Source of the DNA: Klebsormidium nitens
Lineage: Eukaryota > Plantae > Klebsormidiophyceae
Assembly: GCA_000708835.1 (NCBI GenBank)
Contig: DF237566.1
Span: 1-51,086, forward strand
Reading direction: 5' to 3'
DNA: 51,086 nucleotides
This document shows, in pieces, positions 1 through 51,086 of this stretch (positions are counted from its first letter, which is position 1; each line of letters begins with the position of its first letter). A model generated the notes under the pieces. It was not told where the DNA came from, searched no databases, and saw only the letters and a program-made list of their open reading frames with translations. The translations under genes were made by a program, and so were the position numbers.

Positions 1-577
1 CCGGAGTGTCGGACAGGACGAAGTATCAACGGCCTGGATTCGGCCTCAAAACTCGGGCCTGGATTGTTTGGGCCTGGATTGGTACTCTCCCCGAACGGCT
101 CGCTCTGAGCTGAGTCATCACCATAACTCTTGAGTCTCGAGTCGGGCGGAGTCACGTTCAGACTTCGCCCCCCGTGGGCATCGGCAGTCCGGAGTCCGGA
201 CGTCATCCGGCCATGACGGTAGGTAGCCTTACTAGCAGGCTAGGTACGTGCCTTTGTGAGCTCCAATAGGTACATCCGTAGGTATTGCAAACGCGTATGT
301 GTGTATACATGTATAGTAGAAGATAGTCTTCGAAATTCTGGTAACGCTAGATAATCCCGACCGACTGGCGTTACGAACTCGCGGATTTGCAAAGTGTAAC
401 GCAGTCCGCCTTACCGGTTTACCATTACAGACTGAATTCTGGCGACACATTTTAACTTCCCCAGTCCGCCTTACAAAGCTCCAGGGAGTATCCAAATCGC
501 CAGCAATCCCCCTAGCTGGGTACATGGCATACGCCAGTGCACGCTTCTGTGCGGGCTCGAAATCGCGCTTTTGTACT

Positions 578-688
578 CTAAAAACTGAGGAATGCTCTTG
601 CAACCAATCAGACCGGCAGGCCCTCCAATATAGAGGCTTGGGGGGTCACCGACGGCCGGATCTCAATGTTCTGCGCCCAAATTCACCG
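578..688 (+). repeat. Inverted repeat X, left copy
   Basis: ctaaaaactgaggaatgctcttgcaaccaatcaga...aattcaccg is the reverse complement of 8774-8908, with 4 substitutions and one 24-bp indel by hand alignment. Confidence 0.93.
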
Positions 689-1332
689 GGATGCGGCTAC
701 GGGGTGCAGGTGAGACGTCATATACGGCCGCGGTTAAGAAGCACTGGAACCGGTTGCCGGTCAGCGCGGTCTGAGCCTGTCGCCGGTGTCGCCGCGGTCT
801 GGGACCGTGACGTCAGCGGAGACTGGCAGTGCGACGCGCGCATTAAATGCGAGCGGTGACTGCGGGGACCGGCAGTGATTGTCAGTAGTGCAGTGAACAG
901 TGGATCACTGGACTGCAGTCACTGCAGTACTGCACTACTACAGTAAGTAGTGTTTTCCGGAAGGCCGACCTGGTGGACCTTATTGGAACTGGCTGCTGCG
1001 CGTGGTGCGGAATAGGAAGAGAGGAGTGGTGATTGAGACGTATTGTTAGGCTGAAATGTGAGGATCATGAGCAAAGAAGTTATTGTGGTGTAGGAGATTA
1101 AAGTGGCCGCTTAGGAGACCCGTTGTGGTACGGTCTGAACCTGCGGCGTTAGCGAGGTAACGGTCTGCAAGGATGGTAGAGCCAGGATTAGCGGTTGTGC
1201 CAGCTGGCGAGGTTGGACAAGGGCTGCCGGTTGGTGTGGCTGTGGAAGAAGAGAAGAGGTGAGTTAATGTGCATAATGTGTATTGCACGAATTCGGGGTG
1301 GGTTGGGTGGGTCGAAAATTTCCAATTTTCTC

Positions 1333-1664
1333 GTCTCCTTGGAGCGCCCCTTCTGGCGCCTCCCCTTTTGCGCAATCAACTTGAACAAGACGCGGTTTGA
1401 ACAACGTCTCTTCAAGACGTCAAACTAGCTTGTCCGACGCGGACAGCGCATGGTTCAAGGTTTTAACTTAATCGACAGCGCGGCCGGCCGGCGGCCGCGC
1501 CTACTGGCGGCGTGCGACCTGCCAGCTTCTACCGGTTTGTATAGTCCTCGTGCGCCTGCCGTATCTAAGAAATTAGCATTTCCCGAGCCTAAACCCTGTG
1601 GAAGGCTCGGTCTTTTTAAACCGCAGAATCTTACATCTGACGGCAGGCGAACATTCCCCTGCCT
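1333..1664 (-). repeat. Inverted repeat Y, left arm (332 bp)
   Basis: Reverse complement of 2143-2474 with about 4 mismatches. The ORF track shows the same peptides on opposite strands (1450..1743+ vs 2010..2357-). Confidence 0.97.
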
Positions 1665-2142
1665 ACTTAGTGCACTGTACTGTACTTTGTGCAAGTTGGC
1701 CACGTGCCCAACCAAGAAGCGCGGAAATAGGTGTTTGCGTTAGCGGTGTGAATTTGCGTGACAAAGGGGTGTTATGTGGCTCACTGCACTGCGAGTGGCT
1801 TACGGTATAACATTTTCTGTTTGTGACCAAGGTGTGAAAGTCATTGCATGCGGCGGTGTCTTGGTTTGATGGAAGGATTATCGCGACTGGCTGGTGCGTA
1901 TTACCACCTCAGCTAATCATTTGCCTGCTTATTAATGACCTGCCCCACGTGTACATGCCGAAACTGGATTTCGCGTGGAGTTGGGGTACAATTTCTCAAG
2001 AAGTGCGGTTTAACGAATTGGGTTTCGCTTGACCAGCCACCAACTGCAGCTTGCAGAGCATGTGATTTTCGCCGTCCATATCCGAAATCTGACGGTTTTT
2101 GAGCGTTGTGCCGTGCGACCCACAAAGCTCTCCGACTTTTTC

Positions 2143-2474
2143 AGGCAGGGGAATGTTTGCCTGCCGTCAGATGTAAGATTCTGCGGTTTAAAAAGACCGA
2201 GCCTTCCACAGGGTTTAGGCTCGGGGAATGCTAATTTCTTAGATACGGCAGGCGCACGAGGACTATACAAACCGGTAGAAGCTGGCAGGTCGCACTCCGC
2301 CAGTAGGCGCGGCCGCCGGCCGGCCGCGCTGTCGATTAAGTTAAAACCCTGAACCATGCGCTGTCCGCGTCGGACAAGCTAGTTTGACGTCTTGAAGAGA
2401 CGTTGTTCAAACCGCGTCTTGTTCAAGTTGATTGCGCAAAAGGGGAGGCGCCAGAAGGGGCGCTCCAAGGAGAC
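2143..2474 (+). repeat. Inverted repeat Y, right arm (332 bp), about 90 bp upstream of the gag ATG
   Basis: Reverse complement of 1333-1664; the arms are separated by a 478-bp spacer. Confidence 0.97.
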
Positions 2475-2565
2475 CTTTGTTTTATTGGGGGATTCACACC
2501 ATATAAGAGCCCCCTTGTGGTGATCAGTGGGAATAGGCCCTGAGTGCAAATAGCCTGTACCCGCC

Positions 2566-4115
2566 ATGGAGCCGCAATTAGGAACCCTTATCGAATTGCT
2601 AGGGCCACCAGGACTGATTGGGGAGTACTTGTGGCATGAATTGCCAGGGCCTGCACCAGGTACGGGTAGAAGATTCTGGACCAGAGTTGTGGACGTTGAA
2701 GCGGCAACAGGCAAGTTTTGGCTGGAAGATGGAAATGGCGAATTGTTTCATAGATCGGTGGACAAATCCGAGCTCAGGATCGGAATCGGCTCCAGGTATC
2801 CCGGGGACACGCTGCTTCTAAGGCTCAGGGAGAAAGGCTTGCAGCATGACGTCTTCCAGGTGGCCATTCCCGGGGCCCCTCCTTCTGAACCATTGGGTCC
2901 GGTAGGGCCAGCAGGTGGTGCTCAGCAGCAACAGGGGCAGGCCACACAGCAGCAGCCAATCAGGAGAGTAACGATCCCTGACCCACCAGCTGTGACGCCA
3001 GGGGCTGCAGTGCTTAATGCTCTCACCCCCGGTCTTATGAGGGAGGCAGACACGACGGGATCAGCAGCGCGACTGGAGAGGGCATTCAAAGAGTTTGTGC
3101 AGAAAGGGTCACTGATCTCGCATATGGAGGCAGCTCTGCGGAAGATCCCCAGGGATTCTCGGGCGTGGTATACGAAGTTTGAGCAGCTCTTCGAGGTATA
3201 CAAAGAGCCAGACCCGAAAGCGGCCCACCTAATGGCAGCGGTCTACTTCTACGCCAACCAAATCAACTTCGTGTCTAGGGCCTCGACCTCGAATACTTGG
3301 CGGATGGGTTCATCACTGATATGAAGATGGCGCTGGAGGAAGCAGGGGACAGCAGCAGTTGGACGGCGGACACGGTGCGAGACCTCGAAAATCAGATAAA
3401 GAAGTCTTTCGAGGAGTACCGCAAGGAGGCGCAGACCTAGCTGGGGGAAGGTAACGCACGCCCCTTAGTGCTGCGGGGCGCAGGAAGCGGAGGCGGCAGC
3501 TTTGGGAGGTAAGGCGGCTTGGATAAGTTAGCTTTTGCATCTCAGTGATATGATCGTGGCGCGGAAGCCACGAAAATGAACGTTGTATGGCCTGGACTGG
3601 ACTCTAGCTGTTGCGCCCTAGGAAAGGTGGCCAGTCGAGTGCATAATTCAGTCAGATCACATGCACTTTATCAGAAGCCTCGATGGGTATTGAAGAGCAA
3701 GATGACGAGGCCTGCAACAGATGCGAGTGGAACTTCAGACGCTTAAAAGCGGAGCGAATTGCCATGCAAAGAAAAGGAATCCGAGCCCAAAGTGAGGCTG
3801 GCAGCAAGATCCAAAAACGCCCGCAAATGGGCTTGAAACTTTTGATGCCACCAGATTGTTCGCCGATAATGGGCGACCAAGAAGAACGCGGGGAGCCAAA
3901 ATAAACAAACAAAGTTCGGCTCAGATGCCATTGACAAAAGTGAAGCCCTGAAGCGGCCTTATTAACAAAAACCTCCTCCAAATAACTGGAGCGGATCCGG
4001 AGGCTCCGGCAGAGGGTCCGGCTGGGGCGGCAAGAGAAGATTCGACGACAGAGACAGAGACGACAGAGAGGACCACGAGCGCAACGCTCCGGTGAATAGG
4101 TCTGGTCGTAGGTAA
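2566..4115 (+). pseudogene. Decayed gag-like ORF1 of the YR retrotransposon
   Basis: The 252-aa ORF continues after a frameshift near 3280 (LDLEYLADGFITDMKMALEE...). Further frame-broken pieces at 3683-4115 end in a G/R/D-rich tail (GSGGSGRGSGWGGKRRFDDRDRDD) after an in-frame TAA at 3963. Called gag by its position upstream of pol. Confidence 0.6.
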
Positions 4116-4812
4116 GAACTCGGCAGCCGAGAAGACAGAGGAAACCTAATGAGACCGAAGTTGGATCAGACAGGAGGTAGAGGAGAACAGCAAAACAGTC
4201 CAGCGATAATTGTAAAAACATCAGATTGACGGACCTGGTCCAAACGAATTCTGTCGACGGCTCCTTACACTTAAGAGTGCAGCGCGCGTCGGCTTCGCTC
4301 TCGAGTCCGCCGCTTGCGTGAGGTGCTGCTCTGTAAAGCACACGAATGGAAATGTAGGATACCGCATGAATGTGTGCGTGGCAGTGTTTCCAGAAAATTG
4401 CCTGCTCCGCGAACGACCGAGGCGTAATTACAATAGGATGTTTGCTCTGGCTGACTACGTGGATCCGCAGCATGCTCCGCGGACTTCTCGCCGGCTCTGG
4501 CTAACCGGCGACGCGAAATTTTGGTACCCGCGAAACTCGGTGTAAATGCGCCCGTCGAACCCGGTTACCCGTCGGTTAACGTTTCGTTGGGCGATGCAGA
4601 TTGCTAACCCGGTACCGAAGTAAAACGTTTACACCATTAGAAGATGCCCCATTCCAGGGCGGAAAGGAAGAGACCCCGTGCGGGCGGTGCAGTCTCGGGG
4701 GTTAGGTTTCTGAAATTTGGGTTAGCGAAACCGGACCCATTCCAACGTCAAGACGGCTTGCAGTCATTTTGTTCAGGCTTTCCTCCTGTTTTCTAGACCG
4801 CCGCTGCGGCTC

Positions 4813-7453
4813 ATGCAAACTGAACTTTACAACGATATCGCCAGGGCCACGGAGCAAGGATTCACGGCCGCCGAACCGGCGCAAACCCTGCCACGTGGCT
4901 CGGAGGAAAAAGCAGAAGCGGTTGCGCGACGAAGTGGCGAACTGCCGGCTCGAAACGGAGCGGCCCCGAAGGGCGACAACACGACGCTCCCCCAAAGCGA
5001 GCAGGGCGGAGCAAAAGTCGGCAGCCCTGGAAAGAAACCTGAGGGGCCCCCAGACGCCTTCGAGCGTGACCAAAACGTGACGCAGGCAGAAACCCGAGCG
5101 GGTTGCCCGAAGCGCCGCATAGCGCCGCGGAGCTGGCGGGTAGCGGGCCCGACGAAGAGCTCGAGGAGCTGCAGCCAGACATAGCCACAGATCCGCTTTC
5201 AGATGGCGTGTCCGTGGCGCTCGACGCCTGCACACACGCTTTCTTTGCCGGGATAAAGGTCAGGCAGGCCCCTATCCCCGATCCAGAGCAACTTCGGAAA
5301 GCTGTGCGAGAAGTTCTGCGCACAGCACCAGGACCGGCGGGGGGATCAGAAATGTCCGCCGAAATGAAAGGGGAGTTGGAAACCTGGGTGAGGAACGTCG
5401 GGGACCACACGTCCGACCCGGAGAAGTTTGTGGCCGGCAGCTTTGGGCGGCACTTCCCGGCCTGGCAGAAGTTGCTGAAAGACTCCAAACGGGAGTCCTC
5501 GAAACGGGTCCTTAAGATGCTCGCTGCGGGGATAAAACCTCAGTTTGTGGGCACCGAAGACGCGGAGCCCAAGAAACGCGAGCAAGTTAGGGCGATGCTC
5601 GCCCGCACCGTCAAACCCCTCGAAGTGGACGAACTTGCTTCACGGACAAGTTCCCCATCAGGTCGAATTCCGGAACCACCAGTCCTTTTACGACAACGCC
5701 CCGTTCGCAGTGGGGGAAGCAGTCAAGATGGTCCAAAACGGTACCCTGCACGTGTACGGCCCGGGAGACGGCAAGCCTAAGGTGGTCAACCCACTCGGAG
5801 TGGTTAACCTCCCCAAGGGGCGGCTGGTGGTAAACGCCCGCTACGTCAACCTGTTTTTTAAGAAGCACGCTTTCAAGTACGAGACGCTGCGCGAGGTCCT
5901 CACGTTTCTGACGCAGGCCTCCTTCTTCACGACCTGGGACTTCAAGGCCGGGTACTACCACGTCTTGATTAACCCGGCCTACCGCAAGTACTTCGGGATC
6001 AAGATCGGAGAAGTCTACATGCACTACAACGCGATGTGCTTCGGGTGGTCGGAGGCTTGCTTCCTCTACACTCTCCTCACCCAGGAGCTGAGTAAGGAGA
6101 TCCGATTGCGAGCGGTGCCCGTCTCGAGCTACCTCGACGACGGGCTAACAGGGGACGTCGACTTCTATCGCTGTCTGTGGGCGACGGTCTTCATCATCAA
6201 ACTGCTGACGCTGTGCGGCGCCGTCTTCAGCATCCCCAAGTGCAACCTCTGGCCGCAACAAGAGGGGCCTTGGCTGGGGTTTCTCATTGAGACGGTAGCC
6301 CAGCGCTTCTCCGTAGCCCCTGCCAAAATGGAGAAGCTACGGACGGCGCTAAGGGGTTTGGCGGAGAGCGCTGACGTCACGCCACGAGAGCTTGCCAAGG
6401 TGGCGGGCAAAGTCATTTCCGTCAGCCCGGCAGTACTGCCGGCGTCCCTCTACAGCCGGCCGTTTTTCGCGGCAATCCAAGGGAAGCTGACGTGGGACAT
6501 GACGTCTTCCCAACACCCCAGGCAGCCAAACGGACAGCGGAGTTGTTTCTGCAGCGGCTGCCGGAATGGAACGGCAGGCGCTGGTTCCCGCGCTGCGTAA
6601 TGGCGGAGGCTGGTTTGGACGCATCAGAGACCGGCTTCGGGGGCACCATCCAGGTCCCCGGGGGCGAAAAGCTCACGGTTGTCGGAACCCTCGCGGAGGA
6701 GGAGAGGAGCATGTCCAGTACGGCCAGGGAAACGGTGGCGTTCCTACGAGTGCTGACGGAAGCCTACGAGCGAGCGGGGGAGGTGCTGCGGGGAGCGGCG
6801 GTGCTGCTAAAGGGAGACAACCAAGGGGCGGTTAGGGCAGTGAACGCAATGAACAGCCGCGCCCCTGACGTTAACGCCGCGCTCAGACAGCTGTTTGAGC
6901 TGTGCGCGGAGGGGGACTTCGACGTGGTGGCTCAGTGGAAGCCGCGCGCAGAGATGCAGGAGGAGGACGACCTCAGCAAGTTCCAGGAGAGCTCCGACTG
7001 GGGGTTGAGTGCGGAGCGGGTGCGCAGGATCCTGGGGGAGTTCGGCGTGGAGCCCGCACTGGATCTGTTCGCGTCGGACACGTGGCACGTGTCCGATCGG
7101 TTCTTCAGCCAGCACATCACCCCCGGCTGCCTCGGAGCGGACGCGTTGCGGGTCGACTGGCGGGACCTGCTTGCACCCGGAGAGATATCTTGGATTTTTC
7201 CGCCAGTACTTGACTCCTTAGCGAGGTCGTAACGGCAATCCGGCGCTTTGAAACCAGCTGCGTGGTCATAGTCCCAAAGGCGCCGGCAACCAACTGGTGG
7301 CTGACGCTGAGCGGCATCGGCAAGCGAGCAACCGTGCGAGGACCGGTGCATCTGCCACGCAGCACGGACATATGCACACCTAGTCCAAGGGTCCCCAAAG
7401 GGACGGCCAATCCGGCGCTTTACAAATTGCAGGCGTTCCTGATAACATGGTAA
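4813..7453 (+). pseudogene. Frameshifted pol: reverse transcriptase + DIRS-type RNase H + adenine-methyltransferase-like domain
   Basis: RT motifs WDFKAGYYHV, YNAMCFGWSEA, SYLDDGL. RNase H motifs DASETGFGG, ARETVA, GDNQGAV, DDLSK. MT-like motifs LDLFAS, WIFPP, VVIVPKAPATNWW. Frameshifts near 5630, 6500 and 7215; the 5' end is uncertain. Confidence 0.92.
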
Positions 7454-7571
7454 TTGACGAATCAATTGGCAGAGTAATGCGGCATTGCAACAGATCATTG
7501 CACGAGAGTTGAGGTAGCATAGTGAAAACGTGCAATAACTCCTGACAATTAACATTCTTCTGTAACGGTTC

Positions 7572-8729
7572 TTAGCGCCGGTGCCAAATTTCTTCTACGT
7601 AGACCTTGAATGCGGAATAGCTTTTCCATCGCCCTAACTCCATCAGCTGTTTCACGTTATAGTTCAGATTAACTGCCGCGTGCTGCACTGCTGACCTACG
7701 GAAACTATGCAACCTGGTCTCCCCGTCGAACAATCCTGCTTGCTGCAGCCGTCGCTGGATTCGCTTCCGTAGGGAGGCGCTTGAAATGGGCCCCGGCGAG
7801 AATCCTGTTCGCTGCCGATTTTGCGCCCTGAATAGGTAACCGTTCTCTGGGCTCGGATCACCCTGAATCTCCAAGCCCTTGATCAGCGCAGCGCGGCAGC
7901 TTCGATGAAGGTGAGCCTGACCCCCATTCCAGCCTGGGCCAGCGGAATCCGCGCACTGGGCTCTTGCCGCACAGTTTTGCTCCAACCTGGGTACGCAGCA
8001 GGAGCGGCCCCTCCTTCGATTTCGCGCGCGCTCAGCGCGCCGCACTCCTTGCCCCGAGCTAAGGACTCCCACAGGTACAACACGGCCGCCTGGTCCATTA
8101 GCAGCGTGCAGAGCTCCAGAGCGTCCATCTCCTGTTTCAGGCGGTCGGCCAGGAACGCGAGCAGCGCGTCCAACTTTGCTTCGGTGAAAACCTTGGCACG
8201 CTGGACCTTCACGCCTTCGTCGTGCAGGTACCGCTCGTAGCCGTCCCGAAACGATTTAACGGCTTCTGACTTTGCAGGGTTCTCGTGCCCAGCGTAACCC
8301 AGCAGCGTGTATGTTTTCGTCAGGTCCTTCACGACTCCCTTCACAGCGGAAGCGGAAGCCACCGTTTTCCCCGTTGACGGCAGCACCTCCTACAATTCGC
8401 ACTGTGTCGGGGCAGCCAGTCGCCCACGATGAAGGCGCCAACATCCGCAGGAGAGGCGGTCTCAATGCTAACTCCGTAAGCGTTTCGCCCGAGAAACGCT
8501 GCGAATTCTTCTGCACTGTCCGCTTGCGCGAGCTATTCGCGGCTGCAGAAACCTTCCGTTCTGCCATCTCCCCAAATTCCGTCAAGGCCCGGGCGTACAA
8601 CGCATCCGTTTCGGCCGCGCTCCAAACGGAGCCAGTGTCCCCACCACGCCCGCCCTGGATCCCGCGAACGGAACGAACGTGAGCCTGACATCGCGCCTGG
8701 AACTCCCTCCTGCAGCCAGTAAGCCCCAT
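7572..8729 (-). pseudogene. Frameshifted tyrosine recombinase
   Basis: Catalytic set R (LARGKE), HxxR (HSFRRS), W (GRWKS) and Y (FKVY). Frame changes near 8505, 8385 and 7890 join the ORFs 8256..8729, 7883..8386 and 7572..8072. Confidence 0.92.
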
Positions 8730-8773
8730 TATTTGTCAATAACTGTTGTCTGGTGACAATTGGTATTTTGGGG

Positions 8774-8908
8774 CGGTGAATTCGGGCGCAGAACGTTGAG
8801 ATCCGGCCGTCGGTGACCCCCCAAGCCTCTATATCGGAGGGTCTGCCGGTGATTGTATGCTTGCTGCTGCTTTTCTGATTGGTTGCAAGAGCATTCCTCA
8901 GTTTTTAG
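8774..8908 (-). repeat. Inverted repeat X, right copy, about 45 bp upstream of the YR start
   Basis: Reverse complement of 578-688 plus an extra 24 bp (aaagcagcagcaagcatacaatca on the minus strand). Confidence 0.93.
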
Positions 8909-8978
8909 GTACTTGTACAAGTACGGTACTTTACTGTAATTCCTACCTACCTAGATACGGTACTTGCCTACAATAACG

Positions 8979-8996
8979 TAGGGTTTTAGGGTTTTA
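8979..8996. promoter_or_regulatory. Two TTTTAGGG telomere-type units (telo-box-like) about 60 bp upstream of the SARAF ATG
   Basis: tagggttttagggtttta read directly. A regulatory role is inferred from plant telo-boxes. Confidence 0.45.
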
Positions 8997-9057
8997 TGCC
9001 ATATGGGAATTTGGAAAGCCTGTATCTACAGCTTGTGGGATTTCAATTTTCAGCACC

Positions 9058-11133
9058 ATGGCGTCCTCCTGCCGCTTGGCATGGTCCTCGGCTCTTGCTC
9101 TCTGTTTCCTCTGCCTCTGCGACGCCATTTACTCGCCATATGGGAAAGGGGTCCGGTTGGAAGATGTTCAGGCCATCACCCTCCACAGGGGGCAGAGGAC
9201 TACGTCTCGTCGGTCAGGTGCTGTCCCCCAGCTGAACTGTGTGGGTGGGCCGTGCGAGTATGAGCCTGACACGGTGCAGTGTGTGAATGTGGGCAGTGAC
9301 GGGATGGATGTGCAATGGAGGTGCGAAGCGGACTTGCCGAGCAATGTCAAGTTTGCTCGCACGCAGGTGACATGTGAGGTGAGGCTGAATTGAGGTTGCA
9401 AAAAGGCCATTTGCCTAGGCGTCACGCGTCCTCAACAGCCTGATTGGAGGATCTGTTGAGACATATATAGAAGACCCGCAATATTGCTATCATGAAAGAG
9501 TCAACATGTATGATGCTATCATTTGGAGATTGTGCTCTAGAGGCTGCGGTCTTTTGTCAACCTGCATGCGGAGGCTCTTTTGGTGGTAATAAAGTTGGGG
9601 TAGTTAATGCCGAACCGGTGGTAGGTTGCATGCAATAGAGCACGTCTTTGAAAGGAAATGGAGGGGAAGGTGGGACATCATGAGGTTGTTTGACACCTTG
9701 TCACGGCAATCATGCAGGGCTATGAGTACCCGGATGATGAGCGCGTGCTTGAAGGAAGCTGCGGTCTCGAGTACTCGCTAAAAACAGTAGGAGGTACGTG
9801 CAGGAGTGCAGAGTATCTGAGTTCATCGCTTTGAGTGCTTCATTGCAGTGCTCAAGGATTGGCACAAAAAGACTGTGCATATTCCTACCTGCTACTTCCT
9901 TCCTGTAAGAATTGTCACTGCTTCTGAGGGCAGTACCGTGTGCTCATGCTTGACTGAATTGGTTGCGTACCCGCCGTGTTCCTGGTGCAGGCGGTGGAAG
10001 CTGGTTCAGCCAAAGCCGTGGTGGGGACTACTATGGGGCAGGAAAGAGTGTAAGTTTCAGCGCCTGTTAAGCAGATAGCTTTGAAGCTGCCAGGCTTGTG
10101 CTGCTTTGCTTGCCAACATTCGTGTGACTGGGCAATTAGTCGCATAGGTCTTCTCAGTGTGCAGTTACTTAATGCCCTCCTTATATCCAATTTTGCTCCT
10201 ATTTTGTGAGGGAGTCCATACTCTTTCAGGAGCCCACAGCTCAGTGAAGCATTTGTTTTCGACAGCCCAATGTCCGCAACAGTAAACGCATGTTCTTTGG
10301 AGGTCTTTCACCTTATCTTACTCCAAGTGCTTGGCTTGCCCTCCTCGCAGCGAGTCTCAGAGCCTCCTCGCAACTCGTGGGGCGCTGGCCAGTGGATTAT
10401 CCTCCTCCTTATCATTTACATCGGGTACCATTTGGGTCGAGTCTATCAGCAAGGTATGCTCCCATATCTGGTGACTTGAGAGGCTCACTGTACAGCGGTC
10501 TTTGATCTGGGGCCGCGTGGGGCAGACCGCTAAGTTGTGTGGCTTGAATTAATGCAGCTCTTACCTGTCAAAAACCATTGCTTATGCACGCAGCCTCGAA
10601 TGTTCCCTTTCTTTCTTCGTGTTTGAGGATCGTGACTGGAGCTCCTGTTCGCACAGGCCGCTTCCGCCCTCACGACTCGTGACCTGGCCGCAGGCACCCA
10701 CCGGCCGCAAGCCCCCTCGTCACGTAGTACAGACCACCGCCCCTCTGCACCCCCACCGCCGCCGGGGGGTTTCTTTTCAGGAGGGGGTTCAGGACCTTCA
10801 GATTCATTTGGGAGTGGCTATGGGGGCGGCTTCGGCGGTGGCAAGGCTAGCACGTCTGCAAGTAGCGGGAGTTCTGCTTGGGGTGGTTGGACAAGCGCAG
10901 CGGCAGGCTACGGACTGGGTTATTTGATGGGCAACAGGAGACGGGCACCTCAGCCAACGTCGTTCTGGGGGGGGCAGCCCAGGCAGCAGCAGGCTACCAC
11001 TGGTTGGTTCAGCAGGGGCAGCAACATGAGGGGTGGCATGAACCGGGGGGCAGGTGCGTCAGGTAGCAACACGCAGGGGGCCGCAACCGAGACGAGAAAA
11101 GCAACAGGGTATGCTAGTACGAGCCGTAGGTAA
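9058..11133 (+). CDS. SARAF: Store-operated calcium entry-associated regulatory factor (SARAF/TMEM66) homologue, about 5 exons
   Basis: Signal peptide, then VQAITLHRGQRTTSRRSGAVPQLNCVGG, PDTVQCVNVG, QWRCEADLP, and VTCE|GYEYPDD..VLEGSCGLEYSL across a GT-AG intron (9378/9718). A TM exon (WIILLLIIYIGY) precedes a Gly-rich tail with AAAGYGLGYLMG. Confidence 0.9.
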
Positions 11134-12546
11134 GCTGCTCCTGCAGGCATGCTCTGGTGGAGGTTTAGGCGGTTCTGTGCAACCTTCAGGGATGAAGAGT
11201 CCGCCACTGTACTTAGAGCTCCACTGGAGGCAGTTGGAGTGGAGTGAACCAACTTGCCAACAACGGGACAAAGAGGTCGCAATTTCCATTTTAGTATAGA
11301 GTTCGGAAGGCTTTTATACAGTTATGATCACTCAATCACATTGGCCTTCCCGGTGTTGTTGATCATCTCAGATGTTCGAGTTGATGTACATAGATTCAAG
11401 TCGTGATCAGCAGCCATGGTCACTCTTCAATCCAACTATACATGGTGTCCAATGGTTCATTGCAATTTTACAGGCTTGCAGCCGTTCGGGCCCGGCAGAT
11501 CATACTACACGGATGCATTGCCATTTGATTCGGCTGAGAATCAAGCAACTATACTCTAGTTGCGGATATCATGGCTGGCTACATACGTGCCAGCTCGAAT
11601 TTGCATGTCGTGCATATATACATGCCTCCGCGATCGCGGGGTCTCAGTAAATGAATGTCATATTAAAAGGCACATGTGGTCACATGTGGTCCATTCATAT
11701 TGATCATGTGCAAAAGCTTAAGTATATGCAGCTGAGGAAGGAATACGTGTGCATGCAGTCGCGTGGAAGTATTCGAGTGCATGAAGGCGATGTACATGAG
11801 TGCCACATGAGAAATCACTGTCGATCATGACTCAAATCCAGATTTGGATCGTAGCAGTCACATGCATGAAATTACATGTATGACTTCAGACTCATTGCAC
11901 CATTGCATATGAGAAGCTTCCAGTCGGATTTATATAAGGGTTGTCTGCTTCTCTCGTGCCAGATGAATTAATTGTACCAAGAAGAGTGCCAAGTAGACTG
12001 TCGCGACAGTAGGTCGAAAGGTTCTGCGCTGTGTATATGCATAGCTCGGGCTGAAATCATTTAACGATTGTTTCCTGTTACGTGACCAGCGCGGCCTGAC
12101 GTCCGCAACTAACATAGCAGTTCTTGGAGGTTTCTGTGTCACTTACCCCAACATATAAAAAAAGAAGGCTGTTCATCCGATTTGGCTGTTCACCTGAGTC
12201 GGTGTCCTACCACATCGATGGTGCAAGGTGCACCTGCTGTTTCTCCAGAGACCCAGTTGCTGCTGCGCCTCTGCTTCTATTTCAAACACTCACAGACTAC
12301 ATAAATCAAGGGTTCTGACCCGTCAGGTTATCGCAGCTCGGAAACTTGTGTTTCATGCAAGCTGCAGGATTCCGCGGGCCTGGCAACAGCGCTCTGCGGC
12401 TCAGCTGCTGTATACTGCGGGCTGCTCATCGGCTCGAACTCACGTAACCACGGACACAGTTATTGACGCTGTAAACCAGTGTTGTATCCCCCTGCCCGAA
12501 TGGCGGGCACGAGTGGCGCGGCGCAGCGAGCGGCCGCTCGCCGCTC

Positions 12547-15500
12547 TCATACGCCAACCCAGACGTCGAACTGGAGGGACGTGTCGTAGAAGGTGGGGTC
12601 AGGGAACTCCGCGGACGACAAGATCTCCGACAGCTTCTTGACGGCGCCGCCCAGGCTGCCGGGCGGGGTAGAGGGGTCGGTGACCTTAACCGCCCAGCCG
12701 AGGAAGCCCAGGTAGTCCGTGGACAGCACGCCATCATACGTCATCCCGTAGGGGCTGACCGACAGCTGCACCGCGCCGGTGCTCTTCCTCTTGAGCAGCA
12801 GCAGCGGCAGCGCGTTCGGCACCGGCTTGTCGAACGCGTACCAGCTGACGTCAGACAGCGCCACGGTGGCGGCGTGGAAGCCGGCCACGGCGATGCGGCC
12901 CGCGTCCGAGTTGGAGAACACCATCTGGCCGCGGCTCATGGTGCTCTGGATGGCGTCGCGCATCTTGATGACGTTGCTGAGCGAGCTGAGCGCGATGTAG
13001 AAGCGGAAGTAGTAGCTGCCGCCGTGCGGCTGGATGATCGTCGTGTCCGGGCTCGCCACGTTCTCCGCGCACGCGTGCACCGTCTGAGGGCACGCCAGAG
13101 GAGCGGTGTCAGGACAGGGTCGTGGGGCAACAAAAATGCGAAAAGGGATCCGGAGAGGACTGTTAGCATCTATGCTCCTGATCCGTTTTAGTGATGCTAA
13201 ATGTATAAACTGTAAGGTCGCTCGATGGCAGAGCAGCCAGCACAAGGGATTAAAGGTGCAACCCCTGGCAATTGACAGTCACCGAGGGGCTCTAAAGTGC
13301 GAGCGCTCACACGGGAGCGAGACACAAGCAGGTGGTGTCTACGAGAGGTTCAGAGGCCAGTAAGATACTCCAGCCTGCCATGACGACTGCCGTGTCTCTG
13401 CTTTCATCCGGACACCGTGCCTGGATCCGCTGTACTGTGTTGCGCTCTCACCTGGTGGATGGCCTCGAACACCTGCGTGTACTCCCCGACCGGGTCCGTG
13501 CCGCGCCCGAAGCGGACCTGCCCGCACCAATTGCGCTCAGCGCCGGGCGCGTAGTAGATCCCAATCGCTTTCACGTTGTCCGTGTTGCTGTCCTCGGTGT
13601 CGGTGAAGGCCATCCAGCCGTCTGCAAGGAGACGTACACAGACCGGATGAGCTCAACCGGGGCCATGCCATAGCCTTTAGTTATCGAGGCCTCAGGTCGC
13701 CACCCCGCGAGGGCACTCGACTCTCGGTCATTTACCTAGGATAGATGCCACGAACGCTTCATACTCACCGTCAGTGATAAGAGCTTTTAGTCCTCAAAAA
13801 TTTAGTCCTGCCATTTTCTCATCTGAGATAACTTATACAAGCGAAACGGCCGAAACGTTTGAAAGACGCACTACTGATGGAGTTAGCAGCGAACCGAACC
13901 GCGACTGCAAGCCCATGTCGAGCCCCTCCTTCTACGCTCCTCCAACATCCGCGCTCTGGGCAAAGAGGTCGTTCGTGGAAAGGGCGGGTTGCTCAGCAGT
14001 CTGAGACAGCTGACCATCAATCATCTGGACATCGAACTGCTCGTTTGAACGGTCAATCTGGCCATTGGCGGACCTGATTTTGCCGCATAAATTTATTTTT
14101 AAAGTGGGAAAAATTTTAGACAATGGAGAGTGTCGGCCACGTGGCTACGTTTTCGGGGCGCCGGCGCGCGGTGCGCACCTGTTTCGGTGAACATGTGCAT
14201 GGGGTTCTCCCAGCCGGAGGTGTGGTCCTCGTACTGCCACTTGCCGCCCGGCAGCGAGCGCACGTACTTGGGCCGCGCCACGTAGTTGAAGCCGCTCCAC
14301 GGCATGTCCACGAAGTTGATCGCGCGGTGCCCGAAGTTGTGCCAGATGTACGTGATCTCCACCAGGCCCTGCATAACCCGGGAACGGACTGTTTATCGAC
14401 AGCGACCAAGAGCGCACAGCCGTGATTCATTGGTCTCCTATCTTGAACAAGGAGAAAAGTAAACGGAGGTTGACGGAGATTGCGGCCTCAAAACACAGCA
14501 GGGGGTGCTTCTGACTTATTCTGTCGAGGCCTTGCCTGCGGCGCAGGTTTCGCAACAGAGGTCGATCCCTTCAAAATGTGTCTCGAAGTGCGAAAAGGCC
14601 AGCCGCGGCACACCCTTCAATTCACAACCTTATCAGAAGCATTCGCACATCTAATTCGGTCACGAGGGACGGCTTCTCGAAGATAAGCAGCTCCGTGACC
14701 GGCTGTACTTGGAAAAGTCCAGCAGCGGCCTCACCCCGCCAACATCGCGCAGGCGCTGCTGCAGCAGCAGGTTGGCGCGGTGGTCCGGGTTCATGCCGTC
14801 GCTGCCCTGCTCTTTCTGCGGCCACGTGATGGTCTGCACCCCGTGGTCGATGTTCTGCCACGCCAGCAGCGGCGAGTACATCTCCACCTTGCGGTCGTCC
14901 GGCGCGCCGCCCGCCTGCGAGCGCGGTCAAGCACAGTCAGAAAAGAGACGAAAGGAATTATGCGGGCCAGAGGGAGAAGCGGGGCGAATGGCGGAAAAGA
15001 TTCAACCGCGTGCCGCATGCTTCTCTTGAAAGCAGCGCAAGACACTCAGTAGGACTTATGACGTGAACAGGGAGCTTCGAAGAGCCTGCACGACTCTGCG
15101 AGCGAAGTGGATTTTTCCAAATGGCGAACTCGAGGTGGTTCTTTCCAACAAACGACCAGGTTTGGAGAACGAGCAAAATGACAGGAGCCCGGGGGCCCAT
15201 GTCTCATCAACTTAGGTATAGTAAGCTCCTAGTCTAACACTGAAAACATAATCCTCAAAATAACCCGCTCCGCACCCGTACCCACCCTGGACCCCCAAAC
15301 CAACCCCACCCGTCTCAGGCTGGTTAGCTTACTATACCTAGAGCGTACTGTTCCTACATCGAAGTTTTAATTAGGGCCCCCGTGAGGCCCGGCCGTCGCC
15401 GTCCGGTGCGCTGACCTGGTGGATGATGTAGGGCGGGCTCTGGTCGTTGATGGCCGCGATGGACTGTAGGACGCGGTCCAGGTACTCCTCCCCCACGTAC

Positions 15501-18268
15501 TGGTACCCCACCAGGTCCACGCCGTCCTCGCCGGCAAACGCGTACGCCGCGCCCGAGGACCCGATGTTGAGCCGCCACGGCGAGCTGTCGCCCGAGTGGG
15601 TGAACGACCTGCGCGACGACAGGCGCCAGTTTCGGCTGAGAATTGGTAATATAATCCGAGCTAGCCAGACAAGATTAAAGATCGGGACATTTGTACAAAG
15701 CAGCATAGGGTATGCTGCCCTTTGCCGTAGAAGCGCATGGACATCAAAACATTCGCATTCATTTAGCAGCAGTCGTTTAGCTGGCCAGCACATCTTGCGG
15801 CTGTTCTCCTTGCCGTGGATCCAGCAAGCCAAGCTGCCGCAAACTGGTGCCAGGCACGAGCAGACTGGTGCTCCTCACCTGAAGTAGTTCTGCGAATCCT
15901 TCTCGTTGGGGAAGTAGTTGCTCCGGTCGATGGTGGTGCTGCCCCCCTGAAAGCCCAGCTCCGTGCCGGGCGCCATCCAGAAGCCGGCGCCCTGCGCGTG
16001 CTTGTCGCCCGCCGTGACGTCACCGCTCAGCGATGACGTGTCACCGCTATTGCTCCGCACCACCTTGGCAGTCGAGCTGGGAGAGGGGGTGGGCGAGGAC
16101 GTGGGGGAGTCGGTCGGAGAAGGGGCTTGGGTGTTGGACGGAGGACTGGGAGAGTCAGTGGAAGGAGGGGTCGGGTTGTTCGACGGAGGACTGGGAGAAT
16201 CCGTCGAGGAGGGGGTCGGGTTGTTAGACGGAGGACTCGGAGAATCCGTTGAGGAGGGAGTCGGGGAGCTCGGAGAAGATGAATCGGAGGGGGCCGGCGT
16301 GTTACTCGACAATGGCTGGCCCGAAGCTGCTGCACAAAGTGAAGGCAGAACATCATCAGGCAACTCGAAGACTTGTACATACTGGTAAGCAGTCCCGATG
16401 ACTAATGTCGACATTGGAGTGACCCAAAAGCACAAACTTCGTGCCTCTTCTGCCATAAGATAAGGATCAAGACAGCAGGTTTTGCGTAAGCCCAGCGTCG
16501 AATATCTGGACCAGCCTAATGAAGAAGAGACTTCAGAGACGAAAAGCACACTTGAAAGTTTCTTCGGCCTTCAAATTTGTGCAAGGCTGCCCAGCTTGAT
16601 GGGTTTCGTCTTCTTTCTTGCATGTATATAACTTGAGGAAAAAGGAGTAAAAAGGACTTGTGCTTGCGATGACCACGTCCGAACTACTGCCATCAGCCTT
16701 GCTTACTAAAACCAGCCCCTGCAGACCGGATTCTGAAATTGCATTACTTGACTAATGAGGTTGAGCATGAGCAAGTTGGTGGTAATATCAATCTGATGCC
16801 CTTGCTTCATCAAGACCTGGGCGCCGGGCCTGTGTTGCTGGATAGCTTGTGACAAGAAACAGATGTGACAGGAGCTTTCGAAAGCAAGACGCTTTTCTTT
16901 TCAAAGGAAGAAAGAGGTTTGTCACTTACACGAACCATCAGGCACCGACTGGCCGGAACAGTAGGGAAGGTCTGCTGGGCTGCTGGGGCAGCCCTCGTTG
17001 CCGCAGCACGTGTACGCAGAACCTTGGGCGTTGAAACATTGATTGGGCTGAGCACTGTTGGGGTCGCAGCCTGTAAAGAAAGATGATTCAGCTGGGGGCC
17101 TGGTTGAAGCTCACCTGATACAAAACATGACAACAGCTGCACAAGAGTGGGCAGGCCGCTCAACAAAGTTGCCAGAATCAGTGGGCGTCCCATCGGTTGC
17201 CATATCCCCCTGGGGAAAGGGGCTCTCAACAGGCAAGACACGTGCACGTACCTTGAAGTAGCTTTCGGCCAGTCAAGCTTTGAACCACCACTGGCGCTCC
17301 CAGGAGGGGGCAAACTGCAGAAGGTGAAGTGAAATCTCAGTGCTCATATGGAAAAAGCTAGTGGTGACACTTCTTGGACTATGATCACAGAGTCTAGTGA
17401 GAGCGCAGCTTGCAACACCAGCTGTGGGCCTTGATCCTGCAAAATCCTCAGGAGCTCATGCAACTGGGATCAGCTAGGTATGGGAGGATGCTATTTGACT
17501 ATTCATAATCCACTGGCAACTCAGAGGTCCGCAGGGCGCGCGTCATCAATTTTGACCGCTAAAACCAGGGTCCTCCTAAGAAAGTGACATTATCTTTACC
17601 ACATTCAATTGAGAGGAGCGGGCGCAAGTGAACAAGCACAGGAACCCTTGAACTGCTCATGTTCGTGATTTGAAATATGACAAAGTAGATGTTTGAAGCT
17701 TAAAAGCACTAGAAAGGTAGCAGTGCTCAAGATCGTCTGACAAAAGGCATGGTCTTCCACAGTGTTGGCTAAAGGCACTACCTTTCTGCAGCTGTGATTT
17801 GGATGACCTGGACTGCCCCTTTAACCTGATATGGGATCAGGGGCCACTTTCGGAGTCACGCTAGCTCAGTCTACATTTTGACTGCTGATGGAGGACTGGA
17901 CTGGAGCTCAGTCTGGAGCCTAACCTTCTAATTGCGGTGTTGTGCAAATTCTAGTGCGCCACATTTCTAAATAAGTGGGAGAATACAACCAATGTGTTGA
18001 GTACTGTCTACTAGTGTGATCACCCCCTGCGAACATTATCAAGCCAGCTCATTTCGTTGGTGCCCTATGATGCTGGTGCCAGGATGTTGGCACTCTTTTA
18101 CTGCGACAATCTACAGCGTCTAATAAAGTTTGTTGTCCAGAGCAGGATGACCCAAATGGTGGCATGAGATGCACTGCCAGCGGACCACTCACCTTGCTGA
18201 AGGAGCAGGAGGAGACTAATCACAGCTGCGTGGCTCAGAAAGCCCCTCTTCATCTCACTGGAGCCCAT
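12547..18268 (-). CDS. Secreted protein of unknown function, 9 exons, 666 aa: signal peptide, 6-Cys module, Ser/Pro/Thr linker, large C-terminal domain
   Basis: Hand-built exons 18268-18193, 17314-17252, 17070-16930, 16329-15879, 15608-15416, 14914-14735, 14368-14179, 13621-13452 and 13083-12547. All introns are GT-AG with compatible phases; the total is 2001 nt with no internal stop. N-terminus MGSSEMKRGFLSHAAVISLLLLLQQVCPLLGAPVVVQSLTGRKLLQ. Confidence 0.85.
16137..16266 (-). repeat. Coding 45-bp tandem repeat x3 (PTPSSTDSPSPPSNN)
   Basis: Units start at 16137, 16182 and 16227 (gacggaggactgggag...). They encode the Ser/Pro/Thr linker. Confidence 0.9.
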
Positions 18269-21131
18269 CGTGCCTTAGTGTCAGAAACTCAAGATGTGGA
18301 TACAGCAGAGAAATGCTGTGTGATCATGAGCCAAGAATGACACCCGATGATCCCTTCAACTTAAGTTCAAGCACTGCAGCTGCTGCCTCTCCACTTCGCC
18401 AGTGAGCTTCAATTGGGTCTGCGTGCCAAGATCTCAGGAAGGTGCGGCACTCGTTTTGTGGTGTATGCCGAGGACAGGAGGGGACAGCGCGCAGAGCAGC
18501 AGCTGGTGGTGCAGCACTTGTCCCTCAAGGTGGTGGTGACTGGCCTCTCACTGCAGAAGGACAGATCGACCAGCGGCTGCAGCTGTAATGAGGCAAGGAA
18601 GGGCAGGCGCGAAGGTTTTGCAGCGAATTACAAGTTCATCAGCCCTGGGCAACAGTGGCAAGAAGCCAAACGAGGACAAAGCAAAGCTGAGGTATCACTG
18701 GTGTCCGTGCTGAAAGTCTTGAAGTCTCAGCTAGGAAGTTCCGTTGCTAGCCTGCAGCTTGCCTCGACTTCCAAACGTGAAATGCGAACAGCTGCAATCT
18801 GGCGACCGCCAGGATGACACTTCGCCGACGGCACCATGACACAATCCGCGCACTCCCCCCCGGAACACCCATTCCTCTGTACAGCCGGCCTGTCGGTTGC
18901 TTGAGTACTGCCACCGTCTTCTTGGCATCACGCAGACGGTCGCCCGCGAACTGCAGCCAGTGCAGGCTGCCACTGATCTGCCCGCTTTTGCGGGACCCTG
19001 GTGCAGAAATGTCGGAGCCTCCTGTCTTTTCAATTGCTCCCGTGCCAGTGGAAGCTCCGAGTCTGAACGGACACGACAAGGCAGCGGGGCGGGGCTTGCG
19101 CCCGGGTAGTTCAAGCTTCCGTGCCCCGACCTGCTACAATGTTGGCCGGTAGTCTCCCGAATACCAGATTCTGGTGTAATTGTGCCCCCCGGCTAGGGCA
19201 CGGCAAATCTCTGATTTCCACCCGGGCCCTGAGCTGTTCTTCCGGCCTCGACGCACGTTCGTCAACGGTGCGCGAGAAAGACGTTGATCGACAGGACTCA
19301 GGAGCCATGTGTTTGGCATGGACGCCGGACATCGTTTACCACTGCGGAACAGCGAACTTGAAACAGTGCTCATTGCTCAGTACGTGCTGCAGCTAGGGTG
19401 CTCAGGCTGTACCTAGAGTGACCCCGGTACCGTATACCGGTACCAGATGTACAGAATCAATGGGGGTACCCCGGTACCTACAAAATTCATGGTACCGGCA
19501 AGTATCTGCCGCACATATGGACTGAGAACACAGGGTGGGCTGCCGCCGGTACCTACGGTACTCAAAGGTACCTACGTACGTACATACCTAGGTATTGGTT
19601 GGTCTCGGGTCGTACACCTTGGATCCACACGCTGTGCTTCGCACTGCTGTTAGTACCGGTAGTGTACACTGCGCGGCGGGGAAGATTTGCAGTGTCGACC
19701 AACTTGGTCCCGACCCGTTGCGGTCCCATAACACCATCCTCAGACCGGTATATACTCAAGAGGGAACTTTGAATGTTGTGTTAGAAAATCCGTGGTCGGC
19801 CTTGGGCCCCCGTATGTCCCGGTGAAAGGACCGAGCGCCCCAGTTGATTCCGGCGCAATTTCCGTTCTATGTGCCGAGATGAGTTCATGCAAACCGTCGA
19901 TCGCTGCCCGTCACCTCGAAGCGGTCATGTACACTTGCCGGGGTCCCAGACTCCCAGGACCCATAGGTGCCGTGCCCACAGAAACGGTTGGGTACCCGGA
20001 GTCGATTGGGACTTCCAAGCTCGGGAACAACTACAGGCATTTGACTTTACCGGTAACCCATTTCGACTGCCTAACATCGACTCCCGACTACCTAGTCCCG
20101 GCTCCGCAGAACGACCGACCCCGTTCTCGGTCGGTCGGGGTGTACTAACCCGCGGGTTCTCTTCGTCGGGGTGCAAGCCGGCAGGACAAGACGGTGCAAG
20201 ACGTCCGACAAGACGTCAGTAGTACCGGCCACACGGCAACTCCCGCGACAAATAGAGAACCGTAAAGCGCCGTGACAGTACCCTACAGAAACGTACCTAG
20301 GTACCTCCCGTAATACAATACCAATAGTGAGTGTACCTACCGGCGCCTTGCTCCCGGTAGACTACAAGCAGTGGCTACACAGTTCAGAGATCGTGGCGAA
20401 ATACAAACCCGCTATGCACTAACCCTAATTCAAAATGCACCAATTGGCGCAATTCGGTGGCGAAATACAAGGGCCATCAGCTTGCCGCTTATGTTAAAAA
20501 ATATCTTTTCCTTTTACAGATTTTCGGAACGCAATATGCAGAATTTCCGAAGTCGAATCCGTGACTCAAAACCGCAATATCGACTGCTCTCGGTCTGATT
20601 TTGACCAACTTTGGTCTCAAAACGGTTATCTTATGGTGCATATAAGCAGAATGTTCTGGAAATTGCGCCGGGTTGGCGAAATAGGGGCTCTGGGCGGAAT
20701 ATTGGCGAAATCCGGCGCAACCCCAATTGGCGCAAGCCTACACACACTTGATGTCAATAGGTACTGAGACGGTTTTCAACAACGGGAGCTGGCCGAGATT
20801 AATAGGTACCGGCCTACTTGACAACCTTGAGGCTTGCGTTTGACTGGATACCGTACGGTATGCGAAGTCGTCGTTTGTACGGTTGTCACCAAGTTGCCCC
20901 GGGAATCCTCGGCACATCTAGTCGGCCGGCCCCGGGTTGGCCCGGGCTGGCCCTGGCACCGGCCGGGGCGGCGGGGCCCACTCAGGCTGCCGCCCAGGCG
21001 GCCAGGCTACAGCCTAGGTACCGTACGGTATACCGTACCGAGTACTTTAATACGTCACAGGTGCCTACGCACGCGGAACGCCCGATTGCATAAACTTCCA
21101 TCTGTATCCCGCTTCCGTCCGATCTTGCATT

Positions 21132-21168
21132 NNNNNNNNNNNNNNNNNNNNNNNNNNNNNNNNNNNNC
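21132..21168. other. Assembly gap (37 N)
   Basis: Run of N. Confidence 0.99.
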
Positions 21169-21503
21169 CATTTTGAAGATCCGGCTTTCCGCGTGACGGT
21201 ATTTTAGTACCTACGGTAATACGGTAGGTACTAGGAAGGTAGTACGCCACAGTGACCGATTGGAATTTGGCATTCAGGAATTGAAGTCTACGTGTGATCT
21301 GCAGACGAAGGTTTTGAAAAATCCACACCGGTGACCGTTCTATACTAGGTATTTAATTTACCAGTGGCGCTTCACCAAAATAGGTAAGATTTGGTCCTAC
21401 TAGTATACTACCTATCATCTGGCGCATATGTGATGTCAAACTCAAGAAGCCAGCGTGCTGCCATTCTTCTCCTCGAGTCCCAAATTCGTCGCAAAGCGCT
21501 AGA

Positions 21504-24500
21504 ATGTCGTCTGGCCATGGTGGTGGTGCTAAAACGTCACGAGGGACACCTCTCAAGCTGATCAATTGTCAAATTGTAAACATCCCTGCTAAAAGTGAAG
21601 CGCATGTTGGGACCAGATGGGGCACTATCTACATTGAAGCTGGCCTCGTTCAAAGAGTTGAATATGAGCCGACCACGATGTCGCCAGTTGCCATGCAACG
21701 CATCGACCCAGAGTGTATGGATGCTGCAAGCTGGACAGAGGTGGACGTTGGGGGTGCGTATGTGCTCCCTGGCTTCTGTGATGCACATGTGCATGTGACG
21801 GCAGTGACGGCCGATCTGAAGGCCATTGCTTCTCTACCGCCCTCTTTGGTAACCGCGCGCTCTTCCATAATCCTTCGAGACATGCTCTTCCGAGGCTTTA
21901 CAACGGTCAGGGATGCGGGCGGTTGCGACTGGGTAAGCACCTGGCTGGTGGACCTAGTGGGCGTTGATGCAATCGCCTTGCAGGCCATATTGTGGTGGTA
22001 TGCTGCTCTGGAAAGTACCTTTTAGTTGTGGTCGAATTGGCCTTGACCACCATTTGTAGATGGGTTTTCTTCAGAAGCCCGCATTTGGGCCATCTGTTAC
22101 ACCACTATCGGAGAGTGTTTGAGCATCGCATTCGGTGTCTGAGTAGCTGTAAGAAGAGGCATATTCAATACGATCGCTGAGTGTTTAGATCGGGCCAGCT
22201 ATGTGTGCAGCCGCTTATCGGAAGGATCCGCAAGCCGTGCTCACCCCGTTGTACAGGGCCTGGCTAAAGCAGTTGATGAGGGCACACTCATTGGGCCCCG
22301 TATCCTCTTCAGCGGACACGCTCTGTCTCAGACTGGGGGTCATGGCGACATGCGCGAGCGCGGGGACGAGGCCCTCGTGTCGTGCGGCTGCTGCCACGGC
22401 ACCAACGTGACCCTGGGCCGCGTGTGCGACGGCGTGCCCGAGGTGCGCAAAGCGGCCCGGGATGAGCTGCGCAAGGGGGCCTCGCAGATCAAGATCATGG
22501 CCAGCGGGGGGGTGGCCTCGCCGACCGACCGGCTGAGCAACCTGCAGGTGAGCCTCACTGCCCAGCCCACGTGCCAACACCTGCATGACCAGACCTGCAC
22601 CAACCGCTCTCATGACACTGGACTGGCCATCTATTTGTCATCCTGTTGGTTTGAGCGGAGTCAGCTGATTGCCCTGTCTGACGGGCTGTTGCCGGTGGTG
22701 GGCAGTAGGACACCGCGGCACGCCAAAGCTTTTGACACCACTGCTTTCAGGAGCTATGCTTTCCATCATCGTATCTCGATTGGAGGTCAGGCCTTGCATT
22801 TTCTGAGGCTGTGTTGCAGTAAAACGACCTTGGCCCAGGTCGGGTCAAGGCCTTCGGAGGGTGGCGTCTATCTGTTGGAACCTTGAAGCAAGCTCCCGCT
22901 GGTGTCCGCTTCTCTCTCGACACAGCGATTTCTACATGTTTGACTCTTGCAGTTCCTCTTCCTACCGGTTTGCTTGTTCTATCTAAGGACAAGGAGCAGC
23001 TTCTCAGAAGGGCACCGAGCCTGAGGATATGACCATGTTGTTCTGACTGCAGTTTTCGATTGAAGAGACGAAAGCCCTCGTTGAGGAGGCTTCCAACGCG
23101 GGGACCTACGTGTGCGCCCATGCCTACACCGCCCAAGCCATTAGACGAGCACTTGAGTGCGGTGTCCGGAGCATCGAGCATGGGAATGTGAGCAGTTCAC
23201 TTAACGTTCCTCCCTCCAGAATGAGGGTACATCTTTGGGCTTGCTTATGCCGCTGCTCTTGCCTCAAAGAGTGCCTCAAATCGCGTAGAGCTCCGTGGTG
23301 GTCGTTCCAACAGGAATTCTGTAGCATATATGCTGTCACCTTGCGCTTCACGCTTATGAGGATCTACTCTTGCGCCAAGGGCTTGTCCTCTTCCGAAAGA
23401 TACCACAGCAGACGCAAGCAGCTCAGTTTGTCAAGCTGGAGCCGTCTTTTGAGATCCAGCGGACGTCAAAAACTAGTCCCTCTCACACCCTTCCCGATTG
23501 TGAATGAGCATGGAAGCGAGTGAGCTTATTGAGGGGACAATCCCGCCCGGCATTTATACAAGCAGATCTGCAAGCTGACCGTCGAGGAGGCATGTCTGGA
23601 CTCAGCCCTTGACGTTCCCCTGCAGTTGATCGATGCGGAGACTCTGGACCTGCTGATCGCCAAGGACGCCTTCCTGGTACCCACTCTAGTTACGTATGAC
23701 AGGATACGAGCAGAGGGCGTCGAGGCAGGCATGCCGGCGGCACTCGTAGACAAGGTGAGCACTTGCTGCTGGCCTCGGAATGGCAGAAACGGCATCTTTT
23801 CTTTCTTAATGACTGACGTTGACGTGTGACAAGCTGGGCCCTCACATCAAGAGGTGACTTGTCTACGAGCAGCTTCAACATAGACCTATTCCAACTCTAG
23901 ATTTCGGGGGATCAGGCCAAGGCAGTGGAAGGCGGGTCTGATGACTGATACTGTGGGCTACGACGACTTGCTCCACCTTCTTAATGCGGTTGCTGCATCC
24001 TGCCGAGCAATCTCTTTGGAAGCCTGTCCCAAGTCGGATGCTTAGGGAGGCCGAGAAAGCAGTTTGCTTAGAGGCCGCGCCCACTCCGAGCGCGGCAAAG
24101 ATGACCGACAAGGGCTGCCTGGACTGCATCAGCGGCTTCGACGAATCCCAAAGTCTCCAGGGCCCCCGGCACTCTCCACGCCATGCGTGTCCCAGCTGAC
24201 GGTGTTACGCTGCGCCTCATGTCCAGGTGGCCGACATCCTGGAGCGGGGCGTGGAAGCTCTCGCACTGGCGGACGGCAAGGGCGCCCAGATCTGCTTCGG
24301 CAGCGACCTGCTCGGGACCATGCACAAGCACCAGTCGGCGGAGTTCGCCATCCGCAGCCGAGTGCAGACGCCCGAGGCGATTCTCCGAAGCGCCACCGCC
24401 ACCTTCGCGGAGCTGACGGGCCTGCAGGGGAAGGTGGGCTGCATCGCGGAAGGAGCCTATGCTGATCTCGTTGTCGTGGCCAAAGAGAAAAGTCCGCTAG

Positions 24501-24589
24501 ACGACATTACGGTCTTGTGCAACCCGGAAAGCATTCTCATGGTTGTTAAAGACGGCCGCATAGAGCTAGATCGACGGCGAAAACAGTGA
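21504..24589 (+). CDS. Metal-dependent amidohydrolase, Xaa-Pro dipeptidase/prolidase-like subgroup, 5 exons
   Basis: VLPGFCDAHVH, GFTTVRDAGG, ALSQTGGHGD, IKIMASGGV, CAHAY, SIEHGN, LVPTL, FGSDLLG and GAYADLVVV occur in order on GT-AG-separated exons. Confidence 0.93.
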
Positions 24590-26243
24590 TATGGTTGAAC
24601 GGATTGGTTGATTTAGAAGCAGAAAATATCGATTGTTGGCGCCCGCAATATCCCGTTTCTTCGGCAGATACCGACGATGCATGCCTTTTCGAAGATGAAA
24701 TCAGTGACCGCTTGCCACGAAATATATCAAGCAAGCTTTGACTCCCGCATCACGCATGCCGTGCTTGCCAGCGGCCCTGATCCGAAACCCTTTTGTACAA
24801 ACGCGTTCCTTCGTTCTCTCAGCGTAAGTTGCGCAAAGTAGGTCAATTCGCATGATGTGAGGAGCTTGGTACTAAGATCGGACGCCACGACCGGGCGGGC
24901 ACGGTAACATGCCTTTTTTAACGCCTAATCATGTACAAGCTGCTCCACACTGTAGCCGGAGGAAGTGCATAATTCCAAACTTGAACCGAATGGGTCTACA
25001 GTTTCGATCTTTCAAGCTGGCTAGCCTCGAATCGTATGCACATGTCCGCGCATGTGCAGCTCAGTGCACCTCGCTGCTGACTCTAGGTGTGAAAAGATGG
25101 TTCATGCAATTGAATTGGATGTGCAGATCAGATCTGCCTTTGAGCGTACTAGAGCTGCATGCTGGCACATGATCCATGATGCATGATTTCAACTGTAGCA
25201 TCACAATTTGATTCAAAGCACTTGCATTGTTTCAATATTGCGCCCGGGGCAATTGAAACATAGCATGGCTCGGCGCGGGAGTCCACCGTCATGCAATCAT
25301 TATAATTAAACAGATCACTTCATGTACACTACTCTCCGACGACGTACTAAGATTGCAAAAGCGCTGTAGGTCGGCGGCCGGATAACTTGAAACATATATA
25401 TGATGGCCGCGAGCTGCGGCCGGGCCCACATTTGCACAGAATCCGCCGTTTGGCCTGGCGGTTCAAAGGTGATCTCTTATGCATGCAGTATCAAGTTCGG
25501 CCGTACGTGCATCCTAGCTCTTGAATGAAAGCTAATAGATATAGATCCCGCGCGCTAGTGTGCATAGATTTTGCCACTGAGGCATACGCAGGTTGAATTG
25601 TCAATCGATGTTGGTGACTGAGGCTAACTTCAGCCATGGCGGGACAGCTGACTTAGCACTCGACATATCTTTATAACAAGTCGGTGGACTTGAGCATATC
25701 GCCTCGACGAAAATGTTAACATGTGAATATTGGCGACCAACCGGAGAATCCTGGTTGCAAGTAGCTTTTTGGCGCCTCTAATGCAGCTCTGTATGCCCAC
25801 TCTGATTGAACTGACAGTCGGCTCACGTACAGCCCAACATGCATTACGATGCAAGAGGCTGGAACCACTGGACAAAAATACAGCGACAGTGAATACTCCA
25901 AGGAAGGAAAGACCAGGCTGCACCAGAAACATGGTCTGAAACTACATACAGTAGAACACCAAAACAATCAGGCACTTTCGCTGAACACATTCTGAGGCTT
26001 ACACATACGGCGAGGATCCAAAGCTTTGCACTTGTTGTCCCACGTCCATCTTGCTGCACCTTGTACCAGCTTCGAAGCAGCTCAAACAGCCAACAGTCCG
26101 GTTCATATGTACAGGCACAATACTTGGGTCGTTCCCTTTCTTAAGCCCCTCATTCTCTGTCGTTCGCGGCAACAACCCGAGTCGCAAAGCGGCGCCCCCC
26201 CCGACCCGTCCGAGCTGCAGGCCCCGCAAGGCGTGTTGCTCGA

Positions 26244-29200
26244 TCAGACGTTGAACGACGACACCTGCGCGGGCGTGGCCACCACCAGCGGCGCTTCCGG
26301 CGACGCGGCCCCGAGGAAGCTGTCGTGCATGAACTTGCTGTCGACGATGGACTCCGTCTTGGGCACGATCTTGTAGCAGTAGCACGTCTTGACGCCCGTC
26401 TGGTGCGCGTAGCACTCGTGGCCCGACTGCTTCACCCGCCGGAAGTTCCACACCACCGAGTACTGCCCCACCGTGGCCACCAGGTTGCGCTCCTGCGCGT
26501 CCGCCTCCGTCACCCACGAGAACTGCCCGTTGCGGAACTTGTGCCCCGGCCCCGCCGCGTGCGCGTCCACCGGGTTCAGCTTCAGCAGCCGCGGCGCCGC
26601 AATCTGGGACCCCGCGCGGCCCTGGAAGGCGTTCTTCTCGCGGCCGTCCTTCTTGTCGCGGTAGATGGTGCTGATCAGCATCAGGTACGTGTCCGTCGTC
26701 GCCAGGATCCACCGCCCGTCGTACGTCACATCGATGCTGCAACAGATAAGATGCGGCGAAAATATTACAACAATGACAAGCTCGAGGTTGGCCGACTTGT
26801 CCCGTTGCTTAAGGAAAAGGATGATTGTCTTTCGAAGAAAATTGGACATCCGCGAACGAGGCTTTAGCTTGCCAAATAAGCCCGATACAAGAAGCTGACC
26901 CCAGCTCAACCTGGGACCCAGGCAGCAACTGACGATGTGCAACCTCTTCGGACCCAAGTTCTTAAGCACGTTAACTCAATTTCCTCGGAACAGAAGGCTC
27001 GCGAAGTATCCGCCACACGACACTTCGACTCGTGAACAACTCCGCTGAAGGTCCCAAGGCATTCTCCAATAGCAAAGGTAAAATGTCTTGACTCTGCCCT
27101 TGCTTAGAACGAAGTCTGATTTTGCAAGAAAGGCAAGAGACAGATTGGCTCCGTTTGCTTCTATGTGGAAGCAAACGGACAGAAGGCACGAGTCACTGCG
27201 CAGCCCGTTTCGTCTTTGTGGCGGGGCGTGCTGCGGGCCCGCTCACCTGGTGACGGGCGAGCCGAGGCCTGGGAAGGCCGTCTTGGCCTGCCGCATGCTG
27301 GTGGTGCCGTAGAGGCGCACCTTGCCGTCCACGCTGCCCACCGCCACAAAGCCGTCCCCCGTGGTGGCCATGCAGTTGAAGTTGGTGCCGCGGCTGAACT
27401 GGTGGCCCTCCGACCAGTTCAAGGTCGGGGACGCAATTTCCTGCAACCACGAGCAGTGATGATGATTAAGGAAGTTGGGTACATGAGACCTTGCACAAAC
27501 CCCTGTGCGGTTCAGTAGCCTGTTTGACTCAATGGGACGATTGGCTTTAAAGCCCAAATCTGCAGGAGCAGCATCTCTTTCTTGAAGATTGTAACAGTAT
27601 GGAAGCAAGATGATTCGCGAAATCACAAGTCAGCCCCACTGCGAGGATCTTCTCGACAAAGGGTGTGAACAGGGCTCTTTTGATGAGTCCGCCAACTTCG
27701 AGCAAGTTTTATACGTTCTTCGGAGAGCAAAACCACTCCCTGCAGCCTAGTCTTGGCTTTCCAGTTTGTTTAGATTTTTGGCCAGATTCGAGAGAACAGA
27801 AGGTCTCTGTTGAAACAGAATTGCTCTGTGTAAATCAAATGCTGGAGAATAATGGGAAAGAGACTTTGCTTGGATACGGGGAAACCCCCTGGAGGTGTTC
27901 CAAAAGGTGGGCGGCGCACCTGCACGATGCCGTTCCTGTCGCGCATGTCCCAGCGCACGAGGCGGTTGTCGTCCAGCCCCATGAACGTGGCCCTGCTGCT
28001 GTCCAGCTGCGCGGCCTTGGTGTCGTTGGTGATGTCGCGCATGCCGATGTCCACCCCGTCCTTGGCAAACTTCCACTCCGCCACCACCTTGCCCGACTCA
28101 ATGTCCAGCTGGTGCACGCTCGACGCCTGCACGACATCCACGGACAGTGTAAGAGAGGTCAGCGCAACAGGCCACCCGCAAGACTGCAGGGCGGAAGAGA
28201 TTCAAATGGGCGTAGCTGCAAGATCCTCGCATGAGTTTGCTATGGGCTCTTCACAAAAACTGATGCACACAAACAGCAGAGTGCCAGCGTTAAGGTGGCG
28301 CTGACAGCTGCAGTACAAAAAGGATGTACCCTTCACATGGATGACCTATCTTCAGGACGCATGATGCCCCAAATAAGCGAAAGCTCGTACCAGATCACAA
28401 GCCAATTTTTACCTGTATACAGCCCACACTCTCATAAGTAATACAACATCATTCCAACACGTCAAGCCGTTGCCCCACTACTTACCAGGGCACCCAAGCT
28501 ATTGCACTCACATCAATTCTTTTGAGGGTGGTGTCCATTCATGGTAAAACGCCAACAAAGCCCTTGGAGGGCGCATTGGTCAATCAAGGCAACTATGCTG
28601 TGAGAACGATCAAATTTGTACAAAGTTGTGTACTCAATCAACCCTCAATCCACCCACCTGTAGAGCCCCCTGCTGCGGACTCAGCAACATCATGTTCGTC
28701 TCTCCCCTCATCAGCATCGCTTTCCTGGGGGTCATGTATCCTGGGGTCGTCGGGTACTTGATGGTGATGTCATCAGAATCAATGCCCTCCCTCATGTTCC
28801 GGAACACGTCCAAGCCCCCCGAGTGCAGCACGTAACTCTTGCCCATGGCCCCCATGGTCAACATCTGAGCGGTCCGCCCCGGGGTGGAGTTGGTCCGGGT
28901 TTCTCGGAGGCGCCCTTGAGGGGGCGGCGTGCTGGGCTCTTCCTCTGCATAGTCACATATGTATCGTCAAGAGCAGAAGGAGCGAAGCAGATGGCCAGCT
29001 CACACATGGCCCGACCGAACTTACTTTTCACACTTTTTGAGCAGGATTACGGACATGACGTCCAGGAGAAGGCAAGAAAGACAAGGGCACCCGCAATTGT
29101 ACACGCCCTCCCATTGGGAGAAAGCTTGAAGGTGGCTCCGTCAGCCAAAGAAAACCCGGACCAAGGATAGAAGATGGGACACAAGCTCAAGTGTGAGCAG

Positions 29201-29879
29201 GGTTCAGACAATAATCCACCTTTTGAGGTTCCGCGAAGTATGCACTTGATCCAATTTCAACGAGAAGTTCAGGAAAGTTTAAGAATTACCCCTGGTGCAA
29301 GGCTGGTAAGGTGGTAAACTTACCTGCGTCAAACATCATCTCGTCCGCATCCTGCCCCTTCCCAAAGGCCAGTGCATAGTCCTGACCAAAAACTTTGGCC
29401 TGGTTCTCTGTTGTTAGCTCCATGCCGTAGTTGTTCTCAAACAGCGCTGCCTCGTACTCAGCCACAAACTCTTTGTAGTCTGCTTCTTCCTTGAAGCGCA
29501 AAGCCCAGACACCATTGGCAACGAAGTCCACCCTCTTCTGCTGCGGATTGGACTGCAGGTTGAGCTCATTTGACACCGCGGCCAGCACTTCCCTCTTTCC
29601 CACGGCCAAGTACCACACCCTGTCCCCGCTGCCTGCCTCCTCCTCCTCTCTCTCATCCTCCTCCTCCTCATCGGACCCCTCCCCACCTTCGAGCAAGAAC
29701 CGAGGGGTGACTGAGGGATTGACAAGCGCCCACTTCCCCGTCTGCACCCCACCAGTATGTTGGTACAACTTTGCCGTTCCTACCGGCGCCTGCTTCTCAG
29801 GCGTCACAGTGACATCCCTCTCCTCGTCATAGTCCTCCCCCTCAGGAAGGTTGTTGTCCTGGCTCTGATTTTGTCCCAT
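26244..29879 (-). CDS. VID27: VID27/CYPRO4 family protein, at least 5 exons
   Basis: MGQNQS start (possible myristoylation), acidic N-terminus, [110 protein letters not shown]. Confidence 0.92.
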
Positions 29880-31291
29880 GATGCTGAATGCGTCTGCGCA
29901 ACTCGCAAGTTGGACAACACGCTGGCCCCTTTGTGCCTGCACGACAAATGGTCCCTGCCCCTGAAACAAAACCTGCGTGAAGCACGCTGGTGTCTACCTC
30001 CTCTCGCCTCGTCGCCGTCACCCAGCCGCTCCAATCACACACCCGGGCCTTTCACAATGCCATTGCAGCCACCGCCCCTTTCAGTACCGTTGACACCCGC
30101 GTTAACATCATCCACAATCAGAAGAAGTTGCAAGCTAGAGTTGGTTGATCTCAATGCTCATGCAGTGCAAAAGGCACCCGCAGTGCGCACAAGCGAGTCC
30201 AGGTCATTCTTCAAATGTAAGCCGTCGATGATGATTTCGGCGCGACGTTGGACCGTCACGATGATCTGCATCCAGTTGGAGCATACAAATCCCCACGCAA
30301 CAGCTGGGGCTCACCGTCGCGAGCCCAGTCCGCGGACTTGCAATGCACAGCTGGCTCCGTGGTAGACGATGCCAACATGAATGTCAGAGATAATGGCGGA
30401 ACATGATCACTGTGACATTTTCAGAATACCTACATCTGCACCATTCAAATGATTGAGAGCCTTTGGTAACATTGTGTGCGCGGCGAGCGCATGCACTGGG
30501 AGGGTACTGGGACCTGACAAACAGTTCTGCTTGCGAGCCCGGCGTGCCTCAAAAGTGCGAAATCTCATACTCAAACCAGTCAAAGTACGCGTGCTTCTAG
30601 GCTCCATTTCGAAGCACCACAAATGTTATACGGGTCACTCAGATTTAATTTGGTTTCATTAGTAGCAGGCTACGACATACGTACATAAGAAATCTACAAC
30701 CAATGCATCTTTCCATAAAGACTTCAGCACGAGGGTCGAGCTGGACCTGCACCTGATACGACAGCGAGCTGGTCGGGAACATTGCATTCAAGTATTCAAT
30801 GACACAAACCGGACATCCTCGTGGGTTTGCCCTAGTCAACAACTCCCGTCCGTGCCATTACTTGCCTGGCAGAATTTTGGTCGAAGCTGCATTCCATTGC
30901 TGCACAAAGGTCGAATCCGGCAAGGGATGCAACCACAGTCTCTGCATATCGTGCATTTCAGACATCCGAGGGTTGGCGGCGAGTTGCAAGAAACTGGGTC
31001 CTTACCTCCGTATGCTCATTGGCGCTTGTGTGACGCAGGGGACGTACCACCGGAACATCATGAAGGACCGTAATCCAAACCAATATCCTGCGCAAATAGG
31101 AGCAAATTGTCAGACATGAAGCACCTCGACCCAAAAGGTCGTGCAAAAACGGCGGCTGTTCCTGCTGCCTGCAAAGCAGCCGTCCACATTGCCACTCTCG
31201 TTTCATCAAGCCTAATCACCTCTGAAAGTGGAAACGAGATGCACATCACAGTCCACAGCGCTCCCGCAATGCCGGATGCTGCACTCACCTG

Positions 31292-34200
31292 CTACGAGTC
31301 CCCACTTCCTTCGCCTGCCTGCGAACAGCTCTCCACCTCGACGATGAGTTTTCGGAAGCTCTCAAAGATGGCCCGGTTGTCCAGGAAGCATGCGGCTCCG
31401 CCCCCCCGCCGCCCTTGGCTCATCTGCCGGTTCATGTCGCTCAAGCAGACAGGGGGAGCAACGCGGAACAGCCCGGCGGACAGCCCCGAGGGCGACGCCG
31501 AGTGCTGCACATCGGGGCGGGTATCGAAGCAGACAGTCAGGCCAGGACAAGTGGCGCTTTTGACACAGACACTCAGCAAGTGTCTTGCGGCAGTGTTTGC
31601 ATACAACGTTTGAGCTTTAAGCAGGACTCGACCGGGCAAGAACCTCCACAATCTGTCTGCCAAAAGTCAAGCAGTCGCCACATGATACACTTCGGCTTGG
31701 TACACTTTGGCGCCAACGTCGCAACTGATGCGGCTGAAGCAATCAGCGGAACGGGTCGAACGGAACTGGGTTTGCTACAGCGGACTCGGTCGTGACTACC
31801 GGTCACGTCACCCATGAAGGCAGTCAGGATTTGGTACATATGTTGTTCGCCGACGGATCTCAGCGTCGGTGTAGCAACACAAACAACTCGTCTGTTATGA
31901 CCACTGAATTCGTCGGATCCGAACGCCCAGCGCTCGAAACCGGCCACCGACACTCATGTGACCTTTTTGCTAAAGCAGATTGTCTGTTCGTTTGCCGCTC
32001 ATACCGCCCAACACTAATCGATGTAGATGCCCATCAGACGATTTGAAGGACAGCGACGAAGGGTGAGGAAACGACAGCGTCAAATCCATACATGTTCATC
32101 ATCGGCAAGGGAATTGGAGCATCAAAGTATCTGGTTCTTTTCAGTGGATATCCACGTGATATCAAAGTCTTCTAGCAAGCATCCTGGAAGCCAGCTCTGG
32201 CACGTATCAAGTCAGAAACACCGAGTGGAGTAAGGAATACTCCCCAAGCGTTCCTGGATATGCTCGGGCGTGTGCCGCGAAACCACGCCAGGCGCCCGAG
32301 CCATCTTCTGGGTGCGAGAGCAGTTCGCCCGCAGTGGGCAGGTAAGCGGACGGGGCCTCACCTGGTCAGCGGTGACGTCAAATGGAACCCCCCACTTGGA
32401 GTGGTCCGCATGAACACCCCAGCTCCCTGCCAGCAGAGAACGATAGTGGGTGTTTCAAGAACAACCAAAGCACGGACGGCAAGTCGGTAAGCAAAGGAGA
32501 CATGCTGGCTTTGAAGGACACACTGCATGTTTCCAGATTCATCCAGGCAAGAATCAAAACGGATCCGATAAAGTCCTTGAGCTTCGACTTTGATACTTTT
32601 CTGGATTGCAAGCGGTTATCAATAAATGACCCGTTGGGTTGCCCTGTCTGGAGTCAAGCCTCCCTGCCAGAGAAGCTCCGCGGGTCCCGCCTCACACATG
32701 GGGGCCGCCATCTCCGCTTCCGGCACAGCGACCTGCTTGACAGTGAACGAGGGGAAGCGTGTCCCGTTGCAGCCCGAGGGTTGCGGTGCCGCCTCCCCGT
32801 TCTGCCACGTTTCCCAGGCCATGGGCAGCGCGAAGAAAGGCTCCACCTGCGGAATAACAAACCGTTGAGCTGATGGGCCGAAACCACGCGGTTAGAGGCT
32901 CTCGGCCAAAACTTAAATTTCCATCACCTGTTTGAAAACCATTTCTGCTGAGGAAGAAGTGTTTGAGTGCTGCAATAATGATTTAGATCAGAGAAGGCTT
33001 TATCCCCTGAATTGTAATTTCGACATGTCTTGCTTGAATTTTCACAAGTCCCTTGACAACCGAAGTCGGGATTCGCCAGCCCATAAGGTAGACATGCAAT
33101 GCTAACAGAACAACCTTCCAACGGTCTCGAGAGGCCTGTCAGAATCTGCTCATATTGGCCATCACGCTTGCGTAATGCTTCCCCGTTTGAAACAAGGATG
33201 TGTGTGATACCCGCTGGTTTTGAATTACTCGGCCCACAGATCCGAAAACTGCCACACAAGAGCAACCAGATTTTTGATCTCCACAGACGCTCCGATTCCC
33301 TGAACAAGTGAACAAACCCGGTAACCTCACCAGTTGCTCGTAGAGCCAAATTGGCCATTTATATACGGTCGGCCTTTTTGCAAACAGGGCAAAGCTTTGG
33401 CCTCCAAGAGAGCGCACGATCTGGCCTCGCACCCAGGGGGGGGCCTTGCTGGAGCGCGCCATTCGGTGGGGCCCAAACGAGATGAGGCGCTGCACGTGCG
33501 GGTACAGCGCCTGGGAGGCAGCCGCAAGCCGGGCCGCATAAACCCACACGCCTGACGTCCCAAGAACACGGCCAACAAGATCTAGCTGCTCTTGATCTGT
33601 GCGAAGAACGAGTCAGGTGCGTGTAAGAGTTGAAGGGCTTGAAGACTCTCCTCGAGAAGCAGTTGATGAAAGCCTCGCTCTTGCAATCCACTTTCAATGG
33701 TTGAAGGAAGAGGCACATACTTCAGAACCTTGCCCGACGAGGCGACTAAGGCGGAATTGATGGTACTCAAAGGAATTGATGAGTAGCGTTTGCAAACCAA
33801 TTTTCAAGCGGAGGTACTGCCTTAAGCGATATGCAATGCCAGCTTCAAGCTACCTCCTGGAGCTGGTCTGAGCTTCCACCCCAAAGCTCTGGAACTGCTC
33901 CTCCCTGGCCCAACGAATGAATACTAACAGACTCTACAGTTTAAACAGAGCGCGCGCTGGCAGGCTTGCACTCACCCAAGGATACACATAGCATGCTCTG
34001 GCCGTACTTGAGCTGTGGGGGGTGGATTCCGCGGTAGGGGCCGTCGTGCGGGTGGCTTGGCGTCTTGGGGATGCTGTGGGTCAGCCAGAAGCCGCGCTGG
34101 GGGCCAAATCCCAGGACCCCCTTGGCGTGTGCGCCCCACCCCCAGCAGTGCGCAGGCTGCCCCGTTATATCCGGGTACTCGTCGGAATACATCACATAAC

Positions 34201-35283
34201 TGGTATTCACCTAAAGAGAAAGGAGTGGTTTCGCCCACAGTCATCTGCCTCTTCAGTGGTTACACTGACTTGTGAGGGGGAAGCAAAGAGATGCAAAGGT
34301 TTTCTGAGGTTTTCTGAATCTTGATTTGCCCTCTGCTTGATGGAATTTTGCCAGTTCCACAGATTGCTGGTCCCTCAAGTTGCTCCAAGTGGAACATGGG
34401 AGATTTATTGAGGGATAGAATGGCACCCATGTTGATCCAGTCATCTATGCACGCGCTGAACAAGCGACAGTCTTTAAATGGCAGATTTTCACCTGGTTCG
34501 CATACAGCGGCAGCAGTGTCTTTGCCAGAGGCCCTTCTCCCTGCGCAGCCAGGCCCGCTGCGATGGCCCACTTGTAGCCCCCCGCAGGCCCTGTGGCGCA
34601 AGGTTGAGGTGGGGAGAAGGTGCTGTCAATGTACGCGTAGTGATCCCCGTTCGGAAGCTTGAGAACGACGAACCAGTCAACAGGAGCCCCATCAGCACTC
34701 CTGCAGGTGGGGGGACTCTCCAGCTGGTGCGCTTCTGCATGGTGCACCGAGGCTCAGGGGGCGTGCAAGGGCCTGGGACAACCTGCCCATGCTGGTCTTC
34801 TCACTGCTTCTCATGGATTCCCTGTCGGAGCAATTCACGGGGTATTCACCACCACGGAAGACCCCACCGCAGTCTCAGCAGATGTGCTGTCCAGCAACCC
34901 AGAGCTGCATGGAAATGTTGGGGCAGACACACGCACTTACCCTGGTCCTGGTAATCGCCTGCAGCTTGGTCTGCTGCCAGCCAGCTTGGGTTGCTCACTG
35001 ATGGGTGAGGAGGGTTCGCACGCAGGGGGAGAGAAGAACCAAGGGGCACCTCCACGTCTGGCGGCAACAAAGTCGGAGAAAGGTCAGCGATTAAACTATG
35101 ACCGCTCCGCCCAGGCTGTGGCTTGAAGACATCAGCTGGATGCAGCTGCATCGCAGCTCGAGTAAGACTTATGATGCTTGTGTTGGATATCCTAAAGAGC
35201 AGGTACAGGAACAGGATGGAAAGAAGGGATGCACTGCAAAAGCTGCACATCTTGAGCTTGTGACCCCCCTCTGGTGCCGCCAT
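31292..35283 (-). CDS. Deoxyribonuclease II (PLD superfamily), multi-exon, with an N-terminal hydrophobic anchor and stalk
   Basis: CRSADGAPVDWFVVLKLP, HAKGVLGF..GFWLTHSIPK, YGQSMLCVSL, FALFAKR, DHSKWGV and CLSDMNRQMSQGRRGGGAACF occur in order. The first exon (35283-34942) is the least certain part. Confidence 0.9.
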
Positions 35284-35745
35284 TGTAATCTGCTCACTGC
35301 TAGGCGTGCAGTACAGATCCTGCATTGGCTGCAATCAGCCAGTCGATCCATTGCAATTTGCAGCTGACAAGCTGAGCTGACGAAGGGGAAGGCATGGTAA
35401 TAATAATGTAGTACCGTCACTGTTGACTGCGACATCATCAGTGTCAGTGTGAGCCTGTTTCTCAATCAAGTTAACCAACGGTTTCAGGGCTGTAAATGTA
35501 TCTGTCACAAACATGAACAGGGCACTCGCTACAGCACTGGCAGCCGCACCCCGGTTTTCGACCGGACCTCATCAATCTTGTAGCAGGTGCACGAGCTTTG
35601 ATCTGGGCAGCAGAGGCGACATGCAGTCATTCAAGCGAGGGGCGACGCTGTTGATTCTTGTATTGTGGCCCGTGGGGGCGTTCCTGCCCTCTCCTTGTTT
35701 CTGCGTTGTCGTCTCAGGGGCGTGCTGAGAGGCCACACCGTCACG

Positions 35746-38605
35746 ATGGAAGGGGGCAGGACGGAGGAGCTTTCAACTTTGCAGCATTCTGATGAGGATA
35801 TTTTCCAGGGAATGCAGCCCGCGCCAGGTGTGCCTCAAGAAAAGCTTGCAGCACCTCTTCCTTGTTTGTGAGCAGGTTCTTGTGAAGTCCACGACTTGTC
35901 CGTTTCTGAGCTTGAATACGACCGGATTTGGTCTCATGTCCTCACATTTTAATGTAGCAATGCAACTTCACTGTGATTCTGACTTAGTTGCCTCAAGGGT
36001 TGTGAGATTCAAGGTTTTGTAACACATGCTGTCTTGGTGGAGTTTCTGTCTTGATCTGAAGACCATTTGGCTCAGAGATGAACCCAGGAGGTCCTTACAC
36101 TGATTCTAGGTGTTGCAGCCCTGTACTCTTTCATGGTAAGGGTTTCAAGGCCTTTCGAAAAGACCTGATTCTCTCAAGGACCAGCAAGGCAGGCTGTGCA
36201 TTTGCTGCTCTGTATCCTTCTATTGCTTCTTGTAATCCATCACTGAAGCCTTCTGTTTCTTTCAATCATCTTGATTGTAAGCTGTGGCAGGCATATATCA
36301 AGAGTCTGATGTAAGCAGTGGCAGGCAAAGATCAAGAATCTGATGTTGAACTGCAGTGATTGAGAGTTGTTAGCTTGATCAGCTGCGGGAAGCTGGTGTG
36401 TCGAGTTTGAAACCCAATAAGCACCAAGCTTGAATTCCATGGCCCCAATGTTGCATCATGCTCACAAGGTATGAAAAGATACATTGAATCCAGTCTCGCT
36501 GAGGGACACTTTCTGTTATTGCACTTCAATGAGTTCTACATATTGGCACCAAAGGCATTTCCTCGTCATTACAGGGCCTTGCATCATTCTGCCTCACTTC
36601 TCATCCGACCGGCCTTTGACAGATCCAGTAAAAAGCTGAGGGAGGGGCTTGTCAGTTCTGTGGGTCACGGTATCAACCTTCGCCTACTAACCTTGAGATA
36701 TCGTGCTACCAGCTACTTACAGAATACCTTTGAACGCTAACTCCCCAGTTCTTCTGCCAGACCTTGATTTCCTGGGGGGCCACTCCCACGACCAGAGCGT
36801 GGATGACTACATTGAGGAGCTGCTGAACGGGACGCTGGCCTGCACACATACGCACGTGTGCAACCCCCCTGGGCCCGACCTGGAGCACACCCACAGCTGC
36901 CAGCACACGCACACGCGCCTGCTCACCCCGCTCCTGCCGGCGGAGAGCGAGGCGGAGGACCAGAAGAGCAGCGAGAAGGGCAGCGAGGGGGCGAGCAGGA
37001 AGAGGAAACCCATTCCCCCGGCCAGTGAGTGATGCACCGGCAGGGCGGCAGTGAGTGCTAGGGGAGGCTAATAGTTCTGATGACCTGGAACTCCCCGTCC
37101 TTTGAGGTTCTCCTCAGACACACTGGAGTTTTCAACTACTTTTCCAGAGCCCCCTGATCAACCTTTTTTGAATCAGGGACATGCATCAGGGGCTGTCCAA
37201 GAGGTACCACTTTTGCAGAAGTTGGCATGGATGAACAAGGAGCCTGGCCTGAAACACCCCCAGGCTTTGATACAGTCGAACAATGGAGTACAGGAGTGCC
37301 CACTTCAAAATCGAATGTCGAATGCCAATGGAAGCGACCTCGAGCGTAGTAACCACCACACCTCTGATGAACCATGTAAAGTGCCCTCTTGCATGACCGA
37401 GCAACAACTTGAGATCCCAGTTCAGACTCCTCAACTAGAAAACGGCGATGCACAGAAGCTGCAGATGATGCCGAGGATCTACCAGACCTAGCCCCAACTC
37501 AAAGCTGAGCCCATGTGTTGTGCAGACAACCGTGAGGCGGTGCGCAAGTACCGCGAGCGCAAGAAGGCGCGCACCGAGTACCTGGAGGGCGAGGTGGCGC
37601 GCCTGCAGGCCATCAATGGGCAGCTTGTGAAGCGGCTGCAGGGGCAGACGGCCATGGCTGCCGAGCTGCGCCGCCTGCGTGGCCTCCTCTCCGACCTGCA
37701 GCGCACGCTCAATCGCGAGCTGGCGCCATCACCGGGGCTGGGGCCCCTCCCGCATCCAGGTGAGAGGAGCACCGCAGTCCCTTGGAGTGTATTCAGTTCT
37801 TTGAGGTGCAGTAGAGCCAGTTAGGGCGTTCGGAGGGCATCAAGTCCTGCTGGGGTAGTACTGGCGCCCACAGGCTGTCCCCAGCATTCGTGCTCCATTA
37901 TTGAGCGACCTGTAGAATCGCATAGTCCCGTTACCTGTGTTCTGTTGAAGGTTGAGGGCGAGACGGTAGAAGGAGGGTTTGGTGTTCTTGACTGGAGCCA
38001 GGGGCTTGAGGCTGTAGGTAGGGTCGAAGTCGGGCCTGACAGCCGCCCTCCGCTCGGGGCCATAATAGGCATCGGCTGTTAGATCCTAAAGCCGCTCTCA
38101 CGATATTTCGCCAATTGAAGGAAATTAGGATCTATATTCCAGTGAACCGGTTGAGTTGAATCCTCTGCTGAATCGAGGCATGATCCGGTAATCTCGCTAT
38201 AAAAGTTATGTCAGACAATATTGAACGAGCAGGGTTTGAAAATGGTTTTTATCCAAGTGCGTGTAGATCTTTCCCTTGTTCTCACGTTTTCTTGGCGACG
38301 GTAGGGCCTGACGAGGCCAATCCGCCTCGTCCGGATCATCACCACATGTTTTTCTCCTCTTGGCAGGTGCCGCCCTGGCCCCTCCCGACTTCTTCACCAC
38401 CTCCGTGGAGGTCCCCTGCCACCAGGACATCGGCTGCCTCCACCAGCCGTACCCCAGCAAGCGGCTGCACGCGCCTGGGGCCCGCCGCCCGGAGGACCCT
38501 CCCGGCCTCGTGATACAGACGGATATCAGTCATGTCCTTGGCCCAAACGGCAACCCACTAAGCCCGGCTGTCATCCGCGGACGGGCATGCAAGCCAGACG
38601 GGTGA
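35746..38605 (+). CDS. Group F bZIP transcription factor (bZIP19/bZIP23-like zinc-deficiency sensor), 4 exons
   Basis: Cys/His motifs CTHTHVCNPPGP and HTHSCQHTHT, basic region NREAVRKYRERKKA, leucine zipper, and C-terminal CHQDIGCLH. Splice phases are compatible (36761-37024, 37526-37759, final exon to 38605); the first exon is less certain. Confidence 0.9.
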
Positions 38606-40508
38606 CGTGTATCTGAGAAGACACGGAAAGTGCCATCCAGGTCAACATGATTGTCATACGAAGCTTGCGCTTCGCTGCAGTCGGAATTGTAGAAAGCAAT
38701 CGATCCCTAGAGCTGCAGTTGTCCCGTACATGTTTTTGCGGCAACTACAGCTCTTAGAGATAGGTACAGGTTGTAGGACGAAAGCTGACTGTAGATTTAG
38801 TCCCTGATGCGTATAGTACTGCAAGCTAAGCAATGTGAACACGTGGTCCCTTCGACCAGGTCGAGCGAGCAAACCTCTTGCTGTTGTAGTGTATATGATG
38901 GTTAAATTGACCATTTAGTAACCGCAACTCATTGGCAGACTTGATTGACAAAATCAATCGTTGGATTGTCAAAGGTGGATTGCACAACTTCCTTCTAATG
39001 CAGATTTTGTGGGGCTTGGTGTATATCGCATGGCCGCCATGACTCATGGATGCCAAAATTCCGCGTCTGGCGGCATGCCATGTGCGCGGGCGCGTGACCT
39101 TACACTTAGTGTCGGACAGAGCGCTTACTTTGTACATGACACAAAAATTATGGGCGGGACACCATGTGTATCACATGCAAGATGATAACTTGTATATGCA
39201 GAGCGCGAGCCTTTTGTTCATTGAAGCTGCATGTATGCAAGATACTAGCCTGCTCCGTTCAATAGCGGCCAGGGGCCGCCCCCTCCAATTATTGCGCACG
39301 ATCAGCCTGCTGATATGGTGGCCGGCCCCTGCAAGCGTACTAAACAACTGCAGCAGTGCGCGAGGGGCTTTGCATGTAATACTAAAGTTACCTGAATATT
39401 TGGATATGCCTGGCCGATCCCCGCGGCCCCATCATTGCATGGCTCAACGTGCACCGGCTTGATCGAGCCTGAGGGCACGGTATATCATTGGCATGATGAT
39501 CCTACAATAAGGCTTGAACCTTACATCACGCATGGTCGTTTTAAAGGTACAAATCTTTTAGTGATAGCCAATATAATAGTGTCTGGCTGGATATCATAGC
39601 ATGTCTCAGTGTATCGCGCGTGGTGACCGCCTGTACTTAGTTTTGTAGCTCGCAGGAATGCCAATCACTTTTGAGTATATGATTGAGGGTTCTCGCATGG
39701 CCGGTGGGCGTCGGACCTTCTGGTCGACATTACCATCAGTACGTTGAACTAGATAAGTTAGCTATAAAGCATGGCATGCGAGCTCAGTGCCACAAAGTTG
39801 AGGCACAGTGTAGCTAATATATGCAAGCCAACTGCGACGGATGTTCCGCGGACGATTCACGAGAGCAGTGGATCACGAAGCATCCGTCTGCGGAACGTCG
39901 GTCAGGGCGGCCAGTGGTAGGTACGATCAATGCGTCCCCGCTCACACGAGGCGGCCGCGGGCTATTCATTGGCGGCTATGCACTGTCAACAAAGTGCTGG
40001 CAAGACCCTTTTTCAATCGACCAGATTGAGTGCTCTTATGCACTCATTTAAAAATACATGCCAAGGTCCAGCCAAACTGATGTAGCGGAGTCTGTTCTGT
40101 TCAAACCAATCCCGTGTACTTGCTCGAGGCTGAACGGTTATCTTCAAAAGTTGGGCTGACTCACAAGTCTTATGATCGATCAGTCCCCAGGATGGGTGTC
40201 CTGTGCCGAATCTTGAGTGCGGCTTAGGAACAGTCCAGCCGAAGCCCGAAAAGTATCGTTCCCAATACTAGTTCTCGCACTTAGAGCACTCTACTTGAGA
40301 TTGCAATGCCTCCTTCCGCTGTCGCTACTGAAGATTAAGGGTGGCAGATACTTACAATTTGGGACGATCAAACCTATCCTTGAGCCACTTACATATTTAA
40401 TGCACTTCGAACGAGCACTCGGTCGAAGTGAGTTGCGAACCTCTGCGTGCAAAAATAAGAAAGACAAGCAAATGGCAATCCGTATGGATACAGATGTCAC
40501 AGCACGCA

Positions 40509-43500
40509 CTAGCCATGGTCTTCCAGGCCGGCCTCGTCCTCGGCGACCAGCTCGCAGAGCGCGCGGACGTCCATCGCGTGCGGACACGACGCCACGATGC
40601 CACGCGCCTCCTGGAGCGGCGTCAGGATCTGCAGACGTGACACGTTGATGACTTCAGCCTGCCAGCAACGAGCTTTGGGAGGCGTGACAGACGGACTGCA
40701 AAGTCCAATGGGAACCACATGCAGTCACGGACAAGGTCCGAAATGCAAGCTGCTTCAAAGCTGTGTTGCCGGAGCGTTCGCAGCAGCCGGCAGCAGTGGC
40801 TGAGGGGCACTTGCCGCGCATCGGAAGTCCCGCTTGCACGCCAGCACGGCGCGCTTCTCGTGCTCCAGGTTCAGCGCGAGCCGCTTGGCCTCGTGGGAGG
40901 CGTACACGAGGCCCGGGTTCTCGAGCAGCGTCTTGGAGTACGTGGGCAGCGAGCTCTGCACCCGGAGGCAGGGACGATCGGTCAGGGCTGGCGGTTCGTC
41001 AAGCTCAAGATATACTGACGCACAGGGCAATCAGGGTCCCGTCCTGCGAACCGCGATAGTCGACCCGCCGAAAGCTAGGGGTCCCAAAACTCGCAGCGGA
41101 GCTCCGAGCATGCACTCAGAAGGCAGGAAGCAAATAAAGGGCATTTAGGGCCGCCTCCCTCGCGACCCTTCCAAGAGAGCTCTCAGTGACAAAATTCGAT
41201 CGTCCACTCGCATCTCCAGTGCCACACGAACAAGCCCTGGAGGGCCAGCACGGGCGCCTTGCACGCGTGCCCGGCGGTGCGCGTACTTGCAGGGAGGCGA
41301 GGATATCGCGGCGCTCCTGCAGCAGCTCTTCGCAGCGCGCCACCAGCTGGCAGTGGATCGCTAGCACCGCCTGCTGCTGCTCGCCGCTCAGGCCCAGTGC
41401 GCGCTGCACACAATGAGGAGTGATGAGCCATAGGCGGTGGTGAGGATGAAATGGATCATAATGTGCGCCTAAGGACCCACAAAGAAACTCGCCCAAAGTC
41501 CAGAACCATCAGGGTGTTGGCCACGAGCGAGTCAAGCGGGTTCAAGGAGGCCTAGAATACATACTACTGCGCCGTAGCTACATAGCGCCTATACAATGAG
41601 GCTAGGAAGGCGTCATGCGACCTTGGAAGCCCCCACAGTGCTTGCCACATGTTGAGATGGCGCTTCTATGAGCACCATCGGAAGGTCAACGCTGTGCTTG
41701 AATCGGTCGAACAGGCATTTGCAAAAGAGCGTCCAACCCTGCCCTCGGGTAATCTTTCTTTTGAGGAAGGTGACGGACGTGCGCACATGTCCTCTCGAGT
41801 ACACAGCTTCCGCCTCACCAGCACCTTCGCCCAATATTCCCGTGTAGGCACCTCAGTCGCTTCTTCCTTGATTTGCCCCCAGGCAGCGGTGGCCAGCGCA
41901 GCGAAGCGGGGGTCGTCCGGGACAAAGGGCAACGAGTGGCTCCGCTGCGAGGAACAAAAGGAAAGCCGTGACGAGAGCATCAGTGCGAGACGCTCCACAA
42001 TGACCCAATTGTCACCAGTCAATGCGACTATATCGAGGATCTGCTGGTGGCGAGGTTGCAGAGTAAAAGGATGTCCTGAGTTACGATCATCAGGCCATTG
42101 ACTTGCCCCTTTGGCATCAAACCAAGCGGACAAGGAACACTTGTCGGCGGGTCGTAGAAAGAGTTCTGAAAAGGACGTCTGCACTTCGTCTACTCTATGC
42201 CACACCTATCGTGCTTTCAAATCGTGCCCCCTACCTGCGCCAGAATAAGCTCCTCCAGCTGCCTGTACGCCAGGGACTCGGGGTCGTCCGCCCCGTCCTC
42301 CAGGAAGCCCCGCAGCTTGCCAGTGTACACCTGCAGGCATGGAACACCGCGTCGCAAGCGGCCACGAGCTGACCTCCGCAAACAACACCCTTGCCTACAC
42401 GTCACCCAATGACAGATTCTGTCGAATGGCGCAACGGTTCAGGGGAAACCACCTTCGTCATCTCTATACAACTAGATCATCGAATTGAGAAGTCCTGTAA
42501 TCTATCAGCAGGCTGATCCCCCATATCAAGAAGGCACGACTGTCCCACACACTTTTTTGATGGGCACATGCGAGAGATACATTAATGAGGCCTTACCTTC
42601 CAGAATCGCACAAAGTCGTCGACAGTGATGTCGCTAAAGTATCCTGTCGTAATTTTATGAGCCTCTTCCGGAAGGACGAGAGTATAGAAGTGGCGCACCG
42701 CCTCAAAGCCAGATTCATCTGATGCACCTTCCATTGCCTGCATTTTCCAATCTTCGAACTTGGTCATATTCAACGGCAGGCCAGTGAAATGGACGCTTTG
42801 TTGGGTCTCCCACCAATTGATTCAGAGTGGGCAAGCAAGCCGATCGCTCTACTGTAGTGCTCAGGGGCATGCGCAACTTTACTCCTCAGGTGACTAAAGC
42901 ACACCCAATTGGTCTACCCATCACAATGCCGCGAGGAGGTGCTGATACGACTCCATAACATGCGTGCTCGCCCCCGTCCTCCTTGGCTGGTCAGCCTGCG
43001 GCTCACCTTGCCCTCTGCGTCCAGTGGGGGCGACAGCAGTTCCGAGGTGGACCTCCATACTTTCCTCAACATCTTGTTGCGGGTCTCTAAGTCTAGTTTC
43101 TCCTGCTCCAGTTGCTGCACCCGCAGGTTCAGTTCCTCCAGGCTGGAACTGATGCTCTGTATCACTTTCTGTAGCCACAACAAGGGAACTGCATGGCTGT
43201 TGCTCTTAAAGTCCTCAATTTGCCCAGGCAGACTCTACGGAATACTCGAAAGAAGCATCGCATTCTTTTGATAAAATCCTTGTTGGTGGCCGCTGATACA
43301 GTGTAAACATCGCCACAGGATTTGACGGTGGCCAGTGGTGGAAGGGTAAATGGCTTTGCAGATAGCGATGGAAGCCTCATCATAATAAAAGAGGTTTCAA
43401 TGTAACATTGTCCAATGGGTTCCACCAATTGCTGCAACATGAGAGCTCTGAGGACTACCGCCATTCCAGATAGAAGCAACCGCACCTTCTGCTTGTTTCT

Positions 43501-43962
43501 GTACGTCTGCTGCGCCCTCCGGTTCTTTTCCCTCAGCTTCTGTTTCTTGACATCCGCCAGAGCCGCAGCCTTGTTGATCCGCCCCTTCATCTTGTCCGAC
43601 TCCAGGCTACTGCTTGCTGTTCGTGTCCGAGAGCCGCCTGAATCCCCTGGAAGTTCGAGGGAGCTTGGCGTGGCGACGCCCTCCCCAAACATTGACGCCG
43701 ACGATGTGGGCGACGAAGTTTTGAGATATGGGCAGGCAACTTCTGCGGGCAGTGTCAGTGACGCAGCATCAAAGTGCCCATCGGCAGCTGCTGCGAAGGT
43801 GTCCGCTGGGACAGGCAGGAATGCCGGGTGACCGTCAGGCTCCGGCTTGGAGGGCAGGAGCTGGTCCAGGGACGGGGCTTCTGTCTCAGCAAATGCAGCC
43901 AAGAATGTGGCCACTCCCTCCTGCCAGTCTGCGGGCAGCTCAATGTCAGCGTCGCTGTCCAT
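40509..43962 (-). CDS. bZIP transcription factor with a long helical C-terminal region, multi-exon
   Basis: Basic region KLREKNRRAQQTYRNKQK spliced to the zipper ISSSLEELNLRVQQLEQEKLDLETRNKML. Downstream exons read ITVDDFVRFWK, VYTGKLRGFL, LGLSGEQQQAVL and ILTPLQEARG. Internal exon boundaries are only partly resolved. Confidence 0.82.
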
Positions 43963-44669
43963 TGCAACGAGAAGCCTGTCTCTTCAGAGAGCACCTGTAA
44001 GGACGACAGCGCCGGTCACATATCGCCTGCTCTTGAATTCAAGCCCCTGCGCCCAAAATTTGCAATGCAGACAATCAAATGTACAATGCTGCCCATTGTG
44101 TGCAAGGGGGCGCAAACTTCGAACTTCGAAGTGCATATCAATATTATCATGGGGGTGGGCTCGTGACCGTCCCGCCAACAGGACGTAGCACATGTGGTCG
44201 CAACCGTGCCGCTGCTGGGGACGTACGTGCCTATCGGGTACGTAGCCCCGGGATATCCAAGTTCATTTGAGGGCCGTCGATGAAGAAACCGACGGCATTA
44301 ATCTGGCGTAGTTGCGTCACTGACCAATAAGTCCGGAAATTAAAACTCCGATGAAGACTGTCGGATGCAATGATTGAATGCAAGTCACTCACAAAACTCC
44401 TCGCGACAGTCGAATCGGATCGCGACGGTGGCCGCTCTAGTTGTGCACGACTCGGAAGCTCTGCGGGCCGCGGGGCCGCGTAGGTAGTACGGTACTACGT
44501 GCATGCCACGCGGCAGAGCTCTTCAGCAGGCTGCAGTGAGGCAAAACTATCAAAGCATTTTCCTTTTGTTAGTGTCTCCCCGCCAAATAGGTGTAAAGCA
44601 CACGCAAACACCTGAAGTCATCAAAGTCGTGACTCTGACAGTGGTTACGGGCTGTGGTTAGGACAGTGT

Positions 44670-44712
44670 CAGTGACGCTGACAGTGACGCTGACAGTGAC
44701 ATTGACAGTGAC
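44670..44712. repeat. 12-bp tandem repeat (cagtgacgctga) x3.6
   Basis: Read directly. Confidence 0.85.
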
Positions 44713-45124
44713 CGGGGCTTCACGGTGACATTAGGGTTATGTTGCAAACCTGTGACGGTTCGTGGCAATCGACTAGCGTTTTGTTAGGGTTACGTCATTT
44801 TCCAGTGACATTAGGGTTCCTCACTGACTGTGACAACCGGGCAGAGTCCTTTTGGTTTAGTGTATGTAGCCACTTTCTCTGACCCGGTCCCCATTCGTAC
44901 CGAGTCCGTACCGCATACTGTACGGTAAAATCTGACAACTCTGACAAAATTTTAATCGAAGCCTGAAGGACCAGATCTGGCATTTCATTCCACGCGGACA
45001 CCTTGGGAGCCTATGATCCCGCGTGTGAAACGTTTTCACACTTTTTGAAGCCTGAGACACTCACAAAAGGAGAATGCTTCGTCGTACTTGCTGCAGTGAG
45101 TTCAACACCCTCAACAAATTGACA

Positions 45125-45322
45125 TACCGTAGTGGCACGGGTAATTTCATACGAAAATTATTTTATTTTGTTTTATCAGTTCGCTAACCCGGGTTAAGAC
45201 TAACTTTTAGCCCTTAAACCACCCCCTAACGGGGTGGTTTTGAGCTGAAATAATTTCCGGACTTTTTCGCACCGAGTCCGTCTGAATTATATTTGGTGCG
45301 AATTCCCCGTGCCACTACGGTA
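45125..45322. mobile_element. 198-bp MITE, Tc1/mariner-like, TA-flanked
   Basis: taccgtagtggcacggg(t)aatt at the left and aatt(c)cccgtgccactacggta at the right: 22-bp inverted match with 1 mismatch, including the outer TA. AT-rich non-coding interior. Confidence 0.8.
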
Positions 45323-45402
45323 GCTCTAGCTGCTGGCATGCTCATGTCAATGATGATGATGCTGCTGTCTGCTGCAGTGATGCCCCAAATCGCAAATCCG
45401 CC

Positions 45403-45800
45403 TTAAAGTGGGCGTTCTGTTCCGCGGAACGCCGGACGCTCAATGAGTACCGGCAGCCGTCGGTGAGGATCCGTCAAAAATTTTACCGCCGATGGGAGCT
45501 CGTCCGAATATCGACGGTCCAATTGCAAGAGAGAGTGACTGAAGTTTGATGCTCGGGTCTCGAAACTGATGACGTATGACCGATTCCAAATCTGCCGACT
45601 TTCCGCAGCGCGATCCACGGTGAGTAACATCCGTAAACATTTGGACTCGGAAGTGCCTTCTTTTTGGACTCCAAGTTTTGCTGAGATTCGAACCCGCGAC
45701 CTGAGGCATTTGGCACGCCGCACTACCACTACGCTACGCTGATTTTCCCCGAGCAAAATTTGTCGGTAATATTACGGCGGGAGGGGCACGCCCACTTTAA
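45403..45800. mobile_element. About 390-bp TTAA-flanked non-autonomous TIR element (Kolobok-like termini)
   Basis: cc-TTAA-agtgggcgt ... acgcccact-TTAA-gg: 9-bp TIR, TTAA on both sides, purine start. The reconstructed empty site is the palindrome CCTTAAGG. Confidence 0.6.
45680..45743 (-). promoter_or_regulatory. tRNA-like segment with Pol III A and B boxes; not an intact tRNA
   Basis: The minus strand reads TAGCGTAGTGG (A box), 31 nt, then GGTTCGAATC (B box), with D-arm-like and anticodon-arm-like stems. The acceptor and T stems do not pair. Confidence 0.6.
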
Positions 45801-46460
45801 GGTATATGATCAGGTAGTTTTCCTCAGGGACCTTCAGATGGGGTTCACCATCTGATCAATGGCACAAAATTTACGGCCCAGATTGCGCGCGCGTGCCGAA
45901 AGGCATATCAACGGCGTCGATAGCAACCGGCACGTCTCACTGCGGGAGAGAACCGTCAATGTGCCGGTACTGTGGACCATGTACCGCAGAGGAATTCTGG
46001 ACCGGGACCCCCTGCTGGATGTGTAGCGCGGAAGTGAATCGGTCCGGGTGCCGAGAGTGTCGATTTAGGGCCCGGGGCGGTCGAGGGGGTTAGCAGTCTG
46101 ACCCATCTCACGCAGAAAACCGCCGGACCGCCGGCCGAATATGTACTATCGAGTGAACCGTTCTGGAAGCTTGCCAACACAGCGCCCGACCACGTAAGCA
46201 GGCTGCTGGCCGTCCGAAAAGGTCTGCCACCCGACCTTTTAAGCAGGCTGTCGGGCGTCCGAGCTGCGGCCCGGAAATCAGGGTATAAAGGGTCAGATAT
46301 TCTCTCATTTATTTCATTCCCAATCGGACCTCTTCCGCATACGAGTCTTTTCCAACCATCTCGCACTCTCAGAACCACCGCCGCTAACCAGCAAGCAGTC
46401 CGACCACCCATCTGGCATCTCCGAGAAGACATGCAACCAACCGGGTCAGGGTTCAGTGTG

Positions 46461-46509
46461 CTATAAGCTATAAGCTATAAGTACACTGTACACTGTACAC
46501 TGTACACTG
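46461..46509. repeat. Compound 7-mer repeat (ctataag)3(tacactg)4
   Basis: Read directly. Confidence 0.9.
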
Positions 46510-49121
46510 TTTGTACACTTATAGCTTGCACCCGGCGAGTCAAAGGGAGGTCAGTTGTGGCAACATTATCATAGATCTACGGATTTTCGAAACCATTCCC
46601 GCTAACTCACTAGCTACCAAGTGCCCGCTTTGCAACCAAACAGTCTTGACAAAGGACTATCAACTCACATTTCGAAAGAGTCACACACTGAAGGAGGCTT
46701 TGCAATCAGCTCTCCCGATTCAGTCACCAAGGGTCTGAGAAAGCGTCAGCCTCTCTGCCTTGAGTGCGTAAAGCGGCATTTTGGTCCTGTCAGTCAATGT
46801 GCTGACAAGCTCACAATCAGCGTAGCAAGGCCCAACCGGACCTCGGTGGGTTCAGCCGAGGTCTGGTTCCAGCGCAAGACACCAGAAGCCTGGGCATGGA
46901 GGCAACTGAAAGAGTTGCGGGGTGAAGAAATTCGCAACTTGCAAGTGAAGGCAGAGGAGGAACGGCCGGGCGGGCGCCGCAAGACAACTGCAGCGCAAGC
47001 AGCAGTGAACAGGGGGCGAAAAGTAGGAGAAATAGCAAGGTCCAGTGCACAAGTGGAGGTAAGCACGGGAATGGATCTTTGAACCCTAGACATGCGTCTG
47101 CTTAGTGCTATTTTATGATGCTTTTCTGCAGCCTGGATATTATATTGTGTGTTTGAACCAGGTGTGCATAACAAGAGTAACCACACAGCAATTGAAGAAT
47201 GCTGATGGATCATACTGTAGCTACATGAGCATTGTCGAGTGTTTGTCTCCCACCATTTGTGACATCATGTCTAAGTACGTTTCTTGTATGGATGCAGGGG
47301 CAACCTCACACAGGGAATGGCGAAGCGTCCGACGTAGAGGATTGCCGAACCATCGTCGACCAAGCTATGATGTATCTTGATGGCCTCGGATCAGAAGAGT
47401 GCACTCTGTACAACGTCGGCGAGCATGGATCCGCAAGTACGGTCTACCTGGCTAGTACTTGGAATCACAATTCCGCTAAGCCCAAACCTCTCGGGCGCCC
47501 TAGCAAAGTGCGCGCGTTGCTTGAGATGGTGCATCGGGACACCATGGGAAACTTGAGCTGCACCTGCGACCGGGGCCGGTTGTACTCTCAGGCGCCGTGC
47601 GTGCACAAGCTTGCGCTACAGGCGTTGGAGCTGCCAGGGCTAGCCAGCGCCAAATCGCTGCAAAAGGGGTCAAGAGTGGTGGAGATAGCATGCGACAGGA
47701 CCGGGGAGCGGGTTTTTGGGGTGTACTGGAACGCTGGTTCGCCCTCACCTCAGCGGACCATGGTCCACTATGGAGAGGGGCCGCAGATGGGCTGGTATTG
47801 TGAGGGGAGGAAGAGCGGATGCAGCAAGACGGCTGACTGTTCGCACATCCAAAGGGTGAAGCGAGCTTTGAGCGAATCGAGCGGTGTGGAAAAGCTCAGC
47901 AGGAGTTCGTTTTCAGAGGAGCAGCTCGAGCTCGCAAAAACGTCTTTGAAGGACGGTCTAGGGGATAGCCGGGGCGGTGACTGCGTGGCGCAGAGCGGGC
48001 AGTGTGCGCCAGACGCCGACGTGGACGGGTACCTTGCGGAGCTGGTCGTTGGCAGTCATGAGAGGGCCGCATGCGAAGGGCCAAGTTGCTTCTGCAAGCA
48101 GCATCCGAGGGTGTTCGGCGGCGCTGATGTGGACGAGGAACCCTGTGCAGCGAGGTGCTGCGCGTCTGCTCAAACGAACGGAAAGCGAGCTCGATCGGAG
48201 CAAGGAGAAAGCTCCAGTGGCGTTGGGGAAGCGAGCGCGAGATCGGGCAAACGGAGAACCAAATCATTTTGGACGGCAAAAGGCACAGAGATGGGGGGGT
48301 CGAACGCTGCAACGGGCAGCGTGGAGGAGGCTGATTTAGAAACAGCCGAGGAGAGGGGGCGGGGAACGGAGAGCGCCCCCCAGGTCGATGATCGGAACGC
48401 GTTCTCGATTCCGGTGTGTAGCCTCTGCGTGTGCCCCTCGAACGTGTGCACGCATGGTGCCTCACGCGGTGCTGCGACGGTGTTGCCCATGGAAGCTGAG
48501 GGCGTGCAGCTGGAAGTGCCCAAGCTCGTTCGGCCGACGGACTCCTGGCAGGTCCACGACCCCGAGGTGTCGCTGCTGCGAAGGCCCGTTCGAGTCAGCG
48601 AGCTCACGGCCCGGGATTTCGAGGAGCTGAGCACTGCGGAGAGTCTCTCCGCCCCGTGCCCTCGAGCACCACCTCCTTGCCGCACCAGATGGTTGGGATT
48701 GTGGCAGAGTGCCCACGTATACGACTTGTATTGGTCGCAAGAGGTAAAGATCGGACCATCGCGCATTGCTCCATTGCCTGCGTCTTTCTTGCTCGAAGAG
48801 CTGATGCATGATTTGGTAGAATCGACACGAAGAATACTCCATTAATGAGTGCAGACGGTTCGTATAAATAGCCGCGCAATGTTTCAGGCTAAGCTTCGAA
48901 GCTTCAACCTGATTCTACTAGCCTGAAGCCTGGATTGAATCAAAGCTCTCAGTCAGCGATGGGCACCATTATGACTCTACTCTTGTGCAGGTCAAGCTCC
49001 GGATCTATTGCTGCGCGTGCCCCGAGAAGCATACTGTTCATTTCAATGGAGAGGCGTTCGGACTGTACGCATGGACGCGAGGGTTGATCGTCACACAAGC
49101 CGCGTGTCAAATGCTGCTACG

Positions 49122-49165
49122 NNNNNNNNNNNNNNNNNNNNNNNNNNNNNNNNNNNNNNNNNNNN
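49122..49165. other. Assembly gap (44 N) with a false 60-bp duplication
   Basis: 49062-49121 is repeated exactly from 49166. Merging the two copies restores the reading frame. Confidence 0.95.
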
Positions 49166-49507
49166 ACTGTACGCATGGACGCGAGGGTTGATCGTCACAC
49201 AAGCCGCGTGTCAAATGCTGCTACGATCCGTTCAGAAGTCAGGAGCTGCTTTCAGCTCGCTCGTCGCAGCAGGAAATGATGTGCGGCGCCAATACAACCC
49301 CGATGCGACGCTCTTGTCGGAGGAGTGTTGGCGTAAGGCGAGCCTTGGCTTCTTCAAGCTGTGCGGGCGGCAGATCATGGAGTGCTGCAGCCTCTGCGGA
49401 CCACATCCTCAGGTGCGTTTTGCAAATGCTCGATGTCCACGTCCGCAATCCGTGGAGGCAGTTGGTGCTTCCAACCACCAATGAGATTCTTAGGCACCTT
49501 TTGGCCA

Positions 49508-49700
49508 TTGCTAACGTCATCGAGTGTGGGCCCATCTCAGGGTGGGCCCGTCTTGGCGTGTCCAAGTGTCCACGATCTGGCACCAGCTTTTGCCGGTCGC
49601 TTATTGCTGACGTCATCACAGCACGAGCCGGTCTCGGCGTGTCCAAATGTGCAAGCTCTGGCGCCAACTTTTTGCGGTCGTGCGTTGCTGACGTTATTAG
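49508..49700. repeat. Degenerate 80-95 bp tandem repeat (about 2.2 units) in a transposase intron
   Basis: Units begin ttgct(a/g)acgt(c/t)at at about 49508, 49604 and 49685, and share tc(t)ggcgtgtccaa..tctggc.cca.cttt. Confidence 0.7.
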
Positions 49701-51086
49701 AGCGTGGGCAACCAAGACATACAAAGTTCGCCCTTTCACAAACAGTGCGTCGTCTTCTTGCGTAGGTCCTTCTGTGCGACGGCATCGCGGGGCTTGCTTG
49801 CGCTGACGGCACGCGTCAGAAGGATGGGCTCGCTGGAACAGATGCCGCCTTGCTTCGGCCCTTCACGGCGCCTAGTCGGGGCTCTGATGGAGTCAACGTG
49901 CGAAAAGGAATGGAGGCCGGAAGCAATTACCTGGCGGCGTCTCTTGCGGGAGGGGGCCTGAAAAAGCGTCTCCTGCATCAACCCGAGCTCCGGACGCTTC
50001 TAGCGCGGTTCAGCGGACACCATGCTGCTGACCCGGAGCTGGGGAAGGCGCTAAGTACACGAGAGTACGAGGAGCTCCTGGTACGCCCGTTCTCTGCTTG
50101 CGGCAGGCCGGATGCTCGAGAGAGACCGGGCCACTGCCAGTCAAAAGGCGCCCCTCATTTTGTAGAGAGAAGGAGGGCCGTTCTGACTGCGGTGGCCGGG
50201 TGTACCTAAGGTTTTGCAAGAAAGGCCACATGCCAGCGCTCTGCTATGAGTTTGATCGAGTTGCAAGCATGGTCCTTTCCTCCCGCAACCTTTTTGGGGT
50301 TGTCATCGCGTTGCAACACATCCCTCTGGTAAACAGGTTCAGTCAAAAGTCGCCCATCATATTCTAGAAAGAATGGAGGCGACTTCTGACTGTAGTATTT
50401 CAGTTCGTTAGATCCGAAAGAAGGATACAGTGCTCATGCACGCTCGCTTCGAGCAGCTGACCTGATCTGGCGTCTTTGCGCAGGTCGCGCTTGCCAGGGA
50501 CGATGTGCAAGTCGTCACAGACTTTGTCCAGGATCCAGATGATGCCGATGCAGATCCGGTGCTCTTGCACTGGCGCCGACAGATCCCGGCTCATCAGGTC
50601 GGCCAGATCCGATCGAAGAACAAAGCGGTGCTCGAGCTGCTCGTCGGCATCAAGGGAGAGGCGAGGCAAGACGACCCCGGCCAATGGCCCCCCCGCTGCC
50701 CTCACAGATGGGCGGAAGTGCTCTACACCCTTGGCGCGCCGTTCTCGGTCTCGGACGACTCAAATCTCATCCAGCATGGAAAGGCCTTGGGGGTGGTCCG
50801 TAAGCTGCTCCTCGGAGGAGCCGCGAACGACGACGACAGGGTCGTGCTGTCCGAGCATTCCCCAATCCTGCGCCGGCTGCTAGATCACTACGGCGACCGC
50901 TTCCACCGTTTTTTCCATCCCGCGCTACATCACCTGTACCGGTTGACGCTATTTGCGCGGGGAGCGATGGGGCTCGGGGTTAGGCGGGCGGGGTGGGCGT
51001 TGTCGGCCATCGAAGGCCTCGATGTCTGCGTCTGGCTGGAGCGGGAGCCAAAACCCCTGAGCTTCGAACAGCAGCAAGCCTTCGAA

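Follow-up and report, generated by a model that had tools for sequence, protein, structure and literature searches.

Retrotransposons of the PAT group carry split direct repeats in the order A1 ... B1A2 ... B2, and their tyrosine recombinase (YR) may be inverted (PMC3266345). Inverted YRs occur in kangaroo and in a Daphnia PAT element (PMC4157794). DIRS1-like elements, in which YR and pol have the same orientation, require a pair of internal complementary regions (ICRs) mirroring the termini (PMC3266345). According to Szitenberg et al. (PMC4157794), a transitional form between PAT and DIRS1 has not been observed.

The window analyzed here (the whole stretch of DNA, 51 kb) is a complete Klebsormidium nitens scaffold, and it contains a YR retrotransposon copy at positions 578–8908. 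In this copy, gag, reverse transcriptase (RT)/RNase H, and an antisense YR are enclosed by two inverted repeat pairs, X and Y. Both pairs were found alike by a repeat finder and by self-BLAST, so the inverted repeats proposed in a first-pass annotation are real, and open reading frames, a Pfam RVT_1 match, and tblastn likewise bear out its order X> ... <Y Y'> gag> pol> <YR <X'. We suggest, with a probability of roughly 0.55, that the locus is one decayed PAT/kangaroo-like YR retrotransposon copy whose split-direct-repeat modules stand head to head rather than in tandem.

The members of the Y pair (1333–1664 versus 2143–2474) are 332 nt long, differ by 4 mismatches, and are separated by 478 nt. 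The X pair (573/578–688 versus 8774–8908/8912, inverted) showed 4 mismatches in ~111 aligned nt in gapped alignment and, near the tip, a 1-nt indel; X', the right arm, has 24 nt that are missing from X. We considered an age gap between the pairs and rejected it, as 4/111 versus 4/332 mismatches is no clear difference. Self-BLAST found no further copies of X or Y elsewhere in the 51-kb window, and no third copy of any terminus, ICR, or B|A junction was found within 1–9500. Internal matches to the termini in 1–9500 were no better than those of shuffles, which argues against an ICR of the DIRS1 type. Rfam and tRNA scans of the same interval returned nothing.

The repeats divide the copy into a large unit, Y'..X' (2143–8908), and a small unit, Y..X (578–1664), which have both end blocks in common: block A, of 332 nt, and block B, of ~135 nt. 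In the large unit, Y' (A1, 2143–2474, plus strand) forms the 5' end and X' (B1, 8774–8908, plus strand) the 3' end. The small unit holds Y (A2, 1333–1664) and X (B2, 578–688), both on the minus strand and thus inverted relative to gag. The interiors of the small and large units are unrelated (645 nt versus 6299 nt), as are the flanks, and gapped alignment detected no homology extending past the blocks. Divergence between the two modules sets in precisely at the ends of the A and B blocks, and the identical end base of both A and both B copies is a product of repeat delimitation rather than independent proof of site-specific breakage. Between the A copies lies a spacer of 478 nt of unique non-coding DNA (1665–2142), which resembled neither the element nor other parts of the window and whose open reading frames matched nothing in Pfam; we take it to be host DNA. 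Neither the spacer nor the small-unit interior showed similarity that would mark it as a derivative of the element interior. In the host flank, a perfect 16-nt palindrome, GTACTTGTACAAGTAC (8909–8924), abuts the right element end, and GTAC abuts the left end too (573–576). The element ends 150 nt upstream of a SARAF-family gene.

The coding content of the large unit is that of a DIRS-order element: it combines RT/RNase H with a tyrosine recombinase, and 578–8908 has no DDE or other integrase-like open reading frame besides YR. Y' adjoins gag, as the first-pass annotation had noted, with 91 nt between its end and the gag ATG. This interval (2475–2565, plus strand) is promoter-like at the level of motifs (ATTGG at 2484–2488 and TATAAG at 2502–2507). 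The gag-like open reading frame (2566–3324, plus strand) encodes 252 amino acids, with no CCHC knuckle and no Pfam match, and behind it lies a frame-broken, A/G-rich coding remnant (3325–5100). The pol region (5106–7444, plus strand) comprises RT, RNase H, and a C-terminal DLFAS...FPP domain, and was delimited by the RVT_1 match (3.6e-07), reading frames, and tblastn with K. nitens and JGI RT proteins. The DLFAS...FPP domain after RNase H is conserved; Pfam and PDB sequence searches gave no name for it. In DIRS1 and PAT elements, unlike in Ngaro and VIPER, a methyltransferase-like (MT) domain follows RNase H. K. nitens RT models, annotated as "reverse transcriptase," are 57–82% identical to the RT at this locus.

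The YR body is on the minus strand (7575–8729, stop codon 7572–7574), and its putative exon 2 begins at the acceptor tgcag|G at 8707. The residues R...HSFRR...GRW...Y are visible, and relatives carry Pfam PF00589. K. nitens integrase models ("putative Phage_integrase") are 67–69% identical to the C-terminal YR region that was searched, and the best match, from an ENA assembly, reaches 90%. RT and YR alignments found no relatives among metagenome, viral, and prokaryote-genome contigs, and metagenome contigs contained no exact match to a 28-nt core of X. X' also adjoins YR, with 45 nt between the repeat and an in-frame ATG at 8729. The CCAAT and TATA-like ATATAG stretch reported earlier occurs in both X arms: on the reverse strand of X' it is directed at the YR gene, and in X the CCAAT (604–608) and CCAATATAG (625–633) are promoter-like and point rightwards into u, the unique interior of the small unit. 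The copy is dead, since pol contains three frameshifts (near 5630, 6500, and 7210) and YR another three (near 8510, 8388, and 7890). This decay is consistent with the 1%–4% divergence of the repeat pairs.

Among described elements, kangaroo of Volvox carteri (PAT group) is similar in several respects. Both are green-lineage elements with gag, RT/RNase H followed by a further C-terminal domain, and a recombinase on the strand opposite gag-pol, and gag lacks a zinc knuckle in both (PMC4157794 for kangaroo). However, kangaroo has internal repeats between MT and YR, whereas here the ~130 nt between the end of pol (~7444) and the end of YR (7575) are repeat-free, and the repeats are inverted rather than direct. 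Compared with the A1 ... B1A2 ... B2 order of the PAT group, A and B are each present twice but inverted, with no direct repeats. The same lack of direct repeats, together with the antisense YR, separates the copy from Ngaro. With DIRS1-like elements it shares the combination of YR and RT in one element and inverted terminal repeats (X/X'), which we read as an accident of rearrangement, but it has no ICR pair and its YR is antisense rather than co-oriented with pol. The "novel" Daphnia pulex PAT element (Szitenberg et al. 2014, PMC4157794) has an inverted YR, and its internal repeats are placed past the YR, immediately ahead of the 3' terminal repeat. We infer the same arrangement for the ancestor of the K. 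nitens copy, except that in the alga a 645-nt module carrying the YR promoter and exon 1 would have separated A2 from B2.

Sequence features of the small unit suggest that it carries the first exon of the YR gene. Its interior u (689–1332, plus strand) resembles no other part of the window, and we read it as the probable 5' module of the recombinase gene, with leader, exon 1, and the start of an intron. The candidate exon 1 (1173–1258, plus strand) starts with an ATG at 1173, comprises 28 codons plus 2 nt, and is followed by a donor, GTGAGT, at 1259. The perfect donor sequence AGGTGAGT (AG|GTGAGT of exon 1) occurs a single time on the plus strand of the 51-kb window. The candidate exon ends in phase 2 and joins the acceptor at 8707 exactly in the YR frame (..R-R-E-F-Q..), a fit judged on reading phase and a single split-codon residue. 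The similarity of its peptide to the N-termini of annotated K. nitens YRs was reached by 31 of 2000 composition-preserving shuffles, which is modest support, and 1173–1258 did not stand out when those N-termini were compared directly with the window by tblastn. The case for this exon is made at one locus, where it lies on the strand opposite to the YR body.

Relatives of the YR point to a similar gene structure. In four of them (P0062, P0064, P0066, and P0069), unspliced open reading frame calls continue upstream of a conserved FQ, and the residues where TGC AGG spans the tgcag acceptor at our locus are C-R in three and W-R in one. Judging from these protein reads, the acceptor position looks to have been kept in four related lineages. 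The annotated K. nitens models P0067, P0071, and P0073 have a short N-terminal peptide in place of the stretch upstream of FQ. The YR gene of K. nitens YR retrotransposons appears to have two exons, as here. Exon 1 is not strictly required, since an in-frame ATG of the YR body itself lies at 8729, downstream of the promoter-like X'; YR could then be transcribed from X', as the earlier reader proposed.

Because the small-unit interior holds the candidate YR exon 1 and its donor, we interpret the two units as modules A-I-B and A-u-B of a split-direct-repeat element. With A as the Y block and B as the X block, the ancestor would have been ordered A1-gag-pol-<YR body-B1|A2-<YR exon 1 and promoter (u)-B2. 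Its YR mRNA would have started at the B2 promoter, and the small exon in u would have been spliced over an intron holding the B1|A2 junction. In the order seen here, A-gag-pol-<YR-B (2143–8908) stands head to head with A-u-B (1664 down to 578) around 478 nt of presumed host DNA. This orientation would convert direct repeats into nested inverted repeats and abolish the internal junction. Behind this arrangement probably lies either an inversion of the recombinase type at the internal B|A junction or two separate integrations. In the route that we favor, a normal element would have integrated, and its internal B|A junction, which would persist as a complete recombination site in each integrated copy, would later have recombined with a nearby site, 478 nt upstream of A1, inverting the DNA between them. 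In the second route, A-I-B and A-u-B would be adjacent separate insertions or derivatives. These routes differ solely in the orientation of the 478-nt spacer. We compared the four junctions for microhomology, but this cannot separate inversion from two insertions, because both routes use the same four half-sites. By either route, the architecture reads best as a scar and not a design: with two repeat-bounded halves head to head, the nested inverted repeats would mark a rearrangement rather than a new end structure.

The first-pass annotation had instead offered two parses of the locus. Taken literally, one of these holds that an autonomous Y'..X' with dissimilar ends and an independent, non-autonomous Y..X of 1.1 kb came to lie head to head by target preference. 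The part of this claim that describes two units with common ends and different interiors stands, and the block structure of both units fits it. The GTAC motifs and the 16-nt palindrome at the insertion points could mark a preferred target, and A-u-B could derive from a full element via recombination between its two A copies. However, the small unit is no unrelated partner, since it contains the candidate YR exon 1 and donor and its interior looks like the first exon of the recombinase gene itself. A strong hotspot would also be needed for a low-copy family to insert twice, independently, within 478 nt; the proteins found at 80% identity or above were few. Additionally, unlike ends without an internal junction have no known way of regenerating termini by reverse transcription (models in PMC3266345), and we regard this parse as possible but doubtful. 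The other parse, a single 8.3-kb element of new terminal architecture with X as inverted terminal repeats, Y as an extra internal inverted repeat, and an inward-facing right terminal repeat driving the antisense YR, lacks support and seems unlikely to us. It does account for X and X' being inverted, terminal, and promoter-like, as well as for the in-frame ATG at 8729 directly behind X', and YR integration is not expected to leave a target-site duplication. Nevertheless, the element has no ICR and no internal copy of its termini, the candidate YR exon 1 and donor are on the wrong strand relative to the YR body, and genomic RNA from X would include a 332-nt hairpin. The copy is also dead, with no second copy of the same order known. 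We give similarly little credence to the idea that a small Klebsormidium family uses the nested inverted order as its functional layout, or that A-u-B moves alone as a recombinase-mobilized DNA circle. If the nested order were a working layout, it would be a transitional form between the PAT split-direct-repeat and DIRS1 inverted-repeat architectures.

Two further explanations remove part of the pattern from the element altogether, and both appear very improbable. The interval Y-spacer-Y' (1333–2474) might be an unrelated foldback or MITE-type transposon inserted in the leader of an X-bounded DIRS-like element, and its long, 99% identical arms and short spacer are typical of foldback elements. 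We rejected such an insertion given that no target-site duplication was found around 1333 and 2474; there is no other Y copy in the window, and the remainder of the element would still be without an ICR. When a 78-aa open reading frame of block A was compared with 1.84 billion representative proteins, there was one weak match only (E 9e-05), to five short stretches of a 692-aa protein, and no further copy of A was traced. An assembly artefact, in which the true locus is a normal tandem split-repeat element whose repeats were misjoined, is suggested by the difficulty of 135–332 nt repeats for short-read assemblies and by a scaffold start only 577 nt left of the element. Yet 1–21131 contains zero N gaps, a wrong path through direct repeats yields another direct order and never an inversion, and the Y|spacer and spacer|Y' junctions would need to have been invented.

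A family-wide architecture of this kind would have been a real surprise, whereas the evidence points to a defective copy of an already known element type. The locus makes a case for a two-exon recombinase gene with an intron that spans the internal junction of the element. If the recombinase made the break, the copy is also a natural experiment: its four junctions would reveal the cut site (..TTTTT-AG | AG-GCAGG..) and show the target that was accepted, GTAC-rich, palindromic DNA. More broadly, a complete junction site inside integrated split-repeat elements can cause later inversions beside host genes.

The locus is a previously undescribed, rearranged copy of an already known element type. 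Nested inverted repeats claimed in the first-pass annotation were recovered by repeat finder, self-BLAST and gapped alignment. The inner pair, Y (1333-1664) and Y' (2143-2474), consists of inverted 332-nt arms with four mismatches and a 478-nt spacer (1665-2142). For the outer inverted pair, X (573/578-688) and X' (8774-8908/8912), gapped alignment paired about 111 nt, four of them mismatched, with a 1-nt indel at the tip; a further 24 nt of X' have no counterpart in X. Self-BLAST found no further copies of X or Y in the 51,086-bp window, which is a complete scaffold from the streptophyte alga Klebsormidium nitens. X contains CCAAT/TATA-like motifs and is promoter-like at the motif level. The repeat arms end at the same base as a result of the way repeats are delimited, and this does not independently prove that cutting was site-specific.

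The right host flank starts with a perfect, GTAC-rich 16-nt palindrome (GTACTTGTACAAGTAC, 8909-8924) abutting the element end, and the left element end is also abutted by GTAC. Judged from sequence, a GTAC-rich palindromic flank may mark a target preference. GTAC-rich motifs also occur in the left flank and at the spacer start (1665-1700), where an 8-nt palindrome, AGTGCACT, lies at 1669-1676. Only 150 nt downstream of the retrotransposon end is the ATG of a host gene, whose first exon (9058-9393, +) encodes a SARAF domain (PF06682, E 1.5e-33) and starts like a signal peptide. Elsewhere in the window, an ORF at 15875-16549 (-) without a Pfam match carries a 45-nt (15-aa) Pro/Ser/Thr-rich tandem repeat, PSPPSNNPTPSSTDS, in an array at 16095-16265, and its product is probably a secreted wall-type protein. 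The ORF at 29286-29969 (-) has a DUF7135 domain (PF23581, E 5.4e-35). The longest ORF of the window (47232-48845, +; 537 aa), also without a Pfam match, adjoins an N gap (49122-49165) and an 81-nt tandem repeat (49546-49694).

A gag-like ORF of 252 aa, in which a zinc knuckle is absent, starts at 2566 (+). Downstream, pol (5106-7444, +) has a Pfam RVT_1 match, and related proteins from K. nitens and JGI, used as tblastn queries, mapped it as four frame pieces, corresponding to three frameshifts. Its RT ORF is 95% identical to the NCBI protein 'Reverse transcriptase [Klebsormidium nitens]'. In the public annotation, this broken pol is given as an unbroken 'reverse transcriptase' gene of 560 aa (P0001; 5352-7229, +), with introns covering the frameshifts at about 5630 and 6450. 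A conserved DLFAS...FPP stretch in pol, unnamed by Pfam and PDB sequence searches, is a candidate for the methyltransferase domain, the feature separating DIRS/PAT from Ngaro. The tyrosine recombinase (YR) reported antisense to gag-pol was indeed seen on the minus strand (about 8729 to 7575) in four frame pieces, with the catalytic Arg, His-x-x-Arg, Trp and Tyr readable directly in translation; YR relatives carry PF00589. The two genes are convergent, with a gap of about 130 nt. Because pol and YR are each broken into four pieces, the copy is dead. The six frame breaks in total fit the 1-4% repeat-pair divergence, so what inserted was probably an intact copy.

The nearest same-genome relative is KFL_008500020 (protein P0041), with an RT 82% identical. 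Tblastn against the window showed that its gene model, which is missing most of the RT core, extends into the antisense of a YR: C-terminal residues 408-519 are an antisense translation of the recombinase gene and match 8031-8387 (+). The KFL_008500020 copy therefore also has convergent gene order, and the P0041 model is chimeric, drawn across another decayed copy. A scan of public collections (metagenome, viral and prokaryote-genome contigs) found no relatives.

Taking Y as block A and X as block B in gag sense, we queried both strands of 1-9500 with the 60 nt at either end of each block, to detect extra copies, and with a fused B-end/A-start junction. No query matched better than shuffled sequence did, so the locus lacks an internal B1A2 junction and, in contrast to DIRS1, an internal complementary region. 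Described YR-retrotransposon layouts all retain one or the other (PMC3266345, PMC4157794). As a self-sufficient architecture the locus is incomplete, and the proposal of a new terminal architecture is unsupported.

The small unit (Y..X, 578-1664) has an interior, u (689-1332), with a candidate first exon of the recombinase gene. On the + strand of u, an ATG at 1173 is followed by 28 codons and a donor, AG/GTGAGT, at 1258/1259; the octamer AGGTGAGT has a single occurrence on the window's + strand. The candidate exon ends in phase 2. The YR body, which is on the other strand, has ctggctgcag/G ahead of it at 8707. Joined to this G, the two exon-1 bases give an Arg codon, and the continuation R-E-F-Q-A-R-C is the YR frame. 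This fit rests on phase and the split codon; the u peptide was compared by itself. Four seemingly unspliced ORFs called on JGI and ENA contigs (P0062, P0064, P0066 and P0069) extend upstream of the conserved FQ, with C-R (three of four) or W-R (one) where the window copy has TGC AGG (tgcag acceptor), from which we infer an acceptor at the same position in these lineages. Annotated K. nitens models P0067, P0071 and P0073 instead have a short, mutually similar N-terminal peptide. Together, the relatives support a putative splice site at the 8707 position. Likeness of the u peptide to the three annotated N-termini exceeded 98% of composition-preserving shuffles (reached by 31/2000). Direct tblastn of the short annotated N-termini against the window did not find the candidate exon, so the peptide-likeness part of the case is modest. 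Overall, u looks like the part of the recombinase gene nearest its promoter, with CCAAT/TATA-like X in the promoter role. Yet u and the YR body are 7.4 kb apart and on opposite strands. Since the body also offers an in-frame ATG at 8729, directly behind promoter-like X', X' may drive YR in the window copy, as first suggested.

These results bear on both earlier parses. A single 8.3-kb element is not supported, given the missing internal terminus copy in 1-9500 and a candidate exon 1 on the wrong strand. The alternative, an autonomous unit (Y'..X', 2143-8908) with a head-to-head non-autonomous partner, holds in part: the two units share end blocks A and B, but the small unit's interior seems to carry YR exon 1, so it does not look like an unrelated partner. 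In gag sense, the large unit reads A-gag-pol-<YR-B, whereas a reverse reading of the small unit gives A-u-B. A tandem of the two would be A1-gag-pol-<YR-B1/A2-u-B2, the usual split-direct-repeat plan with YR inverted, a family layout inferred from one locus. The YR intron would then span the internal junction, and internal repeats would lie beyond YR, as in the Daphnia PAT element (PMC4157794).

At the locus, the two modules stand head to head, separated by 478 nt of unique DNA that has no similarity to element or window. This orientation would turn direct repeats into nested inverted repeats, and the internal junction would be lost. A normal element may have integrated and then been rearranged by an inversion whose ends were its internal B/A junction and a point 478 nt ahead of A1. 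We favor this route because its second step would be intramolecular, on a complete recombination site kept by every integrated copy. Two neighboring insertions or derivatives would produce the same order, differing only in predicted spacer orientation, but would require two hits within one 500-nt stretch by a low-copy family. Junction microhomologies fit both routes, as each uses the same four half-sites. As a relic of recombination at the internal B/A junction, the locus has some value.
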